Shown piece by piece: positions 1 to 64,000 of a DNA stretch of 64,000 nt. How positions within the stretch are numbered: position 1 is the stretch's first letter; the number at the start of each line of letters is the position of its first letter. The DNA is from Candidatus Dormibacteria bacterium. Lineage in GTDB: Bacteria > Chloroflexota > Dormibacteria > Aeolococcales > Aeolococcaceae. The DNA is taken from positions 47,517 through 111,516 of the forward strand of contig JBEKXW010000001.1 in NCBI GenBank assembly GCA_049511615.1, written 5' to 3'. The position numbers and the translations under genes are program-made. The notes beneath the pieces are model-generated. The model made no database searches, was not told the DNA's origin, and saw nothing but the letters and a program-made list of their open reading frames with translations.

Positions 1-279
1 GGTGGGTACGACCTCGCCGTGTCCCGGGCCGCCGCTCCCGCCCCCGTGCTCTGCGAGCTGGCCTTGCCGCTGCTGCGCGCCGGCGGCCGGCTGGTGGCCC
101 TGGTGACCGACGCGCCGCGGGACGCGCGGGCCGCCGCCACGGCCGCGGCCGCCTGCGGGGGTGGGACGCCGGAGGTGGTCGCCCCCGGCATCCTGGCGAT
201 CACCAAGGTGGGGCCGACCCCGGAGCGCTTCCCCCGCCGCCCGGGGCTGCCGGCCCGGCGCCCGCTGGGCGGACCCTGA
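1..279 (+). CDS. rsmG: 16S rRNA (guanine527-N7)-methyltransferase RsmG/GidB, C-terminal fragment (runs off 5' edge)
   Basis: Frame-1 translation from nt 1 (GGYDLAVSRAAAPAPVLCELALPLLRAGGRLVAL...) matches the conserved RsmG C-terminal block (A..LPVL.E.ALPLLRPGGRL.A.KG). No start codon inside the window. Confidence 0.55.
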   Translation, partial: GGYDLAVSRAAAPAPVLCELALPLLRAGGRLVALVTDAPRDARAAATAAAACGGGTPEVVAPGILAITKVGPTPERFPRRPGLPARRPLGGP

Positions 280-459
280 CGCTCCGAGCTGGCGCCCCAA
301 CGGCCTCGAGGGCAGCGTGTCTGCCCTTGGTGAGCCGCAAGGCTATAGTGGAGCCGAACCTCGATGGTGAGGGCGGCCTGGACCACCTCCGCGTGGCCAC
401 GGTTCGGGATGGGGGTCTCCGCCACCTGGCCGAGAGCGTGGTGCCGTGGAGGCAGCCTC

Positions 460-1431
460 ATGAGAGCCGTCGTCTTCGACAGGTACGGGCCGCCGGAGGT
501 CCTGCGACTCCAGGACGTCAGGCGGCCTGTCCCCAGGGACAAGGAAGTTCGCGTGAGGATCCGCGCGACGACGATGAGCCGGACGGACTGCGCACTTCGC
601 GCGGGCGAGCCCTTCATCTCCCGCGTGGCCACCGGTCTTCGCCGGCCGAGGCGCAGGATCCTCGGCAGCGACCTGGCCGGAGAGGTGGAGAGAGTCGGCG
701 CCACCGTCAGCGAGTTCGAGGCGGGCGATCGCGTCTTCGGCATCAATCCGTGGAAGTTCGGCGCGCATGCCGAATACGTGTGCATGCGGGCAGGCGGCGC
801 CCTGTCGCGCATGCCGGCCGGGATGAGCTTCGAAGAGGCGGCCGCGATCTGCGACGGGGCGATCCTGGCACTGAACGCCCTGAGGCCGGCGCATCTCCGG
901 ACCGGGCAGAGGATCCTCGTCTACGGCGCATCGGGATCCATCGGCACCGCGGCGGTGCAGCTGGCCAGGCACCTCGGTGCCGACGTCGCTGCAGTCTGCA
1001 ACACCGGGAACGTCGAGCTGGTGAGATCGCTTGGAGCCGGCGAGGTCATCGACTACGCGCGGGAGGACTTCACCAAGAACGGCCAGACCTACGACGCCGT
1101 CCTCGACGCCGTCGGGAACCTCTCGTTCAGCCGCTGTCGCGGCTCCCTGAGACGGGGCGGGGTCTACCTCGCAACCGACGGGTTGCGCAACCTGTTCCTG
1201 GCCGTGTGGACCGCGCGGATCGGAGACAGGAGGGTGCGGTTCTCGATCCCGCCTCGATTCTCGAAGAGGGACGTCGTGCTCCTCAGGGAGCTGATCGAGG
1301 CGGGGAGGTACCGGGCGGTCATCGATCGGCGCTACCCGCTGGAGCAGGTGGTCGAGGCGGCCAGGTACGTCGACACGAAGCAGAAGACGGGAAACGTCGT
1401 CCTGACCGTCAGCGGCGAGAGCGGGACGTGA
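460..1431 (+). CDS. Zn-dependent alcohol dehydrogenase / NADPH:quinone oxidoreductase family (MDR superfamily) protein
   Basis: MRAVVFDRYGPPEVLRLQDV...GSDLAGEV...LVYGASGSIGTAAVQLA..., i.e. the GroES-like N-terminal domain followed by a Rossmann GxGxxG. ATG at 460 lies inside the longer track ORF 364..1431. Confidence 0.8.
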   Translation: MRAVVFDRYGPPEVLRLQDVRRPVPRDKEVRVRIRATTMSRTDCALRAGEPFISRVATGLRRPRRRILGSDLAGEVERVGATVSEFEAGDRVFGINPWKFGAHAEYVCMRAGGALSRMPAGMSFEEAAAICDGAILALNALRPAHLRTGQRILVYGASGSIGTAAVQLARHLGADVAAVCNTGNVELVRSLGAGEVIDYAREDFTKNGQTYDAVLDAVGNLSFSRCRGSLRRGGVYLATDGLRNLFLAVWTARIGDRRVRFSIPPRFSKRDVVLLRELIEAGRYRAVIDRRYPLEQVVEAARYVDTKQKTGNVVLTVSGESGT

Positions 1432-1452
1432 GCTGACCCTCTCGCCGCGTGG

Positions 1453-2964
1453 TCAGGCGCCGGCGCGTGGGCGCGGCGCCTGGCGCAGAGCGGCCTCCGC
1501 CACCGCGCGCTCGTCCCAGGGCACCGGGCCATCGGCCATCTCGATGGTCCGCTCGTGCCCCTTGCCCGCCAGCAGGATGGTGTCGCCCGCGGCCGCTCCG
1601 CGGATGGCGAAGTCGATCGCCGCGGTCCGGTCGGGGATGAGGTGAAGGCGGGTCCCCCGGGTCGCCCCCGCCGCCTCCGCCGCGGCCGCGATCTCCTCGA
1701 CGATGGCCACGCGGTCCTCGCCGCGCGGGTCCTCGTCGGCGACCACGACGACGTCGGCGAGCCGGGCCGCGACCCGCCCCATGGTCCCGCGCTTCTCGCG
1801 GTCGCGCTCACCCGCCGACCCGAACACGACCCAGAGCCGGCCGCCGGTCGCGGGGCGCAGCTCGCCGAGGACCGTCTCCAGCGCCGCGGCGCTGTGCGCG
1901 TAATCGACCACCACCGCGAAGTCCTGGCCCAGGTCGACGCGCTCCATCCTCCCGACCACCCTCTCCAGGCCGGTGAGACCCCGTGTCGCCAGCTCGAGGC
2001 CGGCGCCGCTCCCGCACGCGGCGGCGAGCGCCGCCAGTGCGTTGGCGGCGTTGAAGGCGCCCGCCAGGCGGAGCTCGACCGGGGTCCGGCCCCACGGCGT
2101 GGCCGCCACGAAATGGACACCTCTGGCATCAACGCGCAGGTCCTCGGCGATGAGGTCGGCGTCGGGGGAGCCTGCGGCGCTGTAGGTGAGCCGGCGGGCC
2201 ACGGGCGTGGCGGCGAGCCGGGCAAAGGCGAAGTCGTCGTCGCGGTCGAGCACGGCCAGCCCCCGGGGGCGGGTGCCCACCAGCTCCAAGAGGCGCCGCT
2301 TGGTCCGCAGGTACTCCTCCCGCGTTCCATGGATGTCGAGGTGCTCGGAGGTGATCCGCGTGTAGACCGCGATGTCGTAGTCGACGTCGTCGACCCGGTG
2401 GAGATGGAGGCCGTGCGAGGACGTCTCGAGCGCCACCCGGGTGCAGCCGGCGGCGGCCGCCTCGGCCAGCCAGCGGTGCAGCTCGGGGGCCTCGAGGGTG
2501 GTGATGCGGCCCGAGCTCGGACGGACGCCGTCACCGACCCGGACGTCCACGGTGGTGATGCTGGCCGCCCTCTCGCCGGCCGCCTGCCAGGCTGCCCAGA
2601 GCATGGTGGAGGTGGTGGTCTTGCCGTCGGTGCCGGTGATCCCGGCCACGGTCATCCGCCGGGACGGGTGGCCGGCGAGGCTGGCCGAGAGCGCGCTCAG
2701 GGCCCGCCGGCTGCTCGTGACCGTGAGCAGCGGTGTGGTCGCCGGGACGGGGGGGACGGGGGCCTGCTCGGCGACCACGGCGACCGCGCCGGCCCGGACC
2801 GCGGCGGCGGCGAAGCCGTGACCATCGACATGGAAGCCCGGAACGGCGACGAAGACGGCACCCGGGTGGCAGTTTCGGGAGTCGTACTCGACGGCGGTGA
2901 CCTCGGGGTCGGTCCCGACGGCGGGGGCGAGGCCCGATCGGTGGAGCAGCTCGGAGAGGCGCAT
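1453..2964 (-). CDS. murE: Mur ligase: UDP-N-acetylmuramoyl-L-alanyl-D-glutamate--2,6-diaminopimelate ligase (MurE)-like
   Basis: MRLSELL...VEYDSRNCHPGAVFVAVPGFHVDGHGF (MurE N-terminal block), GITGTDGKTTT P-loop, C-terminal LLAGKGHE and an EDPR (DNPR-like) motif. ATG at 2964 lies 23 nt after the menF stop, on the same strand. Confidence 0.75.
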   Translation of the reverse strand: MRLSELLHRSGLAPAVGTDPEVTAVEYDSRNCHPGAVFVAVPGFHVDGHGFAAAAVRAGAVAVVAEQAPVPPVPATTPLLTVTSSRRALSALSASLAGHPSRRMTVAGITGTDGKTTTSTMLWAAWQAAGERAASITTVDVRVGDGVRPSSGRITTLEAPELHRWLAEAAAAGCTRVALETSSHGLHLHRVDDVDYDIAVYTRITSEHLDIHGTREEYLRTKRRLLELVGTRPRGLAVLDRDDDFAFARLAATPVARRLTYSAAGSPDADLIAEDLRVDARGVHFVAATPWGRTPVELRLAGAFNAANALAALAAACGSGAGLELATRGLTGLERVVGRMERVDLGQDFAVVVDYAHSAAALETVLGELRPATGGRLWVVFGSAGERDREKRGTMGRVAARLADVVVVADEDPRGEDRVAIVEEIAAAAEAAGATRGTRLHLIPDRTAAIDFAIRGAAAGDTILLAGKGHERTIEMADGPVPWDERAVAEAALRQAPRPRAGA

Positions 2965-2987
2965 CGGGGAGTGTCCAGTTCCCGCGG

Positions 2988-4316
2988 CTAGGCCGGCGCC
3001 CCGCCGGACGTCCCCGCGCACGCCTCCAGCGCGTCGACCATGGTCCGGAACTTCACCTCCGTCTCCGCCACCTCGAGGTCCGGCCGCGACTCGGCCACGA
3101 TCCCGGCGCCGGCGTGGATCCTGACCGCCGCGCGGGTCACCAGGGCGCAGCGTAGGCTCACCGCCCACTCGCCGTCGCCGCGGCCGTCCACCCAGCCGAC
3201 CAGGCCCGCGTAGAGCCCTCGGGACGCGGGCTCGAGACGGGCGATCAGGGCACCCGCCACCGCCCTCGGCGTCCCGCAGACCGCCGGGGTGGGATGGAGC
3301 TCCGCCGCCAGGGCCAGGGCGCTCGGCGCCGAGGGGCGCAGGCGCCCCCGCACTGCGGTGGCAAGGTGCCAGACCGCGGCCGTCGCGGCGAGGTGCGGCT
3401 CGCTGTCGACGCGCAGATCCGCGCAGTGGGGCGCGAGGGTGTCGGCGACCACCTCCACCACCGCGGCGTGCTCGTGGAGGTCCTTCGCCGAATGGAGCAG
3501 GGCCTCCGCGGCCTGGCGGTCCCGGCCCGGATCGGGCGAGCGCGCCGCGGTGCCGGCGTGCGGAAGGGACACCACCCGGTCCCCCTCACGGCGGAGCAGG
3601 GTCTCGGGGGTGGCCCCCACGAAGGCGCCGCCTCCAGCCGCCGGGGCGGCGAAGAGGTGGCAGTCGGGATCGCGCCGGCGCAGCTCGGCGAGCAGCCGGA
3701 GAAGGTCGAGGCCGGGGTTGGCCGCCACCAGGCTCCGGGTCAGCACCACCTTCTCCAGCTCGCCGGCCCTGATCGTGGAGATCGCCTCGGTGACCGCTCG
3801 CACATAGGCGGCGGCGGACGGTTCAGCGCGCCAGCGCAGCACGGCGGCCGGGTGGGTGGGGGCCGGCGCGTGGGTGGTGGCTGGCCCGCGGGCGACGGCC
3901 GCCTCCTCGGGGACCGCGCGCTGTCGCCGGGGGGGTGTTCCGCAGGAGGCGCCGGCCGCCCGGCGAGCGCCGCGGGCTCGGAGGTCCAGGTCGCGGGGCT
4001 GGATCGAGGTGACCGTCACCCGCTCCGGTAGGAGCAGGCCGGCCGGCATGTCGCCTTCGTAGGGGAGCGCGGCGGCGACGACGGCGCCGCCGACGCCGAG
4101 GTCGCTGAGCGCGGCGTCGGCCATGAGCGCGGCCCGGGTCGCCTGCGCCGGCCCCGCCGGCACCTCGATCCGGCGCAGCTCGCCGGTGGCGACGATCCCC
4201 GCGCCCCGCCGTTCCATCAGGAAGCCGCCGGGCCGCCAGGCGGCGAGCAGGTCGACGGGGGCGTCCGGCGCGCCGGATGCTCCCTCGAGGGTGACCTCCC
4301 GGCACCCGGCGGTCAT
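2988..4316 (-). CDS. menF: isochorismate synthase (menaquinone-specific, MenF-like; chorismate-binding enzyme family)
   Basis: C-terminal chorismate-binding signature (...HAGAGIVAESRPDLEVAETEVKF...). ATG at 4316 (MTAGCREVTLEG...) inside the longer track ORF. Sits among other men genes. Confidence 0.75.
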   Translation of the reverse strand: MTAGCREVTLEGASGAPDAPVDLLAAWRPGGFLMERRGAGIVATGELRRIEVPAGPAQATRAALMADAALSDLGVGGAVVAAALPYEGDMPAGLLLPERVTVTSIQPRDLDLRARGARRAAGASCGTPPRRQRAVPEEAAVARGPATTHAPAPTHPAAVLRWRAEPSAAAYVRAVTEAISTIRAGELEKVVLTRSLVAANPGLDLLRLLAELRRRDPDCHLFAAPAAGGGAFVGATPETLLRREGDRVVSLPHAGTAARSPDPGRDRQAAEALLHSAKDLHEHAAVVEVVADTLAPHCADLRVDSEPHLAATAAVWHLATAVRGRLRPSAPSALALAAELHPTPAVCGTPRAVAGALIARLEPASRGLYAGLVGWVDGRGDGEWAVSLRCALVTRAAVRIHAGAGIVAESRPDLEVAETEVKFRTMVDALEACAGTSGGAPA

Positions 4317-4371
4317 CTCCACGGCTCCCCGGCCCGGCCGCGCCCCATGGCGCCGCCGTCGATCCCGGCGC

Positions 4372-5118
4372 TCATCTCCGGCTTCCGACCAGCAGCTGGA
4401 CCGTACCGAAGCCGAGCAGGAGGCGGCGGGTGTCGGGGAAGCCGGCATTGCGGAATATCGCGGTGAGCGTGGACCCGTCGGGCAGGTACGCGGTCGAGGC
4501 CGGAAGGTAGCGGTAGGCCTCGCCGTCCGAGAGGAGGGCGCCGAGGCGGGGCACGACCCCCTCGATCCAGGTCGACTGGATCCAGCGGGTCGCCGCCCGG
4601 GGCTCGGCGAGGTCGAGCACCGCGACCCGCCCGCCCGGGCGGACCACCCGCGCCATCTCGGCGACGCAGCGGCCGATGTCGACGACGTTGCGCAGCGCGA
4701 AGCCCGAGGTGACCCCGTCGACGCTCGCCGGCGCGAAGGGGAGGTCGAGGATGTCGGCACGGACGAACTGGTCTGCGCCGCGGGCGCGGGCCAGCATCCC
4801 AGCGGCGCTGTCCACGCCGATGGTCCGGTAGCCGGCTCGCCCCAGCGCCCGGCAGAACTGGCCGGTGCCGCAGGCGAGGTCGGCGACCAGCGCGCCCTGG
4901 GGCAGGCGCAGCTCGCCGACGGCGCGGCGCCGCCAGACCACGTCGAGCCCCCCGGTCATCAGGTGGTTGATGAGGCCGTAGCGCGGGGCGATCCGGTCGA
5001 ACATCGCCTCGACGACGCGCGCCTTCTCGGTCGCGTCGGGAAGGGGGGTGGGAAGGGTCACGGTTCCCCCATCATCGCCGAGCCGGCGACGGCGACGCCC
5101 GAGGCCAGGCCGCATCAC
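4372..5118 (-). CDS. menG: demethylmenaquinone methyltransferase UbiE/MenG (class I SAM-dependent methyltransferase)
   Basis: FDRIAPRYGLINHLMTGGLD...LDLACGTG...VRPGGRVAVLD is the UbiE/MenG signature. ATG at 5118 overlaps the menE stop (ATGA coupling). An alternative GTG at 5061 cannot be excluded. Confidence 0.85.
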   Translation of the reverse strand: MMRPGLGRRRRRLGDDGGTVTLPTPLPDATEKARVVEAMFDRIAPRYGLINHLMTGGLDVVWRRRAVGELRLPQGALVADLACGTGQFCRALGRAGYRTIGVDSAAGMLARARGADQFVRADILDLPFAPASVDGVTSGFALRNVVDIGRCVAEMARVVRPGGRVAVLDLAEPRAATRWIQSTWIEGVVPRLGALLSDGEAYRYLPASTAYLPDGSTLTAIFRNAGFPDTRRLLLGFGTVQLLVGSRR

Positions 5119-6311
5119 CCCGATGGTTCCACCTCACCGGCTCGCTGAGCCAGCCATCCCCGGCGCAGCTTTCCCAGCGGCGTCCGGGGCAGGGACTCCA
5201 TGACCACCAGCTCGCGGGGTGCACGGTGGCGGCCGAGCAGGGCCCCCACATGCTCCCGCAGGGCCTCCAGGGTCGGCGGCGCAGCCGGGTCGCGAGGTAC
5301 GACGGCCGCCACCACGCGCCGCCCCCAGGTGGGGTCGGGACGGCCAAACACGGCGCAGTCGGCGACCGCGGGATGGCTGCGCAGCGCCGCCTCGACGTCT
5401 CCCGGCCAGACGTTCTCGCCGCCGGTCACGATGAGGTCGTCCAGCCGCCCCTGGACGTGGAGCAGTCCCGCGCCGTCCAGCCAGCCGGCGTCGCCGGTGG
5501 GCAGCCATCCGCCCGCGGTCAGACCGGCGCCGGAGCCGTCGCGGTACCCGCGCAGCAGGGTCGGCCCCCCCAGCTGGATCTCCCCGGCGTCCGTGATCCG
5601 GAGCGAGACGCCGGGCAGCGGAGCTCCGTCGTAGACGACGCCCCCGCAGCTCTGGGTCAGCCCGTAGGTGACCACGCAGGGAGCCCTGGCGGTGGTCGCG
5701 CGGTCCCGGAGCGGCGCCTCCATCCCCCCTCCTCCCACCAGCATGGCCCGGTAGCCGCGGAGGTCGACGCCCGCGTCGAGCGCGCGCACCAGCTGGGTGG
5801 GGACGATCGAGATGAACGGGAACCCGCTCACCGGCTCCAGCTTTCCAGGGCGGCGGAAGAGCAGCGGGGCGCCGCCCAGGATCCCGCGCAGCAGCACCAG
5901 GAGGCCGCCGATGTGAGCGGGCGGCAGGCAGCTCACCCAGCCGTCGCCGGAGCCCGCCGCCAGGGCGCGCAGGGAGGACGTCACGGCGGCCTCGACCCCC
6001 GACCGGGGCAGCTCCACCAGGCGGGAGCGGCCCGAGGAGCCCGAGGTGGCGACGATCAGCGCCACCGCGGAATCCGCCGGCCGGCCCGACGGCGCGCGTC
6101 GCCGGCCCTCCGGGGAGACGATCACCGTCGGCTCGCCACGGGCCAGCAGGGCGCGCGCGGCGGCCGCCGGCAGCCGGTGGTCCACCGGGAAGAGGACAGC
6201 CTCGGAGCTCCACGTCTCGGCGGCGATCCCGAGCCACGCCTCCCCCGGGGGCAGGGTGACCGCGACCACGTCGCCGCGGTGCAGCCGGCCACCACCCGCA
6301 CCTTCACTCAC
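5115..6311 (-). CDS. menE: o-succinylbenzoate--CoA ligase (MenE), short actinobacterial form
   Basis: Adenylate-forming enzyme motifs ([34 protein letters not shown]). GTG at 6311 chosen because it does not overlap divergent menB (ATG 6337). The track ORF extends to 6401. Confidence 0.7.
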
Positions 6312-6336
6312 GTTGAGTACGCTAACCGACAGCGCG

Positions 6337-7179
6337 ATGAGCCCAGATGACGGCACCTCCCAGTCCCCCACATGGAGCCCCCACGGCGAGTTCACCGACA
6401 TACGCTACGAGACCGCCGCGGGGATCGCCAAGCTGACCATCAACCGGCCGGAGGTGCGCAACGCCTTCCGCCCGACCACCCTCTTCGAGCTGTCCCGGGC
6501 CTTCGAGATGGCCCGCGACGATCCGGAGGTGGGCGTGGTCATCCTCACCGGGGAGGGCCGCCAGGCCTTCTGCTCGGGTGGCGACCAGCGGGTCCGCGGC
6601 GACGACGGCTATCGCGACGCCCACGGCGTCGGCCGCCTCAACGTCCTCGACCTCCAGGTCCAGATCCGCCGCCTGCCCCAGCCGGTGATCGCCATGGTCG
6701 CGGGCTACGCCATCGGCGGCGGCCACGTCCTTCACCTGGTCTGCGACCTGACCGTCGCCGCCGACAACGCCGTCTTCGGCCAGACCGGGCCGAAGGTGGG
6801 CTCCTTCGACGCCGGTTATGGCGCCGGGCTGCTGGCCAGGACCGTCGGCCTCAAGCGGGCCAAGCAGGTGTGGTTCCTCTGCGAGCAGTACGACGCCGTC
6901 ACCGCCGAGCGGTGGGGCCTGGTCAACTGGGTGGTGCCGGTGGACGAGCTGGAGGCCCGCACGGTCGCGGTCTGCCGCCGGATCCTGGAGATGAGCCCGC
7001 TGGCCCTCCGGCTCCTCAAGGCCGGCTTCAACGCCGACGCCGACGGCCTGGCCGGGATCCAGCAGCTGGCCGGCGACGCCACCCTCCTCTACTACATGGG
7101 AGAGGAGGCCCGGGAGGGCCGCGACGCCTTCCTGGAGAAGCGCCCGCCCGACTTCTCCCGCTTCCCCCGCCGACCGTGA
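6337..7179 (+). CDS. menB: 1,4-dihydroxy-2-naphthoyl-CoA synthase (MenB, crotonase family)
   Basis: [28 protein letters not shown]...[14 protein letters not shown]...[23 protein letters not shown] is nearly invariant MenB sequence. ATG at 6337 inside the longer track ORF. Confidence 0.9.
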
Positions 7180-8132
7180 CCGACCTGGCGGCCGCGGGGC
7201 GGCGCGGCCCCGGCGCGGCCGCCCGGCTCTGGCTGATGGGGGCGCGGCCGCGCACCCTCGGGGTCGGCGCCGTCCCGGTCCTGCTCGGTGCGGCGGCGAG
7301 CGGCCACCCCAAGGCGCTGCCCACGCTGGCCGCGCTGGTGGTGGCCGTCGGGCTCCAGGTCGGCGCCAACCTCGCCAACGACTACTTCGACGGCCGCCGA
7401 GGGGTGGACACCGCGGCCAGGGTCGGGCCCCGGCGGCTCACCGCCAGCGGCCTGGTCCGGCCGGGTGCCGTCCTGGCCGCCGCCCTGGCGTGCCTGGCGG
7501 TCGCCGCCGCCATCGGACTCTGGCTGGCGCTGGCGAGCGGCCTCGGCTGGCTGGTCCTGGCCGGTGCCATCGCCCTCGCCGCCACCCTCCTCTACACCGG
7601 CGGGCCCCGCCCCTACGCGGCGACCGGGGTGGTGGCCGACCTGGCGGTGTTCGCCTTCTTCGGCCTGATGGCGACGGTGGCGACCGCCGCCGTGCAGGGC
7701 TCCGGCCTTGCGGCCCGGGTCTGGTGGGCGGCGGTTGCCATCGGCCTGCTCGCGGTCGCCGTGCTGGTCGCCAACAACCTCCGCGACCTCGCCACCGACC
7801 GGGACGCCGGCCGTCACACCCTGGTGGTCCGCCTCGGCGACGGCCCGGCCCGGCTCTTCTACAGCGCGCTGATCATGGGCGGCGTGCTGGTGCCGACGCT
7901 GGGTGTGCTGCTCGGCCAGCTGCCCCTCCTGGCCCTGGTCTCGCTCCTCGCTGTGCCCGCCCTGGTCAGCCCGCTGCGGGTGGCCGGCAGCCGCGCGTTG
8001 CAGGGCCGCGGCCTGGTGCCGCTCCTGCCCCTCACCACCCGCCTGCACCTGGCCCTCGGTGCCCTGCTTGCCGCGGCTCTCCTCGCCGCCGCGCTCCTGC
8101 CCCACCCGGTGGGCATGGCCCACCTCTGGTAG
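7176..8132 (+). CDS. menA: 1,4-dihydroxy-2-naphthoate polyprenyltransferase (MenA, UbiA family)
   Basis: UbiA-family membrane protein ([15 protein letters not shown]...[23 protein letters not shown]). GTG at 7176 overlaps the menB stop (GTGA). Confidence 0.8.
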
Positions 8133-8282
8133 GCCATGGGGGTCGAGGGCGACGGCGGCACCTCGCCGCTCGGAGCGCCGGCTGATCCTTGTGCGGCTGA
8201 TCCACCGCTCGCGGGCGTCCATACCACCACAGACCAGCGTCCAAATCACCAGGATCCCAGCCCTGCCAGCTAGAATGGCGGG

Positions 8283-9662
8283 GTGTCGACAACGCTGCGG
8301 CGCGAAATCCGGCGCCGCCATCTCCTCCCACGTCTCACCGACGCCCTGGCCGATACCCGCGTGGTCCTTATCACCGGGGCGCGGCAGGCCGGGAAGAGCA
8401 CGCTCGCTCGGATGCTTCTGGCTCGGGTCAACGGTGCCGTGGAGTACACGCTGGACGACCCTGCGACGCTGGCCGCGGCTCGAGTCGACCCGACTGGATT
8501 CGTCACGGACAGGGCGACGATCTTCATCGATGAGGTCCAGCGCGCCCCCGAGCTGCTGCTCGCCATCAAGGCGGCCGTTGACCGGTCACCCGCAACGGCC
8601 AGGTTCCTCCTCACCGGCTCCGCCAACGTTCTCTCGATGGCTCGCGTCGCGGACACCCTGCCAGGTCGGATGGAGGTGGTCGAGCTCTCGCCCTTCTCCC
8701 AGGGGGAGGTGGAGGGCGAGGTCGACACCTTCATCGATCGCGCCTTCGATGGCTGGACCGATCGCACCGGTTCGTCGCTGACCAAGGGCGACTATCTGGA
8801 CCGAGCGGTCCGCGGCGGCTTCCCCGAGATCGTGCTCCACCGTGCCACCGAGCGACGGCGCGCCGCCTGGTTCTCGAGCTACATCGCCGCCACCGTGCAG
8901 AGGGAAGCGCGCGACATCGCCGGCGTCGAGCGGCCAGCCGAGCTGAGCCGTCTTCTCCGGCTGCTCGCGGCCCGCAGCGGCCAGCTCCTCAAGATCGAGG
9001 AGGTAGCTCGCGACGCGGACCTGCCATCCACGACGGCGCGACGCTTCATCCGCCTGATGGAGGCGGCGTACATCGTCCGCACCGTGCCGGGATGGGCGAC
9101 GAGCCGGACCACGCGTGTGGTGCGCATGCCCAAGGTCTTCGTCTGCGACAGCGGGCTCCTGTGCCACGTGCTGGGCGTGAATGCCGAATTCCTCGCCCTC
9201 CCCACCTCCACCATGGCCGGCCACGTCATGGAGACCTTCGTCACCATGGAGCTCTGGCGGCAGCTCGGGTGGTCGCGGACCCGCGCCGACCTCTTTCACT
9301 TCCGCACCAAGGACGGCACCGAGGTCGATGCGGTGCTCGAGGCGCCGGATGGCCGCATCGTCGGGGTGGAGGTCAAGGCGCGCGCAACCGTGCGGAGCGA
9401 GGACTTTCGCGGTCTCCGGCTGCTCGCGGACGCGGCCGGCGACCAGCTTCGCGCGGGCCTCGTGCTCTACACAGGAACGGATACGCTCGCGTTCGGGGAC
9501 AGGCTGCGATGCCTTCCCCTCAGCGCGCTCTGGGAGAGGGAGGGTGGCCAGCTCGAGCCCACGGCGACGGCCCAACCGGCGACCTCCGTTGACGGCCCTG
9601 GGACGATGCTGAGGTCTCGTCACCGCATGCGCTCGCCGGGCACAGAGGAGCGCCGCCCATGA
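8283..9662 (+). CDS. AAA+ superfamily ATPase of the COG1373 (AAA_14 + DUF4143) type
   Basis: N-terminal Walker A ([16 protein letters not shown]) and Walker B (IFIDEVQ), with a C-terminal DUF4143-like region. Its stop overlaps the menC ATG (ATGA). TAGAAT -10-like hexamer ~8 nt before the GTG. Confidence 0.75.
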
Positions 9663-10537
9663 CCGCGCCACCTGCCGGCGCCCGCCGTCTCCCCTTCACG
9701 GTGGCGCTGCGCCAGCCGGTGCTCGGGGTCACCACCCGCGCCGGCTGGTTGATCCAAGGCGACGCCGGGTGGGCGGAGTGGTCCCCCCTCCCCAGCTGGA
9801 GCCGCGAGGAGAACGCGGCCGCCTACTTGGGGGCGCTGGAGGCCGCCGGCCTTCCCTTCCCGGAGCCCGTGCGCGGCTCCGTCGAGATCAACACCATGGT
9901 CCCCCGGGTCCCCCCGGGCGTCGCCGCCCGGATGGCGGTGATCTCGGGCTGCGCCACCGTCAAGGTCAAGGTCGGCGATGCCGACGGGGAGGCCCGGGTC
10001 CGCGCGGTGCGGGAGGCGGTCGGTCCCGGCGTCCGCATCCGGGTCGACGCCAACGGCGCCTGGGACCTCGACGAGGCGGAGCGCGCCCTGGACCGCCTCG
10101 CCGGCCTCGACATCGAGATGGTCGAGGACCCCGTGGACGGGCTCCGCGAGATGGCCGCGCTCCGCCGCCGCTGCGCGGTGCCGGTCGGCGCCGAGATGGC
10201 GATCCGGTGCCTGGAGGACGTGGTCGAGATGCGCCGCCTGGACGCCGCCGACGTGCTGGTCGTCAAGCCCCAGCGCATCGGGGGGATCGCCGCCGCGCTG
10301 CGCGCCGCCGAGCTGGCCGGGGTCCCGGTGGTCGTCTCCAGCGCCCTCGAGACCTCGGTCGGCCTGTCCGCCTGCCTGGCGGTGGCCGCGGCCCTCCCCG
10401 CCTCGCCCTACGCCCACGGCATCGGCACCGCCACGCTGCTCGCCGAGGACGTCACCGCCAACCCGCTCCTCCCCGTCCGGGGGCGGCTCGTCCCCCGCCG
10501 GGTCGAGCCCGACCTCCTGCTCGTACGCCGGCGGTGA
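9659..10537 (+). CDS. menC: o-succinylbenzoate synthase (MenC, enolase superfamily)
   Basis: Enolase-superfamily barrel motifs (KVKVG...[10 protein letters not shown]...DIEMVEDP...VVKPQRIGG) in men context. Confidence 0.8.
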
Positions 10538-12306
10538 CCGCCCCCACCCCGCCGGCGGACGGCGACGTCGCTCTCGCCTGCATGGCTCAATTCGCCGGCG
10601 AGCTCCACCGCCAGGGCCTCCGCGACGTCTGCATCTCGCCGGGGTCGCGCTCCACCCCGGTGGCCCTCGCCTTCGCCCGGCACGGCGGCTTCCGGCCTCA
10701 TGTCCACCTCGACGAGCGCTCCTCCGCCTTCTTCGCGCTGGGCCTGGCCCGCGCCACCGGCCGGCCCGTCGCCGTCGTCTGCACCTCCGGGACCGCGGTG
10801 GCCAACTGGCTGCCGGCGGTGGTCGAGGCCTCGATGTCGGGCGTCCCCCTGCTGCTGCTCTCCGCCGACCGGCCCCCCGCGCTGCGCGGCACCGGGGCCA
10901 ACCAGACCATCGACCAGGTGGGCATCTTCGGGAGCTTCGTCCGCTGGTCGGTCGACGCCCCTCTTCCCGAGGAGGGCCCCGGCGCCGCCCGCTCCTGGCG
11001 CTCGCTGGCGGCCGAGGCGGTGGCCCGGGCGTGGGGCGAGCCCTCGGGGCCGGTGCACCTCAACCTGCCCTTCGCCGAGCCGCTGGTGCCGCTGGGGGCG
11101 GCCGTCGATCTCGGAGCCACGCCCCGACCCGGTCGCGGCGGCGGCCCGCCCCGGGCGGCGCTCCCGTCCACACCCGACCCGGGCGTGGTGGAGGAGCTGG
11201 CCGCGCTCATCGGCAAGACCGAGCGCGGACTGGTGCTGGCCGGCGGCCTGCCGTCACCCCGCGATGCCGGCGGCGCTTCCGCCATCGCCGGGCTGGCCGC
11301 CGCCGCCGGCTGGCCGCTGATCGCCGAGCCCGGGTCGGGCCTGCGCACCGGTCCGCCGGCGCTGGCGGCGGGGGTGCTGCTGCTCGGCGCCGCCGGCTTC
11401 GTCGAAGCCCACGCCCCCGACCTGCTGATCCAATTCGGCTCCACCCCCACCAGCCGGACCGCGCTCGCCGTGGCCGCCCGCGCCCGGCGCCTGGTCGTGG
11501 TGAGCCGGCCGGGAACCGCGGCCGACCCCGGGCGGGCCGCCTGGAAGACGGTGTGCTGCGATCCGCCCGTCCTGGCGGCGGCACTGACCGACCGGCTGGC
11601 GCGGCGAGCCGGGACGGCCTGGCTGCGCACCTGGTTCGAGGCCGACCGGCTGGCGGCGGCCACCGTCGCCGCCTGGATGGAGGAGCTCGGCGAGGAGCTC
11701 TTCGAGGGCCGGGTGGCGCGCGACCTCGCCGTCTGCCTCCCGGACGGCGCCACCCTCTTCGCCGGGTCGAGCATGCCGGTGCGCGACCTGGATGGCTTCA
11801 TGCTGCCGCGGAGCGGGCTGCGGGTGGTCGGCAACCGCGGCGCGAGCGGGATCGACGGGTCGTTGTCGACCGCGCTGGGGCTGGCGGCGGGCGCCGATCC
11901 ACCGGCCGGCGCGACCGGCACGCGCAGCTTCGCCCTGGTCGGCGACCTCGCCTTCCTGCATGACGCCGGGGCGCTGCTCTGGAGCTCAGGCCGCGGCCAC
12001 GATCTGGTCATTGTTGTCATCAACAATGAGGGCGGGGGGATCTTCGGTCTCCTGGACCAGTCCCGGCTCGCCGAGCACGAAGCGCTCTTCGCCACTCCTC
12101 ACGGCGTCGACATCGGTGCCGTGTGCGCCGCCGCCGGCGCCAGCCATCGCACCGTCACGCGTACCGCGGAGCTGGTGCCCGCCGTCACCGCCGCACGGGC
12201 GGCCGGCGGCGTCCAGGTGGTCGAGATCCGCACCGAACGCCGGCGCAACGCGGAGCTGCATCGGGCGGTGGCTGTCGCCGTCGAGGAGGCGGTGTCGGGC
12301 GCCTAA
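10534..12306 (+). CDS. menD: 2-succinyl-5-enolpyruvyl-6-hydroxy-3-cyclohexene-1-carboxylate synthase (MenD, ThDP-dependent)
   Basis: N-terminal block [19 protein letters not shown]...[14 protein letters not shown]...[18 protein letters not shown] is the MenD/ThDP pyrimidine-binding domain. GTG at 10534 overlaps the menC stop (GTGA). Track ORF 9769..12306 is over-extended. Confidence 0.85.
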
Positions 12307-12728
12307 CGGCGTCGCGTTTCGGTGAGCTTCTCCAAGCGGCGCGCGTTCTCCACCATCCCCCGGATGGCCTGCAGGCTCGCCTCGGACAGACCGGAGGAGG
12401 CAAGCGCGATCGCCCTGACCCCCGCATCGCGCATCACCGCGAGCAGGGCGAGCTGGGCCTGGCTGTCGGTGTCCGACACCTCGTCGAAGAAGTAGCCGGG
12501 GTTCACCCCGAAGAAGCGGGCCAGGGCCTCGAGGTGCGCTTTGGTCGGGTTGGTCCGGAGGCCCCTGCGGAGCTGCCAGAGGTAGGTTGCGGACACGGTC
12601 GGGCCGCCCACCCGCTGGAGTGCCGCGGCGACCTCGGCGTTGCTGAGCGGTGGCCGCCCGGCAGGGTGCACCGTCTGGAAGAGGCGTTCGAGCTTCTCGG
12701 CGAGGCTCGGGCTCCCCTCAAACTTCAT
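12303..12728 (-). CDS. EspR-like nucleoid-associated HTH transcriptional regulator
   Basis: [37 protein letters not shown]...[37 protein letters not shown] aligns with mycobacterial EspR (FAARLNRLFDTVYPPGR...SAPYLSQLRSGNRTNP...AALANFF). ATG at 12728. Confidence 0.7.
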
Positions 12729-12844
12729 CGACGCTCCCCTCGTCAACTCGCAGTAGTCATAGCACACCGCCCCGATCCAGTCGAGTTGATGCGAATCCCG
12801 ACCCCCAAAGTCAAGATTCGCCCTTCACCGGGTAGACTTCGCCC

Positions 12845-14041
12845 ATGTCCCAAACCTCCCGAGATCTGCTCGCCGCCGCGCGCCGGACCGTCCGCGAGCT
12901 GACCCCCCACCAGGTGCGGGAGACCGGGGAGCGGGTTCTGATCGACGTCCGCGAGCAGGACGAGTGGGACCAGGGCCACATCCCCGGGGCGCTCCACCTG
13001 AGCAAGGGATACATCGAGATGCGGATCGAGGAGACGGTGCCCGACCGCTCCACCCCGATCACGCTCTACTGCGCCGCCGGGGTCCGCTCCCTGTTCGCCG
13101 CCCAGGTGCTCGACGGGATGGGCTACCACGACGTCGCCTCCATGTCGGGGGGCTTCGACGCCTGGAAGCAGGCCGGTTATGAGTTCGTGATCCCCCGAGC
13201 CCTGACCGTCGAGCAGAAGCTCCGCTACAGCCGCCACCTGCTCATGCCCGAGATCGGCGAGGAGGGCCAGGCCAAGCTCCTCGAGGCCAGGGTGCTGCTC
13301 ATCGGCACCGGCGGGCTGGGCTCGCCGGCCGCCCTCTACCTGGCCGCCGCCGGGGTGGGGACCCTCGGGCTGGTCGACTTCGACACCGTCGAGGTGAGCA
13401 ACCTGCAGCGCCAGATCCTCCACACCCAGGACCGGATCGGCATGCCCAAGACCCAGTCCGCCAGGATCGCCCTCAACGCGCTCAACCCCGACGTCCGGGT
13501 GGTCGAGCACGACGAGATCCTGAACAGCGAGAGCGCTCCCCGGCTCTTCCGCCAGTACGACATCATCGTCAACGGCTGCGACAACTTTCCGACCCGCTAC
13601 CTGGCCAACGACGTCGCCATCTTCGAGCGCAAGCCGCTGGTGGACGGCGGCATCTTCCGCTTCGAGGGTCAGGTGTCCACCATCCTGCCCTTCACGTCGC
13701 CTTGCTACCGCTGCCGCTACCCGGCGCCGCCGCCGCCCGAGGAGGCGCCGTCCTGCGCCGAGGCGGGGGTGCTCGGCGTGCTGCCCGGCATCGTCGGCGT
13801 GCTCCAGGCGACCGAGGTGGTCAAGCTGATCCTCGGGGTCGGCGCGCCGCTCACCGGACGCCTGCTCCACATCGACGCCCTGGACATGCGCTTCCGCGAG
13901 TTCCGCGTGCCCCGCGATCCCGAGTGCCCGGTCTGCGGTGAGCACCCGACCATCACCGAGCCGATCGACTACGAGGGCTTCTGCGCGGTCCCGCTCACCC
14001 GTCCCGCGGCGGCTCCCCCGGCGCTCGCGACCGCCGGCTGA
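12845..14041 (+). CDS. rhodanese-domain / ThiF-MoeB-type E1-like adenylyltransferase fusion (rhodanese N-terminal)
   Basis: Residues ~1-110 form a rhodanese domain with catalytic Cys (LYCAAGVRS). The rest is ThiF/MoeB (LLIGTGGLGSPAALYLAAAGVGTLGLVDFD, RQILH) with two CxxC pairs (CYRC, CPVC). Confidence 0.85.
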   Translation: MSQTSRDLLAAARRTVRELTPHQVRETGERVLIDVREQDEWDQGHIPGALHLSKGYIEMRIEETVPDRSTPITLYCAAGVRSLFAAQVLDGMGYHDVASMSGGFDAWKQAGYEFVIPRALTVEQKLRYSRHLLMPEIGEEGQAKLLEARVLLIGTGGLGSPAALYLAAAGVGTLGLVDFDTVEVSNLQRQILHTQDRIGMPKTQSARIALNALNPDVRVVEHDEILNSESAPRLFRQYDIIVNGCDNFPTRYLANDVAIFERKPLVDGGIFRFEGQVSTILPFTSPCYRCRYPAPPPPEEAPSCAEAGVLGVLPGIVGVLQATEVVKLILGVGAPLTGRLLHIDALDMRFREFRVPRDPECPVCGEHPTITEPIDYEGFCAVPLTRPAAAPPALATAG

Positions 14042-14085
14042 GCTGAGCCTGCACCCGAGCGGTGCGGCCAAGCCCAGCGCCCGGC

Positions 14086-14925
14086 TCAGCCGATCCTGTC
14101 CAGGAACCCGCGCAGCGCCGCGGTGAATGCGGGCGGGTCCTCGAGGTTGGTGAGGTGGCCCAGGCCGGGGAGGACGGCCAGCTCACCCCGGGGCAGGGCG
14201 GCGGCCACCGCGCGGGCCTCCTCGAGGCCCACGATGGCGTCCTGCTCGCCGTGGATCACGAGCGCGGGCACGTCCACCGAACCGAGCAGTGCCGTGCTGT
14301 CGGGCCGGACGGCCATCGCGGACTGGCAGGCGGCGATCCCCGCCGGCCGGCAGCGGCGGATCCGTCCCACCACCGGATCGGAGATGTGGGGGTCGTCGCG
14401 CGCCCGGGGGCCGAGCAGCCGCTTGACCATCGGGACGGCGGTCTCCACCCCGTCCCGCAGCGCCAGGAGGGCCATCCTGTGCCGGTTCTCCGCCTGCTCC
14501 GGGGTGTCGGCGGAGGCCCGCGTGGAGGCCAGCACCAGGGCGCGCACCCGCTCGGGGGCCAGGCGCAGCAGCGCCAGCGCGGCGTATCCACCCATGGACA
14601 GGCCGACCGTCACCACCTCGCCCACCCCGGCAGCGTCGAGGCTGCGCAGCACCGCGCCGGCGTAGCCGTCGAGGGTGGCGCTGAGCGGCTCGGCCAGCTC
14701 GGGCGATCCCCCGCACCCCCACATGTCCGGGCGGAGGCAGCGGAAGTCGCCGGAGAGAGCCGCCACCTGGTGATCCCACTGCGAGGCGTCCAGGGGGAAG
14801 GCGTGGAGGAGGAGGAGCGCGGGTCCGGCGCCGGTGTCGTGGACGGCGGGAGCGGGCGGCGTCTGAGGATCACGGGCCGGGTCGGGCGCCGGCCCCGGGG
14901 ACGAGCGGCCGCCGCCCTCCCTCAT
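14086..14925 (-). CDS. alpha/beta-fold hydrolase
   Basis: ALLLLHAFP...GLSMGGYAAL (GxSxG nucleophile elbow)...VIHGEQD. True start possibly internal. Confidence 0.7.
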   Translation of the reverse strand: MREGGGRSSPGPAPDPARDPQTPPAPAVHDTGAGPALLLLHAFPLDASQWDHQVAALSGDFRCLRPDMWGCGGSPELAEPLSATLDGYAGAVLRSLDAAGVGEVVTVGLSMGGYAALALLRLAPERVRALVLASTRASADTPEQAENRHRMALLALRDGVETAVPMVKRLLGPRARDDPHISDPVVGRIRRCRPAGIAACQSAMAVRPDSTALLGSVDVPALVIHGEQDAIVGLEEARAVAAALPRGELAVLPGLGHLTNLEDPPAFTAALRGFLDRIG

Positions 14926-14929
14926 TGAT

Positions 14930-16171
14930 TCAGGCGCTGTTGGAGATGGGTTGGAGCGGGAAGTCCTCGTCCAGCGTCGCCGGCTCGATGTGGGTCCGGG
15001 CGTGCCGCTCGACGTCGCGCAGCTTGAGGATCTCGGCCGGCGTGATCAGGGTGATGGCGACCCCGCTGCGTCCCGCCCGCCCGGTCCGGCCCACGCGGTG
15101 GAGGTAGTCGTCCGGAGTGGAGGGGATGTCGTAGTTGATGACGTGGCTGATGTCGTCGATGTCGAGGCCGCGCGCGGCCACGTTGGTGGCGATCAGCGAG
15201 CGCACGTGGGTGGCGACGAACCGGCGCATCGCCTCGTCGCGCTCCTTCTGGCTCAGATCGCCGTGCAGGACGCCGACCGTGTAGCCGCGCCGCTCGATCT
15301 GCACCTGGAGCAGGTCCGCGGTTCGCTTGGTCTCCACGAAGATGAGCGCCATGGTGACGTCGGGCTGGTCGAGGATGCGGCAGAGGGTGTCGACCTTGTC
15401 GGCCCAACTGGTGCGCACGTAGAGCTGGCGGACCTCTCCGGGGATCTCGGGCCGGGTGCTGACCTCGACCGTCACCGGCTCGTGCATGTGGCGGGCGGCG
15501 ATCCGGCGCACCCACTCCGGCATGGTGGCGCTGAACAGGAGCGTCTGGCGCTGCCGCGGGCACTCGCGCAGGATCGCCTCGACGTCGGGGGCGAAGCCCA
15601 TGTCGAGCATCCGGTCGGCCTCGTCCAGGACCGCGATCCGGATGCCTGTCAGCGACAGCGAGCGCCGCTGAAGGTGATCGCGGAGCCGGCCCGGGGTCGC
15701 CACCACGATCTGCGGATGACGGCGCAGAACGTCCATCTGGCGGGCCATGGAGTCGCCGCCGTAGATCGCCAGCGTGCGCAGCCGGCCCGCCGACAACCGG
15801 GCGAGGTCGTCGTGGACCTGGACCGCCAGCTCGCGGGTCGGACAGAGGACGAGCGCCTGCAGCGTGTCGCTGCTTGCGTCCAGGCGCTCCACCATCGGAA
15901 TCCCGAAGGCGGCCGTCTTGCCGCTGCCGGTGTGGGCCTGGCCGATGACGTCGCTCCCGGCCAGCGCCGGCGGAATGGCGCCGGTCTGGATCGGCGTGGT
16001 CTGCACAAAGCCCAGCTCGGCCACGGTGCGCAGCATCGCGGGGCTCAGTCCGAGGCTCTCGAAGCTCTGGGGAGAGTAGAGCGTGTCTCGGTCCTCTTCC
16101 GCTGCGACAGGAGTGGGTCGGGGTCTGAGGACCGGCGGTCGCCGTGACCGCATGGTGGTGGAGGAACGCAA
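14930..16171 (-). CDS. DEAD-box ATP-dependent RNA helicase
   Basis: Q-motif (TPIQ), AHTGSGKT, PTRELA, DEAD, SAT and HRVGRTGRAG motifs all present. Confidence 0.9.
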   Translation of the reverse strand: MRSSTTMRSRRPPVLRPRPTPVAAEEDRDTLYSPQSFESLGLSPAMLRTVAELGFVQTTPIQTGAIPPALAGSDVIGQAHTGSGKTAAFGIPMVERLDASSDTLQALVLCPTRELAVQVHDDLARLSAGRLRTLAIYGGDSMARQMDVLRRHPQIVVATPGRLRDHLQRRSLSLTGIRIAVLDEADRMLDMGFAPDVEAILRECPRQRQTLLFSATMPEWVRRIAARHMHEPVTVEVSTRPEIPGEVRQLYVRTSWADKVDTLCRILDQPDVTMALIFVETKRTADLLQVQIERRGYTVGVLHGDLSQKERDEAMRRFVATHVRSLIATNVAARGLDIDDISHVINYDIPSTPDDYLHRVGRTGRAGRSGVAITLITPAEILKLRDVERHARTHIEPATLDEDFPLQPISNSA

Positions 16172-16358
16172 ACTTGAGGATCAGTCTAACCGAGAGCCGG
16201 CGTTCCGGGACTCCTGGGGGCGGATCGGGACATTCGACCGCTCGGCGCCCGCGCCTCCGGGGCCGGTCCCGGCGCGCCGGGGTCCCCCGCCGAGGTCCGT
16301 CCGTCCTGCCACCGTCGGGCCCTGAGACCGCGGCGGTCGCCGGGTCCTGACCCGTACG

Positions 16359-17354
16359 ATGGGTGCGATGCCCGCGGTCCTGTGCACGCTGCCGCTCCCC
16401 GATCCCTTCACGGCGCTGATCTCCCCGGCCGCCTCGCTCCGGGTGCTGGGCCGGCTCCCCGGACACGCCGAGCTGTGCAGCGCGCTCCGGGAGGACCCCG
16501 CCGACATCCTCTGCCCCCAGCTCGCCGACGTCATCGACGCGGCGGTCCTCGACGCCGGCCTGCCCCGCCTGCGGGGCGTGTGCGTGTACGCCGTCGGCTA
16601 CAACAACGTGGACGTCACCGCCGCGACCGAGCGCGCGATCGCGGTCGGCCACACCCCCGGGGTGCTCACCGATGTCACCGCCGACCTCACCATGGCCCTG
16701 CTGCTGGCGGTGGCGCGGCGCGTCGTCGAGGGCGACACGGCCATGCGCACCGGCAGTTTCCGGGGCTGGGAGCCCGGCTACATGCTGGGGATGGAGCTGC
16801 GGGACGCGCTGCTCGGGATCGTCGGCTTCGGCCGGATCGGCCAGGCGGTGGCACGCCGCGCCCGTGGATTCGGGATGCGGCTGGCCGCCCACGGCCGCCA
16901 CGGCGTCCAGGTCCCCGAAGATCTCGCCGGGTCTGTCCAGATCTTCGACGACCTCGATCGCCTCCTCGCCGCGAGCGATGTGGTCTCGCTCCACACCCCC
17001 CTCACCCCGGAGACGCGCCACCTCATCGACGAGTCCGCCCTGCGGCGGATGAAGCCCACCGCGATCCTGGTCAACGCCGCGCGCGGTCCGGTGGTCGATG
17101 AGCGGGCGCTGGTCAGGGCCCTCCGGGAGGGTTGGATCGCCGGCTGCGGGCTGGACGTGTACGAGGACGAGCCACGGGTGGCGGCGGGGCTGACCGAGTG
17201 CCGCAACGTGGTGCTGACGCCCCACCTCGGCAGCGCCACGGTGAGGGCGCGCTCCGCGATGGCCGAGCTGACCGCCGCCAACGCCCTCGCGGTGCTGGCG
17301 GGTGATCTGCCTGTCCACTGCGTCAACCCCGAGGTCGCCGGGGTGCGCCGGTGA
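16359..17354 (+). CDS. D-isomer-specific 2-hydroxyacid dehydrogenase (glyoxylate/hydroxypyruvate reductase-like)
   Basis: GIVGFGRIGQAVARRA NAD-binding loop and catalytic R/E/H context (NAARGPVVDE...LDVYEDEP...TPHLGSAT). Confidence 0.85.
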   Translation: MGAMPAVLCTLPLPDPFTALISPAASLRVLGRLPGHAELCSALREDPADILCPQLADVIDAAVLDAGLPRLRGVCVYAVGYNNVDVTAATERAIAVGHTPGVLTDVTADLTMALLLAVARRVVEGDTAMRTGSFRGWEPGYMLGMELRDALLGIVGFGRIGQAVARRARGFGMRLAAHGRHGVQVPEDLAGSVQIFDDLDRLLAASDVVSLHTPLTPETRHLIDESALRRMKPTAILVNAARGPVVDERALVRALREGWIAGCGLDVYEDEPRVAAGLTECRNVVLTPHLGSATVRARSAMAELTAANALAVLAGDLPVHCVNPEVAGVRR

Positions 17355-18229
17355 CGGTTCGCGGCGCCCCCCCTCCGCTCGCCGAGGCGATCCTGCCCGA
17401 CCGGGTCGAGATGGTCGTCCTCGACCTGGATGGGACCTGCCTCGACTTCCACCAGCAGCTCCATCCCCGGATCGAGGCCGCGGTCCGCCAGGCGGGGGAG
17501 CGGGTGCCGGTGGTCATCGCCAGCGGGCGGATGTACCGCTCCGCGCTCCCCTGGGCGCGCCGCCTCGGGGTCCGGGCTCCCCTGATCTGCTACCAGGGCG
17601 CGCTGGTCCAGGCCATGCCGGACCCCGATCCCGGAGACGGCCTGGCCTATGGCCGGGTGGTCGCCACCGAGGTCCTCGACGCCGCCACGGCACAGCGGGC
17701 GATCGCCGTCGCCCGGGAGCACGGCTGGCACCGCCAGGCCTACGTCGACGACAACCTGCTCTGCGAGGAGGACCGTCCCGAGGCCCGCCTCTACGCCGGG
17801 GTCGGCGCCGTCCCCATCCAGTTCGTGGACGACCTCGCGCTGGCCATCGCCGGTGGGACGGTCAAGGTCGTCTGCGTGGTCCTCGACTCCGAGGAGGCGG
17901 TGCGCTGCCGGGTCTCGATGACCGCGGCGTTGGGAGCGCGGGCCCGGGTGACCCCGTCCTACCCGCAGTTCATCGAGATCGCCTCCCCCCGGGCCGGCAA
18001 GGGCCCGGCGGTGCGGCGGGTGGCCGGGGCCCTCGGCGTCGAGCTCTCCCGCGCGGTCGCCATCGGGGACGCCCCCAACGACTCGGACATGCTGGAGACC
18101 GTGGGGTTCGGGGTGGCGGTCGAGGGCGCGCTGGACGAGGTCCTCGAGGGCGCCGACTGCACCTGCCCGCCCCCCACGGAGGGCGGCGTCGCCGACGTCC
18201 TGGTCGCCCTCGGCCTGGCTCGCCCGTAG
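17351..18229 (+). CDS. HAD-superfamily hydrolase, Cof-like (HAD-IIB) phosphatase
   Basis: VVLDLDGTCLD (DxDGT motif I)...GDAPNDSDM (motif IV). GTG start overlaps the upstream stop. Confidence 0.8.
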   Translation: MTVRGAPPPLAEAILPDRVEMVVLDLDGTCLDFHQQLHPRIEAAVRQAGERVPVVIASGRMYRSALPWARRLGVRAPLICYQGALVQAMPDPDPGDGLAYGRVVATEVLDAATAQRAIAVAREHGWHRQAYVDDNLLCEEDRPEARLYAGVGAVPIQFVDDLALAIAGGTVKVVCVVLDSEEAVRCRVSMTAALGARARVTPSYPQFIEIASPRAGKGPAVRRVAGALGVELSRAVAIGDAPNDSDMLETVGFGVAVEGALDEVLEGADCTCPPPTEGGVADVLVALGLARP

Positions 18230-18230
18230 G

Positions 18231-18345
18231 GTCGGGGGAAGCCCTCGCCGGTTCGCGGGAAAGCCCTTCCGGGGGGGCGGGAAACCCTGTCCAGGATCGG
18301 GGGAAAGCCTTTCAAGATCGGGGGAAAACCCGGATTCGGGAGCCC
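18231..18345. repeat. five tandem imperfect ~21-23-bp direct repeats, core CGGGGGAAAGCCC
   Basis: ggtcgggggaagccctcgcc / ggttcgcgggaaagcccttcc / gggggggcgggaaaccctgtcc / aggatcgggggaaagcctttca / agatcgggggaaaacccggattc, read directly from the sequence. Lies in the 142-bp spacer upstream of the 18372 gene. Confidence 0.6.
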
Positions 18346-18371
18346 CCTCGCGCGCGCTCTAATCGACCCCG

Positions 18372-18911
18372 ATGTCCATCACCGAGTCCGGCACCTATCG
18401 ACGTCCCGAAGGGGGGGCTTCCATCTGGAGGCTGCCGGACGAGGCCGACCCCCGGCAGCTCATCGCCGCGCGCCACCTCCTGCGTGTGGAGGCCTACCTG
18501 GCCCCGGTCGGCGGCGGGCTGCTGGCGGGCCTGGCCCTGAGCGGGGCCGGAGCCTCGCCCATCGAGGACTGGCGGGTCTCGGGGGCCGGCCTCGCCCTCT
18601 GCGTCCTCCTGGTCGGCGCCGCGAGCGCCTGCTGGGTCGCGGTGAGCGTCCGGGTCGGACAGCGGGCGTGGGCGTACCGGGTCGCATTGGCCCTCCAGGT
18701 GGGGCTGATCCTGGCGGCGGTGGCGGGGCCCGGCGGGGCGATCAGCACGGCGCAGCAGAGCGGCGCCCCCGCTCCCGGGAGCCCTGCCCTCCTCCTCCCC
18801 TTTGGTCTCCTCTTCGTGGTGCCGGTCGCCACCCTCGTGCTGCTGCTGCATCCCGCCTCCCGCGGCTCCACCCCTACGGACCGCCGAGGGGGCGCTCCGT
18901 CGGGCCGCTAG
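18372..18911 (+). CDS. hypothetical integral membrane protein (3-4 predicted TM segments)
   Basis: Track ORF with hydrophobic helices (LLAGLALSGAGAS, LALCVLLVGAASACWVAV, LALQVGLILAAVAG, LLLPFGLLFVVPVATLVLLL). No recognisable family. Confidence 0.4.
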   Translation: MSITESGTYRRPEGGASIWRLPDEADPRQLIAARHLLRVEAYLAPVGGGLLAGLALSGAGASPIEDWRVSGAGLALCVLLVGAASACWVAVSVRVGQRAWAYRVALALQVGLILAAVAGPGGAISTAQQSGAPAPGSPALLLPFGLLFVVPVATLVLLLHPASRGSTPTDRRGGAPSGR

Positions 18912-19016
18912 GAGGCGGTCTCCCCCCGCCTCCGGCGGCCCCCTCGGGGGCCTGCAGGGCCGGGGGTGCCGCTGCGCCGCCCTTCACCCTGCCGGCGCCG
19001 CGGTGCGGGCGGGACG

Positions 19017-20792
19017 CTAGGAGGCGGCGCCCCCGCCCGCCTCGACGGCGACCCTCGCCGGCTCCTCCTCGATCTCGGCGTCCCGCCTCGCCGCGGCGGC
19101 CCGGCGCGCCGCCCGCGACTCCGCCGGCACCAGCGACGTGAGTGCGGCGAGCACGCTGAGGGCGGCTCCGATGGCGAAGGCGATGCGCAGCCCGGCGATG
19201 AAGGCGGGGCTCACCAGGCTCGGGAAGAAGCTGTGGCCGAGCAGGGTGGCCTGGGAGGCAGCCGGCAGGGCGTGGAGCGCCGCCGCCGGCACCAGCGTCT
19301 GGATCGGGTTGTAGCCGAGGAAGGCGGCGAAGAGCGCCGAGGTCGGGGGAACGTGGGAGATCTGGGCCGCCTGCGCGGCGGGGAGCCCCGCCGCGGTCAG
19401 ACCGTGGTTGAGGGCGGCGGGCAGGTTGCCGGCGAGGCCGAGGATGACCAGGGTGAAGAAGATGCCCATGGAGAGGAGCATCCCGGAGTTCTGGAAGGTC
19501 GCCCGGGTGCCGGAGGCGACGCCGCGGGCACCGGCGGGGACCGCGTTCATGATCCAGGCGGTGTTGGGGGAGAGGAAGCCGCCCATCCCCAGCCCCATCA
19601 CCACCAGGACGGCAGCGAACTCCAGGTAGGAGAAGTCCGCGGGCAGCAGCGCCAGCAGCACGAACCCCACCGCGGTGATGACCATGGCGCCGGCGGCGAA
19701 GGGACGCTGGCCGAAGCGGTCGGAGAGCAGGCCGAAGAGGGGCCCGAGCAGGATGAACCCGGCGAGCAGCGGGATCATGTAGATGCCGCTCCAGAGCGGG
19801 GTGTCCTGATAGCTGTAGCCGTGGATCGGCAGCCAGATCCCCTGCAGCCAGATGATCAGCATGAACTGGAGGCCGCCGCGGGCGATGGCCCCGAAGAGGG
19901 TGGCGGCATTGCCGGCCGCGAAGGCGCGGATGCGGAAGAGGGAGATGTCCAGCATCGGGTCCCTGACCCGCTGCTCGTAGAGGACGAAGGCCGCCAGGAG
20001 CAGCGGTCCGCCCACCAGGCCGGCGTCGACCCAGGGATTGAGCCAGCCCATCGACGAGGTCCCGTAGGGCAGCAGGCCGTACGTGATCCCGACCAGGAAG
20101 ACGATGAGCCCGCCGGCGAAGAGGAGGTTGCCGACGACGTCGATGCGCTGGCCGCGGCGGGCGACGGCGGTCTCGTGGAGGGCGATGAAGGCCCAGACGG
20201 TGCCGACCACGCCGACCGGGACGCTGACCAGGAAGACCAGGTGCCAGTCGATGGCGGCCAGGATCCCCCCCAGCACCAGGCCGAGGAGCTGGCCCGCCGT
20301 CCCCGCGATCATGTTGAGACCGAGGGCGAGGCCGCGCTGTTCGACCGGGAAGGCGTCGGTGAGGATGGCCGGCGCGTTGGCGAAGAGGAAGGCACCGCCG
20401 ACCGCCTGGACCACGCGGAAGACGATCAGCTCCAGCGCCGCCTGGTTGCCGGACCCGGGGGTGAGGAAGAGGAGGATGGATCCCGCCGTGAAGACGGCGA
20501 AGCCGAGGTTGTACATCCGGACCCGGCCCAGCATGTCCGAGATCCGGCCGGCGGTCACCACCAGCACCGCGGTGACCACCATGTAGCTGAGCAGCACCCA
20601 GAGCAGGTAGTCGATCTCGCTGGGAGCCAGGGGGTTGACCTTGATGCCGCGGAAGATCGCGGGCAGCGAGATCAGGACGATGGAGAGGTTGATGGTGGCC
20701 AGCAGCGACCCCAGGGTGGTGTTGGAGAGCGCCACCCACTTGTAGTGGGGGTGGTCGCGGCCGATCCCGATCAGCGAGGTCCGGGTGCTCAC
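19017..20792 (-). CDS. MFS transporter, DHA2 (EmrB/QacA, 14-TMS) drug:H+ antiporter family
   Basis: WVALSNTTLGSLLATINLSIVLISLPAI and GRISDMLGRVRMYNLGFAVFTAGS motifs. Its start overlaps the MarR stop. Confidence 0.85.
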   Translation of the reverse strand: MSTRTSLIGIGRDHPHYKWVALSNTTLGSLLATINLSIVLISLPAIFRGIKVNPLAPSEIDYLLWVLLSYMVVTAVLVVTAGRISDMLGRVRMYNLGFAVFTAGSILLFLTPGSGNQAALELIVFRVVQAVGGAFLFANAPAILTDAFPVEQRGLALGLNMIAGTAGQLLGLVLGGILAAIDWHLVFLVSVPVGVVGTVWAFIALHETAVARRGQRIDVVGNLLFAGGLIVFLVGITYGLLPYGTSSMGWLNPWVDAGLVGGPLLLAAFVLYEQRVRDPMLDISLFRIRAFAAGNAATLFGAIARGGLQFMLIIWLQGIWLPIHGYSYQDTPLWSGIYMIPLLAGFILLGPLFGLLSDRFGQRPFAAGAMVITAVGFVLLALLPADFSYLEFAAVLVVMGLGMGGFLSPNTAWIMNAVPAGARGVASGTRATFQNSGMLLSMGIFFTLVILGLAGNLPAALNHGLTAAGLPAAQAAQISHVPPTSALFAAFLGYNPIQTLVPAAALHALPAASQATLLGHSFFPSLVSPAFIAGLRIAFAIGAALSVLAALTSLVPAESRAARRAAAARRDAEIEEEPARVAVEAGGGAAS

Positions 20793-21313
20793 GCTCCGAC
20801 CCCCCGGAGGGCGTGGGTTGCCGCGGTGGGCGCCGTCGTCGTCTCGGAGGCCGCCCCTCCCTCGCGCGCCTGGACCCCGGCGGCCAGCCGGTCGAGCAGC
20901 GTGGCGAGCCGTTCCCGGTCCTCTCGGGAGAGTTCGCCGATGGACTGGGTGATGACCCCGCGCTTGCCCCGGTCCGTCTCCTCCAGGAGCAGCCGGCCCC
21001 GCTCGGAGAGGTGGAGGTCGGTGACCCGGCGGTCCCCCTCGTGGGCGCCGCGCTCCACCAGGCCCCGCCGGACGATCCGCTCGATCAGGGCGGTCGCGGT
21101 CGATGCCGTGATGCCCAGGTGCTCGGCGACCTGGCCGCAGCTCGCCGGGCGCTCGCGGAGGAGGTGGAGCACCCGGAGCTGGCTGATGGTCAGTCCGAGG
21201 TCACCCCAGCGCCGGAACTCGATCGCCTCGACGCTCGCCAGCAGCTGGACCAGCGCGCTCAGCGCTCTCTCGGCCGTGCCGCCATCGGCGGACGAGGGTG
21301 GGCTCCCCCTCAT
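20789..21313 (-). CDS. MarR-family transcriptional regulator
   Basis: ISQLRVLHLLRERPASCGQVAEHLGITASTATALIERIVRRGLVERGAHEGDRRV is a winged-HTH MarR core. ATG at 21313. The track ORF is over-extended to 21475. Confidence 0.85.
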   Translation of the reverse strand: MRGSPPSSADGGTAERALSALVQLLASVEAIEFRRWGDLGLTISQLRVLHLLRERPASCGQVAEHLGITASTATALIERIVRRGLVERGAHEGDRRVTDLHLSERGRLLLEETDRGKRGVITQSIGELSREDRERLATLLDRLAAGVQAREGGAASETTTAPTAATHALRGVGA

Positions 21314-21350
21314 GGTCACAGGGAGAATCTTACGCTTAGAGCGAACTATT

Positions 21351-21392
21351 CGGCAAGGGCGAACCAGGATGCCGGCAAAGGCGAACCGGGAT
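21351..21392. promoter_or_regulatory. tandem 20-21-bp direct repeat in the MarR/MFS promoter region (candidate operator)
   Basis: CGGCAAGGGCGAACCAGGAT followed directly by CGGCAAAGGCGAACCGGGAT, starting 38 nt upstream of the MarR ATG. Surrounding region is AT-richer than the genome. Confidence 0.45.
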
Positions 21393-21443
21393 CCCGCCCG
21401 CGCGGCCCGCCGGCGTGGCGGAGCCATACTCCGTTGCCGCGCC

Positions 21444-22103
21444 ATGTCGCTGCTCTTCTGCGACCTCGACAACACCCTGATCGACAGGGCGGCGGGATAC
21501 CGCGCCTGGGCCGAGCACTACGTGGCCGGCCTCGGCCGCGAGCCGGGGGAGGTCGAATGGCTGGTCCGCATCGACCATGACGGGACGCGGCCCCGCGAAC
21601 CCCTCTTCGAGGAGGCCCGGGCCCGGTGGGGCATCGCCACCCCGGTGACCGAGCTGATCGAGCAGTACCGGAGCGAGTACCCGGCATTCGTCCGAGCCAT
21701 CGACCCCGGGGTCGCGCGCCGCCTGGCCGGCCTGCGCCGGGGCGGCTGGAGCATCGCCGTGGTCACCAACGGACCTCCCTCGCAGCGGGTCAAGGTGGAG
21801 CGCTCCGGGCTCAGCCCGCTGGTGGACGTCGTGGTCATCTCCGACGAGCTCGGGGTGAGCAAGCCGGACCGCCGCATCTTCGAGGCCGCGGCGCGCCAGG
21901 CGGGCTCCGACATCGCCCAGGCGTGGCTGGTGGGTGACAACCCCGAGGCCGACATCGGCGCCGCCGTCGAGATGGGGATCCCCGGGATCTGGCTGCGCAG
22001 GGGCCGCAGCTGGACCGAGACCAGGTGGCGTCCCTTCGCCGTCGCGGACAGCCTGGAGGAGGCCCTGGACCTAGTGCCGCCGGCAGGGGAGGCGCGACGC
22101 TGA
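21444..22103 (+). CDS. HAD-superfamily hydrolase (subfamily IA-like)
   Basis: MSLLFCDLDNTLID (DxDxT motif I)...VVTNG...SKPD...GDNPEADIGAA. Track ORF 18966..22103 is a 1045-aa artefact; only this tail is coding. Confidence 0.8.
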   Translation: MSLLFCDLDNTLIDRAAGYRAWAEHYVAGLGREPGEVEWLVRIDHDGTRPREPLFEEARARWGIATPVTELIEQYRSEYPAFVRAIDPGVARRLAGLRRGGWSIAVVTNGPPSQRVKVERSGLSPLVDVVVISDELGVSKPDRRIFEAAARQAGSDIAQAWLVGDNPEADIGAAVEMGIPGIWLRRGRSWTETRWRPFAVADSLEEALDLVPPAGEARR

Positions 22104-22244
22104 CCCCGCGGGCCGATCAGACGATCGGCGGCCCCTCTCTGACCCGGGATCGCCGGCGCGCCCGGCAGGATTGAGCCGCCGGAGGGAACCGGGCCGGGCG
22201 ACGTCCGCGGCGGGCGCTCCCCGCCCCGGCCAGGCCCGCCGCGA

Positions 22245-23951
22245 TCACCCGACGACGGCCATCTCCGGTTCCTCGTCGGCCACCTCGGCCGCCGCGGCGC
22301 GGGCGGCCTGGCGGCTGCCGCGCAGGGGGAGCTCGCGGAGCAGCAGGGTGGCCAGGAAGCCGAGCACGGCACCCACCAGCGCCACCCAGAAGACGTCGCC
22401 GAGCGCCAGCGACATCGCGCTGTGCAGGGCGGCGACGATCTGACCGAGGTGGGGCTGGAGCGCGGGCCGCGCCGCCGCGGGAACCGCCTGCAGGATGGTC
22501 TGGCCCAGGTTGCCCACCGAGGCGATGTTGTTCTCGGAGAAGGCGCCGCCGGCCGAGAAGTGGGCGGTGAGCTGGCTGGGGAGGTGGGCGGCGCTCAGCT
22601 GCTGGGGCAGCTGGGTGGAGAGGCCCTGGCTGAAGACGGTGCCCGCGACCGCGAGCCCCACCACGCCGCCGACCTGGCGGAGGAAGGTGAGCGTGCTGGT
22701 CGCGGTGCCGAGCCGCTCCCGCGGTGCCGCGTTCTGGATCACCACCGTGAAGACCGACATCGAGGGTCCGATCCCGAGCCCGGTCAGGGCCAGCCAGAGC
22801 CACAGCGTGAGGGTCGAGGTTGCCGGGCTCAGGTGGGTGAGCAGGAAGCTGCCCACGACCAGGACGGCGAGCCCGATCAGGAGCAGTGCCTTGTAGCGGC
22901 CGGTCCGGGTCAGGTAGAAGCCGGCGCCGACGCTGGTGCTGATCAGCCCGAGCAGGAGCGGCCACATCGAGTAGCCGGAGGCGGTGGCGCTGACCCCCTT
23001 GACCACCTGGTAGTAGAGCGGGATGAAGATGACCGCCGCGAACATCGCGGAGGCGACCATGAACACGGCCACGTTGGTGGCGGCGAGGGTGCGGGTGGAG
23101 AAGAGGTCGAGGGGGATGATCGGGTGCCGGGCCCGCGCCTCGTTGACGATGAAGGCCGCCATGAGCAGGGCCCCGAGCAGGATCAGCCCACCCACCCGCC
23201 AGTCGGTCCAGCCGTAGAGGCTCCCGCTCGCGGTGGTGAGCCCCTTGAAGGTGAGGCCGAGCAGGATGGGCACCACCCCCACCGTGAAGATCGCGATCCC
23301 CGAGAAGTCCAGGTCGCGCAGCCGGGCGGCGGTGGTCCTGAGGTTGGGGAGGCGGGTGTAGATGGCGTAGAGGGCCACCATCCCCACCGGCACGTTGACG
23401 TAGAAGATCCAGTGCCAGCTGATGTCGTCGGTGATGATCCCGCCGAGGAAAGGTCCGACGATGAAGCTGATCCCGAAGACGGCTCCGAACAGCCCCTGGT
23501 AGCGACCCCGCTCGCGGGGGGTGAAGAGGTCCCCCACCACCGCCAGGGAGATCGGGAAGAGCGCCCCGGCGCCGCATCCCTGCAGGGCTCGGAAGGCGAT
23601 CAGCTCCCCCATGCTCTGGGAAAGCCCGGAGAGTGCGGAGCCGGCCAGGAAGATGAGGATCCCGACGATCAGCATCCGCTGCCTTCCGAAGACGTCGCCG
23701 AGCTTGCCGTAGATCGGCACCGTGATCGTGCTGGTGAGCAGGTAGGCGGTGACCACCCAGGTGTAGAGGTCGCTGCCCTTGAGGTCGCTGACGATCCGGG
23801 GGAGGGCGACCCCGACGATGGTCTGGTCCAGGGCGCTCAGGAAGAGGCCGAGGAGGACCGCCACCATGACGATCAGCTTCTCCCGGGTGGGCAGGTCGAG
23901 GGTGGCGTGCTCGGTCCTGGCGGGGAGAGGGGCGCTCACGCGCTCCGACAC
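22245..23951 (-). CDS. MFS transporter, DHA2 (EmrB-like) family
   Basis: LGLFLSALDQTIVGVALPRIVSDL and YGKLGDVFGRQRMLIVGI motifs, 14 predicted TMS. GTG at 23951 chosen to keep TM1 intact. Confidence 0.8.
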   Translation of the reverse strand: MSERVSAPLPARTEHATLDLPTREKLIVMVAVLLGLFLSALDQTIVGVALPRIVSDLKGSDLYTWVVTAYLLTSTITVPIYGKLGDVFGRQRMLIVGILIFLAGSALSGLSQSMGELIAFRALQGCGAGALFPISLAVVGDLFTPRERGRYQGLFGAVFGISFIVGPFLGGIITDDISWHWIFYVNVPVGMVALYAIYTRLPNLRTTAARLRDLDFSGIAIFTVGVVPILLGLTFKGLTTASGSLYGWTDWRVGGLILLGALLMAAFIVNEARARHPIIPLDLFSTRTLAATNVAVFMVASAMFAAVIFIPLYYQVVKGVSATASGYSMWPLLLGLISTSVGAGFYLTRTGRYKALLLIGLAVLVVGSFLLTHLSPATSTLTLWLWLALTGLGIGPSMSVFTVVIQNAAPRERLGTATSTLTFLRQVGGVVGLAVAGTVFSQGLSTQLPQQLSAAHLPSQLTAHFSAGGAFSENNIASVGNLGQTILQAVPAAARPALQPHLGQIVAALHSAMSLALGDVFWVALVGAVLGFLATLLLRELPLRGSRQAARAAAAEVADEEPEMAVVG

Positions 23952-24069
23952 GTCGAATCTCCTGGGGTGTGGGCTCCGCCCTCTAGTGTGCAGCCTCCGC
24001 GGTTCGCGGCGGCTTCCGCCGGCCCGGATCGCGTGATTCCGCCCAGGCGCGCCGGGTACACTGAGCCCG

Positions 24070-24528
24070 ATGAGGTCGCCCACGCCCACGGCGCCGCGCA
24101 ACGGCGAGGCGGCGACCCGGGAGACGATCCGTGCCGCCGGACTCCGGGCCACGCCGCAGCGGCTGGCCGTCCTGGCCGTCGCCGCCAGGGCCGGGGGAGC
24201 CCATCTCAGCGCCGAGGACGTCTGGCAGCGGCTCCGTCAGGGCACCGGGGAGATGGATCGCTCCACCGTCTACCGGGTCCTTGCCGATCTCACCGAGGCG
24301 GGGTTGCTGGAGCAGGTCCGGCTCGGCGACGGCGTCGCTCGCTTCGAGATCCAGGAGGTGGCGCACCACCACGCCGTCTGCACGCGCTGCGGCGCCACCG
24401 AGGACGTGAGCGTGGAGGCGGTCCACGCCCTGGCCTCTCGACTGCGCCGGGAGACCGGCTTCTCGCTCGCCCACCACCCCCTCCTTCTGCCGGGGCTGTG
24501 CGCCACCTGCGCCGCCTCGAGGACCTGA
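24070..24528 (+). CDS. Fur-family metalloregulator (Fur/Zur/PerR-like)
   Basis: RATPQRLAVLAVAARAGGAHLSAEDVWQRL...STVYRVLADLTEAGLLEQV, a HHHAVCTRCG metal site and C-terminal CATC. Divergent from the MFS pump. Confidence 0.8.
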   Translation: MRSPTPTAPRNGEAATRETIRAAGLRATPQRLAVLAVAARAGGAHLSAEDVWQRLRQGTGEMDRSTVYRVLADLTEAGLLEQVRLGDGVARFEIQEVAHHHAVCTRCGATEDVSVEAVHALASRLRRETGFSLAHHPLLLPGLCATCAASRT

Positions 24529-24829
24529 GGCGGCACGTTGCAGCTGCGAGGTTGTTCTGTCACTGCGTGTTAGCAGGCCAGGGACGGGGCACGCCGTATG
24601 TTGACGTGGTCGCCGTGCCTTCCAGCCCCCGGCTGGGGCGGTCCCCGGAGTGCTAGCCGTGCAGATCGGTCGGGGGGTCTCCCCCCCATCGCCCCTCGGG
24701 GGGGCCCGGAGCTGGCTGCGCGGCCGGGCTGAGGAGCCGCAGGCACCCCGCGCCGCCGCGCCCCGGGCCGGTCCGCTGCCGCTCCAGGTCCAGGCGTTCC
24801 CTCCCCCGCGCAAGGTGAACCTGCTCGTC

Positions 24830-25237
24830 ATGAGCAATAGCGATCTGGAGCGGCACCTGACCGGTCTCTTTGGCCGTCGCGGATACACGGTGTGGCCCGT
24901 GCCCAGCCGTGGCGAGGTGGGGGCCGCGCTGCTCATCTGCCGCGGCGACCAGGGCGTGGCCGTCCAGGTCAAGCGCTGGAACGCCCCCCTCGGTCCGGAG
25001 GTGGTCCGGGCCGTGCTCGCCGCGGTCACTCACCACGCCGGCACGCTGGGCCGCCTCGGCTGCACGCAGATCGGTGGCATGGTCGTCGCCACCGCGCCCT
25101 TCACCCCGGAGACCCGGGAGCTCGCCGCCGAGTCCGGGGTCCTGCTCTGGGACCGCCAGGAGCTGGAGACCCAGCTCGAGGCCGACCTCGCCCAGTCCGG
25201 TGGCGGCGGGGCGCGGCCGGCTCCGCACGGCCGCTGA
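24830..25237 (+). CDS. small restriction-endonuclease (Mrr_cat-like) domain protein
   Basis: LTGLFGRRGYTVWPVPSRGEVGAALLICRGDQGVAVQVKRWNAPLGPEVVRAVL...GMVVATAPFTPETRELAAESGVLLWD matches the Mrr catalytic-domain pattern (D..(Q/E)xK, then 'type IV' tail). ATG at 24830. No Mrr_N. Confidence 0.55.
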   Translation: MSNSDLERHLTGLFGRRGYTVWPVPSRGEVGAALLICRGDQGVAVQVKRWNAPLGPEVVRAVLAAVTHHAGTLGRLGCTQIGGMVVATAPFTPETRELAAESGVLLWDRQELETQLEADLAQSGGGGARPAPHGR

Positions 25238-25400
25238 GCTCGGCATCCAGGCCGGCTGCCGCGCGGCCGGCAGCGGGCGGCTCGGGGCGAGCCAGGTTCT
25301 TCGGGGCCGATCCAGCGCCACTCCACGGCGATGGCTGGCCCCATGGCCGGTGGTCGGGGCGCGGCGCCGCCGGGGACGACCCGGGGGAGCCGTGGGCGGG

Positions 25401-26834
25401 CTAACCTCCCCCGCCGCCGATCCGCCCCGGCGACGGCGCGGTCATCGCCTCCGGGTCGAGCAGCTCGTCCAGCTCCTCGTCGGTGAGCGAGGTCCGCTCG
25501 CGGGCCACCTCGCGCACCGTGCGCCCGGTGGCGAAGGCCTCCTTAGCGATCTTGGCGGCGCTGTCGTAGCCGATCCGGGGGGCGAGCCCGGTGCAGGTCA
25601 TCAGGCCCTGCTCCACCAGACGCGGGCCGTTGCCGGTGGCGGTGATCCCGTCGACCGCCTGGCTCGCGAAGTTGGCGGCCGCCGCGGCCAGGATGCCGAT
25701 CGACTCGAGAAGGCCGTGCGCGGCCACCGGCATCATCACGTTGAGCTCGAGGAGGGAGCCGGCCGCCCCCGCGAACGCCACGGTGGCGTCGTTGCCCACC
25801 ACCTGGGCGGCCACCATGGTGAGCGACTCGGCGATGACCGGGTTCACCTTGCCCGGCATGATCGATGAGCCCGGCTGCACCTCCGGCAGGGCGATCTCGG
25901 CGATGCCGGCGCGGGGGCCGCAGGCGATCAGGCGGATGTCGGCGGCGATGGCGTAGAGGGAGACGGCGACGCTGCGCAGGGCGCCGTGCGCGGCGACGAC
26001 TCCGTCCAGGGTGGCCTGGGCCTGGAAGTGGTTGTCGGTCTCCCGGAAGGGGAGGTCGCAGCTCGCCGCCAGCCCGGCGATGACCCGACCGGCGAACTGG
26101 GGATGGGAGTTGACCCCGGTGCCGACGGCCGTCCCGCCGAGGGCCAGCTCGCAGAGCTCGTCGAGGGCCTGGTGGCAGCGGCGCTGAGCCCGCTCCACCT
26201 GCCCCGCCCAGCCCAGGAACTCCTGGCCGAGCCGGATCGGGGTGGCGTCCTGGAGGTGGGTGCGGCCGGTCTTGACCACCGGCCAGAGCTCGCGGCTCTT
26301 GGCCCGGAGCGAGGCCTCCAGGGTGGCGAGCGCGGGCAGGAGGTCCCGCGCGAGCATCACCGCGCCGGCGACATGGATCGCGGTGGGGATCACGTCGTTG
26401 GACGACTGGCAGAGGTTGACGTGGTCGTTGGGGTGGACGGGCGTGCGCGACCCGAGGCTGCCGCCGAGCAGCTCGATCGCCCGGTTCCCGATCACCTCGT
26501 TGGCGTTCATGTTGGTGGAGGTGCCGCTCCCGGTCTGGAACACGTCGACCACGAACTGGGCGTCGAACCCTCCGCCGGCCACCTCCCCGGCGGCCTGGGC
26601 GATCGCCGCGCTCAGCCGGGGGTCGAGCAGCCCCAGCTCGGCGTTGACGATGGCGGCCTGCTGCTTGATCAGACCGAGAGCGCGGATGAAATCACGCGGG
26701 AGCCGCAGCGGGCTGATCGGGAAGTTGAGCCTCGCCCTCATGGTGCTGGCGCCGTAGTAGGCGTCGGCGGGGACCTCCAGCTCGCCCATCGAGTCGCGCT
26801 CACGGCGGGAGGAGGACACGCTGTCCCCGCCCAT
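25401..26834 (-). CDS. class II fumarase / aspartate ammonia-lyase family enzyme (AspA-like)
   Basis: VPADAYYGASTMRA...TGSGTSTNMNANEV...GSSIMPGKVNP is the signature of this lyase family. The AYYG variant is closer to AspA than FumC. Confidence 0.85.
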   Translation of the reverse strand: MGGDSVSSSRRERDSMGELEVPADAYYGASTMRARLNFPISPLRLPRDFIRALGLIKQQAAIVNAELGLLDPRLSAAIAQAAGEVAGGGFDAQFVVDVFQTGSGTSTNMNANEVIGNRAIELLGGSLGSRTPVHPNDHVNLCQSSNDVIPTAIHVAGAVMLARDLLPALATLEASLRAKSRELWPVVKTGRTHLQDATPIRLGQEFLGWAGQVERAQRRCHQALDELCELALGGTAVGTGVNSHPQFAGRVIAGLAASCDLPFRETDNHFQAQATLDGVVAAHGALRSVAVSLYAIAADIRLIACGPRAGIAEIALPEVQPGSSIMPGKVNPVIAESLTMVAAQVVGNDATVAFAGAAGSLLELNVMMPVAAHGLLESIGILAAAAANFASQAVDGITATGNGPRLVEQGLMTCTGLAPRIGYDSAAKIAKEAFATGRTVREVARERTSLTDEELDELLDPEAMTAPSPGRIGGGGG

Positions 26835-27946
26835 CAGTGTCGCTCGCCCGCGGGCACGCTGATCTCGAACTCGGCACCCTTGCCGGGTTCCGAGCGGGCG
26901 GTCACGCTGCCGCCGTGGCGCTCGGCCACGGTCTTGACGATGTAGAGGCCGAGCCCGCTGCCGGGGACCTTGCGGTGGCGTTCGGCGACCGAGCGGTAGT
27001 ACTTCTCGAAGAGCTTGTCGCCGTCCTCGGGCACGAAGCCGGGTCCCTGGTCCCGGACCGCGATGTGCACCTGGTGGTCCTGTTCCCAGCCCCGGACCGT
27101 GATCGTGGAGCCGTCCGGCGAGTGCTTGACGGCGTTGCCCAGGATGTTGGTCAGGGCCAGGGTCAGCCGGCGCTTGTCGCCCCGGAAGGTGATCTCGGAC
27201 GACACCTCCTGGACCACCGTCAGGGCGCGGAGCTTGGCCTCCATCGTCACCGTCTCGACGCCCCCGCTGAGCAGGTCGGCGAGGCTGATCGGCTCGATGG
27301 TCAGCTTGTCGTCGGGGTCCTCCAGCCGCGACAGCTCGGCGAGGGCGTTGACCATCCGCACCATCATCTCGGTGCTCGCCGTGATCCCGTCGATGGCCAC
27401 GGTCGCCGTGTCCGGCATCTGGCCCAGCATGCCCGTGGAGAGCAGCTGGCCATAGCTGTTGAGGATGGTCAGCGGCCGGCGCAGCTCGTGCATGGTGATG
27501 GAGAGAGAGGTCCCCCGCGCGCTGCTCGCCGTGTTCATGGCCGAGATCTGCTGAGCCAGCCGCCGGGCCACGGTCACGCTCAGGCGGGTGGCGATGGAGG
27601 TCAGGTCCTCCGCCGCGTCCAGCGCGAGCGAGAGCTGGGAGGCGGTGTCGAGGCCGGTCTCGACCGCGACCTTGGCGGTCGCCGGGCGGAGGGCGGCGAG
27701 ATGGAGCAGGGCCTTCTCCAGGTGCTGGTCCAGCTCGAACGCCCGGTCGAAGTCGACCTCGTAGAAGGCCATCAGGGGGCTCAGGTCGTCCGCCGAGAGC
27801 GCCACCAGGACCGCGCTCAGGAAGTGGCGCGGTCCCCGGCTGCCGCCGGAGGCCCGCTGCTCAGGTGCGCTCCCCTGCAGTTGAGCCCAGATCTCCGCGA
27901 CGCGCTCGGAATGGGCGGCCAGGAAGTCGGCGAGCTGCCCGGTCAT
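26834..27946 (-). CDS. cytoplasmic sensor histidine kinase (HisKA/HATPase_c), no adjacent response regulator
   Basis: MHELRRPLTILNSY (H-box)...NILGNAVKHSP (N)...DQGPGF (G1)...GSGLGLYIV (G2). No TM helix. ATG at 27946. Its stop (TGA) shares one nt with the downstream lyase ATG. Confidence 0.8.
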   Translation of the reverse strand: MTGQLADFLAAHSERVAEIWAQLQGSAPEQRASGGSRGPRHFLSAVLVALSADDLSPLMAFYEVDFDRAFELDQHLEKALLHLAALRPATAKVAVETGLDTASQLSLALDAAEDLTSIATRLSVTVARRLAQQISAMNTASSARGTSLSITMHELRRPLTILNSYGQLLSTGMLGQMPDTATVAIDGITASTEMMVRMVNALAELSRLEDPDDKLTIEPISLADLLSGGVETVTMEAKLRALTVVQEVSSEITFRGDKRRLTLALTNILGNAVKHSPDGSTITVRGWEQDHQVHIAVRDQGPGFVPEDGDKLFEKYYRSVAERHRKVPGSGLGLYIVKTVAERHGGSVTARSEPGKGAEFEISVPAGERH

Positions 27947-28214
27947 ATCCGGCCGAGTGTACTCGCGCCCGCCGCGAACGGCTCTGATGGTCGGGATGAA
28001 GGTCTTCGCGGCTCTGGAAGCCCCAGAAGCCGCGGCCCGGCGGTGGATGCCGCCGGCGCCGGCCGCGGCTCGCCGTCGGAGACCGAACGGATACCGGCGC
28101 CGCCAGCGGCGCACGGGCAGCCGCCGCGGGTGGCGTGCCCGGGATCGCTCGTCCCAAGGTGTGCGTCGCCGCCAGGGCCCGCCGCAGCGGCCCCAGGGCT
28201 CGCCCCTCTGCCGC

Positions 28215-30869
28215 TTACTCTCGTGCCGGCTCGTAGAAGACCATCTGGTTGGCCTGGAAGTGGAGATCGATCTTGGTCGTCGGGCCGTTCCGGTTCTTCT
28301 CCACCAGCAGCTCCGTCACCGAGCGGTCGATGTCCTCCTTGTGCATTCCCGGGCGGTAGAGGAAGAGCACCACGTCCGCGTCCTGCTCAATTGAGTTATG
28401 GACTACTATGTCATTTACTATGAGATCATGCAGGCCGTCAACCGTGATGTCATACACCGCCTCGGTGCCGTCCGCTGTGATGGCTGACACCGGGTCCCAG
28501 TAGACGTCACTTTCGGCGAGCCGGAAGAGCTCCTCGCTCTCCAGGATCGCGGCCGCCTGGCCGGCACGGGCGCGATCGAGTCCGTGCGCGAACAGGGCGC
28601 TCCCGTGATAGTGGGTGCCCATGGCTGCCTGAAGACTGCGCTGCCTCATCGCGGCTGCACTCATGGCTGGTATCACGACCGCTCTCCAGGCGGCCGCCGG
28701 GACGACGTCGCGATTGGGGTTCCTGTCGGTGCGGTCGAGCCGGTCGGCGATCCTGGCGATGTGGTCGGCGGCGCCCGGGCGCACGCCTCCCACCAGGGCG
28801 ATGAACCGCAACAGGTCGTCGCCCCCGGAGATTCCGACGTGGTACTGATCTCGACCCTTGCCGCTCTGGGTGACCCTGCGGATGTGGGTGGCGATGTTGA
28901 GCTGCAGGAGCAGCGAGCGGACACCGAAGGCCAGGTCGCGGCTGCTGCTCGCGTAGTAGACGCCGGGAACCTCGTGCAGGGCCTCGGACATGTGGATGCA
29001 GCCGTCGGTGGCCCAGAGGTGGCGCAGGAAGGTGGCGATCCCGCTCACCGTCTGCGCGAAGACGGCGTCGGGAACCCGCTTCTCATACGAGCGCAGACCG
29101 AAGGCGCCGAGCCCATCCAGCCACGCGGCGACGGGGTTGCGACGGCCGTGGGTGAGCCGTTCGGCCGACGCCAGGTACACCTGGTACCAGGTGCGCTCTT
29201 GGTTGATCCTCGGGACCACCTCGTCCCCGAACACCCGGCGCGCAAGACCCGCCACCAGCTCCGCCAGCTCACGGTCCTTGGTCGTGTACTGGATGACGTG
29301 GCGGGGGAGGGTGCAGCCGTCGCCGATGAGGTGACCGAGGAGAGCGAGCTCGTCGTCGCTCATGGTGGCGTGGTCACCGCAGGGCAGCCATCGCGGAGTC
29401 GCCAGGTGGGTGCCCGGGGTGAGCTCGTCGAGCCGGCGCCACCCCTCCACGGTGAGGAACCGGTGGTTGGCCGAGGCGCGGATGGCACGCCCCGAGCGGA
29501 GCTGGAGCCGGAAGACCGGTTTGACCCCGGAATGGAATGCCCGGACCGCCCGCCGCGGCTCCAGCTGCCACGTCTCCGGGTTGAGCGCCAGCACCTCGAA
29601 GTCCTCTCTGCCCACCAGGTCACGGATCGGGACGGGGCGGCACTCGCCGGCCAGCCACACCAGGCTCTCCCCGGTGAGACACCCGGAGTCACGGAGGTCG
29701 CTCAGCTGGGGCTTGCGGTTCTCCCGGCGCTCCGACTCGCGGGAGAGCTGGGAGAGGGCGAGCACCGGGATGTGGAGCTCCTTGGCGATGGTCTTGAGGC
29801 CGCTCGAGATCTCCGACACCTCCTGGACCCGTGAGTCCTGACGGCCGCCCCGCATCAGCTGGAGGTAGTCGACCACCACCAGGTCGACGTTGTGCTGCGC
29901 CTTCATCCGCCGGGCCCGGGCGCGCAGCTCGCTGATCGGGAGCGCGGGGGTGTCGTCGATCCAGATGTTGGCCTGGGAGAGCCGGTCCATGGCGCCGGCG
30001 ATGCGCTCGAAGGCGTGAGCGTCGGCCTGGCCGGTGCTGATCAGGTAGGCGTCCACCTTGGCCTCGCTGCAGATGAGCCGCTGCACCAGCGCCTGCTTGC
30101 TCATCTCCAGGGAGAAGATGACCACCCGCCGCTCGGCGAGCACCGCGGCGTTGCGGGCGATGTTGAGGGCGAACGAGGTCTTGCCCACCGCCGGTCTCGC
30201 CGCCAGCACGATCAGCTCGTCGGGCTGGAGGCCCTGCGTCACCGCGTCCAGCCGGCTGTAGTTGGTCGGCACGCCGTGGACGATCTGGCGGCTCTGGGCC
30301 CGCCGCTCCATCAGCTCCCAGGTGTCGGTGAGCATCTGGGCGATGTGGCTGATCTCCAGGCTGCGCTGGGAGTCGGCGATCGAGAAGATCCGCCTCTCCG
30401 CGGTGTCCAGGATGTCCTCGGTCCGCTGACCGGCGTCGAAGCCCAGCTGGGCCATGTCACCGGCGGCCGCGATGAGACGGCGGCGCAGCGAATGGTCGAC
30501 CACGATCTGGGCGTAGTGGCGCACCGAGGCGGCGGTGGGCATCTTCTGGCTCAGCTCGGCCAGGTACTCGATGCCCCCGCTGTGGGCCAGGGTGCCGTCG
30601 CGTTCCAGCTGCACCTTGAGGGTGAGGACGTCGACGGGTTCGCCGCGGTCGGAGAGTGCCAGCGCGGCGCGGAAGATGTGCCCGTGGCGCTCCGCGTAGA
30701 AGTCGCCCGGAGCGAGGATGTCGCGGATCGTGAGGATGGCGTTCGCGTCGATGAGCAGGCAGCCCAGCACCGCCTGCTCAGCGTCCAAGTCGTGTGGCAG
30801 GACGCGCCCTGACGGCGCGGCCGGCCCGACTGTTGCCGGCCCCCGCAACTCCTGCGGAGGCGTGCTCAC
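28215..30869 (-). CDS. dnaB: replicative DNA helicase DnaB, interrupted by an in-frame intein
   Basis: DnaB N-terminal domain, Walker A (GKTSFALN) and Walker B. An insertion beginning 'CLTGESLVW' after ...SDLRDSG and ending '...VVHN' before 'SIEQDADVV' interrupts the frame. Confidence 0.95.
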   Translation of the reverse strand: MSTPPQELRGPATVGPAAPSGRVLPHDLDAEQAVLGCLLIDANAILTIRDILAPGDFYAERHGHIFRAALALSDRGEPVDVLTLKVQLERDGTLAHSGGIEYLAELSQKMPTAASVRHYAQIVVDHSLRRRLIAAAGDMAQLGFDAGQRTEDILDTAERRIFSIADSQRSLEISHIAQMLTDTWELMERRAQSRQIVHGVPTNYSRLDAVTQGLQPDELIVLAARPAVGKTSFALNIARNAAVLAERRVVIFSLEMSKQALVQRLICSEAKVDAYLISTGQADAHAFERIAGAMDRLSQANIWIDDTPALPISELRARARRMKAQHNVDLVVVDYLQLMRGGRQDSRVQEVSEISSGLKTIAKELHIPVLALSQLSRESERRENRKPQLSDLRDSGCLTGESLVWLAGECRPVPIRDLVGREDFEVLALNPETWQLEPRRAVRAFHSGVKPVFRLQLRSGRAIRASANHRFLTVEGWRRLDELTPGTHLATPRWLPCGDHATMSDDELALLGHLIGDGCTLPRHVIQYTTKDRELAELVAGLARRVFGDEVVPRINQERTWYQVYLASAERLTHGRRNPVAAWLDGLGAFGLRSYEKRVPDAVFAQTVSGIATFLRHLWATDGCIHMSEALHEVPGVYYASSSRDLAFGVRSLLLQLNIATHIRRVTQSGKGRDQYHVGISGGDDLLRFIALVGGVRPGAADHIARIADRLDRTDRNPNRDVVPAAAWRAVVIPAMSAAAMRQRSLQAAMGTHYHGSALFAHGLDRARAGQAAAILESEELFRLAESDVYWDPVSAITADGTEAVYDITVDGLHDLIVNDIVVHNSIEQDADVVLFLYRPGMHKEDIDRSVTELLVEKNRNGPTTKIDLHFQANQMVFYEPARE
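28395..29681 (-). mobile_element. DnaB intein (429 aa) with LAGLIDADG homing-endonuclease domain
   Basis: Block A Cys1 (CLTGESLV), LAGLIDADG-type motifs (LLGHLIGDGC, FLRHLWATDGC) and a terminal HN followed by Ser+1. Removing it restores a contiguous DnaB. Confidence 0.85.
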
Positions 30870-31312
30870 TTTGCGGCGACGACGACCCGGAGCGTCTCGG
30901 TGACCTCGGGGTGGAGCTCGATCTCGACCTCGTGGGGGCCGAGGGACTTGATCGGCGGCTCCACCGCGATCTTGCGCTTGTCGATCTCGAGGCCGGCCTC
31001 ACGCTTGAGCTGCTGGGCGATGTCCGCGTTGGTGACCGAGCCGAACAGCCGCCCCGCCTCGCCGGTCTTGGCGTAGATGGTGACGGTGAGCTTGCGCAGC
31101 CGGGCACTGACCTCGCGGGCGTCATGGAGCGCCTTCTCGGCGCGGCGGCGAGCCGCCTCCTCGCGCTGCCGGATCTGCTCCACCATCCGGTCGTCGGCCG
31201 CGACCGCCAGCTTGTGGGGGAGCAGGTGGTTGCGCGCGTAGCCGGGGGCGACCTCCTTGACCTCTCCGGCCCGCGCCGTCCCGGCGACCTCCTTGAGGAA
31301 TAACACCTTCAT
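30866..31312 (-). CDS. rplI: 50S ribosomal protein L9
   Basis: MKVLFLKEVAGTARAGEVKEVAPGYARNHLLP... is a highly conserved L9 N-terminus, immediately upstream of dnaB. ATG at 31312. Confidence 0.9.
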   Translation of the reverse strand: MKVLFLKEVAGTARAGEVKEVAPGYARNHLLPHKLAVAADDRMVEQIRQREEAARRRAEKALHDAREVSARLRKLTVTIYAKTGEAGRLFGSVTNADIAQQLKREAGLEIDKRKIAVEPPIKSLGPHEVEIELHPEVTETLRVVVAAK

Positions 31313-31767
31313 GCGACCGCACCCCTCCGCTCCTGCGCCAGGTCGGCGCCGCTCTGCTCGGTTCCTGTCTCGAGGTCGATCCAGCCGGTTTCGCTGGTGG
31401 GCTCCGGCTGGGGCCTCACCCGCCGCCAGATGAACAGGGCCACTCGCTCGCCGGCACGGACGTCGTCGTCGAAGCGGCTCCGCCGCTCGGCGATGAGGCG
31501 CTCCTGCTCGGTCACCACCTCGGGTGGGCAGACGGCGATGAAGACCCGCAGCGCCACCATGGTGACGGCGAGCACGTCCAGCTCTCCGACCAGCGGAATC
31601 GCGTCGGGAAGGTCGATGACCGGGGTGACGGCGAGGCCGAGCACGGCGAGGATGCCCGCCTTGGGGGCGATGGGCACGCGCGGGTCGCGCACCAGGCAGT
31701 AGGCGAGCCGCAGCTGCCGGGGAAGGTCGTGAAAGAGGTTCTTGAACCAGCGCAGCCTGTCGAACAT
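31309..31767 (-). CDS. DUF1232 (YkvA-like) small membrane protein
   Basis: PRVPIAPKAGILAVLGLAVTPVIDLPDAIPLVGELDVLAVTMVAL is the DUF1232 core. Its stop overlaps the rplI ATG (ATGA). Confidence 0.6.
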   Translation of the reverse strand: MFDRLRWFKNLFHDLPRQLRLAYCLVRDPRVPIAPKAGILAVLGLAVTPVIDLPDAIPLVGELDVLAVTMVALRVFIAVCPPEVVTEQERLIAERRSRFDDDVRAGERVALFIWRRVRPQPEPTSETGWIDLETGTEQSGADLAQERRGAVA

Positions 31768-31835
31768 GGCCGACCGATTCTACGCGCCACCCCCCCGGCG
31801 CCGGGCCCGCCCGGCTGGGGCATGATTGCCGTCCC

Positions 31836-33059
31836 ATGGAGGTGGAGATCCGGCCCATCGGTCCGGGCGAGGAGGAGGCGTTCCTCGATGTGCTGTCGGC
31901 CGCCTTCGGGCAGCGTCACACTGCCGAGGCGATCGCGGCCGACGTCGCGGACGCCGCCGGCGTGCGTTGCTGGATGGCGCTGACGGAGGGCCGCCCGATC
32001 GGGGTGGCCGGGTTGATCGGCCTGCAGCTCACCATGCCGGGGGGCGCGCGGCTGCCGCTCTCCGGCGTCACCGAGGTCGGGGTCCTCCCGACCCACCGCC
32101 GCCGGGGAGTGCTCCGCCGGCTGATGGGCGTGGTGCTGGACGACGCGCGCGAGCGCGGCCACCCGGTCGCCGGCCTGATGGCCAGTGAGGCGCCGATCTA
32201 CGGTCGCTTCGGCTTCGGGGCCGCAGAGCGGGTCGCCCGGGTCGAGGTCGACACCGGCGGTGCCTCCTTTCGCGAGCCCCCCACCGACACCGGCCAGCTG
32301 GAGGTCGTCGAAGCGTCGGTCGCCGTGGCCGAGCTGCCCCGGCTTCACGAGACGGTCTGCGCCGCGCGGAACGGGATGGTCAGCCGTCCCCTCTTTCGCC
32401 ATCATCGCCGCTACCGGGACGCCAGCCGCGAGCTCGGCGGCTTCGACCCGATGCGCTTCGCCCTCCACCGCGATGCCGCGGGCGGGGTCGACGGCCTCCT
32501 CGCCTACCGGACCAGGCTCGACTGGGACGCCTCCCCGCCGCGCGCGGACCTCCAGGTGCACGAGCTGTGGGCCGCCACCGACGAGAGCGAGACGTCGCTC
32601 TGGCGCATGTGCCTCGAGCACGACCTGATCACCCGGGTCAGCGCGCGCTGGCGGCCCGCGGACGGGACGGTCGCCGGCCGGCTCACCGATCCGCGCGCCT
32701 GGCGGCAGACCCTGAGCGACGGCCTCTGGGTGCGCCCCCTCGACCCGGCCGTGCTGCTCGCGGCTCGCCGCTACGGGCGGGAGGACGGTCTGGTGCTCGA
32801 GGTTCACGAGCCGGAGGGCTCGGCGCCGCGGCGCCTTCGCCTCGAGGGGGGCCTCGACGGCGCCACCTGCGTCGCTTCCACGGCCTCCCCCGACCTCCGC
32901 CTCGGTGTCGCCGCCCTCGGCTCCATCTGCCTCGGCGACGCCCCGGTGGAGCGGCTGCACCGCGCCGGGCAGATCGGGGAGCTCAGCCCTGGGGCCGTCG
33001 CCCGGGCGACGGCGATGTTCGGCTGGTCGCCCGCCCCCTGGTCGGGCGACATCTTCTGA
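31836..33059 (+). CDS. Eis-like GNAT N-acetyltransferase (GNAT + SCP2-like C-terminal)
   Basis: N-terminal GNAT (VEIRPIGPGEEEAFLDVLSAAF...GVLPTHRRRGVLRRLMGVVLDDARERG). Length ~400 aa and C-terminal region consistent with Eis architecture. Confidence 0.7.
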   Translation: MEVEIRPIGPGEEEAFLDVLSAAFGQRHTAEAIAADVADAAGVRCWMALTEGRPIGVAGLIGLQLTMPGGARLPLSGVTEVGVLPTHRRRGVLRRLMGVVLDDARERGHPVAGLMASEAPIYGRFGFGAAERVARVEVDTGGASFREPPTDTGQLEVVEASVAVAELPRLHETVCAARNGMVSRPLFRHHRRYRDASRELGGFDPMRFALHRDAAGGVDGLLAYRTRLDWDASPPRADLQVHELWAATDESETSLWRMCLEHDLITRVSARWRPADGTVAGRLTDPRAWRQTLSDGLWVRPLDPAVLLAARRYGREDGLVLEVHEPEGSAPRRLRLEGGLDGATCVASTASPDLRLGVAALGSICLGDAPVERLHRAGQIGELSPGAVARATAMFGWSPAPWSGDIF

Positions 33060-33108
33060 GCGTCCAGCTCGCCCGGGCCGCAGGCCTCCCCATCGTCTGG
33101 ACGGTGAG

Positions 33109-34500
33109 TCAGTCGCCCTCCAGCAGATGGGGGTGGCCGTCCAGCCAGCGCCGGGCCGCGTCCGGGTCGTCGGCCGCGAGCTCGCCGTCGAGGATGGCCT
33201 CCAGCAACGCCCTCTGCGCCCGCCCCACCCACGGCCCCGGCCCGCGGCCGGCCAGGCCCATCAGCTCGTGGCCGTCGAGGGGCGGCCGGAGCCGGGACAC
33301 CTGGCTGCCGGCGTCGAGGCCGGCCGCCCGCCGGTCCAGCTCGTCGATCGCCTCCACGTCCGGGTAGGCGGAGGCCCGGGTGTCGGCCCGGGCCAGCTCG
33401 AGCATCCGCGGCCGCAGCTCTCCGAGGGCGCGGATGAATCGGCGCACCGCGCCGTCCCCCACCTCTCCCGGCCGGTACTGGATCGGCCACATGTGGTGGA
33501 GCACCAGGGTGCGTACCTGCTCGACCTCGTCATTGCTGTAACGAAGCCTGCCCATCACCGCTGCGGCGATCGCGGCCCCCGCGCGCGGATGGTCGTAGAA
33601 CGTGTGCCGACCGTCCGGCGCGACGGCGTGGGTCGGAGGCTTGCCGGCGTCATGGAAGAGGCAGGCGAGGCGGGTCACCAGGTCGGGGGGAGCCAGCTCG
33701 ACCGCCCGCAGGCTGTGCTCCCAGACGTCGTAGAGATGCCAGCCTCCCTGCTCGACGCCGACCATCGGGAGCAGCTCCGGGGCCGAGACGTCCAGGAGTC
33801 CGGTGCGCCGGAGCACCTCCATCCCCTCCCGGGGGTGCGTGGACATCAGCAGCCGGCTCAGCTCGTCCCGCACCCGTTCCGCGGAGAGGATGGCGGCGCG
33901 GCGGGCCATCGCCCGCATCGCCTCCTCGAGCCCGTCGGCGAGGCGGAAGTCGAGCTGGGCCACGAACCTGGCTGCCCGGAACATCCGGAGAGGATCCTCG
34001 GAGAAGGTGTCGGCCGGATCGAGCGGGGTTCGGAGGATGCCGTCGTGGAGGTCGTCGAGCCCCCGCCCGGTGAGGTCGAGGACCCGGCCCTCGAGGGTCT
34101 GAGCCAGGGCGTTGACAGTGAAGTCGCGCCGGGCGATGTCGTCCTCCAGGCTCCCCGGTCGGACATCCGGCTTGCGCGACTCCGGGTCGTACCGCTCGGC
34201 GCGAGCCTGGACGACCTCGACGACGAACTCACCGCCCCGGACCTGCGCCGTCGCGAAGCGCTCGAAGACGGCCGGCCGGGCCCAGCCCAGCCGCCCGGCC
34301 ACCCGCTCCAGCAGGCGCACGCCGCCGGCGCCGACGACCACCACGTCGATGTCCTTGCCCGCCCGGCCGAGCAGCCGGTCACGGACGAATCCCCCGACCA
34401 GGTAGGCCTCGATCCCCAGCTCGGAGGCGGCTGACCCGATCGTCTCCAGCACCCGGGCGAGGTCGACCCGCGGAGGGACGGTGTGAACGTGGGCCGGCAT
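33109..34500 (-). CDS. CCA-adding tRNA nucleotidyltransferase / poly(A) polymerase family with HD domain
   Basis: LVGGFVRDRLLGRAGKDIDVVVVGAGG...RRDFTVNALA is the Pol-beta NTase head. HD motif present (VLHHMWPIQYR...). Confidence 0.85.
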   Translation of the reverse strand: MPAHVHTVPPRVDLARVLETIGSAASELGIEAYLVGGFVRDRLLGRAGKDIDVVVVGAGGVRLLERVAGRLGWARPAVFERFATAQVRGGEFVVEVVQARAERYDPESRKPDVRPGSLEDDIARRDFTVNALAQTLEGRVLDLTGRGLDDLHDGILRTPLDPADTFSEDPLRMFRAARFVAQLDFRLADGLEEAMRAMARRAAILSAERVRDELSRLLMSTHPREGMEVLRRTGLLDVSAPELLPMVGVEQGGWHLYDVWEHSLRAVELAPPDLVTRLACLFHDAGKPPTHAVAPDGRHTFYDHPRAGAAIAAAVMGRLRYSNDEVEQVRTLVLHHMWPIQYRPGEVGDGAVRRFIRALGELRPRMLELARADTRASAYPDVEAIDELDRRAAGLDAGSQVSRLRPPLDGHELMGLAGRGPGPWVGRAQRALLEAILDGELAADDPDAARRWLDGHPHLLEGD

Positions 34501-34577
34501 GAGGCTGGAGTGTAGAGACGTCGGCGCTCCCCGACCGAAGGGGGACGGCCTCGCCCCGGGGGGGCGGGCGACGCCGG

Positions 34578-35171
34578 CTACAGGGAGCGGCCGAGAAAGG
34601 CGGCCAGGCGGTCGATGGCGGGGGCGTTTGCCGGGGCCGGCTGCTCCGGGCCGAACCCCCTGCCGTCGCGGGGGCGGCCGGCCAGGGTCACCCGCACGGT
34701 GGCCAGGGTCTGCTCGGCGACCGCCTCGGGGAATGCCGCCGTCTGACCGGTCGCGCGCGCGAGGTCCCAGCCGTGGATCAGCCCCTCCGTGGTCCGCATG
34801 TGGATGAGGAACTCGCCGGCCTGCTCGCCCGCATGCGTCGGGTAGGTCCCCTCCGGGAAGTCGGGGTCCGAGAAGGCTTCGCGAAGCTCCCGCGCCGAGC
34901 TGAGGAACGCCGCCACCGGGTCGTCCTCCGCTGACGGAGCCACCCGGGCCCGGAGCCGCTGGAACCCCTCACCTCCCTCGGGCCGCTCCCCGCCCGCGAT
35001 GAGCGCGAACATCCGGTTGCCGGCGGTCAGGTGGTCCACCAGCTTGCGCACGTCCCACTCCGCGCAGGGCGTGGGCAGCCCCCACTGGTCGGGGCGCACG
35101 CCCTCCACCAGCCGGGTGCAGGCATCGATGACCCGATCGAAGTCGGCGAGGGCGATCGCGGTGGCCGGCAT
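34578..35171 (-). CDS. DinB_2 / mycothiol-dependent maleylpyruvate-isomerase-like N-terminal domain protein (TIGR03086-like)
   Basis: LADFDRVIDACTRLVEGVRPDQWGLPTPCAEWDVRKLVDHL is the MDMPI_N block. ATG at 35171 inside the longer track ORF. Confidence 0.6.
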   Translation of the reverse strand: MPATAIALADFDRVIDACTRLVEGVRPDQWGLPTPCAEWDVRKLVDHLTAGNRMFALIAGGERPEGGEGFQRLRARVAPSAEDDPVAAFLSSARELREAFSDPDFPEGTYPTHAGEQAGEFLIHMRTTEGLIHGWDLARATGQTAAFPEAVAEQTLATVRVTLAGRPRDGRGFGPEQPAPANAPAIDRLAAFLGRSL

Positions 35172-35256
35172 GCCCGCATGGTACGAGGCGGGATGCCGCG
35201 GCCGGAGATCCAGGGTGGAGGCGCCGCCGGCCCCGCGCCGGCGCCGCCCGCCCCGG

Positions 35257-37161
35257 CTACGCGCCCAGCGCGGCCGCCATCGCTCCCGGGTCCCGCCCAC
35301 GGCGGCGTCGCAGCATGGCGGCCCCGATCGCCCCCGCCGCCCCCGTGCACACCGCGGCGGCCAGGAAGATGGTGCGCAGCTCGTCGAGCAGCGCCTGCTG
35401 CGCCAGGGTGTTGTAGGCGGCGCAGCTGAGCGGGTGCGCCGGGCAGAGGGTCGCCGCCGGCGGGATCGTCGAGGCTTCCTGGTAGTAGCGGTGCAGCCCG
35501 ATCGCGGTGAGCAGGGAGATCCCGACCAGCATCCCGACCATCCGCGCCACCACCACCAGGGCGGCGGCGAGCCCGTGGCTGGCCGCGGCGACGGCTCCGA
35601 GGATGGCCGCATTGATGGGGGCGATGGCCAGCCCGAAGCCGAGGCCACAGCCGACCAGCACCACGTCGCTGAGCCGGAGCCCCGGCCCCAGCGAGCTCGC
35701 GCTCCACCCGCCCATGAGGACGAACATCGCGGTGGTCAGGGCCATCCCCAGCAGCGTGGTCAGCCGGTAGCCGAGGCGCTCGCAGAGGAAGCCGCCGAGC
35801 ACGGCCCCGACCGGAACCGCGGCCAGCAGGCGGAGCAGCACCAGGGCGGCTCCGAGCTGCGAGCCGTAGGCGGTGGCCCGCGCAAAGATGGGGACGTCGA
35901 CCAGCGCCGCCATCAGGCCGGCGCCGATCGCCAGGTTGGCCAGCAGGGCTCCGGCCGCCGCGGGATCGCGCAGCTCGCCCAGTGGCAACAGGGCGCTGGC
36001 GACCCGGGTTTCGCGCACCGCGAAGGCGGCGGCGACCACCAGGGCGAGGGGGAGCAGAACGGCGGCGGCGGGCGCCACCAGGCCCTGGCTCGGGTCCGCG
36101 GCCGAGAAGCTGACCACCACGAAGGCGAGCACCACGGCGAGCAGGGCCCCACCCAGGCCGTCGACCCGTCTCCAGATGTCGGGGAGGCGGCGCAGGGGGA
36201 GGAGCCGCGGCCGGCCGGCCTTCCCCGACAGACCCCATGCGATGGAGAGGGCCGTCGCGACCAGCGCGACCACGGCGAGCGGGGTGGTCCACGCCGAGCT
36301 GCCGGCGAGCGGAGCCCAGAGGACGCCCCAGACCTCGCTCTCGGCGAGGGGCCCGGGGGCCGCCACCGCCAGGCCCCCCGCGACCACGCCGGTGGCGAGG
36401 AGGAGCGTTCCGGTCAGGTCCATCCGGCGTCCTGAAACGGGGCGGCGCCGAGCCGGGGGTTCGGGATCCACCGCTGAAGGACCCGAGAGCGCGCCGGCGT
36501 CCGCGGCCGGCCGCAGTCCCGCCGGCCGCGACAGCACGAAGCCGGCTCCGAGCAGGGCCGCCAGGGGCAGGTTCAGCCAGAAGATCAACCGCCAGGTCGA
36601 GAAGCTGAGGATCGCGGCACCGTAGAGGGGGCCGAGCACCGAGCCCAGCTCCTGGACCCCGCCGACCACGCCGAGCGGGACGCCCCGCCTCCCCGCCGGC
36701 CAGAGGTCGGCGACGATGGCCAGGGTGACCGGCACCAGCCCGCCGCCGCCGGCTCCCTGGAGGGCCCGGCCCACCACCGCTCCGGTGAGGTCCTGTGCCG
36801 AGGAGGTGACCAGCGATCCGAAGGCGAACACCAGGAGGCAGCCGGCGAAGACCGGGGCCCGGCCGAGGATGTCGGAGAGCCGGCCCAGGAGTGGCAGCAG
36901 CGCGACGTAGCCGAGCAGGAAGCCGCTGATGATGGGGGTCGCCGCCTCCAGGTGGTCGAGGCTCAACCCGATGTCGCTCATGATCGCGGGCAGGGCGAGC
37001 ACTACCACGTAGGTGTCGGCGGCCGCCAGCATGACTCCGGCGGCGGCGAAGCCCAGCCGCCAGCCGGAGCGTCGCGGTGCCCCAGTGTCCCCCGGCTCCT
37101 CGCCGAGGAGATTCACGACCGCTCCGCCGTCGGTCCCGCGGCCGGGATTCGGGCCCTCCAC
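35257..37161 (-). CDS. MFS transporter, 14-TMS DHA2-like (P55/Rv1410c-like; operonic with LprG-like lipoprotein)
   Basis: GFAAAGVMLAAADTYVVVLALPAIMSDIGLS... and GRLSDILGRAPVF motifs. Starts 5 nt after the stop of the lipoprotein gene. Confidence 0.8.
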   Translation of the reverse strand: MEGPNPGRGTDGGAVVNLLGEEPGDTGAPRRSGWRLGFAAAGVMLAAADTYVVVLALPAIMSDIGLSLDHLEAATPIISGFLLGYVALLPLLGRLSDILGRAPVFAGCLLVFAFGSLVTSSAQDLTGAVVGRALQGAGGGGLVPVTLAIVADLWPAGRRGVPLGVVGGVQELGSVLGPLYGAAILSFSTWRLIFWLNLPLAALLGAGFVLSRPAGLRPAADAGALSGPSAVDPEPPARRRPVSGRRMDLTGTLLLATGVVAGGLAVAAPGPLAESEVWGVLWAPLAGSSAWTTPLAVVALVATALSIAWGLSGKAGRPRLLPLRRLPDIWRRVDGLGGALLAVVLAFVVVSFSAADPSQGLVAPAAAVLLPLALVVAAAFAVRETRVASALLPLGELRDPAAAGALLANLAIGAGLMAALVDVPIFARATAYGSQLGAALVLLRLLAAVPVGAVLGGFLCERLGYRLTTLLGMALTTAMFVLMGGWSASSLGPGLRLSDVVLVGCGLGFGLAIAPINAAILGAVAAASHGLAAALVVVARMVGMLVGISLLTAIGLHRYYQEASTIPPAATLCPAHPLSCAAYNTLAQQALLDELRTIFLAAAVCTGAAGAIGAAMLRRRRGRDPGAMAAALGA

Positions 37162-37165
37162 CTGT

Positions 37166-37849
37166 TCAGGGGGTGGGGGGCGGGGTGATGCTCACGTTCT
37201 CGCCATAGTTGTCGAGAACAAGGTGGAACGTGCTCTGGTGCCCGGCCTCGAAGATGGGGCCGGTGAGGTCGACCTCCCGGACCTGGTTGTCGGAGGTGTC
37301 GATGGAGAAGACCGCCGCGACGGGCTGGCTGGGCTGGGCATCCACGAGCAGTGAGGCCACCAGCTTGCCCGGGAGGGTGGCAACGACCTGCTGGAGCGAT
37401 TCGCCGGTGAGCCGCACCTGGGAGCCGATGCTGGGCTTCTGAGCCGACGTGAGCAGGGTGGAGATCCCCGTGCTGGGGTTGAGCAGCTGGCCGGGGTCCG
37501 CAAACCCGTACTGCGCTGGGGTCGCCTTCTGCCAGTCGAGGGTGAAGGGGGGCAGGACGTAGAACTGGCCTCCGGTGGACACCACCTTCACCTGGAGGGG
37601 GAATCCGCTCTCCTCGACGGTGAGCGTGCCCGAGAAGCCGTCGGGTCGCAGCGCGTCCCCCACCGCCGAGGTCAGCTCCAGGCCGCTCCCCGGCGTGTTC
37701 TGGCTGGTGAGCTGGACGTGGAAGGCCGTGGTCTGGTCGAAGGTGGCCTTCGCCCGCTGGAGCAGCGTCGTCGCGGACGGCCCCGAGTAGCCACAGGCTG
37801 CGGCGGCCGCGGCCAGGCCGGCCACGGCGGCGAGACGCCAGCGCTTGAT
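37166..37849 (-). CDS. LppX/LprG (LprAFG) family lipoprotein; start reassigned to ATC at 37849
   Basis: Mature part (TLLQRAKATFDQTTAFHVQLTSQ...GENVSITPP) matches the LppX_LprAFG fold family. Track ORF starts at GTG 37825 (MAGLAAAAAAC). An in-frame upstream extension gives MKRWRLAAVAGLAAAAAAC, a canonical lipoprotein signal with a lipobox. Confidence 0.65.
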   Translation of the reverse strand: MKRWRLAAVAGLAAAAAACGYSGPSATTLLQRAKATFDQTTAFHVQLTSQNTPGSGLELTSAVGDALRPDGFSGTLTVEESGFPLQVKVVSTGGQFYVLPPFTLDWQKATPAQYGFADPGQLLNPSTGISTLLTSAQKPSIGSQVRLTGESLQQVVATLPGKLVASLLVDAQPSQPVAAVFSIDTSDNQVREVDLTGPIFEAGHQSTFHLVLDNYGENVSITPPPTP

Positions 37850-37947
37850 GGTCGAGCCCTCCCGTCGATCAGATCCCCATCGGCCGCCGAGTATGACCGA
37901 CCCGCGCCGGGAGTGGAAGCCGGCATGGCTGCCACCGCTCCCGATCC

Positions 37948-38655
37948 GTGCCGGCGAGGGCGGTGGGTGGGCGCTCCGGCACGCGGGCCGGGCCGGTGCG
38001 ACATGGTCCGCCGTTCGTGGCGCTATCGTGGCAGGCCGTGTCCGCGCCGACCCGCTGCCGGCATCGCGTCCTCCGGCTCGTCTCGCTGCTCCTCCTCGTC
38101 GCTGCGATCGGCAGCTTCGGGCTCAGCATGGTGCGGATCTCCTTCTCGCCCGCGTTCATTGCCGGGCTCCAGCAGCTCCCCCGGCCGGTCACGCTTCCCG
38201 CCGCCTGCGTGAACGGCGGCATCGCCGCCTACAGCGGCCTGTCGCTGGCCGCCGGGGGGGCTCCCACCGTGAATGCCGGATGCCTGCGGCAGATCCAGGA
38301 TCCCGGTCAGGCGAACCTGGGCATCCAGCCACTGGCCCTGCTGGCGGCCCTGGCCATCCTCGGGGCGGCGGCGGTGACGGCGTGGGGGCCACCCGGCCAC
38401 CGCCGCGCCACCGGCGTGCTCTCGGTCGTCTCGGCCGCCCTGCTGGTGGTGAACACGCTGCGCCTGGTGGACGTCTTCGCCGGGCATTTCGGCCAGGGCA
38501 CGGCGGCGATCACCAGCGGCCCGGATCTCGGGCTCTGGGTGGTCGGCGGGCTGCTCCTCCTGGCCGTGCTCGCCCAGGTGGGCTCCGCCGGTCTGGGCTG
38601 GGCGCGACAGGCCCTGGCTCCCCTCGAGGACGGGGCTCCGGCGCCCCACCCCTGA
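37948..38655 (+). CDS. hypothetical membrane protein
   Basis: Track ORF with ~4 hydrophobic helices (LRLVSLLLLVAAIGSFGL, LALLAALAILGAAAV, VLSVVSAALLVVNTL, LWVVGGLLLLAVLAQV). Start uncertain. No family recognised. Confidence 0.35.
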   Translation: MPARAVGGRSGTRAGPVRHGPPFVALSWQAVSAPTRCRHRVLRLVSLLLLVAAIGSFGLSMVRISFSPAFIAGLQQLPRPVTLPAACVNGGIAAYSGLSLAAGGAPTVNAGCLRQIQDPGQANLGIQPLALLAALAILGAAAVTAWGPPGHRRATGVLSVVSAALLVVNTLRLVDVFAGHFGQGTAAITSGPDLGLWVVGGLLLLAVLAQVGSAGLGWARQALAPLEDGAPAPHP

Positions 38656-38682
38656 TCCTGGCGCATGCGGAAACCACGGACC

Positions 38683-39612
38683 TCAGCCCGGTCTCCGCAC
38701 CCCGGCTGACCCTGACCGCCCGCTGTCGCCGGGGATGGGCGGCAGCGGCTCCAGGCCCGCGCACTCCCGCAGCAGGCTCACCTGCTCGCGGTCCGGGCCT
38801 CTCCGATCAGGGCCGGGCACCTCGAGGACCCAGGGGACCCGGCGCATCCGCGGGTCGCTCAGCAGCAGCCGGAACCCGGTCTCGCCGATCTCCCCCTCCC
38901 CGATGTCGGCGTGCCGGTCGGCGCTGCTGCCCAGGCCCGACGCCGAGTCGTTGGCGTGGACCAGGCAGAGCCGCTCGAACCCGATGACGCGGGCGAGCTC
39001 GCCCAGCGTCCGGCTCACCCCCGGCGCATCGCGCAGGTCGTAACCGCTCGCGAACGCGTGCTGGGTGTCGAGGCAGACCCCGATCCGCGGGGACCCGGCG
39101 GCCTCGACGATGCGGGCGACCTCCTCGAAGCTGCGCCCCAGGTACCCGCCCGCGCCGGCGCTGTTCTCCACCAGCAGCCGGGCCCGGCCCGGTGGGCTGC
39201 GGTCGAGGACCTCCCGGATCGCCGCCGTCATCCGGGGGAGCACAGCCGCGAATCCCGCCCCGAGGTGGGACCCCGGGTGGAAGACGACCCCGTTGGCGTC
39301 GAGGGCGGCCGCCACCTCCATGTAGTGGACCAGGGATTCGACCGACGATCGCAGCAGCGGCTCCTTGGGGGACGCGAGGTTGATCAGGTAGACCGCGTGG
39401 AGGTAATGGCCGCGCAGCCCGGAGGCCGCGTACTTGCGGAGGTAGAGTTCCCGGTCCGCCTGCTCGAGCCGCAGCGGCCGCCACATCTGGGCCGGGGTGG
39501 GGTGGGTCTGGATGACCTCGGCCCCGATCGCCACGGCGCTGTCGACGGCCGTGTGGATGCCACCGCGTGCCCGGACGTGGGCTCCGATCAGCACGGGGGA
39601 CGGTTCTGCCAA
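38683..39612 (-). CDS. nfo: deoxyribonuclease IV / endonuclease IV (Nfo, AP endonuclease family 2)
   Basis: IGAHV...HPGSHLG...LVENSAG...CLDTQHAFASGYD...LVHANDS are the Nfo metal-binding motifs. Confidence 0.85.
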   Translation of the reverse strand: MAEPSPVLIGAHVRARGGIHTAVDSAVAIGAEVIQTHPTPAQMWRPLRLEQADRELYLRKYAASGLRGHYLHAVYLINLASPKEPLLRSSVESLVHYMEVAAALDANGVVFHPGSHLGAGFAAVLPRMTAAIREVLDRSPPGRARLLVENSAGAGGYLGRSFEEVARIVEAAGSPRIGVCLDTQHAFASGYDLRDAPGVSRTLGELARVIGFERLCLVHANDSASGLGSSADRHADIGEGEIGETGFRLLLSDPRMRRVPWVLEVPGPDRRGPDREQVSLLRECAGLEPLPPIPGDSGRSGSAGVRRPG

Positions 39613-39628
39613 GGCGACGGATCGGGCC

Positions 39629-40375
39629 TCAGGGGGCGACCAGCAGCTTCACCGCCAGGCCGATGCCGACGGCCGCGACCCCGTAGCGGAGCGGCGTGGG
39701 TGGGATGCGCCGTCCGGCCATGGCGCCGAGCACGCCGCCCACCGTGGTCCCCGCCGCGAGCACCAGGGCGTCGAGCCAGTGAACCGGCCCGAAGATGGCG
39801 AAGCCGACGGCGGCGATGGCGTTGACCGTGGTGGTGCAGACGACCTTGGCCGCGTTGAGCCGCTGGAGGGTGTCATCGATGAAGAGCGCGAGGACGGCGA
39901 GCAGCATCACGCCCAGGGCGGCGCCGAAGTAGGCCCCGTACACCCCACCGAGCACCAGCCCGCCGCGGAACACGAGCGAGCTCTCCCCGGCCTCACCGCG
40001 GATCAGCCTGGCCAGCAGGGGCTGGAAGAGGAGGGCGAGGCAGCCGGCGATGATCAGCCAGGGGACCACCCGGGTGAAGACGCCCGGCGAGGTCCTGAGC
40101 AGCAGCACCGTCCCGAGCAGCCCGCCGATCGACATCGGCACCAGCAGGCGGCCGACGCGGCGGCCCTGGCCCACCAGCTCGGCGCGGTAGCCGTGGCTCC
40201 CGGTCGCCAGGCCGGGGACCAGGCCGACGGTGTTGGTCACGTTGGCGGCGAGCGGGTTGAGGCCGGCGCCGAGCAGCGCCGGGTAGCTGAGCAGCGAGCC
40301 ACCGCCCCCGATGGTGTTGGCGGTGCCGGCGAGGACGCCGGCCCCGGCGATGAACCCGGCCTCGAGCCCGGTCAC
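39629..40375 (-). CDS. sulfite exporter TauE/SafE family membrane protein
   Basis: AGVLAGTANTIGGGGSLLSYPALLGAG is the TauE/SafE N-terminal repeat. 7-8 TMS. Confidence 0.8.
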   Translation of the reverse strand: MTGLEAGFIAGAGVLAGTANTIGGGGSLLSYPALLGAGLNPLAANVTNTVGLVPGLATGSHGYRAELVGQGRRVGRLLVPMSIGGLLGTVLLLRTSPGVFTRVVPWLIIAGCLALLFQPLLARLIRGEAGESSLVFRGGLVLGGVYGAYFGAALGVMLLAVLALFIDDTLQRLNAAKVVCTTTVNAIAAVGFAIFGPVHWLDALVLAAGTTVGGVLGAMAGRRIPPTPLRYGVAAVGIGLAVKLLVAP

Positions 40376-40520
40376 GTCGGTCCGCGGTCAGTCCAACCGT
40401 TCACGGCCGCATCTTCGCAACGACGGGGCTGCGCGCGCGCGGCAGGTCGCTGCGGCCAGCCGATCGGTGCCCGGAGTCCGCGGGGGTGACCCTCGCCGTG
40501 CACGCCGGACGCCGCCGGCG

Positions 40521-41954
40521 CTAGGCGGCGGACTCGGCGACCAGGACCGGGGCCGTCTCCGGGGCGGACGCGGCGTCGAGGCTGTGGCCGCTCTTCTCCG
40601 GCAGCACCCGGGTGAGCAGCGCCCCCGCGACCCCCAGGCCGGAGCAGAAGATCAGCACTCCTCCCAGGCCGAGCGCTGAGCTGAGCACGGGGAAGAGGAA
40701 GACGCCGAGGAAGGCGCCCAGCTTGCCCACTCCCGCGGCGATGCCGTGCCCGGTGGTCCGCTCCCCGACCCCGAACACCTCGGTCGGGATCAGGAAGGTG
40801 GTCACGTTGGGCCCGAACTCGGTGAAGAAGTAGCTGATCCCGTAGATGAGGAGGAAGGGGACGATGACGTGGGTCAGCCCCGGGATGAACCCGATCAGCC
40901 CGAAGCAGACCGCCATGGCCAGGAAGCCGATCCACTGGAGCCGGCGATGGCCGATCCGGTCCACGGTGAGGAACGCGAAGACGTAACCCGGGACCGCGAA
41001 GAGGGCAAAGATGATCAGGGTCCACGCGGTCGACTGGAGGAGGTTGGCCCCGGGCGCCACCCCCCGCAGGATGACCGGGGCGGAGATGGTGTTCCCGTAG
41101 TAGACGTAGTCGAGCAGGAACCACGAGCCCGCCGTGCCGAGGATGAGGAGCAGCGACTTGCGGTCGGTGAAGAACGCGCGGAGGCTGGTGGGGCCCGCGG
41201 CATTGCCCTCTGCGGCCGCCCGCACCACACCCCGGGTGTACTTCTCCATGGCGGCGGTCGCCTCGGTCTCGCGGCCCTGGACCTGGGCGGCGTAGCGCGG
41301 CGACTCGGGTGTCTTGATCCGCAGGTAGAGGACGCTCAGCGCGGGGAGGGCGCCGAGCCCCAGCATCAGCCGCCAGGCCAGCTCGTGGTTCACCCCGGAG
41401 GCCAGCAGGGCGAGCGCCACCACCGGTCCGATGATCAGACCGGCGGCCTGGGAGGAGAAGACCAGCGAGACCAGCAGCCCTCGCCGCTCGCGATTCGCGT
41501 ACTCGCTGGCCATCACCGCGCTCACCGGGTAGTCGCCGCCGATCCCGATGCCGAGGACGAAGCGGAAGGCGACCAGCCAGAGGTAGCTCGGCGCCAGCGC
41601 GGTGGCGAAGGCGCCCAGGGCCATGATCCCCGCCACCAGCCCGTACACCCGGGTCCGTCCCAGGATGTCGGCGACCCGGCCGAAGACGAGCGCTCCGACC
41701 AGGGTTGCGAGCAGGGTGGCGCCGCCCAGGAAGCTGGTCTGGACGGCGCTGAGGTGCCATTCGCCCTTGATGAGGACGAGAGCGACGCCGATGATGAAGA
41801 GGTCGTAGGCGTCGGTGAAGAAGCCCATCGCGGCGGTGAACGCCGCCTTCAGGTGGAAGAGGCTCAGCGGTGCCTCGTCCAGAGCCTCGCCGAGGGTCCG
41901 ATGTGAGGGGGCGGTCGTCGAACTGGCGGTGCTGCCGTCCACGCAGTGCTCCAT
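40521..41954 (-). CDS. MFS transporter, phosphate:H+ symporter (PHS) family
   Basis: AMGFFTDAYDLFIIGVAL...GRVADILGRTR...GIGIGGDYPVSAVMASEYAN is PHS-family signature. Divergent from phoU. Confidence 0.8.
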   Translation of the reverse strand: MEHCVDGSTASSTTAPSHRTLGEALDEAPLSLFHLKAAFTAAMGFFTDAYDLFIIGVALVLIKGEWHLSAVQTSFLGGATLLATLVGALVFGRVADILGRTRVYGLVAGIMALGAFATALAPSYLWLVAFRFVLGIGIGGDYPVSAVMASEYANRERRGLLVSLVFSSQAAGLIIGPVVALALLASGVNHELAWRLMLGLGALPALSVLYLRIKTPESPRYAAQVQGRETEATAAMEKYTRGVVRAAAEGNAAGPTSLRAFFTDRKSLLLILGTAGSWFLLDYVYYGNTISAPVILRGVAPGANLLQSTAWTLIIFALFAVPGYVFAFLTVDRIGHRRLQWIGFLAMAVCFGLIGFIPGLTHVIVPFLLIYGISYFFTEFGPNVTTFLIPTEVFGVGERTTGHGIAAGVGKLGAFLGVFLFPVLSSALGLGGVLIFCSGLGVAGALLTRVLPEKSGHSLDAASAPETAPVLVAESAA

Positions 41955-42002
41955 ACTCTTCGGATTGGGGCTCTGTTAAAGAGTGGAGAACTCAGGATTA
42001 AG

Positions 42003-42677
42003 ATGTCCTTAACGACACAGGGCGCCTCGGAGTCCGGTACCACCGACCAGGTCCTGGCCGACGTCTGGCGCCTCGCGCAGCTGGTGGAGGGTCAGGTCGC
42101 CGAGTCCCTCCGTACCCTGGGCGCCTCCGACCTGGAGGGGGCCGATGCCGTCGTCCACGCCGACCTCGAGGTCAACGCGCTCCGCTACCGGATCGAGGAG
42201 CTGGTCACCGCCGAGCTGGCTCCGGGGGCCGGTGGGGAGCGCCTCCGCCTGCTCATCGCCGTCCTCTACGTCATCAGCGACCTGGAGCGGATCGCCGATC
42301 ACGCCGCCGGCACTGCCAAGGTCGCCCTCATGCTGGGGCGCCCGCCGATGCGGGCCCTGCCGTCCAGCATCCTGCACCTGGGGGACCAGGTGCAGGCGAT
42401 GCTCTCGGCGGGCGTGGCGGTGCTGCGCGACCGGGATGTCGAAGCCGCCCGCCGGCTGGTCGGGGAGGACGACGCCATCGACCGCCTCTACGACGACATC
42501 TACGGCGAGCTGATCGCGACCATGACCGCGGAGCCGGACACCATCGTCCCCTGCACCTACCAGCTGTGGGCCACCCACAACCTGGAGCGGATCGCCGACC
42601 GGGTCACCAACCTCTGCGAGCGCACCGTCTACCTCGCCACCGGCCGGATCGAAGACCTCAACATCTCGACCTACTGA
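42003..42677 (+). CDS. phoU: phosphate transport system regulatory protein PhoU
   Basis: Two PhoU repeats (DLERIADHA... and NLERIADRVTNLCE). ATG at 42003 inside the longer track ORF, after an AT-richer spacer. Confidence 0.9.
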   Translation: MSLTTQGASESGTTDQVLADVWRLAQLVEGQVAESLRTLGASDLEGADAVVHADLEVNALRYRIEELVTAELAPGAGGERLRLLIAVLYVISDLERIADHAAGTAKVALMLGRPPMRALPSSILHLGDQVQAMLSAGVAVLRDRDVEAARRLVGEDDAIDRLYDDIYGELIATMTAEPDTIVPCTYQLWATHNLERIADRVTNLCERTVYLATGRIEDLNISTY

Positions 42678-42686
42678 GGGGCCTCG

Positions 42687-43424
42687 GTGCCCACGGTTCT
42701 CTTGATCGACGTGCCCGAGCCCCGCGCGGCGGGCCTCGAGGAGCGTCTGGCGGTCGACGGGCACCTGGTGCGCCGGGCCACCGGCTGGCCCGCCGAGCGC
42801 CCCGACGCCGCCGAGGTGGACGTGGTGCTGGCCCACACCGCCAACCCCGCCGCCCTCGCCCTGGCGGTGCGCCGGCTGAGCAGGGCACCGCTCATCCTGG
42901 TCAGCGGGGCCGCGGCGACCGACCGGGTCGCAGCCCTGGCCTGCGGTGCCGACGTCTGCCTGGCCGAGTCCGAGTCCGATCCCGTGGTCGAGGCCCATGT
43001 GATCGCGCTGCTGCGCCGCTGGCAGCCGCGCGTCCGCCACCAGACGGAGACGGTCCAGGTCGGCGAGCTGGCCCTCGACCCGCCGGCGCGCCGCGCCCAG
43101 GTGGGCGGCGCCGATCTCGAGCTGAGGCCCCGCGAGTTCGACCTCCTGGTGGCCCTGGCCCGCTCCGCGGGGCGCGCCCTCCGGCGCCACGAGCTTCTCG
43201 ACCTGGTCTGGGGCCCTCGCTTCTCCGGTGGGGTCAACACGGTCGACGTTCACATCTCCTGGCTGCGCCAGAAGCTGCCGGCGGAAGCCCGGGTCCGGAT
43301 CACCACCCTCCGCGGGGTCGGTTACCGGCTGGACGAGCTGAGCCGGCCGCCGGCGGACGTGCCGGTCCCGGAGCCGATGCCCGAGCCGGTGGCCGCGGCT
43401 GCGGGATCGCCCACGGATCGGTGA
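42687..43424 (+). CDS. OmpR/PhoB-family winged-helix regulator with atypical (pseudo-)receiver domain
   Basis: C-terminal trans_reg_C (VQVGELALDPPARRAQVGGADLELRPREFDLLVALAR...TVDVHISWLRQKL...TLRGVGYRL). N-terminal receiver-like fold lacks the acidic DD pair, the phospho-acceptor Asp and the conserved Lys. Confidence 0.7.
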   Translation: MPTVLLIDVPEPRAAGLEERLAVDGHLVRRATGWPAERPDAAEVDVVLAHTANPAALALAVRRLSRAPLILVSGAAATDRVAALACGADVCLAESESDPVVEAHVIALLRRWQPRVRHQTETVQVGELALDPPARRAQVGGADLELRPREFDLLVALARSAGRALRRHELLDLVWGPRFSGGVNTVDVHISWLRQKLPAEARVRITTLRGVGYRLDELSRPPADVPVPEPMPEPVAAAAGSPTDR

Positions 43425-43489
43425 GCACCGCTCGCCACCCGGGCAGGTGACGGGCCGCCTCGCCGGTCCGTCACCATGCGCTGCGCGCC

Positions 43490-44338
43490 GTGATCTACGT
43501 CCTCGTGCTCACCGCCGTCACCGCGGTCTGGGGATGGACGTTCGTGGTCATCAAGGACTCGATCGCCCAGTACCCGGTGGCCCCCTTCCTCGCGCTCCGT
43601 TTCGCGCTGGCCGTCCTGGTGCTGCTCGTCGTCGGCCGCCGCCTCCCGGAGCGCCGGTCGCTCCGGGTCGGGGGGGTGATCGGCGTCGCGGTCGCCGCCG
43701 GCTACGCCCTCCAGACCTACGGCCTGCAGAGCACCGCGCCCGGGACCGCGGGGCTCATCACCGGCCTCTTCGTCGTCTTCACCCCGCTGATCGACCGCGC
43801 CTTCGGGACCAGGGTGCCCCGCCGGACCGCGCTGGCGGTCGCCGTCGCGCTGATCGGCACCGCTCTGCTCGCGGGCGGCAACCCCTCCGTCGGGGTCGGC
43901 CTGGGCGACCTGCTCGTGCTCGGCGGCGCGGTCTGCTTCGCCCTTCAGGTGGTCCTCCTCTCACGCCACAGCGCCGGCCTCCGCCCCGTCGACCTGGCCC
44001 TCCTCCAGATGGCGGTGAGCTTCGTCGTCTTCAGCGCCGCCGGCTCCGCCTCCTTCGCCCCTCCGACCGGGGAGGTCTGGTTCGGGGTGGTCATCACCGG
44101 GGTCTTCGCCAGTGCACTCGCCTTTCCCCTGCAGGCGTGGGCCCAGGCGAGGATGAGCGCCACCCGGGCCGCTCTGATCATGGCCATGGAGCCGGCCTGG
44201 GCTCTCTTCTTCGCCGTGATCCTCGCCGGTCAGCGCCTCGACCCGGTCCAGGCCGCGGGAGCGGTCCTGGTGCTGGCCGCGGTGGTCGGTCACGAGGCGG
44301 TCCCGCAGCGGGCGGCCGCGCGGCGAAGCCCGGCCTAG
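43490..44338 (+). CDS. EamA/DMT-family transporter
   Basis: Two EamA repeats, 10 TMS (LTAVTAVWGWTFVVIKD...; LLQMAVSFVVFSAAG...). Confidence 0.8.
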   Translation: MIYVLVLTAVTAVWGWTFVVIKDSIAQYPVAPFLALRFALAVLVLLVVGRRLPERRSLRVGGVIGVAVAAGYALQTYGLQSTAPGTAGLITGLFVVFTPLIDRAFGTRVPRRTALAVAVALIGTALLAGGNPSVGVGLGDLLVLGGAVCFALQVVLLSRHSAGLRPVDLALLQMAVSFVVFSAAGSASFAPPTGEVWFGVVITGVFASALAFPLQAWAQARMSATRAALIMAMEPAWALFFAVILAGQRLDPVQAAGAVLVLAAVVGHEAVPQRAAARRSPA

Positions 44339-44426
44339 CAGGGTCCCGGAACGGCCCGGGCGCAGCCGGCAGGGGAGGTGGGAAGCTGGTCGCGTCGCGG
44401 GCCGCGAGATGGGGTGACGTCTGCTC

Positions 44427-44756
44427 TCAGCCACCTCCGGGCTGCGGGACCAGGCGGGGATTGGCCGCCTGGGCCTGGTCCACCTGCTCGAAGGCGGCGA
44501 GGATCCGCTCGAGGGCCTGGACGATCCCGGTGCACCCGCCGGTCCCGAGCGAGTCGAGGGAGTGGACCAGGGTCGTGACCTGCTCGCTCAGGGTGACGCA
44601 CTGGCTGCCGCCGACGCTCGGGTCGCCGAGGGGGGCGCAGTCGGCGCCCAGCTGGCCGGCGAGTGCCACCACCGTCCGGCCCTGGGTGGTGAACGCCAGC
44701 GCGCATTCCTCGAACGCCGGGATGACCACCCGCAGGTCAGAGGATCCGCTCACCAC
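44427..44756 (-). CDS. small hypothetical protein downstream of WXG100 gene (possible EspC-like / T7SS-associated partner)
   Basis: 109-aa track ORF, 37 nt downstream of the WXG100 gene on the same strand. Ends in a Gly/Pro-rich tail. Only weak resemblance to the EspC (PF10824) family. Confidence 0.35.
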   Translation of the reverse strand: MVSGSSDLRVVIPAFEECALAFTTQGRTVVALAGQLGADCAPLGDPSVGGSQCVTLSEQVTTLVHSLDSLGTGGCTGIVQALERILAAFEQVDQAQAANPRLVPQPGGG

Positions 44757-44793
44757 CCCACCTCCGGCGGGTCCAGCGTCAAGCCGGGCGCGC

Positions 44794-45096
44794 TCACTGG
44801 GCCCGGATCGTCCCGGCGATCGCCTGGTCGTGCTCGTCGTAGGACTGCCCGGACCTCTCCAGGCGGGTCGCCACCGCCATCAGCGCGTCGTGGCAGGTCT
44901 GGGCAGCCCGGTGCCAGTCGGCGAAGAGGTCGCCGAAGGCGTTGGCGCCGAGACCCAGCCAGGAGTCGAGGAGCGCCTGGACCCGCTGCTGGGTCTGGGA
45001 GATGGTCTGGTCCATCTGGCTCGCGTAGCTCCTGACCTGGACCGCGTGGGCCTGGAGCTCCCCCTTGCCGACCTTGAGGAGATCGCTGGTTGCCAT
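44794..45096 (-). CDS. WXG100-family (EsxA/EsxB-like) protein
   Basis: 100 aa with a central W-L-G turn (LLDSWLGLGANAFGDLFADW) and predicted helix-turn-helix. ATG at 45096, with a GGGGAGGGA SD ~9 nt upstream. Confidence 0.65.
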   Translation of the reverse strand: MATSDLLKVGKGELQAHAVQVRSYASQMDQTISQTQQRVQALLDSWLGLGANAFGDLFADWHRAAQTCHDALMAVATRLERSGQSYDEHDQAIAGTIRAQ

Positions 45097-45295
45097 CGGC
45101 GCCGTCCCTCCCCGGATGTGATGCGGGTGGTCCGCCCCGGCCCGCGGGCCGGCGGCGGCCATGGGAGCCAGTCTCGGGTCCGGGTGCGGACATCCCACGG
45201 ACAAAGTCCCGGTCACCGAGCGGCGACCGGCGTGCCGGCCCGACCCGTCTGCGAAGCCGCCCTTCCGGGCTGTCTCCGGGGTGGCCGCGCCTACC

Positions 45296-46093
45296 TCAGC
45301 GATCCGCCGCTCCGGTCGCACCTTTATCACGGCCGGCGGCCGCCTCCAGCGCGATGAGGCGCCGCACCCCGCCCACCGCGATGTCGATGGCGGCGTCGAC
45401 GGGGAGGCGGCGCGCATCGGGGAGCCCCGCGACTCCCTCCGACGCGCTGTCGATGACCGCGAGCACCGCCCCGGCGCGCACCCGGCGCACGGCGGCGACG
45501 GTGAGCAGGGTGGCCGACTCCATCTCCGCCGCGATGCAGCCGGCGCGGGCCCAGGCGTCCCAACGCGCCCGGATCAGCCCCTCCTCCGGGAAGCTCTCGG
45601 GCTCCATCTCGGCGTAGAAGGCGTCGTTGCTGAGCACGACCCCCACCCGGCATGGGTGGCCGGCCACCCGGGCGGTCTCGCGCAGGGCGAGCACGACGTC
45701 GAGGTCGGCGACCGCGGGGAATCCGGCGGGGGCGTAGTGGTCGGGGGTCCCGTCCCCGCGCGCCGCCGCCTGCACCACCACGACGTCGCCGAAGCGCAGG
45801 CTCGGGTCGAGGGCGCCGCAGCTGCCCACCCGGACGAGGGTCCGGGCACCGGCCCTGACCAGCTCCTCCACCGCGATCGCCGTCGAGGGACCGCCGATCC
45901 CGGTGGAGGTGACGCTGACGTCCACCCCGTCCAGGCTTCCGGTGTAGGTGGTGAACTCGCGGTGAGCGGCGATCCGCCGCGCACCGTCGAGCCGCGACGC
46001 GATGACCTCGCACCGGCCCGGGTCGCCGGGGAGCAGCACGTAGCCGCCGATGTCGCCGGCCTCCACCTGGAGGTGGTACTGCCGCTCGCCCAC
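45296..46093 (-). CDS. nucleoside phosphorylase (PNP_UDP_1 family; uridine/purine nucleoside phosphorylase-like)
   Basis: VLLPGDPGR...TGIGGPSTAIAVEEL...RVGSCGAL...EMESATL is the PNP/UDP phosphorylase family-1 signature. Confidence 0.8.
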   Translation of the reverse strand: MGERQYHLQVEAGDIGGYVLLPGDPGRCEVIASRLDGARRIAAHREFTTYTGSLDGVDVSVTSTGIGGPSTAIAVEELVRAGARTLVRVGSCGALDPSLRFGDVVVVQAAARGDGTPDHYAPAGFPAVADLDVVLALRETARVAGHPCRVGVVLSNDAFYAEMEPESFPEEGLIRARWDAWARAGCIAAEMESATLLTVAAVRRVRAGAVLAVIDSASEGVAGLPDARRLPVDAAIDIAVGGVRRLIALEAAAGRDKGATGAADR

Positions 46094-46182
46094 GATCGCC
46101 GAAATGTACCAGGGGTGACGGTCCCGCTCCGCGTACCATCCCTGCCGTGTCCACAGCCAGCCGGACGGCCGCCGACGGTGAC

Positions 46183-46668
46183 ATGCGATCCAGCCGGGTC
46201 GCCGTCGGCAGCGACAGCCGCGACCCGGTCGCCGACTCGATCGCCGCGAACCTCGAGGACGCGGGGTTCGCCGTGATCCGCTGCGGGGCGGTGGAGGCCG
46301 CCGCCACGCCCTGGCCGGAGGTGGCCGAGCAGGTGGGCCGGCTGGTGGCCCAGGGGGCTGCCGAGGCCGGCGTCGTCTGCTGCTGGACCGGGACCGGCGT
46401 CAGCATCGCCGCCAACAAGGTTCCCGGCATCCGGGCGGCGCTCTGTAAGGACGCCGAGACGGCCCGCGCCGCCCGCCGCTGGAATGGCGCCAACGTTCTG
46501 GCGCTCAGCCTCGACGGCGCCACCCCGGACTCCGCTCAGGCCATAGTCGACGCCTTCCTGGGAAGCGGCGGCGTCGATCCCGAGGAGGTCGCCAACGTCG
46601 AGCGCGTCGCCGGGATGGAGCGCCGCTACGGCGCGAGCGGGAGCGCGCAGCGGACCCGGCGGGCCTGA
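46183..46668 (+). CDS. rpiB: ribose-5-phosphate isomerase B (RpiB/LacAB family)
   Basis: MRSSRVAVGSDSRDPVADSI...GAVEAA...VVCCWTGTGVSIAANKVPGIRAALC is the RpiB fold. ATG at 46183 inside the track ORF. Confidence 0.85.
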   Translation: MRSSRVAVGSDSRDPVADSIAANLEDAGFAVIRCGAVEAAATPWPEVAEQVGRLVAQGAAEAGVVCCWTGTGVSIAANKVPGIRAALCKDAETARAARRWNGANVLALSLDGATPDSAQAIVDAFLGSGGVDPEEVANVERVAGMERRYGASGSAQRTRRA

Positions 46669-46720
46669 CCGTGACCCACCGCGCCCCGGCCTCCCCGGCG
46701 GGCCGCCCGCGCTGCGTAGG

Positions 46721-48025
46721 ATGGATCCGGTGACGGGCGCTCGCATCCTCTGCGTCATGGGCTCCGGGGAGACCGCCCCGACCATGGCCCCCGTCCACCG
46801 CGAGCTCATCGAGCGGGTGGGGGGGGACGCCGCGCGAGCGGTGCTTCTCGACACCCCCTTCGGCTTCCAGGAGAACGCCGACGAGCTGGTGGCGCGGGCC
46901 CAGGAGCACTTCGACCGCAGCATCGGCCACCCTCTGGAGCTGGCCAGCCTGCGCCGCGCCGAGACCGCCACCGAGGTCGAGCGGGAGGCCGCCTACAGCC
47001 GCATCCACGCGGCGGACTACGTCTTCTCCGGGCCGGGCAGCCCCAGCTACACCCTCCGCCAGTGGCGCCAGACCGAGGTCCCCGGTCTGCTGCGCGACAA
47101 GCTGGAGCAGGGCGGCTGCGTCACCCTCGCCTCGGCGGCGGCGATCACCCTCGGGATCGTCTCCCTCCCCGTCTACGAGATCTACAAGGTGGGCGAGCCG
47201 GTCCACTGGCTGGACGGTCTCGACCTGCTCGCCGTCGCCGGCATCCGCGCCGCGCTGATCACCCACTGGGACAACGCCGAGGGCGGGACCCACGACACCC
47301 GCTTCTGCTACATGGGCGAGGGTCGCCTCACCCAGCTCGAATCCCTCCTCCCCGACGGGGTGGCCATCCTGGGGGTCGACGAGCACACCGCTCTGATCCT
47401 CGACCTCGGCGCCGAGCGGGTCGAGGTGCGCGGCCGGGGGCGGGCGGTGGTGCGCCGGAGCGGGGTGGAGTCGAGCCTCCCCGCCGGCACCGAGACCACC
47501 CTCGGGGAGCTGCGGGCGATGCTCACCGGCGCCGGCGGGCCAGCGGCCCGGTCCACGGTCCCGGCCCGGGTGGAGGTCCCCCCGGAGCCCGCCGGGCGGG
47601 AGGAGCCGTTCATGGCGCTCCTCGGTGAGCGTCAGGATGAATTCGACCGCGCCCGTGACCGCAGCGACGTGGCGGGGATGGTCGCCGCCATCCTGGGCCT
47701 CGAGACGACCATGGCCGAATGGTCGAGTGAGACCTTCTCCGGCGACGAGCGCGAGCGGGGCCGGTCGCTGCTCCGGCGGATGGTGACCCGGCTGGGGGAG
47801 CTCGCCACCGAGGGGGCCGCCGACCCCCGGGAGCGGGTCGCCCCCTTCGTGGAGGCGATGCTGGCGATGCGCCGGCAGTTCCGGGCGGAGCGGCGCTTCG
47901 ACGACGCCGACCACCTCCGCGACCTGCTCACCGGGTGCGGGATCGAGGTGCGCGACGGCCACCGGGGCGAGGGCAGCGGCTGGGAGCTCGCGCCCCGGGC
48001 GGCGGGCCGCCCGGGGACCCCGTGA
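46721..48025 (+). CDS. fusion protein: peptidase S51/cyanophycinase-like (class-I glutamine amidotransferase-like) N-domain + cysteinyl-tRNA synthetase C-terminal (DALR_2-like) domain
   Basis: N-terminus ILCVMGSGETAP...YVFSGPGSPSY...LGVDEHTALILD resembles S51/cyanophycinase. The C-terminal ~140 aa (FMALLGERQDEFDRARDRSDVAG...ERRFDDADHLRDLLTGCGIEVRDGHRGEGSGWEL) parallels the CysRS C-terminus (FMEAMDDDFNTP...[33 protein letters not shown]). Confidence 0.55.
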   Translation: MDPVTGARILCVMGSGETAPTMAPVHRELIERVGGDAARAVLLDTPFGFQENADELVARAQEHFDRSIGHPLELASLRRAETATEVEREAAYSRIHAADYVFSGPGSPSYTLRQWRQTEVPGLLRDKLEQGGCVTLASAAAITLGIVSLPVYEIYKVGEPVHWLDGLDLLAVAGIRAALITHWDNAEGGTHDTRFCYMGEGRLTQLESLLPDGVAILGVDEHTALILDLGAERVEVRGRGRAVVRRSGVESSLPAGTETTLGELRAMLTGAGGPAARSTVPARVEVPPEPAGREEPFMALLGERQDEFDRARDRSDVAGMVAAILGLETTMAEWSSETFSGDERERGRSLLRRMVTRLGELATEGAADPRERVAPFVEAMLAMRRQFRAERRFDDADHLRDLLTGCGIEVRDGHRGEGSGWELAPRAAGRPGTP

Positions 48026-48153
48026 CCATCAGGGGGCGTGCCGCCCCCTCGCCCCCGTGGCAGAGCCACAAGGGGCTCACCCCTGGCTCGGCGCGACTCC
48101 GCGCCGCCAGGCCGCCCGGGGACCCCGTGACCATCAGGGGGCGTGCCGCCCCC
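48006..48153. repeat. two 43-bp direct repeats (GCCGCCCGGGGACCCCGTGACCATCAGGGGGCGTGCCGCCCCC), 105 bp apart, each with a GGGGGCG-TG-CCGCCCCC hairpin
   Basis: Copy 1 at 48006-48048 contains the stop of the upstream gene. Copy 2 at 48111-48153 ends 28 nt before the AKR ATG. A GGCGCGACTCCGCGCC palindrome lies between them. Confidence 0.6.
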
Positions 48154-48181
48154 CATCCCTCCATCACCTGAGGACGTTGAG

Positions 48182-49192
48182 ATGACCGTCTACTACGAGA
48201 TCCCGCCCCGGCACCTCGGCCTCTCCAGCATCAAGCTGAGCCCGATGGGCCTCGGTTGCTGGGCCATTGGGGGTCCGACGGTCGGGGATGATGGCCGGGT
48301 GACCGGCTGGGGTGACGTGGACGACGCCGAGTCCATCCGCGCCATCCAGCGAGGCTTCGACCTCGGGGTGACCTTCTTCGACACCGCCGACACCTATGGC
48401 GCCGGCCACAGTGAGCGGATCCTCGCCCGCGCCCTGGGCCTCCACGGCGACGAGGTGGTCATCGCCACCAAGTTCGGCTGGACGTTCGACGACGACGGCA
48501 GTCGGAGGGGCCACGGCATGAACGTCAGCCCCGCCTACATCCGCGCCGCCTGCCAGGCCTCCCTCCGGCGGCTGGAGCGGGATGACATCGACCTCTACCA
48601 GCTCCACATCGGCAGCCTGCCCGACGACCAGGCGGATGAGGTGGTGGAGACGCTGGAGGGCCTCCAGGCCGAGGGTCTGATCCGCCATTTCGGCTGGAGC
48701 TGCGACGTGGTCGAGCAGGCCCAGCGCTGGGCCGACCGCGTCACCTGCTCGGCGCTGCAGTTCATCTGCAACGTGCTCCAGGAGACCCCCGGGATGATCC
48801 AGCTCTGTGAGAAGAGCCGGATGACCGCCGTCATCCGCAGCCCGCTCGCCTCCGGCTTCCTGAGCGGCAAGTACGGGGCCGACGCCCGGCTCCCCGGGGA
48901 CGACTGGAGGACCCAGGTGCTGGAGCGGGGCTGGGGCGACCTCTTCAACCCCGACGGCAGCGGCAACGCCCGCTGGCTCGCCAAGCTGGACTCGCTCCGC
49001 GAGGTGCTCACCGATGGCGGGCGCAGCCTGGTGCAGGGGGCGCTCGGCTGGCTCTGGGCCCGCAGCCGCGTGACCGTGCCCATCACCGGCTTCCGGACGG
49101 TCGCCCAGGTCGAGGAGAACGTCGGAGCGATGAACTTCGGTCCGCTCTCGGCGGCGCAGATGGCCCGCATCGAGCAGATCCTCGGCAACTGA
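48182..49192 (+). CDS. aldo/keto reductase family oxidoreductase
   Basis: MGLGCWAIGG...FFDTADTYGAGHSE...DLYQLH are AKR catalytic tetrad regions. ATG at 48182. Confidence 0.9.
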   Translation: MTVYYEIPPRHLGLSSIKLSPMGLGCWAIGGPTVGDDGRVTGWGDVDDAESIRAIQRGFDLGVTFFDTADTYGAGHSERILARALGLHGDEVVIATKFGWTFDDDGSRRGHGMNVSPAYIRAACQASLRRLERDDIDLYQLHIGSLPDDQADEVVETLEGLQAEGLIRHFGWSCDVVEQAQRWADRVTCSALQFICNVLQETPGMIQLCEKSRMTAVIRSPLASGFLSGKYGADARLPGDDWRTQVLERGWGDLFNPDGSGNARWLAKLDSLREVLTDGGRSLVQGALGWLWARSRVTVPITGFRTVAQVEENVGAMNFGPLSAAQMARIEQILGN

Positions 49193-49325
49193 CCGGGTTC
49201 CATCTCAGCCGCCCCCGTCTCCCGGCGGCTCCGCCCCTCGAAACACTCCCGCAACGTTGGGGCGTCAGCCTCGTCCGGACCGCCTCTCCGGGGCGGTCGC
49301 ACCGGAACAGGGAGGAACCAGCGCG

Positions 49326-50126
49326 ATGTCCCTTCGACACGCGATTCGCACGGCTTCGGCAAGGTCAGCCGGCGTGATCGGCGCCGCGGCCCTGACGCTC
49401 GTCGCGGGCGCGACCGTGACCGCTCACGCCGAGAGCTATCAGCCCACCGTCCTCTACACGCAGAGCAACGACGACGCCGCGCAGGGCGGCAACACGATCC
49501 TGGCGTTTCGCGCCCAGAGCGATCACGTCATCCCGTTCGCCAGCTTCGCCACCGGCGGTGACGGCACCGGGTCGGCGCTGGGTTCCCAGGGTGCCCTGAC
49601 GCTGGCGGATTCCGGGCAGCGCCTGATCGCCGTCAACGCCGCGTCCGACGCCGTGTCGGCCTTCGCCGTCGAGGCGGACGGCAGCCTCCGCCTGCTCGAC
49701 ACCGCGCCGTCGGGCGGGAGCGGCCCCATCAGCGTGACCGCCTGGGGACGGCTGGTCGAGGTCCTCAACGCGGGGGACAGCTCCGTCTCCGGTCTGTGGC
49801 TGGACGGCGGGGGGCTGCACCCCCTGACCGCGGCGGACGCCACCGCCAGCCTGTCGGCCGGGGCGAGCTCACCCGAGCAGGTCTCCTTCACCCCTGACGG
49901 GCGGCGCCTGGTGGTCACCGAGAAGGGGAGCAGCACCATCGACACCTTCACCGTGGACGCCAGCGGCCGCCTCGGCTCCGCCGTGACCACGCCGGCGACC
50001 GGGGCCGCGCCCTATGGCTTCGGATTCGACAGCCGGGGCGACCCCGTCGTCTCGGACGCCGCCGGCGGACCGGGCGGCACCAGCGCCGTGACGACCTACA
50101 AGGTCGAAGGCGTGGCCTCCGCATGA
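49326..50126 (+). CDS. secreted protein, putative beta-propeller (lactonase-like) fold
   Basis: Signal peptide MSLRHAIRTASARSAGVIGAAALTLVAGATVTAHA, then Gly/Ser/Thr-rich beta-strand repeats (e.g. LVVTEKGSSTIDTF). Its stop overlaps the HK ATG (ATGA). Confidence 0.5.
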   Translation: MSLRHAIRTASARSAGVIGAAALTLVAGATVTAHAESYQPTVLYTQSNDDAAQGGNTILAFRAQSDHVIPFASFATGGDGTGSALGSQGALTLADSGQRLIAVNAASDAVSAFAVEADGSLRLLDTAPSGGSGPISVTAWGRLVEVLNAGDSSVSGLWLDGGGLHPLTAADATASLSAGASSPEQVSFTPDGRRLVVTEKGSSTIDTFTVDASGRLGSAVTTPATGAAPYGFGFDSRGDPVVSDAAGGPGGTSAVTTYKVEGVASA

Positions 50127-51310
50127 AGCGCCTCGGCGCCGTGCTGACGGCCGTGCGCCGGGCCTGGGGCTGGCTCGGCCTGCGCTGGCAGCTGGTGGTG
50201 CTCAACGCCGTGGTCATCGCGGCCACGGTCGCCACCATCGTGCTGCTGATGCACCACATCGCCGAGCCGAGCTTCATGAGCATCGTGCATGCCGCCGGTC
50301 AACCGGTCGACCCGGCGGCGGGCCAGCGCGCCTACGACGCCGCCGTTGCCGCCGAGGTGTACCCGACCATCGCCATCGGCGCGCTGGTGGCGGTGCTCCT
50401 CAACTTCCTCTTCGTCACCCTGGCGCTGCGGCCCCTGCGCGCCGTCACCGAGAGCATGGCCTCGGGTGCCGCCCCCGCCCCGATCGAGAGCCTGCGCCGG
50501 GACGAGATCGGCGACATCGCCGAGTCGGTGAACGAGCTCGCCCGCTCCCTGAAGCGTCTCGAGGACCTGCGCCGCCAGGTGACCAACGACGTGGCCCACG
50601 AGCTGCGCACCCCGCTGCACAACCTGCTGGGCCTGCTCGAGGGGATGCGGGATGGCGTGATGCCGGCCTCGTCAGAACAGCTCGACCGCGCCCACCACGA
50701 GCTGCGCCGGCTGATCGCCCTGGTCGAGGACCTGCGGGCGCTCTCCGACGCGCAGCTGGCCCGCGACCGCATGGATCGCCGCCCTCTCGATCTGGTCGCC
50801 CTGCTGCGCGACACGATCGGAGGCTTCGCCCCCGCCATGGCCGGGCGCAGCCTCACCGGGAACGTGGAGAGCCATGGATGGTCGCCCACCGTGCTGGGCG
50901 ACCGGGTGCGGCTGGCCCAGGTCGTGGGGAACGTGATCGACAACGCGATCCGCCACGCGGCGCCCGGGACCACGATCACCGCGCTGGTCGTTCCGGGCGG
51001 AGACGAGGCGGTCCGGGTGGGCATCACCGACGTCGGCGACGTCATCGCGCCGGAGGCGCTTCCCTACCTCTTCGAGCGCTTCTTCCGGGTCGACCCGAGC
51101 CGCGCGCGGGGGAGCGGGGGTGCGGGCATCGGTCTCGCCATCGTGCGCGAGCTGGTGGATGCCCACGGCGGCAACGTCGGCGCGAGCTCGGACGCCCGCG
51201 GGGTCACCGTCTGGTTCGAGCTGCCGGTAGCCCAGGCCGATGCGGTGGGGATGGTCGAGCCGTGGCCCCGGGACCAGCGCCGCGGAGCCGCCGCGCCCGC
51301 CGGGGGATGA
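50123..51310 (+). CDS. membrane sensor histidine kinase (HAMP-HisKA-HATPase_c), no adjacent response regulator
   Basis: Two TM segments, HAMP (LRPLRAVTESMAS...), H-box VAHELRTPLHNLLGLLE, N-box NVIDNAIRHA, G-boxes GSGGAGIGLAIV. ATGA-coupled to the next ORF. Confidence 0.85.
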   Translation: MKRLGAVLTAVRRAWGWLGLRWQLVVLNAVVIAATVATIVLLMHHIAEPSFMSIVHAAGQPVDPAAGQRAYDAAVAAEVYPTIAIGALVAVLLNFLFVTLALRPLRAVTESMASGAAPAPIESLRRDEIGDIAESVNELARSLKRLEDLRRQVTNDVAHELRTPLHNLLGLLEGMRDGVMPASSEQLDRAHHELRRLIALVEDLRALSDAQLARDRMDRRPLDLVALLRDTIGGFAPAMAGRSLTGNVESHGWSPTVLGDRVRLAQVVGNVIDNAIRHAAPGTTITALVVPGGDEAVRVGITDVGDVIAPEALPYLFERFFRVDPSRARGSGGAGIGLAIVRELVDAHGGNVGASSDARGVTVWFELPVAQADAVGMVEPWPRDQRRGAAAPAGG

Positions 51311-52368
51311 TCGGACCGCCGGCGGCCGTCTCCGCGCCGACGGGTAGCATGGCCCCCGTGGCCAGCCTTTCCGACGCGAGGTGGAGTTCGGCTGTTGGCG
51401 AGGCCGCCTGGATCGGCGGGCGGCTCGCCCCCTTCGAGGTCCGCTGGGTCGCATCGGTGATCCCCGGCGGCTTCGAGGCATACGCCCGAGTCCTGCACCC
51501 CGCCTCCGTCCGCGCTCCTGGTGAGGGGGCTCCGGTGCGCTGGCGCGACGTGGCTGCCTGGAGTGGGGGTTCGGTCGACCGCGGCACCCAGTTCCACTCG
51601 ATCGCCCTGCCCCCGGTCCGACCGGCCGGGGAGCCGCCCTGGCGGGGCCAGGGTCCGCTCACCGGAACCCCCTACCCGCCGGACGCTGCGGTCCTCGTCG
51701 AGGTCCTGCGGGCGGCGACCACGACGCCCGAGCGGTGCTGCTTCTGCCTCTGGGACGGCTACGGCTGGGAGCGGGGGAGGAACTTGCTCACCCGCCGCGG
51801 GGAGCCTCCGGTCCGGCTCCCCGGCCCCATCCCCGAGCGGGTGCTCACCGGACCGCGGGTGCGCCTGCCGCACCGCGACTACCTCCTCTACACGGGACCG
51901 GCGGAGGCCGTGTTCGCCCCCCTGCTCCTCGGCGAACGGCACCAGCAGGCGGCGAACCTCTGGTGGCCGGCGGATCGGGCCTGGTGCGTCGCCAGCGAGA
52001 CCGATCTGGCCTGGACCTACGTCGGAGGGACCGCTGCGGCCATCGACCGCCTGCTCGGTGACGCCCGGGTCGAGGCCGTCCCCGCGGCTGCCGACGACCC
52101 TCTCACCCGGGTCGAGGCGTGGGTGCAGCGCTGGGTGGACGAGGCCACCGAGGCTCTCCTCGCCACCGGTCGGGCCACCATCGCCACGTCGATGGGGTCG
52201 CTCGAGGCTCTCCTGGAGCGTCCGCGAGGGCGCCGGCCGGGACGGCTGCGCATCCACCGGGACGGCTGGAGCGCAGACACCGTGGTCCGCCACGCCGGGA
52301 AGGAGGGACTTCGCCGGGCGGTATCCTCCTACGTCACCCATGCGGTGATCGAGCTTGTCGGCGGATAG
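51307..52368 (+). CDS. hypothetical protein (353 aa), operonic with sensor kinase
   Basis: Track ORF trimmed to ATG 51307, which overlaps the HK stop. No recognisable family. Contains a CCFCLWDGYGW block. Confidence 0.45.
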   Translation: MIGPPAAVSAPTGSMAPVASLSDARWSSAVGEAAWIGGRLAPFEVRWVASVIPGGFEAYARVLHPASVRAPGEGAPVRWRDVAAWSGGSVDRGTQFHSIALPPVRPAGEPPWRGQGPLTGTPYPPDAAVLVEVLRAATTTPERCCFCLWDGYGWERGRNLLTRRGEPPVRLPGPIPERVLTGPRVRLPHRDYLLYTGPAEAVFAPLLLGERHQQAANLWWPADRAWCVASETDLAWTYVGGTAAAIDRLLGDARVEAVPAAADDPLTRVEAWVQRWVDEATEALLATGRATIATSMGSLEALLERPRGRRPGRLRIHRDGWSADTVVRHAGKEGLRRAVSSYVTHAVIELVGG

Positions 52369-52930
52369 CGGGGAGGGCCCGGGGATGGCGGGACGGACCA
52401 GGCCACGCCACGTCATCGCCCGGTTCCTGGGCTCCCCCGCTGATCAGGTGGCCGTTGTGGGCGGGAGCGTCACCGAGGCGGGGAGCGCGCGGGTCCTGGA
52501 CAGCGTGGCCGTGGCGGGGAGCGCGCGGGTCGTGGAGAGTGCCGCCGTCGCGGGCAGCGTCGCGGTGCTGCGCAGCGCCGGGGTGGCGGGGAGCGCGGCG
52601 ACGGCCTACTCGGCCGGGATCGCGGGCAGCGCGGCCACCGCGGTGTCGGCGGCGGTGGCGGGGAGCGCTGCGACCGCCGGCTCCGCCGCCGTGGCGGGGA
52701 GCGCACTGACCCTGGCCAGCACCGCGGTCGCGGGCAGCGTGCTCACGCTCCTCGGTGCCGTCATCGGGGGATGCGTCGCCACCCTGGCATGCCTGCGCTG
52801 CACCCGGTGCGTGGCCTGTTTCGCCTGCGCCGACTGTGTCGACTGCATCGGTTGCCTCGGCTGCCGGGGCCGGCGCGGAGCGGTGGGCCGGGTCGGGGAG
52901 CGCGCGACACTCCCCGCCCGCCGGCGCTAA
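52355..52930 (+). CDS. low-complexity tandem-repeat protein: ~8 x 12-aa (V/I)AGSAxxAxSAA repeats + hydrophobic segment + C-terminal (CXX)9 cysteine ladder
   Basis: The DNA shows ~36-nt periodic repeats (recurring gtggcggggagcgc). These are followed by a 9-nt periodic tgc-containing array encoding CVATLACLRCTRCVACFACADCVDCIGCLGC. Overlaps the upstream ORF end by 14 nt. Coding status unproven. Confidence 0.4.
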   Translation: MSADSGEGPGMAGRTRPRHVIARFLGSPADQVAVVGGSVTEAGSARVLDSVAVAGSARVVESAAVAGSVAVLRSAGVAGSAATAYSAGIAGSAATAVSAAVAGSAATAGSAAVAGSALTLASTAVAGSVLTLLGAVIGGCVATLACLRCTRCVACFACADCVDCIGCLGCRGRRGAVGRVGERATLPARRR

Positions 52931-52939
52931 CCTCGTCGC

Positions 52940-53143
52940 ATGTGTCGCAGCATCAAGACGCTCCGCGGCGCCGTTCCCCCGGCGTCGACCGGCGATATCG
53001 AGGCCGCCGCGCTCCAGTACGTGCGCAAGGTGAGCGGCTACCGCCAGCCCGCGCAGCGCAACCGGGACGCGTTCGAGGCCGCGGTTGCCGAGATCTCGGC
53101 GGCCACCGACCGGTTGCTGGCGCAGCTGGTGCCGGGGCGCTGA
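52940..53143 (+). CDS. DUF2277-family small protein
   Basis: MCRSIKTLRGAVPPASTGDIEAAALQYVRKVSGYRQPAQRNRDAFEAAVAEI matches the conserved actinobacterial DUF2277 consensus (MCRNIKTL...AALQYVRK(I/V)SG). Confidence 0.8.
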   Translation: MCRSIKTLRGAVPPASTGDIEAAALQYVRKVSGYRQPAQRNRDAFEAAVAEISAATDRLLAQLVPGR

Positions 53144-53216
53144 GCCCCCTCCGTTCCCGGCCGACCGGCACGCGCGGATTGCCGCGGGCGGGAGCCCGGC
53201 GAGCCATGCCCCCGTC

Positions 53217-53582
53217 TCAGGCGGCGCTGCGGTCGTCCCCGTCCAGCACGATCGTCCTCTGATCGCGGGCGATCCGGGTCAGCTCGTCGTCCCGACCCTG
53301 CCACATCATGGCGATCATGCGGAGGTCGCCGCGCAGGCTCCAGAGCGGATGCCCGAGGCTGGCCGGCCGGTTCTTCTCGATCGCGAGGTGGCTGTACCAG
53401 GCCAGGCCGCAGCCGATCGCCGGGAGCGCGAGGACGCCGGCGGGCCGCCGCGCGACCAGTGCCGCCGCCGCCGCCGCCACCCCCAGGTGGGCGCCCGTGA
53501 AGTGCAGCCAGCGGGTCGCCGGCCGGCTGTGCTGGCTGACGTAGTAGGGAAAGAAGTCCTCGTAGCTGCGGAACTCCCGCAC
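53217..53582 (-). CDS. DUF962 (Mpo1-like) family membrane protein
   Basis: FRSYEDFFPYYVSQHSRPATRWLHFTGAHLGV...AWYSHLAIEKNRPA is the DUF962/Mpo1 signature. Confidence 0.7.
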   Translation of the reverse strand: MREFRSYEDFFPYYVSQHSRPATRWLHFTGAHLGVAAAAAALVARRPAGVLALPAIGCGLAWYSHLAIEKNRPASLGHPLWSLRGDLRMIAMMWQGRDDELTRIARDQRTIVLDGDDRSAA

Positions 53583-53831
53583 CCCGGCGCCTCCGTGCCC
53601 GCTGATCCTGGGGGCCAGGGTACGCCCCCGGCCGCAGGCCTGTGACGAGGCGGTTGCCCGCCGGCGGCGATTCCCGGGCCGCGTGGGATGCTGGATCCGC
53701 TCGATCTTCCCCGTCCTCCTCAGTCCTCCTCAGACCCGGTGACCCGGAAGCCACGGGCATCGTCGCCGGCGCTCCCCGCGTCGGAACCGCGCGGGGAGCC
53801 TCGTCCCCTCCTGACCCACGCCCGCCCCGGG

Positions 53832-54461
53832 TCAGCGCTGCGGCCGCCGGGCCTCTGCCAGGAACACCGGGACCACCGGGCCGAAGAGCGACCGGCGCCG
53901 CCAGGCGCTGAACCCCGCGTCCCGCAGCAGCCCGGCCAGCTCCGCGGCGTTGCGGTATCCGACCCCGTGACGGCCCGCCGCCGGGCGCAGGAGGCGACCG
54001 ACGAAGCCGATGCCGAAGATGTCGGCGATGAGCAGCCGGCCCCCCGGTCCCAGCACCCGGGCCACCTCCCGCAGCGATGCCTCCTGCCGCTCCCAGTGGT
54101 GGAAGGAGAGGGTCGTCGTGACCACGTCGGCGCACCCGTCGTCGAGGGGCAGGTGGTCGGCGGTCGCCACCTCGAACCGGACGTGCGGCTCGCCCGCGAA
54201 GCGGCTGCGGGCCACCGAGATCATCCCCTCGGCGGGATCGACGCCGACCAGCTCGGCGCCGGGCAGGCGTGCCAGCAGCGCCTCCAGCAGCCGGCCGGTG
54301 CCGCAGCCGACGTCGACGACCCGCTGCGGGACGCTCCCCGCGCAGACGGCATCGACCACCGGGCGGTGGACCCGCGCGAAGAGCGACTGCCCCGGGGTGC
54401 GGTCGTAGCTGGCCGCCCAGCGGTTGAAGTGGGCGACGTCGCCGTGATGCGCTCTCTTCAT
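53832..54461 (-). CDS. class I SAM-dependent methyltransferase
   Basis: VVDVGCGTGRL (motif I)...PGGRLLIAD (post-II). Methyltransf_11/25-type. Confidence 0.8.
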   Translation of the reverse strand: MKRAHHGDVAHFNRWAASYDRTPGQSLFARVHRPVVDAVCAGSVPQRVVDVGCGTGRLLEALLARLPGAELVGVDPAEGMISVARSRFAGEPHVRFEVATADHLPLDDGCADVVTTTLSFHHWERQEASLREVARVLGPGGRLLIADIFGIGFVGRLLRPAAGRHGVGYRNAAELAGLLRDAGFSAWRRRSLFGPVVPVFLAEARRPQR

Positions 54462-54529
54462 GGGCCCCGTGCATCAGACCACATCCGACCGGGCGCGAGC
54501 CCGGGGTGCATACTTCCGCTGCTCCTCCG

Positions 54530-55222
54530 ATGAGTGTTCGGGACGTCGTCGTCACCTCTCCCCAGGCCCGCCTCCGCGGCTGCTTGGCGCTGCCCGACGG
54601 CCCCGGCCCCCACCCCGGCGTGGTGGTGATCCACGAGATCTACGGTCTCAACGACAACATCCGCGACATCACCGGGCGCCTCGCCGCGGAGGGCTACGCG
54701 TCCCTGGCGGTCGACCTCTTCTCCGATCGCAACCGGGTGATCTGCATGGCCCGCCTGATGGGTGGATCGCTCACCGGCCGCACCTCCTTCGCCGTCCGCG
54801 ATTTGAGGGCGAGCGCGGAGTTCCTGAGTTCGCAACCGGAAGTGGACGGTGCCCGAGTCGGCGTGATCGGCTTCTGCATGGGAGGCGGCCTCGCCCTCGC
54901 CTGGGGATGCCGCGACCGGCGGCTCCGCGCCATCGCTCCCTTCTACGCCACCAACCCCCGGCCGGCCAGCGCGGTGCGCCGGCTGTGTCCGGTGGTCGGC
55001 AGCTATCCGGGCCAGGACTTCACGGCGCGTGCTGGACGCACGCTCGACGCCCGCCTCTCCGAACTCGGGATCGTCCACGACATCAAGGTCTACCCGGGGG
55101 CGCGGCACTCGTTCTTCAACGACCAGGGCAGGGCGTACGACGCCGCCGCCGCAGCCGACGCCTGGGAGCGCGTCCTCGCGTTCTTCGCGGAGCACGTCCG
55201 CGCCGCGCCGGCACCCAGCTAG
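54530..55222 (+). CDS. dienelactone hydrolase family protein
   Basis: PGVVVIHEIYGLNDNIRDITGRLAAEGYASLAVDLF...GVIGFCMGGGLAL...GARHSFF is the DLH fold, with the catalytic Cys/Asp/His context. ATG at 54530. Confidence 0.8.
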   Translation: MSVRDVVVTSPQARLRGCLALPDGPGPHPGVVVIHEIYGLNDNIRDITGRLAAEGYASLAVDLFSDRNRVICMARLMGGSLTGRTSFAVRDLRASAEFLSSQPEVDGARVGVIGFCMGGGLALAWGCRDRRLRAIAPFYATNPRPASAVRRLCPVVGSYPGQDFTARAGRTLDARLSELGIVHDIKVYPGARHSFFNDQGRAYDAAAAADAWERVLAFFAEHVRAAPAPS

Positions 55223-55275
55223 CCCGCCGCGACCGAGGGCCGGATGCCGGACCCCGCCGTGGCAGACTCCGGGGC

Positions 55276-55863
55276 ATGAGCGGGCACGACCCCAAGCCGG
55301 AGCTTCATCGCTACCTGCAGGAGGCCCGTGAGGCGCTGCTCTGGAAGCTCGAGGGCCTGTCCGAGCACGACGTCCGCCGGCCGATGACGCCGACCGGCAC
55401 CAACCTGCTGGGGCTGGTCAAGCATCTCGCCGGCCTGGAGATCGGCTACTTCGGTGACACCTTCGGACGGCCGGCCGAGGAGTCGCTGCCGCCCTTCGAC
55501 GAGTCCGACCCCAACGCGGACATGTGGGCCACCGCTCGGGAGTCGCGCGAGCAGGTCGTCGGGCTGTACCGGCGGGCGTGGGTGCACGCGGATGCCACCA
55601 TCGCCGCCCTGGACCTGGACGCCATCGGTCATGTGCCGTGGTGGCCGCCGGAGCGGAGCGAGGTGACGCTGCACACGGTCCTGGTGCGCATGATCGCCGA
55701 GACCAACCGCCACGCCGGCCACGCCGACATCGTCCGGGAGCTCCTCGACGGGGCTGTCGGGGTGCGCCCCGGCAACGACGGCATGCCTGCGGTCGACGCT
55801 GCGTGGTGGGAGAGCTACCGCAGCCGCCTGGAGCGCGTCGCGCGCGGGTTCCGCGACGATTGA
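55276..55863 (+). CDS. DinB_2/DUF664-family (mycothiol-dependent-enzyme-like) protein
   Basis: HRYLQEAREALLWKLEGLSEHDVRRPMTPTGTNLLGLVKHLAGLE...WWPPERSEVTLHTVLVRMIAETNRHAGHADIVRELLDG is the typical DUF664 consensus. ATG at 55276 inside the long track ORF. Confidence 0.7.
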   Translation: MSGHDPKPELHRYLQEAREALLWKLEGLSEHDVRRPMTPTGTNLLGLVKHLAGLEIGYFGDTFGRPAEESLPPFDESDPNADMWATARESREQVVGLYRRAWVHADATIAALDLDAIGHVPWWPPERSEVTLHTVLVRMIAETNRHAGHADIVRELLDGAVGVRPGNDGMPAVDAAWWESYRSRLERVARGFRDD

Positions 55864-55929
55864 GGCCGCGGGCGCCGGCCGGTGGGTGCCCGGCGACGGT
55901 CGGGGTGCCGGCACCGCGTGCGGTCGAAC

Positions 55930-56595
55930 CTACGACTGCGCCTCGCCGGCATCCCCCCGCAGCCAGGTGAGCACCGAGAGCACCCGGCGGTTGTCGTCGG
56001 AGGTGTCCTCGATGCCCAGCTTGGAGAAGATCCCCGAGACGTGGGTCTCCACCGTCTTGGGGCTGAGGAAGAGGCGCTCTCCGATGGCTCGATTGGACCT
56101 CCCCTCGGCCATCAGACCCAGGACCTCCCGCTCCCGGACGGTCAGCCTCTCCATCGGGTCGTCCTGGCGGCGGCGGCCGACCAGCCGGCTCACCACGGCG
56201 GGGTCGATCACCGAGCGTCCCGCCGCCACCGCGCGCAGCCCCGCCAGCAGCTCCGAGACGTCGCCGACGCGATCCTTGAGCAGGTAGCCGACCCCGTCGG
56301 CACCGCGGGCCAGGAGCTCGATCGCGTAGCGGGTCTCGACGTACTGGGAGAGCACCAGGACGGCGACCGAGGGATGCCGGATGCGCAGCTGGAGCGCGGC
56401 CTGGAGGCCCTCGGTGGTGTTGGTTGGCGGCATGCGGATGTCGACGATGCAGACGTCGGGCGGGTCGGCGTCGACGGCGGCCAGCAGGGCCTCGGCATCG
56501 CCCACCTGGGCCACCACCTCGAAGCCGGATTCGACCAGCATGCGGGCCAGGCCCTCGCGCAGCAGCACCGAGTCGTCGGCGAGGATCACCCGCAT
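55930..56595 (-). CDS. NarL/LuxR-family two-component response regulator
   Basis: MRVILADDSVLLREGL...DVCIVDIRMPP (receiver with conserved D's), then GerE/LuxR HTH (LTVREREVLGLMAEGRSNRAIGERLFLSPKTVETHVS). ATG at 56595. Confidence 0.9.
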   Translation of the reverse strand: MRVILADDSVLLREGLARMLVESGFEVVAQVGDAEALLAAVDADPPDVCIVDIRMPPTNTTEGLQAALQLRIRHPSVAVLVLSQYVETRYAIELLARGADGVGYLLKDRVGDVSELLAGLRAVAAGRSVIDPAVVSRLVGRRRQDDPMERLTVREREVLGLMAEGRSNRAIGERLFLSPKTVETHVSGIFSKLGIEDTSDDNRRVLSVLTWLRGDAGEAQS

Positions 56596-58499
56596 GGCAG
56601 GTCGATCTCCAGACGGGTTCCCTTGCCGGTCGGGCTGTCGAGGGTGAGGTGGCCGTCCAGGGCGCTGATCCGATCCACCAGCCCGTTGAGGCCGGTCCCT
56701 CCACCGAACTCCGCGCCGCCGACGCCGTCGTCGCTGACCTCGATCAGGAGGTGGTCGTTGTCGAGGCGGGCGGTGATCGTGACCGAGGTGGCGTGGGCGT
56801 GCTTGGCGGCGTTGGTCAGCGCCTCGCAGATCGCGAAGTAGGCGGCGGACTCCACCGAGTCGGGAAGGCGGCGATCCGCCGCGATGCGCAGCGTCACCGG
56901 GAGGGGCGCGTTCTCGGCCAGCGACTCCAGGGCGGGGCCGAGGCCGGCATCGGAGAGGATGGCCGGCCGGATCCCGGCGGCCAGCCGGCGCAGCTCCTCC
57001 AGCGCCTTCTGGAGCTGCCGCTCGCCATCCCGCAGGAGCTCCCCGCTCCCCTCCCGGCCGTCGTTGAGGCGCTCGGCGGCCCTGCTCAGGGTGAGGGCCA
57101 GGGCGACCAGCCGCTGCTGGGCCCCGTCGTGGAGGTCGCGCTCCAGCCGTCTGCGCTCCTGGTCGGCGACGGTCACCAGGCGGGCCCGCGACTCCCGGAC
57201 CTCGGCCAGCCGGGCCAGCACGTCGGCCTGGAGCCGCTCGTTCTCGATGGCGAGCGCCGCCGCCCCCGCCACCGCCGCCACCAGGGTGGGGTCGTTCTCC
57301 AGCGAGCGGTCGTGGATCAGCGCCGCCACCGCCTCGCCGCCGCGCTCCAGGACGGTGATGGCGCGGGCGGACCGGCCGTCGGGGAGGCTGAGCGGCCTTC
57401 CCTCGGCATCGACCCATCCCTCCCTCTCCGGCACCTGGTAGGCGAGCGCGAGCGAGGGGTCGTGCAGGGTCTCCGCCAGGGCGTCGCGGATCCGTCCCGG
57501 CGGGGGCGACGCCCCGAGCTCCACCACCAGGTGGCCGACGTCGGCGACGGCGAGGCGGCTGCGCAGCAGGCCGAAGATGAAGGAGACGGGAAGCGAGGCG
57601 AGCGCGATCGGCGTCAAATACGGCACCGCGCTGCTCAGCACCGGGGCCGAGCCCACCACTCCCGGGAGGGACAGCAGGATGGCGGCCAGCAGCATCGGTC
57701 CGCTGGCCCAGACCGCGGGTCCGAGGGCTCGCCGGGCCGGCGGGGTGCCGCGGGCGTAGTGGACGGCCACCAGAGCGACGACGACGACGGCGAGGGTCGC
57801 GTCGAGTCCCTGCTGGAGGGCGTCGAAGATGGCGTACTGGGTGGCGTCCCGGTGGAGCACGAAGAGCTCGGTGCTCCCGGCCGGGGCGAAGAGCACGTGG
57901 GTGAAGAGGTTGCCCCCCAGGGCCCAGAGGTAGGCGGCGGTCACCACCACGCGGTCGGTCCTGGTCTCCAGGCGGCCGCTCGGGAAGGCCACGACCAGGT
58001 GGCCGAGGAAGCCGAAGTAGGCGACGAAGAAGAAGTCCCCCAGGGCATAGGGGAGCGGGGCTGTGGCGTGGGTCAGGTCCTGGACGAACCAGGCGATGCC
58101 GACCGCCACCATCAGCTGGCCGGTCCGGTTGCGCGGGCGCCGCCACCAGGCGGCGCCGCCGACCAGCACGTAGGTCAGCCCGCCGGCGATATGGAGCGCG
58201 ATCCCCGCCGCCGTCTGGCCGGCGGGGTGGATCAGGTCGAGGCGCAGGGCCAGGGCCGCAACCACCACGCCAAGAGCCGTCGCCGCGACGGGCAGCGCAA
58301 CGCCGCCGCGAGGGGCGGATGCCGTGCGAGGGAGGAGGACCGCCCGGGCCACCGCGGGATTGTCACATGGCCGGACGCCCGTCGAATCCGGGAAACCCCT
58401 CGGGTCATCTCCCGGCGTCTGGCGTCGCGGGGTCGCGACGGTGACGGCGACCGGCCGCGACTCATGGCACACTCGGCCGGTGCTCCTCCCGATCACCAC
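56586..58499 (-). CDS. multi-TM sensor histidine kinase (HisKA_3/HATPase_c, NarX/LiaS-like), cognate to the 55930 regulator
   Basis: N-terminal ~6 TM helices, a GAF-like middle region, and an H-box LERDLHDGAQQRLVAL (HisKA_3). HATPase_c present (EALTNAAKHA...DDGVGG...GLNGLVDR). Its 3' end overlaps the regulator start by 10 nt. Start codon uncertain. Confidence 0.8.
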   Translation of the reverse strand: MVIGRSTGRVCHESRPVAVTVATPRRQTPGDDPRGFPDSTGVRPCDNPAVARAVLLPRTASAPRGGVALPVAATALGVVVAALALRLDLIHPAGQTAAGIALHIAGGLTYVLVGGAAWWRRPRNRTGQLMVAVGIAWFVQDLTHATAPLPYALGDFFFVAYFGFLGHLVVAFPSGRLETRTDRVVVTAAYLWALGGNLFTHVLFAPAGSTELFVLHRDATQYAIFDALQQGLDATLAVVVVALVAVHYARGTPPARRALGPAVWASGPMLLAAILLSLPGVVGSAPVLSSAVPYLTPIALASLPVSFIFGLLRSRLAVADVGHLVVELGASPPPGRIRDALAETLHDPSLALAYQVPEREGWVDAEGRPLSLPDGRSARAITVLERGGEAVAALIHDRSLENDPTLVAAVAGAAALAIENERLQADVLARLAEVRESRARLVTVADQERRRLERDLHDGAQQRLVALALTLSRAAERLNDGREGSGELLRDGERQLQKALEELRRLAAGIRPAILSDAGLGPALESLAENAPLPVTLRIAADRRLPDSVESAAYFAICEALTNAAKHAHATSVTITARLDNDHLLIEVSDDGVGGAEFGGGTGLNGLVDRISALDGHLTLDSPTGKGTRLEIDLPCG

Positions 58500-59406
58500 C
58501 GACGTCCTCGTCGAGGAGGCGCGGCGGCTCGGCGACGGCGACCACCGCTACACCTCCCGCCAGCTGTACTACGCGGCCTGCCGGGCTGTGGAGCGGCCGC
58601 CGGAGTCCGCGACCCGCGGTTTCATCGGCCTGGGCGCGGTCCTGGTCGTCCTCGCCGGAGCGTTGCTCTGGGTGCACTCCGTCCCCCTCTCCCCCGTCCT
58701 TGCCGGTCTCGGGGTCGTGTCCCTGCTCGCCGCACCGGTCAACGCTCGCGTCGAGCGCGCCCGCGCCCGACGGCGTGCCCAGGGGAGCCGGACCCTGGCG
58801 ACGAGCTACACCGGTTTCTGTGCCGGGCCCCTGGAGGAGGCGCAGAGGAGCCGGCCCGAGGAGTTCGGCGCCCTGGTCGCCGGCACCCCGCCCCCGGCCC
58901 GCGCGCCCACCCTGCCGGAGCTGACGGTAGCCGGTGGGCGGGGCCGCGCCGCCCCCCTCATCGTCTGTGATCGCGGCGAGACGGCGGAACTGCTCGCCGC
59001 CAACGCCGGCCGGCTCCCGGAGGGTGCCGCGGTGGCCGACCTCGCTGGGCTCCTGGATGGCGACGGTGACGGCTTGCCGCCGGAGGTGCGGGGGCGCCGG
59101 CTGGTGGCGGTCCACGACGCCGACCCCGCCGGCTGCGGGATGCCGGCGGCGCTGCGCCGGGCCGGCGCCGTTGACCTCGTCGACGCCGGCCTCCGCCCTC
59201 CCGCCTGCGACGCCGGGCTCCACGTCATCGAGGGCGCCCCGGCCCGCCTGCCCGCCGGGATCGAGGCCGACCTGAGCGTCCCCGAGCTCCACTGGCTGCG
59301 GAGCGGCCGCCGTCTCGAGCTGGCCACCCTGACCCCGCGCGAGGTCGTGGCGCTGGTGCTCGACGCGGTTCCGGCCGTCTCCGGCGAGGTGCGCTCGGTC
59401 AGCTGA
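58480..59406 (+). CDS. hypothetical protein with two predicted TM helices
   Basis: Track ORF 58324..59406. GTG at 58480 proposed to avoid overlap with the divergent HK. No family recognised. Confidence 0.3.
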   Translation: MLLPITTDVLVEEARRLGDGDHRYTSRQLYYAACRAVERPPESATRGFIGLGAVLVVLAGALLWVHSVPLSPVLAGLGVVSLLAAPVNARVERARARRRAQGSRTLATSYTGFCAGPLEEAQRSRPEEFGALVAGTPPPARAPTLPELTVAGGRGRAAPLIVCDRGETAELLAANAGRLPEGAAVADLAGLLDGDGDGLPPEVRGRRLVAVHDADPAGCGMPAALRRAGAVDLVDAGLRPPACDAGLHVIEGAPARLPAGIEADLSVPELHWLRSGRRLELATLTPREVVALVLDAVPAVSGEVRSVS

Positions 59407-59429
59407 CCAGAGCCCGGCCGGAGCCCGGC

Positions 59430-60107
59430 TCAGCGCCGGCCTTCCAGCGCCCGGCGGATGTGGTCGATCAGGAATCCGTAGAACTGGCCGCGCTCGGCGG
59501 CGTCGACGTCGGGTGTCACCTCCCGGTGCGCCTGCCGCCGGCTGACCCAGGGCGGCACCGCGACCGCCATCACGGAGTCGTCGACCTGGAGCGATATCCG
59601 GGCGTCGTCCACCTCGTCGACGCAGATCACCACCTTGCCGGTGAGGCCGCTGCGGTCACCGATCCGCCAACCCCGCTCCCACCGCCGCTGTCCGTTCGGC
59701 AGGCGGACCACGTTGACGGCGCGGTCATCGAAGACGACCTCTCCCGGTCGGAGCCCGGAGGCCACCGCGGCGTGCAGGGCCGTGAGCCCCTCGGTCCAGA
59801 TCCAGTTCACCAGCGAGGCGCCGCGGTAGTCGACGGGGGGAAGCGCCCTGGGGTCGCTGGCCCGGCCGCCCAGCGCGGCCACGGTGCTGGCGTGGCGGCG
59901 GCAGTAGCCGGTGGAACCGACCATGCGCAGGTGCCGGTGGCACCAGCGGGTCGCGCAGGCGTGGCCGCGGCTGTCGACGTAGGCGCACCGGAGGGATCCC
60001 GGGGTGGAGCAGCCCCCCTCCCGGCATGCGGCCGTGACCGTCACGGTCGCCCCCGCCAGGGCGCGCGCCTCGACGACGGATGCCATCGTCAGATCCGACA
60101 CCGCCAT
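59430..60107 (-). CDS. hypothetical protein with N-terminal Cys/His-rich putative zinc-binding region
   Basis: Track ORF. N-terminus reads CREGGCSTPGSLRCAYVDSRGHACATRWCHRHLRMVGSTGYCRRH (≥7 Cys, 5 His in 45 aa). C-terminal ~150 aa of unknown fold. Confidence 0.4.
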   Translation of the reverse strand: MAVSDLTMASVVEARALAGATVTVTAACREGGCSTPGSLRCAYVDSRGHACATRWCHRHLRMVGSTGYCRRHASTVAALGGRASDPRALPPVDYRGASLVNWIWTEGLTALHAAVASGLRPGEVVFDDRAVNVVRLPNGQRRWERGWRIGDRSGLTGKVVICVDEVDDARISLQVDDSVMAVAVPPWVSRRQAHREVTPDVDAAERGQFYGFLIDHIRRALEGRR

Positions 60108-60483
60108 CCACTTATCCTCGACACACCACCACTCACCTCGACGTCGAGGCGCCTCTCGCTTGACAGCTTAGGGCCATTTGCGCCGAACGCCCCGAGATTA
60201 ACCGGCTTGTAACGCTTCCGACGTTCCGCGCATCCGCTCTCGTATCCTCGCGGCCATACCCACCGTCGGCGCCTGCCTCGACGCGGCCGCCGCCCTGCTC
60301 GTCGAGCAGGGACGCGACATCGACCGCGACCTCGCGGAGCGGCTGGTCCTGATCGGTGACGACGACCTCTCCCGGCTGAGCCGAGGCCGTCCCGCCGCCG
60401 CCACCGCGTCGCCGCATCCATAGAGGTTTGCGACGGGGTCCGGTTTCGTTCGTTACCGCGCCGACGTAGCCTGAGCCACGCCG

Positions 60484-61527
60484 ATGCAAGTGACGGCGGA
60501 GCGGGGGGCTGGCGCTGGCTCGTCCCCGTCGGGTCGCCCCGGGGTCGCGCCTGCCGTCCGGGCGGTGCTCCCGGCGGCCCCGGCCGGGGCGGTCACCCGC
60601 AGGTCGACGTGGATGGTCCCGGTGGCCGCCATCGGGGTCAGCCTGGTCGCCGTGCCCCTGGTGGCGGCCGCCGCGGTCGCCCTCCACCTCACCAGCTGGG
60701 CGGACCTGGTGGCCCTGGGGTTGGGCGCCGCCGTGCTCACCGTGTGCCTGGTGGTGCTGCCCCTCCAGCTCCGGCTGGCCCAGCTGGCCGGGAGCCAGAC
60801 CGGCCATTGGTGGCGAGAGGCGGAGCGCTCGGTCGAGCGCGAGGCCGATCTCTCCGCCGAGCGAGAGAAGCTTCTCCACGAGGCCCTGGTCGCGTCCGAC
60901 CGGGAGCGGCGTCAGCTCGCCGCCGACCTCCACGACGGGGTCATCCAGCTGGTCAGCGCCGTCACCCTCCGGACCGCCACCCTGGCCCGGGGGCTGCGCC
61001 GCGAGGGCGGACAGTCGCCGGAGCGGGTGGCCGCGACGGTGGAGGGCCTTGAGCGGATCACCGTCGACCTGCAGGCGGTGACCGCCGATCTCCGAGGACT
61101 GATGGGCACCCTGGCGGGGGACCAGATCGAGCGCGACGGTCTGACCGGCGCGCTCTCGAGCCTTCTGGTTCCGCTCGCCGAGAGCGGCGTCGAGGTGGAC
61201 ATCTCCATCGGCGAGCTGGACTGCGACGCCCGGGTGCGGAGCCTGATCCACCGGGTCGTCCAGGAGCTGGTGCGCAACACCGCGCGGCACGCGGCGGCGC
61301 ATCGGGTGCAGCTCACGGTCACCCAGGACCGTGACGGGATGCGGCTGGAGATGACCGACGACGGGCAGGGCTTCGACGTCGGGACCCTGGGGGACCAGCA
61401 GCGTCGGGGTCACATGGGACTGCTGCTGCTCGAGCAGCGGGTGGAGGACGCCGGCGGGGTGCTGCGGGTGGGCTCCGACCCCGGACACGGCACCACGGTC
61501 GTGATGAGGCTGCCCCTGGCGAGCTAG
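60484..61527 (+). CDS. membrane sensor histidine kinase (HisKA_3/HATPase_c)
   Basis: Two TM helices, H-box RRQLAADLHDGVIQLVSA, HATPase_c (ELVRNTARHAA...DDGQGFD...GHMGLLLLEQR). True start may be internal (M44). Confidence 0.8.
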   Translation: MQVTAERGAGAGSSPSGRPGVAPAVRAVLPAAPAGAVTRRSTWMVPVAAIGVSLVAVPLVAAAAVALHLTSWADLVALGLGAAVLTVCLVVLPLQLRLAQLAGSQTGHWWREAERSVEREADLSAEREKLLHEALVASDRERRQLAADLHDGVIQLVSAVTLRTATLARGLRREGGQSPERVAATVEGLERITVDLQAVTADLRGLMGTLAGDQIERDGLTGALSSLLVPLAESGVEVDISIGELDCDARVRSLIHRVVQELVRNTARHAAAHRVQLTVTQDRDGMRLEMTDDGQGFDVGTLGDQQRRGHMGLLLLEQRVEDAGGVLRVGSDPGHGTTVVMRLPLAS

Positions 61528-61599
61528 TTGCAGCGCCCCCGGAGCGGTGGTCCGGAGCGGAGCCGGCCCGCCCCCGCGGCCCCGCGAGGAGCGGGGAGC

Positions 61600-62265
61600 T
61601 CAGTACTCGTTGCCCGGCGCGGTGATGAGGCCTTCGCGGATGGCGATCGAGACCGCCTCGAGCTTGGAGTGGGCCCCGAGCTTGCTGATGATGCTCTGGA
61701 TGTGGTTGCGCAGGGTGTGGATGCTGATGAAGAGCCGCTTGGCGATCTCCTCGTTGCTCATCCCGTCGGCCAGGAAGAGGAGCACCGCTGTCTCCCGCGG
61801 CGTCAGCGGCTCGGTCAGCGCGGAGCCGTTGACGTCGGGGCTGGTCAGCCGGTTCAGCATCGCCGGCGAGACGGGGGTGGCGCCGGAGGCGGCGGCCCGG
61901 ACCGCGGCGGCCAGCGCGTCGATGCTGTCCCCCTTGGTCACGAACCCGGCGCAGCCGGCGGCCAGGGCCTCGTTGAGGACGCTGGGCTCCATCGCCGCCG
62001 TGACCAGGACGACCTTGGCGCCAGGGCGGATGGCGCGCAGCTCGGCCGCGGCGTGGGTCCCCTGGCCGTCGGGGAGACGCTGGTCCAGCAGGATCACGTC
62101 CACCTCGACCTCCTCCAGCCGGCGCCGCGCCTCGGCCAGGTTCTCGACGGTGTCGACCACCTCCATGTCGGGCTCCTCGGCGAGGGCTGCGGCCACGGCC
62201 TGGGTGAACATGCGGTGGTCATCGATGATGAACACCCGGATGGTCCGAGACAGCGCACCCGGCAC
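61600..62265 (-). CDS. NarL/LuxR-family response regulator
   Basis: IRVFIIDDHRMF...VDVILLDQRLPDG receiver, C-terminal LuxR HTH (LTPRETAVLLFLADGMSNEEIAKRLFISIHTLRNHI). Convergent with the 60484 kinase. Confidence 0.9.
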   Translation of the reverse strand: MPGALSRTIRVFIIDDHRMFTQAVAAALAEEPDMEVVDTVENLAEARRRLEEVEVDVILLDQRLPDGQGTHAAAELRAIRPGAKVVLVTAAMEPSVLNEALAAGCAGFVTKGDSIDALAAAVRAAASGATPVSPAMLNRLTSPDVNGSALTEPLTPRETAVLLFLADGMSNEEIAKRLFISIHTLRNHIQSIISKLGAHSKLEAVSIAIREGLITAPGNEY

Positions 62266-62581
62266 AGGGGTCTCCTTCGAGGTTCGCGGCGGTCCGCTCT
62301 CGCCGCCATTGTTCGAGGGATGCCCGATCCGGGGGGTGGTTTTCGTTGGACTGTCACGGCGGCGTGTCCGGGTTGGGGTGCCGTTGCACCGCCGTCACCC
62401 GTCCGTCCGGCCGCCGCGCGGGGCCGCCCGCGCGACCGGGTGGCGCGGAGAGCGTGCCCTTCGCCTCGCCGGCCTGGGAACGCCAATCCTCGCCGGGGGT
62501 TCTTCAGCACCCCGCTAGTGCACGCGCACCAGGGGAATACCGGCAGTCCGCGTCTGGCCAGGGCGCCCCGGCGGGCACACG

Positions 62582-63031
62582 ATGGTGACGGACCTCCCGC
62601 CCCCCCGAGGATCGGACGTGATCAGCACCGTCAGTCTCCGCCCCCAGATAGCCAGCTTCCCGACCCGGCTGCTGACCAGCTGCTGGGCCGACATCGCCGG
62701 GTACGCTCACGGTGTGATCCGCGACTTCGGCGCGCTTGCCGCGGACACGGCGACCAGCTGGCTGGCGCTGTCCGTGGTCGTGTCACAGCTTGCTGACGCG
62801 ACCACGACCGTGGCCGCGCTTGCCAATAATCTGCCGGAACAGAACCCGATCAGCGCCGCCGTGATTGGCCGGTGGGGCATACCCGGGTTGCTCATCGAGA
62901 AGGCAGTGGTGGCCTCCGTCGTGGTTTTCAACATGGCCAGGCTGCGCGGTCGCGGCGCGCGGGCGCTGGGGCTGCTCGCCGTCCTGGTGGGGCTCGCGGC
63001 GGTGGTCTGGAACCTTCATGTCGCCGCGTAG
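62582..63031 (+). CDS. hypothetical small membrane protein
   Basis: Track ORF with hydrophobic segments (WLALSVVVSQL, AVVASVVVFNMA, LGLLAVLVGLAAVVWNL). No family assigned. Confidence 0.35.
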   Translation: MVTDLPPPRGSDVISTVSLRPQIASFPTRLLTSCWADIAGYAHGVIRDFGALAADTATSWLALSVVVSQLADATTTVAALANNLPEQNPISAAVIGRWGIPGLLIEKAVVASVVVFNMARLRGRGARALGLLAVLVGLAAVVWNLHVAA

Positions 63032-64000
63032 GGTCAGGGCGGGCCCGGATCCGGTCACCGCCCAGGTCGCCCTTCTCGCCCTCGCCGGCGGCGGTCGCGA
63101 GGAGCTGCACCACCAGATCCTGGGCGCGCTCGCCGCGGGAAGCGGCGCCAATGTCGTCGCCCTGCTCGCGCTGAGGCCGTCCGACCGTGGGATCTCGGTG
63201 GTCGCCCAGATCGGCCTGAGCCCTCTCCCCGAGGGCCTGGTCCCCACCGAGGCCGACCTGAAGCTGGTCGATGCGGAGGCCAGCGTCCTCCGGCCGAGTG
63301 CGGGCCCGCGGGCGGGCGCGATCGCCGTCCTGCTCCACCAGAACGGCCAGCGGGCGGCCATCGCCGCCGGTCTCGCACCTCATGGCATCAGCCAGCTCCT
63401 GGTCGCCGCCCGGGCCCGGGGACCGTTCGGCACCGACGCGCGGACGGCCGTGGCCGGCGTCGCCGGAGTGCTCGCCGCGGTGGAGCGGAGACATTGGGCC
63501 TCCGAGCTCGCCGATCGCCGGCTGCGCGAGCAGGCGGCTGTCGCCGCGCTCGGTCGAGGCGCGCTGGTCGGCGGCGAGGAGCTGGTGGAGCTGGCCCAGG
63601 CCAGCTGCGAGGCGGTCGCGGCCAACCTGACCGCGGACATCGTCGCCGTGCTGGAGCGGGGCCCCGACGGCGCCGTCCCCACGGCCGGGATCGGCTGCCC
63701 TGCCGAGGCCCTGAGCCAGGAGCTGGCCTGGGTGGAGGCGCTCTGCTCCAGGGTGGCGCACAGTGGTGAGCCGCTCGTCATCCCCGACATCAGGGAGGAG
63801 CCGGACCTCACCCGAGGCGCACACGACCCGCCCACCGCCCGCAGCGTGCTGATCGTGCCCATCCGCACCGGCCTCCGGGTGGCGGGCTTCCTGCTGGCCG
63901 CGTCGCGCCAGCCGGCCGCGTACTCGGAGGAGGACGTGACCTTCGTCCGCGGCCTCGCCAACGTGGTCGCTCTGGTGGGCGACCGCGCCCGGGTGCAGGC
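63018..64000 (+). CDS. GAF-domain-containing protein, N-terminal part (runs off 3' edge; not in ORF track because no stop in window)
   Basis: Open frame from ATG 63018 to the window end. Its last ~80 aa show a classical GAF core (GEPLVIPDIREEPDLTRG...SVLIVPIRTGLRVAGFLLAASRQPAAYSEEDVTFVRGLANVVALV). Confidence 0.5.
   Translation, partial: MSPRRVRAGPDPVTAQVALLALAGGGREELHHQILGALAAGSGANVVALLALRPSDRGISVVAQIGLSPLPEGLVPTEADLKLVDAEASVLRPSAGPRAGAIAVLLHQNGQRAAIAAGLAPHGISQLLVAARARGPFGTDARTAVAGVAGVLAAVERRHWASELADRRLREQAAVAALGRGALVGGEELVELAQASCEAVAANLTADIVAVLERGPDGAVPTAGIGCPAEALSQELAWVEALCSRVAHSGEPLVIPDIREEPDLTRGAHDPPTARSVLIVPIRTGLRVAGFLLAASRQPAAYSEEDVTFVRGLANVVALVGDRARVQ

Follow-up and report, generated by a model that had tools for sequence, protein, structure and literature searches.

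A promoter-region element conserved in a small membrane-protein family of Dormibacteria-like bacteria and its probable amplification by tandem duplication

A sequence-only reading of a 64-kb stretch of DNA from a Dormibacteria-like MAG (the window; G+C content of 73.6%) had drawn attention to five tandem repeats of about 22 bp upstream from a membrane-protein gene. Our analysis shows that the repeats are real and, as proposed, located in the promoter region of this gene. The comparison of orthologous loci indicates that the proximal unit alone is ancestral, the other units resulting from a lineage-specific tandem amplification. The best explanation for these observations is a leaderless promoter containing a contact site for a regulator or for RNA polymerase, which would have been amplified by 22- and 44-bp tandem duplications (probability of about 0.58). 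As judged from sequence comparisons, the element is conserved across a small family of membrane proteins in uncultured Dormibacteria-like soil bacteria and the array is an ordinary promoter minisatellite. Dormibacteria are a candidate lineage without cultured members in which, to our knowledge, promoters and regulation are almost undescribed. The organism of the window occurs in peat and bog samples, including JGI 3300018009, 3300018025, and 3300038451.

The array occupies the gap between the gene for a Cof-type HAD phosphatase and a gene encoding a 179-residue membrane protein (Table 1). The annotation of the HAD gene and of the ATG start codon of the membrane-protein gene was confirmed. The local gene order is 2-hydroxyacid dehydrogenase, HAD phosphatase, array, and membrane-protein gene, followed on the opposite strand by genes for an MFS transporter and a MarR regulator. 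Nearly all orthologous loci retained the synteny between the HAD and membrane-protein genes. Elsewhere, the window is ordinary chromosome, including genes for DnaB, FUR, and several histidine kinases, together with a PhoU and OmpR-type pair and a LuxR-type response regulator. The gene for the replicative helicase DnaB (28215-30998, minus strand) contains an intein, itself with a LAGLIDADG homing-endonuclease domain. Among the tandem repeats of the window, the strongest is located elsewhere (52466-52704, period of 36, about 3.6 copies, TRF scores of 143-144), inside an open reading frame (52349-52930) that has no Pfam match and probably encodes a repeat protein.

Table 1. Positions of the array, of the conserved promoter-region segments, and of the relevant genes in the window.
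Feature	Coordinates	Strand	Remarks
Cof-type HAD phosphatase gene	17351-18229	+	Pfam Hydrolase_3, PF08282, E 1.5e-40; stop codon TAG at 18227-18229
Unit U1	18230-18249	+	20 bp, GGTCGGGGGAAGCCCTCGCC
Unit U2	18250-18270	+	21 bp, GGTTCGCGGGAAAGCCCTTCC
Unit U3	18271-18293	+	23 bp, GGGGGGGCGGGAAACCCTGTCCA
Unit U4	18294-18315	+	22 bp, GGATCGGGGGAAAGCCTTTCAA
Unit U5	18316-18336	+	21 bp, GATCGGGGGAAAACCCGGATT; ancestral proximal unit
Proximal element	18319-18339	+	CGGGGGAAAACCCGGATTCGG (core + GAT(T/G)CGG); centre ~43-47 nt before ATG
Spacer	18340-18357	+	G+C-rich, sequence variable; between element and box
TCTAAT box	18358-18363	+	TCYAAT in orthologues, TGGAAT in paralogue; putative -10-like element
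Membrane-protein gene	18372-18911	+	179 aa; ATG at 18372; no Pfam family
OmpR-type Trans_reg_C protein	42678-43424		candidate regulator, not adjacent to array
LuxR-type response regulator	61600-62394		candidate regulator, not adjacent to array

The five units (20-23 bp each) are arranged head to tail between positions 18230 and 18336, immediately downstream from the HAD stop codon, in a region with a local G+C content of 68%. The linkers (6-10 nt) are part of the units, which abut without unique spacers, and the array was rightly described as not CRISPR-like. TRF delineated a repeat at positions 18228-18327 with a period of 22, 4.7 copies, 72% matches, and a score of 77; the repeat search gave start-to-start spacings of 21, 23, and 21. 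The A-tracts of successive units start 21, 22, 22, and 21 bp apart, in agreement with the proposed spacing of two helical turns. Self-match peaks were detected at lags of 21-22 (z of 6.2-7.0) and 43-44 (z of 5.2-5.8) and nowhere else. At lags of 10-12, self-match was below the shuffle mean (z of -0.9 to -1.6), indicating that the units contain no 10-11-bp sub-period. None of 100 dinucleotide shuffles of the window harbored an array with a period of at least 15 and at least four copies; a score of at least 77 was reached in five of the 100, but with fewer copies. The array is non-random, far beyond chance. The core quoted in the sequence-only reading, CGGGGGAAAGCCC, has no exact occurrence: it is a consensus from which the three best units each depart by one base. 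Positions 18337-18345, which had been counted in the array, are not a sixth unit but part of the conserved GATTCGGGAGCCC segment.

Two types of units alternate along the array, AAAGCC-TTyC (U2, U4, and U1 in part) and AAA(A)CCC-G (U3 and U5). Self-identity was at least as high at lag 44 (0.61) as at lag 22 (0.59), and this observation, together with the alternation of odd and even units, fits the duplication of a two-unit block. The cores of the units (G..GGG.AA.CC) are much better kept between units than the 3' linkers, which could reflect past or present selection on all five units.

To identify the conserved portion of the region, the intergenic regions between the HAD and membrane-protein genes were compared in twelve orthologous lineages. 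The arrangement kept among them consists of the core, GATKCGG, 21-22 nt, TCYAAT, 6-11 nt, and ATG or GTG. The core of U5, GGGRAAA(A)CCC, was present in nearly all orthologous lineages. In an alignment of 11 lineages, GAT was invariant within CC-GAT(T/G)C. The length of the spacer was fixed at 21-22 nt, counted from GAT, and its sequence was free. The box was located 6-11 nt before ATG or GTG in all lineages, and no Shine-Dalgarno sequence was present. In the window, 26 nt separate the end of the proximal core from the box, which precedes the ATG by 8 nt.

The association of the element with the membrane-protein gene was also observed at two loci with a different context. L001 harbors a tandem paralogue of the membrane-protein gene (6729-7260), encoding a protein of 158 residues with 32% amino-acid identity and the same C-terminus (LLLLPASRRAA). 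A single copy of the element, including the GGGRAAA(A)CCC core and GATGC, is present upstream of this paralogue, in the order TCGGGGGAAACCCCCGATGCC, 21 nt, TGGAAT, 9 nt, and ATG. This copy is located 54 nt before the start codon and about 170 nt past the previous stop codon. The sequence GGAGGGG is found 4 nt before the ATG of the paralogue. At a second locus (L022), the upstream neighbor is a different gene, yet the GATGCGG segment and the box are kept (CCCGATGCGG...TCCAAT). These two loci indicate that the element is tied to the start of the gene family and not to where the HAD gene ends. Among the sequence comparisons, the paralogue of L001 is the strongest single evidence for the association between element and gene.

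The product of the membrane-protein gene contains three to four hydrophobic helices. The Pfam search identified no family for this protein, and its AlphaFold model was of low confidence (pLDDT of 54). Only 14 relatives (clusters at 90% identity) were found among 5.8 billion database sequences, and all family members observed were carried by contigs with a Dormibacteria or Chloroflexia label. One of the 14 relatives is named from a Candidatus Dormibacteria MAG, and two species-level genomes with the protein are labelled Chloroflexia. The genome-contig pattern search with the protein family returned at least two loci.

The nature of the box was evaluated by comparison with the other promoters of the window. 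The promoter and terminator scan of positions 17800-18800 detected no sigma-70-type site and no terminator-like site, and no recognizable -35 was found at the membrane-protein promoter. Position 2 of sigma-70-type -10 elements is a nearly invariant A. At this position, the box had C or G, and the A was missing in every orthologue. Elsewhere in the window, TAGAAT or TAGACT was found 6-9 nt before gene starts (8283, 12845, and 31767), as exemplified by TAGAAT followed by 6 nt and GTG at 8283 and by TAGACT followed by 6 nt and ATG at 12845. The MarR gene has a textbook promoter, TTGCCG-N18-TAAGAT. Together, these boxes and the MarR promoter indicate that the organism uses sigma-70-type promoters and that many of its mRNAs are probably leaderless. 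By analogy of position, we infer that TCTAAT is a -10-like element and that the membrane-protein mRNA is leaderless, although recognition of the box by another sigma factor, or a role other than that of a -10 element, would also be possible. The ECF pattern considered was GGAA or GGGAG, 16 nt, and TCNAA, and no ECF sigma gene was present among the window ORFs that were scanned.

Several additional signals were considered around the element and rejected. The ATG in CTGATGCGG of the distant clade is the start of a short open reading frame in L005, but neither the frame nor the presence of this upstream reading frame was conserved in the other lineages. GATCGGGG could pair with CCCCGATG, located at the start codon, in the window and in L001 but not in L021 and L018. 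A link with the neighboring MarR regulator was envisaged since CCTGATTCG is common to the element and to the MarR promoter of L005. However, CCTGRTKCG was not enriched, with 8 occurrences in the window for 4.2 expected and chance level in L001 and L005, and we treated the shared sequence as a coincidence.

The number of units varied between lineages. The array of the window was found identical in six contigs from different samples, in which the encoded protein is 99% identical. Five units, with six substitutions, were present in relatives with a 91-95% identical protein (L013 to L016 and L030). Two good and two degenerate units were found in L001 (73% protein identity), one good and one degenerate unit in L021 (62%), and one recognizable unit plus a weak second in the lineages at about 55-60%. 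In L031 (2297-2365) and L032 (902-970), the repeats, the element, and the box are all deleted, leaving 16 nt between the HAD stop codon and the ATG. The membrane-protein gene must therefore rely on read-through from the HAD gene in this lineage, implying that the element is dispensable when such read-through is possible. The copy-number series is thus 5, about 4, 2, 1-2, and 0. The two-unit arrangement of the distant relatives resembles U2 plus U3 as much as U4 plus U5, which fits an ancestral pair that was block-duplicated and then extended.

Tandem duplication was also detected at other promoter regions of these genomes. At the same site as the array of the window, L035 (positions ~50-140; JGI 3300018085, Ga0187772_10178387) harbors about four 21-22-bp units of GACCGGACCTTCCCCTCCCTGA. 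This array, with a C-rich coding strand, derives from the last codons and the stop codon of the HAD gene; it is unrelated in sequence, and the usual proximal element comes after it. The TCCAAT box of L005, from the most abundant lineage (P0006), is directly preceded by a tandem duplication of 10 bp (GCGCGGTCCA twice, 5915-5934), which places the element one helical turn further from the box. The window contains a second 22-bp tandem duplication (21351-21396; CGGCAAGGGCGAACCAGGATGC and CGGCAAAGGCGAACCGGGATCC) just upstream of the -35 of the MarR gene, on the minus strand. It was present in the window lineage, including L024, and absent from L014, L001, and L005. On the basis of these sequences, tandem duplication of 10-22 bp in promoter regions is recurrent in these genomes.

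Divergence was analyzed along the array to identify units under constraint. In comparison to L013, U1 to U3 had 5 differences in 64 positions (7.8%), three of which were located in the cores (including the changes GGGAAA to GGGAGA and GGGAAA to GGCAAA). The fourfold sites of the HAD gene differed by 8.9%. U1 to U3 are degenerate in L001 and absent from more distant relatives. The proximal 78 nt had a single difference with L013. This contrast between distal and proximal portions was not significant alone (Fisher p of 0.09). It has also to be considered that the membrane-protein gene is itself atypical in the comparison with L013 (6001-6561), since codon positions 1, 2, and 3 differ by 2.2%, 3.9%, and 1.1%, and fourfold sites by 0.8%, versus a usual pattern of 2.7%, 1.7%, and 8.9% at the three positions of the HAD gene. 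This pattern suggests recombination or unusual selection, and the membrane protein of the window is devoid of seven residues (AAAAVTC) that are present in P0003. Because of the low divergence at silent sites of the membrane-protein gene, a recombination breakpoint within the array would account equally well for the contrast between distal and proximal units.

U4, which is conserved within the window clade and identical in L013, reads GATCGGGGAAAAGCCTTCCAAA in L001. Over U4, U5, and the GATTCGGGAGCCC segment, the window and L001 differ at 6 of 57 positions, versus 7 of the next ten bases of the spacer (Fisher p of 2e-4) and 23-34% of the fourfold sites of the flanking genes (binomial p of 0.013 to 4e-5 against 6/57). 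The TCTAAT box is identical in the two sequences. These comparisons indicate that the two proximal copies are constrained, the low proximal divergence from L013 not being clean evidence by itself, whereas the three distal units probably have little or no function.

We next consider the distribution of the motif. The statement that no other copy is present in the window was correct whether the window was searched with the core (mismatches allowed), with the unit PWM, or with the proximal element. The related loci, about 105 kb, gave a single match, at the promoter of the paralogue. Thus, the suggestion that the motif might mark a regulon was not supported in the approximately 170 kb of DNA searched in total. 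A metagenome scan for two cores located 19-23 bp apart returned at least 120 stretches, and L040 was the only orthologous locus among the matches listed. Many of the other listed matches were located in short tandem arrays with a period of 19-24 bp, and the unrelated contigs that carry these other matches (26-76% G+C) do not share a gene context. Minisatellites of 19-24 bp are common, and the scan has no bearing on a regulon. Seven unrelated contigs (L050, L060, L066, L105, L121, L124, and L133; G+C of 0.51-0.59) harbored 22-23-bp tandem arrays whose units begin GGTCGGGGGAAA(A/T)CCC or GGTTGGGGGAAAACCCC and share more with the window unit than was demanded by the search pattern. No common context was found for these seven arrays; that of L050 is located just upstream of a 461-residue open reading frame with an N-terminus that is transposase-like by eye only. 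In one small group of metagenome arrays, the units begin GGTCGGGGGAAAACCC.

The following scheme is consistent with these observations. The membrane-protein gene would have its own leaderless-type promoter, with TCTAAT as a -10-like box and an ATG without ribosome-binding site. The conserved 20-nt element (CGGGGGAAAACCCKGATKCGG), about 20 nt upstream of the box, would be bound by a transcription factor; the poor match of the box to a -10 and the lack of a -35 make an activator the most likely candidate. Alternatively, the element may contact RNA polymerase directly. We favor a promoter that depends on an activator or is recognized by an alternative sigma factor. In the window lineage, the upstream half of the element would have been copied head to tail by replication slippage, the first event involving about 22 bp and the next a block of two units (44 bp). 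With a spacing of 21-22 bp, the five copies would be on one face of the helix. The two gene-proximal copies would be constrained, and both may be bound, and the three distal copies would be leftovers that are mutating away.

A different role for the array was suggested by the sequence-only reading, which described its periodicity as typical of binding arrays for multimerizing winged-helix (OmpR/PhoP-like) regulators. If all five units were working sites of one multimerizing regulator, of the OmpR/PhoB, AraC, or SARP type, this protein would coat the DNA on one face upstream of the promoter, and expansion of the array by selection would change the dose-response. The 21-22-bp spacing indeed puts the units on one helical face, their cores are better conserved than their linkers, six contigs of different samples carry the array unchanged, and L035 built a 22-bp array independently at the same site. 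The poor -10 and the missing -35 would fit activator dependence, and OmpR-type and LuxR-type regulators are encoded in the window. However, OmpR and PhoB boxes of 20-22 bp consist of two direct half-sites about 10-11 bp apart, and the units have no such sub-period, so that the proposed OmpR/PhoB-type array was not supported. In addition, most relatives have one or two units and one lineage none, the substitutions in U1 to U3 have accumulated at the silent-site rate, including in the cores, and the L035 array amplifies a different sequence. Apart from the single copy in the promoter of the paralogue, no other motif-bearing promoter was found in about 170 kb, and no regulator gene adjoins the array, the nearest OmpR-type gene being 24 kb away. 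We therefore regard a function of all five units as doubtful. A related proposal is that the core GGGRAAA(A)CCC and GATKC form the operator of a regulator dedicated to the membrane-protein family and that the arrays, which arose twice independently, are adaptive tuning knobs. This proposal is unlikely; if it were true, expression would be reset by adding in-phase sites or by setting the spacing from the upstream gene.

Three further explanations were considered. The units might be tandem promoters, as in M. tuberculosis, with the linker hexamers CAGGAT (before U4) and CAAGAT (before U5) as -10 elements, transcripts starting inside the G-runs, and transcription increasing with the number of copies. 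CAAGAT or CAAAAT is kept in L013, L001, and L021, and the hexamer has the A and the final T that TCTAAT partly lacks and resembles the TAAGAT of the MarR promoter. There is also a precedent for repeated elements upstream of leaderless promoters, with a copy number proposed to alter expression (PMC12817950). We nonetheless consider tandem promoters to be very unlikely, as the hexamer is present in only two of the five linkers and is absent in the distant clade although the element and the box are conserved there. The transcripts would have a leader of 46 nt with no Shine-Dalgarno sequence close to the ATG, the promoter scan detected no sigma-70-type site, and a unit of 22 bp is too short for a whole promoter, the TCTAAT box being located outside the units. 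A lack of function of the entire region, with the proximal unit also part of a neutral minisatellite, is very improbable. The copy number does vary between lineages, L031 and L032 lack the region, short tandem duplications are common in this genome, and 19-24-bp minisatellites with GGGGGAAANCC cores are found in many unrelated organisms according to the metagenome scan. Against neutrality, the element and the box are conserved, with a fixed spacing, down to about 55% protein identity and in the 32% identical paralogue, and the spacer next to the element is far less conserved. The designation of the array as a short satellite, also offered by the sequence-only reading, is in part appropriate, since the copy number ranges from 5 to 0 across relatives and the distal units diverge at about the silent-site rate, although the conservation of an identical array in six contigs from different samples, with a 99% identical protein, argues against a freely varying microsatellite.

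An action of the array as RNA, as a terminator or attenuator of the HAD gene, a structured leader, a type III antitoxin, or a protein-sponge sRNA, is extremely improbable. U5 and the following bases can form the hairpin GGGGG-AAAA-CCCG-GATT-CGGG-AG-CCCCC in the window, a few changes in the orthologues appear to be compensatory, and the layout, repeats followed by a small open reading frame, is superficially like ToxI-ToxN. However, RNAalifold found no consensus structure for 11 orthologues (-0.65 kcal/mol), and pairing of the U5 hairpin (73.8%) was close to that of shuffled sequences (72.0%) and of a slide of +1 (72.3%). Both strands folded no better than shuffles, and slightly worse (z of +1.28 and +1.52). 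Rfam 15 gave 0 matches in the window at the gathering score and only chance-level matches around the array (E of 2.5-5.2). Finally, there was no terminator-like site, the element stays with the start of the gene at the L022 locus as well as at the paralogue, and the downstream product is a membrane protein rather than an endoribonuclease.

Comparison with known systems places the array among promoter repeats. Plasmid iterons are 17-22-bp direct repeats with a spacing of about 22 bp, and the array resembles them by the number (five), length, and spacing of its units. It differs from iterons by its chromosomal housekeeping context (DnaB, FUR, MFS, HAD), by the lack of a rep gene and of an A+T-rich stretch (G+C of 68%), and by its absence or shorter length in orthologous loci. 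In type III toxin-antitoxin systems, the 36-nt repeats of ToxI are located upstream of toxN, and the array is likewise composed of tandem repeats directly upstream of a small open reading frame. In contrast to ToxI, the units are shorter, no RNA fold is conserved, the number of repeats is not conserved with the gene, and the downstream membrane protein has no ToxN- or AbiQ-like domain. Context and anatomy exclude iterons, a type III antitoxin array, and CRISPR. Tandem activator sites with a spacing of about 21-22 bp are known for the AraC/XylS family (araI1-I2, MelR) and of PhoB (pho boxes). As in the array, these are direct repeats two helical turns apart, with a proximal site immediately upstream of a promoter whose -35 is weak or missing. 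The array differs from pho boxes and OmpR sites by the lack of an 11-bp half-site structure. It also differs from the AraC/XylS and PhoB sites in that the proximal core does not abut or overlap the -35 position and instead ends 26 nt upstream of the box, in that no cognate regulator is adjacent, and in that most orthologues have one or two sites.

The locus provides a defined and conserved promoter-region element for a lineage-specific membrane-protein family of Dormibacteria, comprising the core, GATKC, a spacer of fixed length, a TNNAAT box, and a start codon without Shine-Dalgarno sequence, as well as a natural series in which the upstream half of the element is present in 0, 1, 2, 4, or 5 copies. 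By analogy, the closest described case is that of the promoter tandem repeats of M. tuberculosis, which are located upstream of leaderless promoters for lpdA (58 bp) and cysG (54-56 bp) and were also reported for dop (PMC12817950). These repeats differ in number from strain to strain, and an effect on expression has been proposed (PMC12817950). Both cases involve a high-G+C host, imperfect head-to-tail repeats located tens of bp upstream of a start codon without Shine-Dalgarno sequence, an origin by tandem duplication, and a copy number that varies between lineages. The array is thus located in a promoter region and varies between lineages as promoter tandem repeats do, but its units do not contain a whole promoter. 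The units are only 20-23 bp long, and only the upstream half of the promoter-region element was copied. No copy-number variation was seen between strain-level relatives, the six contigs being identical, and hence there is no sign of phase variation. If the copies matter for expression, the array would be another case of a promoter rapidly retuned by tandem duplication, as proposed for M. tuberculosis; if they do not, it would be a decaying minisatellite. In either case, the array would belong to a known kind of system rather than to a new one.

Follow-up and report, generated by a model that had tools for sequence, protein, structure and literature searches.

The lprG gene of an uncultured peat-soil bacterium of the phylum Dormibacterota, which encodes a lipoprotein, probably begins at an AUC codon (ATC, positions 37849-37847 on the minus strand) that the initiator tRNA would read as fMet. 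Judged from sequence comparison, the 5′ region as a whole is likely best explained by a start at AUC that is selected by a strong Shine-Dalgarno (SD) sequence, combined with reinitiation by ribosomes leaving a leaderless three-codon mini-ORF just upstream. Comparison of related loci shows where this proposed start lies, that it is conserved, and that ATG or GTG can take its place at the SD-defined site. That the mini-ORF supplies ribosomes to the AUC start, or regulates it, is a plausible inference from the layout.

An lprG-like gene and its missing canonical start

The re-annotated coding sequence spans positions 37166 to 37849 of the minus strand (227 codons plus the stop) of the window, by which we mean the whole 64,000-nucleotide stretch of DNA that was analyzed. 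Its product matches the LppX_LprAFG domain (Pfam PF07161) with E=1.1e-17, residues 26-220 aligning to profile positions 2-191 of 192, so the domain spans the mature part of the protein, and phmmer matched it to the Mycobacterium tuberculosis LprG structures 3mh9 (E=2e-9) and 3mh8 (E=6e-8). Downstream on the same strand lies the gene for a 634-residue MFS transporter (35257 to 37161; Pfam MFS_1, E=1e-32), a P55-like operon partner with candidate starts at GTG 37161, 4 nt past the lprG stop, or at GTG 37116 behind GGAGC. The same gene order, lprG followed by the MFS transporter, occurs at one of the related loci (L083).

Under the canonical start rule the open reading frame begins at GTG 37825 (37825-37823), runs for 219 amino acids, and ends at the stop at 37168-37166 on the minus strand. 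This GTG is the first canonical start in the frame and is the one chosen by gene callers, including public gene calls P0001 and P0002. The first-pass annotation had objected that no ATG, GTG, or TTG lies in frame upstream of it and that its product would lack an n-region, and both statements stood up. A codon walk back to the TGA at 38125-38123 found a canonical start at none of the 99 codons, with ATC 37849, ATA 37894, ATC 37945, and ATA 38026 as the in-frame near-cognates between that TGA and GTG 37825. The GTG product reads MAGLAAAAAAC, with only 10 uncharged residues before the Cys. No SD sequence precedes this GTG, and in orthologues its position is held by CTG, GCG, GCC, GTC, GTT, or ATG. 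Because the codon is replaced even in close relatives, it is not a conserved start, and we rejected it. The absence of a usable canonical start extends to L005, L007, L009, L016, L026, L042, L043, and L055, and the strictest case is L080, in which an in-frame stop lies just past the −10 box and no canonical start follows before the Cys.

An ATC start supplies what the GTG start lacks. The codons from 37849 read ATC AAG CGC TGG CGT CTC GCC GCC GTG and onward, which translates as I/M-KRWRLAAVAGLAAAAAAC. As had been claimed for this extension, (M)KRWRLAAVAGLAAAAAAC has the basic n-region, h-region, and lipobox of a lipoprotein signal, here assessed by inspection and by conservation among orthologues. 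The remainder of the signal peptide occupies 37846 to 37793 on the minus strand and comprises a KRWR n-region, an h-region of LAAVAGLAAAAAA, and the lipobox AAAC, the Cys of which is encoded by TGT at 37795-37793. The signal, (M)KRWR-LAAVAGLAAAAAA-C, is complete only with the ATC start. The reported SD sequence was also confirmed: GGGAGGG at 37863-37857 on the minus strand lies 7 nt before ATC 37849, the only start-like codon behind it, and the spacing measured from the GGAGG core is 8 nt. The 5′ region folds more weakly than 200 of 200 shuffled sequences (z=+2.2), as expected of an accessible initiation region.

The combination of GGAGG, 8 nt, and ATC is by itself no rarity: the window has six further copies, all within coding regions, where upstream GC3 is high; at ATC 37849, GC3 is 0.76 upstream versus 0.88 downstream. 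At lprG, chance does not account for the motif's location at a coding boundary together with its conservation in orthologues. Three crude surveys of the window turned up no second ATC-start gene, ATC 5124 having GTG ATG two codons on; this result is weak given that many genes here have no SD sequence.

The SD-defined start site among orthologues

The first-pass annotation had named comparison with orthologues as a check on its reading. The comparison set comprised 84 related Dormibacterota loci with about 50 distinct 5′ regions, 20 of which belong to the window's own clade. The SD-defined site holds ATC, ATG, or GTG and nothing else, which favors ATC initiation, and ATC is the codon in about 32 of the roughly 50 distinct 5′ regions. 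Within the window's clade, all 20 distinct 5′ regions share the GGAGG core and, 8 nt downstream, a codon that begins with AT and is always ATC or ATG. ATG occurs at four tips nested among ATC tips (L008/50, L041, L083, and L084). At two of these, L008/50 and L041, it is the sole canonical start that yields a signal peptide, which identifies the SD site as a working initiation site. One further locus, L040, retains the SD sequence despite changed flanks and a changed in-frame translation (RREGS vs PTEVA in L040).

The same arrangement recurs at a distance. A separate lprG clade at 45-50% identity (L061, L063/67, L064, L072, L074, L075, L080, and L081), along with L079, has GGAGG, 7 or 8 nt, and ATC, followed by an n-region, h-region, and lipobox, and GGAGG at 7 or 8 nt was found before ATC in all ATC-bearing relatives. 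Sister lineages have GTG or ATG at the equivalent site, as in GGGAGG followed by 6 nt and GTG. The distance from ATC to the Cys falls into classes of 18, 21, and 22 codons, all in frame, and the 9-nt insertions in the signal peptides of L043 and L055 are also in frame; the distance from the upstream ATG to ATC varies by single bases (30 vs 31 nt). The signal peptide of every relative whose upstream ATG is out of frame with lprG has kept its basic n-region, along with a hydrophobic core and a lipobox of the form [AVI]-A-[AG]-C, and in these relatives dN/dS of the mature part is about 0.25-0.4 at dS up to 0.6. The lprG genes with an out-of-frame ATG are thus under purifying selection.

These observations bear on an alternative in which the gene either starts at GTG 37825 after all or is a pseudogene in decay, its start lost by an ATG-to-ATC change or miscalled. 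A private substitution and a C/G miscall had both been left standing by the first-pass annotation, and neither survives the comparison: ATC is the state of a whole clade rather than a private feature of this assembly, and several projects recovered the same ATC in independent MAGs and metagenomes. With ATC clade-wide and exchanged for ATG or GTG at the SD site, sequencing error and private mutation are excluded, and we rejected both on the further ground that ATC and an extra G-run base are shared by many independent MAGs and metagenomes. Also against this alternative are ATC in dozens of independent contigs and MAGs, a signal-peptide region that stays in frame and signal-like, and a mature part under purifying selection. 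The GTG start has its place at the head of the canonical frame and its use in public gene calls in its favor, and the unconserved codon, missing SD sequence, and uncharged leader of its product against it. This whole group of alternatives is barely credible, the orthologue comparison already contradicting it.

The comparison instead indicates that AUC is an old, conserved lprG start codon in Dormibacterota. In clades with an in-frame upstream ATG or GTG, the ATC could be an internal Ile codon, so part of the conservation in the window's clade may reflect shared ancestry over modest divergence.

The upstream AUG and the three-codon frame

The ATC start proposed by the first-pass annotation is favored by the orthologues, and the same annotation overlooked ATG 37880, the three-codon ORF that it opens, a −10-like box, and sister clades in which the frames are joined. 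With these features, translation could instead begin at the upstream AUG, as a rival route, and the two starts could also be coupled. The box is the hexamer CATACT (37895 to 37890, minus strand), conserved in the window's clade, where CATACTCGGC is invariant across the 20 distinct 5′ regions; distant lprG loci have TATACT at the equivalent place. In L010, L013, and L059 the box stands 7 nt before an ATG or GTG start, a leaderless-type layout. Leaderless gene starts are common in the window: 21 of 57 TANNNT sites are followed at 5-10 nt by ATG or GTG, and 12 of those 21 codons open coding-like ORFs, versus 0-2 at control distances. CATACT is itself not a TANNNT site and lies 9 nt from ATG 37880, at the long end of the window's spacing range, so AUG 37880 may carry a leader of 1-3 nt. 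A scan of 37700-38200 with a model of the E. coli-type consensus found no promoter or terminator.

From ATG 37880 the sequence reads ATG GGG ATC TGA (37880 to 37869, minus strand), out of frame with lprG. Its TGA is 5 nt from the SD sequence and 19 nt from AUC. Seven distinct 5′ regions, from 17 loci, carry the mini-ORF in the form ATG-GGG/GTG-ATC/ACC/TCC-TGA, in four variants (ATGGGGATCTGA, ATGGGGACCTGA, ATGGGGTCCTGA, and ATGGTGATCTGA). Its ATG and TGA are constant and its third codon varies; it is conserved as an ORF, with start and stop kept and content free. With a variable third codon and a length of three codons, the peptide cannot be the functional part. In other clades, lprG and the equivalent ATG (or GTG) share one reading frame. 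The upstream ATG never opens a long out-of-frame ORF except in L077, a contig that looks frameshifted, its tblastn identity being 54% versus 79% for L066 from the same sample.

One way to join the two frames is a prfB-like mechanism, in which translation starts at AUG 37880 and ribosomes are programmed to shift by +1 at the in-frame UGA. In prfB, the gene for RF2, such a programmed +1 frameshift involves a UGA in frame, a slippery CUU-U P-site codon, and an upstream SD-like stimulator, and some species have lost the frameshift and fused the two frames. At lprG, similarly, a short upstream frame ends in UGA, the main frame is +1 relative to the frame of AUG 37880, and relatives have fused frames. 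The product would be MGI-DRREGSTIKRWRL..., equal in length to the in-frame product MGSRRREGSIINRRGL... of the sister clades, which fuse the same AUG in frame through 1-nt changes, and the AUG with a UGA three codons on is kept in 7 distinct sequences. The codon before UGA varies (AUC, ACC, UCC), is not of the slippery CUU-U type, and would re-pair in +1 (UCU, CCU) poorly or not at all. There is no SD-like stimulator upstream, the site being 6 nt from the AUG with only AUG GGG preceding it, and the SD sequence sits downstream instead, 5 nt past the UGA. Frameshifting would also leave unexplained an invariant SD sequence at a fixed distance from AT[C/G], and would not account for L008 and L041, where the SD site holds ATG and the upstream AUG is missing, or for the distant clade with SD and ATC and no upstream AUG. 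We regard it as quite improbable.

A second alternative accepts the AUC start and denies the three-codon ORF any helping role. The ORF would then be a remnant, left from a leaderless start that was ancestrally in frame, or else a brake, with the terminating ribosome covering the SD sequence and AUC. The upstream AUG is absent throughout the distant ATC clade, and L083 and L084 retain the upstream ATG despite having ATG at the SD site. Outgroups L010, L013, and L059 resemble a plain leaderless lprG, and an in-frame leaderless AUG may therefore be ancestral; the UGA, 5 nt from the SD sequence, falls inside a ribosome footprint. Against both versions, every out-of-frame sequence retains ATG and TGA while the codon between them varies, and in L041 a change of ATG to AGG, the sole change in the 45-nt upstream block, coincides with the change of ATC to ATG. 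This alternative is unlikely but deserves more weight than frameshifting.

The co-occurrence in L041 has a parallel in L008/50; in both, the loss of the upstream ATG followed the gain of a downstream one, which may be a weak hint of a link between AUG and AUC. A rule drawn from L008 and L041, that the upstream ATG is lost once the downstream codon is ATG, was rejected, being broken by L083 and L084, which retain both. Fisher-type counts over distinct sequences, which are phylogenetically non-independent, are suggestive only. No conserved leader RNA structure was found, the single-sequence fold being weaker than every shuffle and the alifold structure lacking covariation, and a CCGG...CCGG hairpin spotted by eye in the distant ATC clade gained no support on testing. 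The window contained no known RNA families or tRNAs among those searched for.

Under the reading that we favor, reinitiation at an SD-selected AUC, the mRNA's 5′ end would lie a few bases past CATACT, which would place AUG 37880 at or next to the 5′ end. There it may be read as a leaderless three-codon ORF, Met-Gly-Ile-stop, and ribosomes ending at UGA may then restart at AUC, to which GGGAGGG would direct them and which the initiator tRNA would decode. The product would be the pre-lipoprotein fMet-KRWRLAAVAGLAAAAAA-Cys, predicted to be exported, lipidated, and cleaved at Cys19. AUC does initiate in E. coli, with an N-terminal Met, at about 1-2% (0.02-3%) of AUG-level initiation (bioRxiv 10.1101/063800). 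AUC being intrinsically weak there, it would give low output alone, and the restart may compensate for this weakness or regulate it. A 20-nt gap from stop to start combined with an SD sequence gives about 40% reinitiation in E. coli (PMC3592434).

A more speculative extension, which we consider doubtful, is that the leader of lprG forms a translational device of two parts, built around AUC and evolved at least twice, in which 70S ribosomes would be loaded by the leaderless three-codon ORF where the mRNA begins and then passed to the SD-AUC restart after termination. If so, output of the LprG-P55 lipid-export system would depend on the capacity for leaderless initiation and on IF3 stringency, making it a sensor of growth state or dormancy analogous to the AUU of infC. 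Equally tentative, and tied to that device, is a broader version in which AUC starts are tolerated or exploited to a greater extent in Dormibacterota than in model bacteria.

Annotation and known systems

All automatic gene calls missed the AUC start, and about 15 billion public protein sequences include none of nine ATC-initiated versions of these proteins. Public calls either are cut short and lack the signal peptide (P0001, P0002, P0012, P0016, P0018, and P0020) or extend too far, up to 309 aa (P0006 and P0013), so the lipoprotein would escape any census of the phylum's secreted proteins or lipoproteins. The only confirmed E. coli starts apart from AUG, GUG, and UUG are those of infC and pcnB (bioRxiv 10.1101/063800), confirmed cases being very few overall, and the proposed AUC start of lprG adds a new, well-conserved case to a rarity already on record. 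AUC occurs in at least two separate clades and is exchanged for nothing but ATG or GTG. A family whose majority start codon is AUC offers natural mutants for testing how near-cognate starts persist. The in-frame and out-of-frame variants of the 5′ AUG, in turn, form a natural series for the study of leaderless mini-ORFs and reinitiation.

In terms of the protein, the closest known system is LprG (Rv1411c) and the MFS transporter P55 (Rv1410c) of M. tuberculosis, with which the Dormibacterota pair shares the LppX_LprAFG domain, a direct match to the LprG structures, an N-terminal lipobox Cys, and an MFS_1 gene immediately adjacent on the same strand. The two differ in phylum, the genes here coming from Dormibacterota MAGs, and their sequence similarity is distant (E about 1e-9); the mycobacterial lprG also has a canonical start, whereas AUC is proposed here. 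Mycobacteria provide a likeness for the leader as well. Operon mRNAs there can begin with a short leaderless ORF (PMC4633059; bioRxiv 10.1101/834739), and such ORFs share with the lprG leader a −10 or −10-like box a few bases before an AUG, putatively 5′-proximal at lprG, that opens a very short ORF ahead of the annotated gene, and a genome in which the leaderless layout is common. The lprG mini-ORF differs in having just three codons, the third of them variable, and in preceding a non-canonical start. For the start codon itself, the nearest relatives are the AUU starts of E. coli infC and pcnB, which likewise pair an AUH codon and the initiator tRNA with an SD sequence in front, and whose start codons are conserved and, by design, inefficient. 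The AUU of infC directly follows the stop of the preceding ORF, and reinitiation supplies part of its translation (PMC3592434; bioRxiv 10.1101/063800). At lprG the codon is AUC rather than AUU and the product is an exported lipoprotein rather than a translation or RNA-processing factor, and the preceding ORF, a full gene in the case of infC, is a mini-ORF of three codons.

The lprG start and its orthologues

The LprG-like lipoprotein gene (lprG) is read on the minus strand to TGA 37168-37166, and its first canonical start is GTG 37825 (219 aa). A codon-by-codon walk between TGA 38125-38123 and GTG 37825 found ATG, GTG or TTG at 0 of 99 codons, which bears out the first-pass annotation in its claim that no canonical start lies in frame here. 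The rest of its description (the frame, GTG 37825, an ATC extension and a Shine-Dalgarno (SD) sequence with a 7-nt spacer) is likewise present in the sequence. From 37849 (minus strand) the codons ATC AAG CGC TGG CGT CTC GCC GCC GTG GCC... translate to I/M-KRWRLAAVAGLAAAAAAC-GYSGPS, and the SD, GGGAGGG, occupies 37863-37857 (minus strand), 7 nt before the ATC. Codon-position G+C upstream of 37849 is flat (0.68/0.72/0.76), which supports a coding boundary at the ATC, and the weak folding of the leader, less stable than 200 of 200 shuffles, supports it further. The remaining GGAGG+8+ATC sites in the window are intragenic, with an upstream GC3 of 0.84-1.0. Because crude surveys found no second SD+ATC start within the window, the ATC start appears, on present evidence, to be specific to lprG.

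The related loci (L-numbers) comprise 25 from species-representative genomes, 57 from metagenomes and 2 found by exact protein look-up, and each was read at the DNA level, starting in the promoter region and ending at the lipobox Cys. The window's clade (protein identity 75-100%) shares the block CATACTCGGCGGCCG-ATG-GGG-(10-11 nt)-GGGAGGGC-TCGAyC-ATC-AAy. Its 20 distinct versions all agree in the CATACTCGGC box, in the GGAGG core and in the first two bases (AT) of the codon that lies 8 nt past GGAGG; that codon is only ever ATC or ATG. The ATG-bearing loci (L008/L050, L041, L083 and L084) are scattered among ATC tips in a neighbour-joining tree. ATG at the SD-defined site is the sole canonical start yielding a signal peptide in L008/L050 and L041, so the site is a working initiation site to which the window's ATC is homologous. 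The codon neighbouring the ATC upstream alternates between ATC and ACC, like an unconstrained position. The distance from ATC to Cys is 18, 21 or 22 codons, always preserving the frame, and that from the upstream ATG to the ATC varies by a single base (30 or 31 nt); a frame kept only downstream of the ATC again supports a coding boundary there. In L040 the flanks of the SD are altered, so that the in-frame translation is PTEVA instead of RREGS, and yet GGAGG and its 8-nt distance to the ATC are kept, which indicates that an SD is conserved and not a peptide. In L029 (GGGAGGGC TTG ACC ATC) a TTG stands in frame two codons ahead of the ATC; only 1-2 nt separate it from the SD, probably too little for it to act as a start, although as a canonical codon it could be picked by a gene caller.

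The comparison with orthologues that the first-pass annotation had proposed thus favours the ATC; the codon at GTG 37825, the start picked by gene callers in the window, is not kept, being CTG, GCG, GCC, GTC, GTT or ATG in relatives, and its use as the start is contradicted. That annotation's alternative, a C/G miscall or an ATG-to-ATC substitution, fails as well: the ATC and its flanks are found again in independent MAGs and in contigs of metagenomes from several projects, which excludes both a sequencing error and a private change. For nine relatives that share the window's configuration, dN/dS of the mature part is ~0.25-0.4, with dS reaching 0.6, and their signal region is still signal-like, as expected of functional genes, and a pseudogene is contradicted. 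Sequence comparison shows the lprG initiation site to lie 7-8 nt past the SD, where the window's transcript would carry AUC, and we consider it likely that the window's lprG initiates at this AUC.

A second ATC group

More distant loci (45-50% identity) present TATACT, a leader of ~30 nt, GGAGG, 7-8 nt, ATC, an n-region, a hydrophobic core and a lipobox. They are L061, L063/67, L064, L072, L074, L075, L080 and L081, together with L079 on another branch, and their starts include ATC GTC CCG CAC CGC (IVPHRV...) and ATC ACC CCA CAT CGT CGC (ITPHRR...). L080 has an in-frame TGA after its -10 box and no ATG, GTG or TTG before the Cys. Sister lineages carry GGGAGG, 6 nt and GTG at the equivalent place, and other lineages have ATG or a leaderless-type layout. 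In total, ATC stands at the SD-defined start in ~32 of ~50 distinct lprG 5' regions in the sample and falls into at least two separated groups on a neighbour-joining tree built without support values. In L061, L064, L072, L074 and L075 the leader between TATACT and GGAGG carries, immediately 5' of the SD, a short inverted repeat rich in G+C (for example CCCGG-AGCG-CCGGG and CCGGA-TCG-TCCGG); RNAalifold on the leaders of this distant clade recovered a CCGG stem of 4 bp and nothing more, and the stem showed no covariation.

The upstream ATG and leaderless initiation

The first-pass annotation, whose reading of the ATC start is supported, had overlooked an upstream ATG at 37880-37878 (minus strand). 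Lying 9 nt after a CATACT box and out of the lprG frame, it reads ATG GGG ATC TGA, and the stop of this mini-ORF (37871-37869, minus strand) precedes the SD by 5 nt and the ATC by 19 nt. The layout is common to 7 distinct 5' regions (17 loci) in four variants (ATG-GGG-ATC, ATG-GGG-ACC, ATG-GGG-TCC and ATG-GTG-ATC, each followed by TGA), with ATG and TGA constant and the third codon free. Other branches bring the upstream ATG into the lprG frame by differing routes: a large clade, shorter by 1 nt, reads MGSRRREGSIINRRGL..., L003/L035 have an in-frame GTG in its place, and in L040 TGA has become CGA with one base lost further on. Only in L077 does it begin a long ORF that overlaps the start of lprG. 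L077, with GGG rather than GGGG after the upstream ATG in an otherwise near-identical gene, looks frameshifted (tblastn identity 54% versus 79% for L066 from the same sample, Ga0182031) and seems to be an error-prone contig, not a fourth configuration.

Leaderless initiation is probably common in the source organism, as in mycobacteria, where a 5'-terminal ATG or GTG is necessary and sufficient for translation (PMC4633059). In the window, 21 of 57 TANNNT sites have ATG or GTG 5-10 nt downstream and 12 of these 21 start a long coding-like ORF; control distances yield 5-10 sites and 0-2 such ORFs. Only about one-third of coding-like ORFs have an SD near the start. Examples of the leaderless-type layout are 12833, 16355, 38024, 46134 and 46717 on the plus strand and 46108, 35183, 34514, 31782, 27961, 21332 and 6324 on the minus strand. 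The divergent neighbour, a predicted membrane protein of 205 aa (38024-38655, plus strand), has this layout (TATCGT 38024-38029, 8 nt, GTG 38038) and probably starts at GTG 38038, its listed ORF start of 37948 being over-extended; in most relatives the equivalent ATG is ~30 nt from the lprG -10 box. In the more distant L010, L013 and L059 a -10-like box stands exactly 7 nt ahead of the lprG start codon, which is a leaderless-mRNA layout. The window's own box is CATACT and not TANNNT, and its spacing of 9 nt is among the longest in the window (3 of 12 cases), so AUG 37880 may have a very short leader. An E. coli-type promoter scan of the lprG 5' region was negative.

Near-cognate AUH codons are decoded by the initiator tRNA and give an N-terminal Met. 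AUC output in E. coli is ~1-2% of that of AUG, and the only confirmed natural near-cognate cases there are infC and pcnB, both AUU (10.1101/063800). A 5'-proximal AUG would recruit ribosomes, which in the window's configuration would stop after three codons just ahead of the SD and could restart at the AUC; where the upstream AUG is in frame, these ribosomes would read through and give a longer n-region. In E. coli, reinitiation is ~40% across a stop-to-start gap of 20 nt with an SD, and the infC AUU lies 3 nt past the preceding stop (PMC3592434). Hints of a link between the upstream AUG and the AUC come from L041, whose 45-nt upstream block differs only by ATG to AGG, alongside ATC to ATG, and from L008, with ACG upstream and ATG downstream. 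A strict link is argued against by L083 and L084, in which both ATGs are retained, and by the distant ATC clade, which lacks an upstream AUG. The mini-ORF could equally act as a brake, or be what remains of an in-frame leaderless start in an ancestor. A prfB-like +1 frameshift at its UGA would account for both the conserved ATG...TGA and the relatives with the upstream ATG in frame, but the codon before the UGA is variable and unable to re-pair at +1, no stimulator lies ahead of the UGA, and a frameshift would leave unexplained why the SD-AT[C/G] unit is invariant, as well as the ATG-only lineages and the distant clade.

GAUGG at the upstream AUG (37881-37877, minus strand) is complementary to CCAUC at the AUC start (37851-37847, minus strand). 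The alifold consensus pairs the two, and L008 and L041, in which ATG occurs downstream but not upstream, have lost the pairing; being so short and so invariant, it allows no judgement. Between the -10 box and a conserved CCTGCCACGATAGCGCC block (38035-38019), the window and L016 have ~120 extra bases (about 37900-38018, minus strand) that are absent from other members of the window's clade and gave no Rfam match.

Protein family and known systems

The lprG product is a LppX_LprAFG member (Pfam E=1e-17) with a direct match to M. tuberculosis LprG structures (3mh9, E=2e-9), and a 634-aa MFS transporter ORF begins 4 nt past its stop. As in the mycobacterial lprG-p55 operon, the MFS gene directly follows lprG, and the protein is an ordinary LprG/LppX family member with its MFS partner. 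Where the P55-like gene starts is ambiguous: GTG 37161 (minus strand), 4 nt after the lprG stop and with no SD, would imply translational coupling, and GTG 37116 (minus strand) has GGAGC ahead of it. If the two genes are coupled, a weak lprG start would limit the transporter too. The G+C of the window is 70-78%, and its closest relatives are Candidatus Dormibacterota MAGs from peat and soil.

Existing public lprG gene calls are truncated or over-extended and none has the ATC start; nine ATC-initiated lprG sequences are absent from a collection of 15 billion proteins. The gene offers a clean, conserved and testable natural AUC start with informative natural variants, and a new principle would follow only if mini-ORF coupling or a phylum-wide relaxed choice of start codon were true. 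With the textbook AUU of infC, the lprG AUC belongs to a known but very small class of conserved near-cognate starts. New here are the gene family, AUC as the codon, the fact that AUC is in the majority and recurs across a candidate phylum, and its association, in one clade, with a three-codon 5' ORF.

Follow-up and report, generated by a model that had tools for sequence, protein, structure and literature searches.

A Conserved Fusion of an S51-Type Hydrolase Domain with a Cysteinyl-tRNA Synthetase-Type Anticodon-Binding Module in Dormibacterota, Actinomycetota, and Chloroflexota

The Gene, Its Family, and Its Neighborhood

The window analyzed here, a whole stretch of 64,000 nucleotides from a Candidatus Dormibacteria bacterium, contains on its forward strand a 434-aa open reading frame with an ATG start and a TGA stop, at the coordinates that the earlier note had assigned to it. 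GC contents of 0.77, 0.52, and 0.96 at the first, second, and third codon positions are typical for a genome with 74% GC, and the frame was therefore considered a real gene; an identical protein is encoded on at least 24 metagenome contigs. The coding region ends within the first copy of an exact direct repeat, which is present in two copies in the window (chance expectation, 0).

46721..48025, + strand: whole gene, stop codon included, encoding an S51 hydrolase and cysteinyl-tRNA synthetase (CysRS)-type anticodon-binding-domain fusion (434 aa, ORF list)
48005..48048, + strand: 44-nt exact direct repeat, copy 1, over the last six codons and the stop codon, with the hairpin GGGGGCG-tgc-CGCCCCC inside
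48110..48153, + strand: 44-nt direct repeat, copy 2, in the intergenic stretch that precedes the aldo/keto reductase gene

At least 7,928 homologous database clusters were found, and the fusion is present in at least 597 species genomes of Dormibacterota, Actinomycetota, and Chloroflexota, its architecture being constant across these three phyla; cultured carriers include Kineosporia sp. A_224 and Angustibacter peucedani. The description of the fusion as unusual in the earlier note is thus misleading for a family this large and stable, while its remark that no characterized protein is known holds: neither Pfam nor NCBIfam has a model of its own for the family, and none of the papers searched for the fusion and its database names describes it. 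The database names of members conflict, one of them being "cysteinyl-tRNA synthetase". Representatives with an apparently different C-terminus were traced to frameshifted or truncated gene calls, one such tail being a translated tRNA gene. Long spurious open reading frames are plentiful in high-GC DNA, but a chance frame, or a chimeric call fusing two unrelated genes, can be dismissed given the third-position GC of 0.96 in this frame, the recurrence of the same architecture in thousands of independent assemblies as well as in isolate genomes, the spread of the family over the clusters and species genomes given above, its conservation across 150 representatives, and a confident AlphaFold model of both domains.

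The genes next to the fusion gene in the window encode RpiB, a PNP/UDP phosphorylase, an aldo/keto reductase, a lactonase-like protein, and a histidine kinase; this set is conserved only in the closest relatives and is therefore uninformative on function. A scan for promoter and terminator consensus sequences around the gene found none, Rfam scans found no riboswitch or T-box near the gene and no match of any kind in the window, and the 64-kb window contains no tRNA genes. A tblastn search with E. coli CysRS found nothing in the window or in any of the related loci, no cysteine-biosynthesis genes were seen near the gene in the loci examined, and PADLOC anti-phage defense models matched neither the query nor three members.

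Of 80 related loci, 28 have a tRNA-Glu/Asp/Phe operon, encoded on the same strand, immediately after the gene, and tRNA-Cys was never found there. tRNA-Glu(UUC) is the first feature downstream in all 28, in most cases with tRNA-Asp(GUC) and tRNA-Phe(GAA) behind it; in 27 loci the tRNA-Glu gene begins 12–186 nt past the conserved domain, and the open reading frame runs into the tRNA in 8 loci. This linkage persists where the protein-coding neighbors change, is limited to Actinomycetota, and is absent from the Dormibacteria and Chloroflexota loci; a promoter-like −10 element of its own precedes the tRNA operon in 27 of the 28 loci. Peptidase-type genes are found upstream in two lineages, namely an M17 leucyl aminopeptidase gene located directly upstream on the same strand (gap of ~46 bp) in five Dormibacteria loci and an α/β-hydrolase (S33-like) gene, with start and stop overlapping or within ~60 bp, in 12 Acidimicrobiia loci; none of these peptidase-type neighbors is conserved across phyla. 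Upstream "tandem paralogs" in some Dormibacteria loci proved to be the M17 leucyl aminopeptidases, grouped with the family by noise in single-linkage clustering. A ClpS-DUF2017 block is located upstream, at variable distance, in some Actinomycetota loci.

Two Constrained Domains and a Variable Connection

The N-terminal part of the protein is a divergent S51 subfamily that is recognized chiefly through profile and fold.

46742..47530, + strand: S51-fold (class I glutamine-amidotransferase-like) hydrolase domain, aa 8–270 (AlphaFold, Foldseek, profile against 6nqc)
47132..47134, + strand: Ser138 codon, predicted nucleophile, motif A-S-A-A-A, aligned to the serine of C-S-A-G-A in 6nqc
47264..47266, + strand: His182 codon, predicted general base, aligned to the histidine of I-P-H-F in 6nqc
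47381..47383, + strand: Glu221 codon, predicted third triad residue, motif G-V-D-E-H-T-A, corresponding to G-I-D-E-x-T-A-L in 6nqc

The query alone scored 16.1 bits against Pfam Peptidase_S51 (PF03575), below the gathering threshold of 23.9, and gave a sub-threshold match to 6nqc (E = 0.015); only 12 of 29 family members reached Peptidase_S51 at E ≤ 0.01. A profile built from the 29 sequences, on the other hand, aligned with the whole of 6nqc, a "cyanophycinase-like exopeptidase" (E = 1e-4). The AlphaFold model of the protein has a pLDDT of 83 (mostly 83–97 in the S51-fold domain), and Foldseek searches of the PDB with this model retrieved 6nqc (E = 2e-12) as well as PepE (6a4r and 1fy2) and CphB (3en0 and 7uqw; E = 1e-8 to 1e-10 for both enzymes), all with probability 1.0; TM-scores, normalized to the target, were 0.65–0.78 against 6nqc, PepE, and cyanophycinase. 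The earlier assignment of the first ~230 aa to an S51/cyanophycinase-like fold is thus borne out by the family profile and by Foldseek. The fusion protein has in common with PepE, CphB, and 6nqc (a peptidase from an acI-B1 actinobacterium) the α/β fold, a similar domain size of ~260 aa, and the catalytic order Ser-His-Glu, which in PepE is Ser120-His157-Glu192 (PMC9239234), but sequence identity to these proteins is only 12–20%, and the fusion protein always continues for another ~140 aa on its C-terminal side, with a tRNA-synthetase module at the end, an extension that no characterized S51 enzyme has.

Conservation was counted over 150 diverse family representatives with ≤50% identity. The predicted triad is nearly invariant in this set (Ser138 in 149/150, His182 in 150/150, and Glu221 in 142/150, with Asp at this position in 1/150), and 52 columns of the S51-fold domain are at least 90% conserved. 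Two invariant motifs, DTPFGFQENAD and PVYEIYKVG, are specific to the subfamily, as is an invariant insert, NAEGGTHDTRFCYMG, which includes H191, D192, and C196 and is located past the catalytic histidine and absent from 6nqc. The query scored 14.4 bits against the cyanophycinase equivalog TIGR02069 (NCBIfam; cut-off, 126.6), the best member reaching E = 2.8e-5, and no cyanophycin synthetase gene was found among the neighbors in the window or in the neighborhoods of the 80 related loci.

The C-terminal end of the protein is homologous to the anticodon-binding domain of CysRS.

47825..47989, + strand: CysS_C-type anticodon-binding module, aa 369–423, two helices and a β-hairpin (Pfam, PDB profile, hhalign)

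Although the query alone falls short of the CysS_C cut-off (19.5 bits vs. 23), Pfam CysS_C was matched by 26 of the 29 members (best E = 3.3e-10) and is present in 139 of the 150 representatives, the exceptions being frameshift or truncation artefacts. The family profile matched four CysRS structures in the PDB (E = 2e-7 to 8e-6) with negligible bias, and hhalign aligned the family with E. coli CysRS at 94% probability (E = 1e-7), beginning at about aa 350; the similarity thus goes well past chance and is no low-complexity Arg/Asp artefact. Homology to CysRS, which had been proposed for the last ~140 aa, therefore stands for approximately the last 70 residues (aa ~350–423) and not for the full stretch; the terminal motif DWA.AD..RD.L...GI...D...G..W is indeed a CysRS signature, conserved in the family and seen in the four solved CysRSs, while the suggested homology to MshC found no counterpart, as no MshC chain was among the PDB matches of the family profile at E ≤ 1. 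The helix-helix-hairpin layout of the module is that of the CysRS C-terminal domain (CysS_C; residues ~403–461 in E. coli, 1u0b).

All seven residues of E. coli CysRS that touch anticodon G34, as listed from an analysis of 1u0b (PMC12684709), have conserved counterparts across the 150 members: R384, R388, F393, A396, D397, R400, and D412 of the module correspond to R423, R427, W432, A435, D436, R439, and D451 of E. coli CysRS. Among non-gap sequences, R384 is conserved in 139/140, R388 in 135/142, an aromatic residue at position 393 in 136/141, D397 in 136/141, R400 in 140/143, and D412 in 134/142. The class I Rossmann catalytic domain (Pfam tRNA-synt_1e) was found in neither the query nor the 29 members; for comparison, E. 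coli CysRS scores 507 bits against this model. The fusion protein also differs from CysRS in having neither a stem-contact fold nor a detectable DALR_2 domain. The fusion protein is not a CysRS and cannot aminoacylate, and the UniRef name "Cysteinyl-tRNA synthetase" given to one member is therefore a misannotation. E. coli YqeB, chosen as a control for the domain name "CysS/YqeB", has no CysS_C match and therefore could not serve as one.

The two ends of the protein are strongly constrained across the 150 representatives, and the linker and spacer between them drift.

47531..47605, + strand: variable, predicted-disordered linker, aa 271–295 (pLDDT <50 at aa 274–292)
47606..47824, + strand: three-helix spacer, aa 296–368 (model helices at 296–313, 317–335, and 341–366)

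Across the family, the linker has a mean majority frequency of 0.23 and a length of 0–92 residues (median, 22). The spacer lies where CysRS has its helical bundle, a helical segment likewise preceding the anticodon domain in CysRS, and homology was demonstrated for the last helix of the spacer only. For this region, the top Foldseek match was 1u0b_B (132 columns, E = 0.03); the segment alone found no CysRS either in a PDB profile search or by hhalign with E. coli CysRS, and DALR_2 (Pfam PF09190) was undetected in the query and the 29 members. The DALR_2-type helical domain proposed earlier thus has no independent statistical support.

A Possible tRNA-Docking Hydrolase and Alternative Functions

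The reading that we consider most likely, tentatively and at less than an even chance, is that the fusion protein is a cytoplasmic, two-module, tRNA-docking serine hydrolase acting on a tRNA-borne group. The C-terminal module, as a recruited CysRS anticodon-binding domain, would bring the protein to the anticodon loop of its tRNA partner, for which homology suggests tRNA-Cys because the G34 pocket is intact. The three-helix spacer and flexible linker would tether the S51-type serine hydrolase (Ser138-His182-Glu221), which could attack an acyl, aminoacyl, or peptidyl group on the docked tRNA via an acyl-enzyme intermediate; this intermediate might then be hydrolyzed, in a deacylase- or trans-editing-like manner, or the group might be handed to an acceptor. 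Retention of tRNA binding by the module, the tRNA selected, the tRNA-borne substrate, and the chemistry are all points that we infer, and we likewise infer the editing or hydrolysis function that the earlier note had put forward. The fusion itself is a hint, not proof, of an enzyme with a tRNA-bound substrate.

The joint conservation of the G34-contact residues and the Ser-His-Glu triad lends indirect support to a tRNA-linked hydrolytic role. The fixed nature of the fusion, the strong constraint at both ends, the full CysRS signature in the module, and the 28 loci in which the gene adjoins a same-strand tRNA operon also argue for this role, and an N-terminus without evident signal peptide, as judged by eye and not by a predictor, fits a location in the cytoplasm. 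Among S51 enzymes, the closest precedent in the realm of aminoacyl-adenylates and aminoacyl-tRNAs is MccG, a clade V immunity peptidase that breaks the bond between Asp and nucleotide in processed microcin C, which mimics an aminoacyl-adenylate (PMC9239234). The proposed action, hydrolysis in trans, would be analogous to that of YbaK/ProXp, AlaX, D-Tyr-tRNA deacylase, and peptidyl-tRNA hydrolase, whose folds are unrelated to that of the fusion protein and whose families were not matched by the query or the 29 members. To our knowledge, none of these enzymes combines an S51 catalytic domain with an anticodon-binding domain borrowed from a synthetase.

Several observations weigh against a tRNA-docking hydrolase. 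The conserved residues of the module, from which tRNA binding is predicted, could partly serve folding. The distance from the anticodon pocket to the active site in CysRS is ~70 Å (bioRxiv 10.1101/2025.02.14.638259), a gap that a spacer with little conservation and a linker of varying length would have to bridge. All three protein segments are net acidic; domain net charge, considered as a clue to function, was set aside as uninformative since every segment is acidic. All characterized S51 enzymes act on amide bonds that follow Asp (PMC9239234) rather than on tRNA esters. None of the linked tRNA genes encodes tRNA-Cys, their operon mostly has a −10-like element of its own, and the peptidase-type genes immediately upstream in two lineages fit plain peptide catabolism.

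The main rival explanation, which we regard as only slightly less likely, is that the protein is an ordinary S51 exopeptidase or dipeptidase (for Asp-X, β-Asp, or a related small peptide) in the catabolism of peptides or a nitrogen reserve. The module would then be regulatory or structural, as a sensor (e.g., of uncharged tRNA switching the activity) or as an oligomerization or stability domain. Fold and triad are of the PepE and cyanophycinase type, the Asp-type amide cleavage of characterized S51 enzymes and the upstream M17 and α/β-hydrolase genes agree with such an activity, and the weakly conserved spacer and linker would suit a loosely tethered accessory domain. Near-invariant G34-reading residues are, however, hard to explain in a purely structural appendage; moreover, the N-domain stands apart as a subfamily through its motifs and insert, the cyanophycinase equivalog is missed by a wide margin, and the peptidase neighbors are not conserved across phyla.

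It is doubtful that the protein is a tRNA-docking hydrolase for one of the tRNAs encoded next door, its substrate being an acidic aminoacyl-tRNA (Asp-tRNA or Glu-tRNA, among them Asp-tRNA-Asn and Glu-tRNA-Gln, the misacylated intermediates of the indirect pathway) and the specificity of its module having widened from GCA to G34-type anticodons more broadly. The position of tRNA-Glu as first downstream feature in the 28 loci, the Asp specificity of S51 enzymes (PMC9239234), the presence of G34 in tRNA-Asp and tRNA-Phe as well, and the far weaker conservation, relative to the G34 pocket, of the helical region that would run along the anticodon stem fit this explanation. Yet the linkage is found in Actinomycetota only, being absent from the window and from the loci of the other two groups, the adjacency may be synteny only given the −10-like element in 27 of 28 loci, and tRNA-Glu has U34. 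The equivalents of R439 and D451, two residues positioned beside G34 in CysRS that we suspect read C35, are also invariant.

More improbable still is an MccG-like immunity or detoxification enzyme that would cleave a toxic aminoacyl-nucleotide (an aminoacyl-tRNA synthetase inhibitor), possibly once an aminopeptidase has stripped the carrier peptide. S51 enzymes can cleave aminoacyl-nucleotides, standalone MccG homologues protect diverse bacteria, and PepA-type M17 aminopeptidases process microcin C (PMC9239234), an M17 gene being located upstream in the five Dormibacteria loci. However, the MccG triad is Ser-His-Asp (PMC9239234), while the third triad residue of the fusion protein is Glu, as in PepE and CphB, and MccG is a single-domain protein, whereas the fusion protein has two modules, the anticodon-binding one having no obvious use for a small-molecule substrate. 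Some genomes have MccG within or close to an mcc cluster, whereas no mcc-like cluster was seen in any of the fusion loci examined; the gene lies in stable synteny, as would a housekeeping rather than an island gene, and gave no PADLOC matches.

Implications for the Family

The building blocks of the fusion protein are well known, but their combination has neither a characterized member nor a curated family model, although hundreds of species in three phyla have kept it. Dormibacterota, Actinomycetota, and Chloroflexota dominate many soils, peatlands, and lakes. The results correct the annotation of thousands of sequences, and the function is directly testable because cultured carriers exist. 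If the module does not read tRNA, the family would still be a useful case of a tRNA-synthetase domain in another job; if it does, the family would represent a novel type of tRNA-directed hydrolase or transferase and a clean example of a synthetase recognition domain put to new use in directing a foreign catalytic domain to one tRNA. It is conceivable, though we would not count on it, that these proteins form an unrecognized class of tRNA-directed enzymes, in which an S51 hydrolase with a captured CysRS domain selects tRNA-Cys or a few G34 tRNAs and removes or transfers their cargo, for example in trans-editing of misacylated tRNA-Cys or in diverting Cys-tRNA-Cys from translation. If so, the S51 fold would be a new catalytic fold for aminoacyl-tRNA quality control or utilization in Actinomycetota, Dormibacterota, and Chloroflexota.

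Coding status and distribution of the fusion gene

The S51/CysS_C fusion gene was found in the ORF list exactly where the earlier note had placed it:

46721-48025, + strand, S51/CysS_C fusion gene, 434 aa, ATG start, TGA stop

Because the GC content of the window is approximately 74%, long spurious ORFs occur in every frame. The fusion gene presented GC contents of 0.77, 0.52, and 0.96 at the three codon positions, the signature of a real coding sequence, and an identical protein, with the same genes around it, recurs on 24 or more independent metagenome contigs; the chance that an artefact has been taken for a real fusion gene is negligible. An antisense ORF (46505-47962, - strand, 485 aa) overlapping nearly the entire fusion gene was rejected as a typical high-GC artefact, the GC3 of 0.96 belonging to the plus frame. 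The nearest relatives of the query (73-93% identity) are labelled Candidatus Dormibacteria or Dormibacterota and come from peat and soil MAGs, which makes Dormibacterota the most likely phylum of origin for the window.

The fusion, which had been described as unusual, proved to be widespread. Of the 8,000 candidates in a word-indexed search, at least 7,928 clusters (90% identity) were homologous; an exhaustive profile search of 1.84 billion representatives, with E ≤ 1e-30 as the cut-off, yielded 739 clusters at the 50% identity level. The fusion occurs in at least 597 species genomes of GTDB. Carriers include Dormibacterota, MAGs labelled Chloroflexota, and Actinomycetota, the latter comprising Acidimicrobiia and Actinomycetes (including Pseudonocardiales and Kineosporiales), with Kineosporia sp. 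A_224 and Angustibacter peucedani among the cultured strains. CysS_C was present in 139 of 150 diverse representatives (≤50% identity); those seemingly lacking it reflect frameshifts or truncations in the gene calls. The family has no model of its own in Pfam or NCBIfam, literature searches returned no description of it, and its source names conflict ("hypothetical", "cyanophycinase-like exopeptidase", "CysS/YqeB C-terminal domain-containing protein", and "Cysteinyl-tRNA synthetase"). The last of these, given to UniRef100_A0A934KBQ6, is wrong, as this protein contains no synthetase catalytic domain; the misannotation could propagate.

The S51 domain and the CysRS-type module

Alone, the query scored below the cut-offs of Pfam Peptidase_S51 (16.1 versus 23.9 bits) and of the cyanophycinase equivalog TIGR02069 (14.4 versus 126.6 bits), and its match to the S51 structure 6nqc was sub-threshold (E = 0.015). 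A profile of the 29-member family alignment matched 6nqc over its entire length (E = 1e-4), and an AlphaFold2 model built on the same alignment (mean pLDDT 83) matched 6nqc, PepE from three organisms, and cyanophycinase with a Foldseek probability of 1.0 and target-normalised TM-scores of 0.65-0.78; with this evolutionary information added, the proposed S51/cyanophycinase-like assignment of the N-terminal part is firm. S138 (A-S-A-A-A), H182, and E221 (G-V-D-E-H-T-A) align with the corresponding 6nqc motifs and were kept in 149, 150, and 142 of the 150 representatives, respectively; the predicted triad thus has the same Ser-His-Glu order as that of PepE (Ser120-His157-Glu192; PMC9239234). The domain also presents invariant motifs of its own (DTPFGFQENAD and PVYEIYKVG) and, after the catalytic His, an insert, NAEGGTHDTRFCYMG, that is absent from 6nqc; judged from these sequence features, the family represents a distinct S51 subfamily.

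The C-terminal similarity to CysRS is likewise real. The family profile matched four CysRS structures (8qhp, 6ujd, 3tqo, and 1li5; E = 2e-7 to 8e-6) with negligible composition bias, Pfam CysS_C was found in 26 of the 29 members (best E = 3e-10), and a profile of the C-terminal 142 residues aligned with E. coli CysRS residues 383-459 at an hhalign probability of 94%; a spurious Arg/Asp-rich low-complexity match is ruled out. The claim that the last ~140 residues as a whole are of this type stood for the CysS_C module but not for the helical segment preceding it. Alone, that segment (aa 293-372) did not recover CysRS from the PDB (best E = 0.6, to unrelated proteins) and aligned with E. coli CysRS at an hhalign probability of 0.3%; Pfam DALR_2, which matches residues 341-395 of E. 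coli CysRS itself, was found in neither the query nor the 29 members, and DALR_2-type homology over the entire stretch is not supported. Since one HMM alignment reaches as far as 8qhp residue 360, and since the top Foldseek match of the C-domain model was the tRNA-bound E. coli CysRS chain 1u0b_B (132 columns, probability 0.98, E = 0.03, poor superposition), common descent of the spacer and the CysRS helices is plausible but unproven. The suggested homology to MshC found no counterpart among the PDB matches of the family profile.

In CysRS, the anticodon base G34 is contacted by Arg423, Arg427, Trp432, Ala435, Asp436, Arg439, and Asp451 (1u0b analysis; PMC12684709). Query equivalents were taken from the alignment of the family profile with CysRS structures, and conservation was counted over non-gap sequences among the 150 representatives.

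Query equivalents of G34-contacting residues of E. coli CysRS
R384 (R423): conserved in 139/140
R388 (R427): conserved in 135/142
F393 (W432): aromatic in 136/141, Trp commonest, as in E. coli
A396 (A435): Ala, Ser, or Gly
D397 (D436): conserved in 136/141
R400 (R439): conserved in 140/143
D412 (D451): conserved in 134/142

By contrast, the linker, with a mean majority frequency of 0.23 and anywhere from 0 to 92 residues in length, drifts freely, as does the helical spacer (0.39-0.43). Of the indirect arguments for retention of the module in its CysRS role, this pattern is the strongest, short of proof because some of the contact residues may also stabilise the fold.

Gene neighbourhood and the downstream tRNA operon

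In the window, the fusion gene is preceded on the same strand by RpiB (53-bp gap), upstream of which lies a divergent PNP/UDP phosphorylase, and is followed by an aldo/keto reductase; these neighbours are retained in the nearest relatives only, and no protein-coding neighbour was common to different phyla among 80 loci with related genes. An S33-like alpha/beta-hydrolase is located immediately upstream (start/stop overlap or ≤~60 bp) in 12 Acidimicrobiia loci, and an M17 leucyl aminopeptidase directly upstream, on the same strand (gap ~46 bp), in five Dormibacteria loci (L016, L023, L025, L026, and L031). Seven Dormibacteria loci (including L012, L018, L019, L024, and L026) carry a divergent QueG ~40 bp upstream; QueG is the epoxyqueuosine reductase, a modification enzyme of tRNA position 34. 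ClpS and DUF2017 occur at variable distance in some Actinomycetota loci. PADLOC defence models did not match the query or three other members, and Rfam scans of the window and related loci revealed no riboswitch or T-box near the fusion gene. Elsewhere in the window, two minus-strand ORFs (44427-44756 and 44794-45417, the latter called as 100 aa in locus L001) comprise a WXG100/EspC-like small protein adjoining a 109-aa protein without family match. As the genome appears to be that of a member of Dormibacterota, they hint that type VII (ESX-like) secretion may have a substrate pair in a phylum other than Actinomycetota and Bacillota.

The fusion gene ends within a direct repeat whose copies, at a spacing of 105 nt, are identical over 44 nt and 96% identical when extended to 49 nt:

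48005-48048, copy 1, last six codons and stop of the fusion gene
48110-48153, copy 2, between the fusion gene and the aldo/keto reductase gene

A hairpin (GGGGGCG-tgc-CGCCCCC) is present in both. The window holds just these two copies, with none expected by chance; the repeat could be a terminator-like element or a duplication remnant.

Among the 80 loci, tRNA genes were detected by Rfam scan and identified by ARAGORN. In 28, all from Actinomycetota, the next feature after the fusion gene is a same-strand tRNA-Glu(UUC) (L013, L017, L022, L027-L030, L033, L034, L038, L050-L052, L054, L055, L057, L059, L062, L066, L067, L069-L071, L075, L077, L078, L081, and L083), usually followed by tRNA-Asp(GUC) and tRNA-Phe(GAA). 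Upstream, these loci differ in their protein-coding neighbour (at least 11 clusters), yet all keep the tRNA linkage. The conserved domain ends 12-186 nt before the tRNA, with a single exception of 331 nt; the stop codon precedes it by 8-141 nt in 20 loci, and in the other eight (L017, L055, L083, L070, L022, L029, L028, and L077) the ORF enters or crosses tRNA-Glu without an in-frame stop, giving translated tails such as ...PPSSSGLGHHPFKVAARVRIPLG; one database protein (P0257) carries such a tail. Were tRNA-Glu matured out of a transcript that reads through, the mRNA would be left without its stop codon. In 27 of the 28 loci, as compared to ~20% by chance (a rough estimate), a -10-like TANNNT, often TGnTAnnnT, precedes the tRNA-Glu 5′ end by 16-43 nt and sits at, or overlaps, the 3′ end of the protein gene, suggesting that the tRNA operon is probably transcribed from a promoter of its own, part of which would lie within coding sequence; the adjacency may thus represent compact conserved synteny with possible read-through. 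ORFs resembling tyrosine integrases by eye were found downstream of tRNA-Glu in L057, L067, L070, L075, and L078, and an insert of ~1.1 kb lies between tRNA-Glu and tRNA-Asp in L013 and L050, with a ~315-aa ORF inside it, and probably also in L059 and L077, judging by the spacing of their tRNAs; together these suggest that mobile elements integrate at tRNA-Glu.

Possible functions of the fusion protein

Our preferred reading, held tentatively, is a tRNA-docking hydrolase with a tRNA-Cys-type target. The CysRS-derived module would dock on the anticodon loop of a tRNA, the tethered S51 triad would attack the acyl group carried by the docked tRNA, and the acyl-enzyme would then be released by hydrolysis or by an acceptor. 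MccG offers a helpful precedent: this S51 enzyme cleaves the aspartate-nucleotide bond of processed microcin C, an aspartyl-adenylate mimic (PMC9239234). However, the CysRS anticodon pocket is ~70 Å from the active site (bioRxiv 10.1101/2025.02.14.638259), a distance that poorly conserved elements would have to bridge; known S51 enzymes cleave amide bonds after Asp (PMC9239234); and peptidase-type neighbours recur in two lineages. Nearly as probable, and the main rival, is a plain Asp-type exopeptidase whose C-terminal module is regulatory or structural.

The tRNA linkage gives weak and ambiguous backing to a tRNA-related role; it involves Glu, Asp, and Phe, and never Cys (no tRNA-Cys was found near the fusion gene among the 80 loci), which is truly at odds with a plain tRNA-Cys reading. 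A docking hydrolase aimed instead at these neighbouring acidic or G34 tRNAs is improbable. Over its 64 kb, the window itself has neither a tRNA gene nor an Rfam match reaching the gathering threshold. An MccG-like detoxifier is very improbable, as the triad ends in Asp in MccG but in Glu in the fusion family (142/150).

The interpretation in the earlier note thus held for both domain assignments and failed in its DALR_2 and MshC details and in calling the fusion unusual; a tRNA-linked hydrolytic function can still reasonably be inferred. The family joins two known elements, the S51 hydrolase and the anticodon-binding module of a synthetase, in an uncharacterised conserved architecture, and since cultured carriers and simple decisive assays exist, a modest experimental effort is worthwhile.
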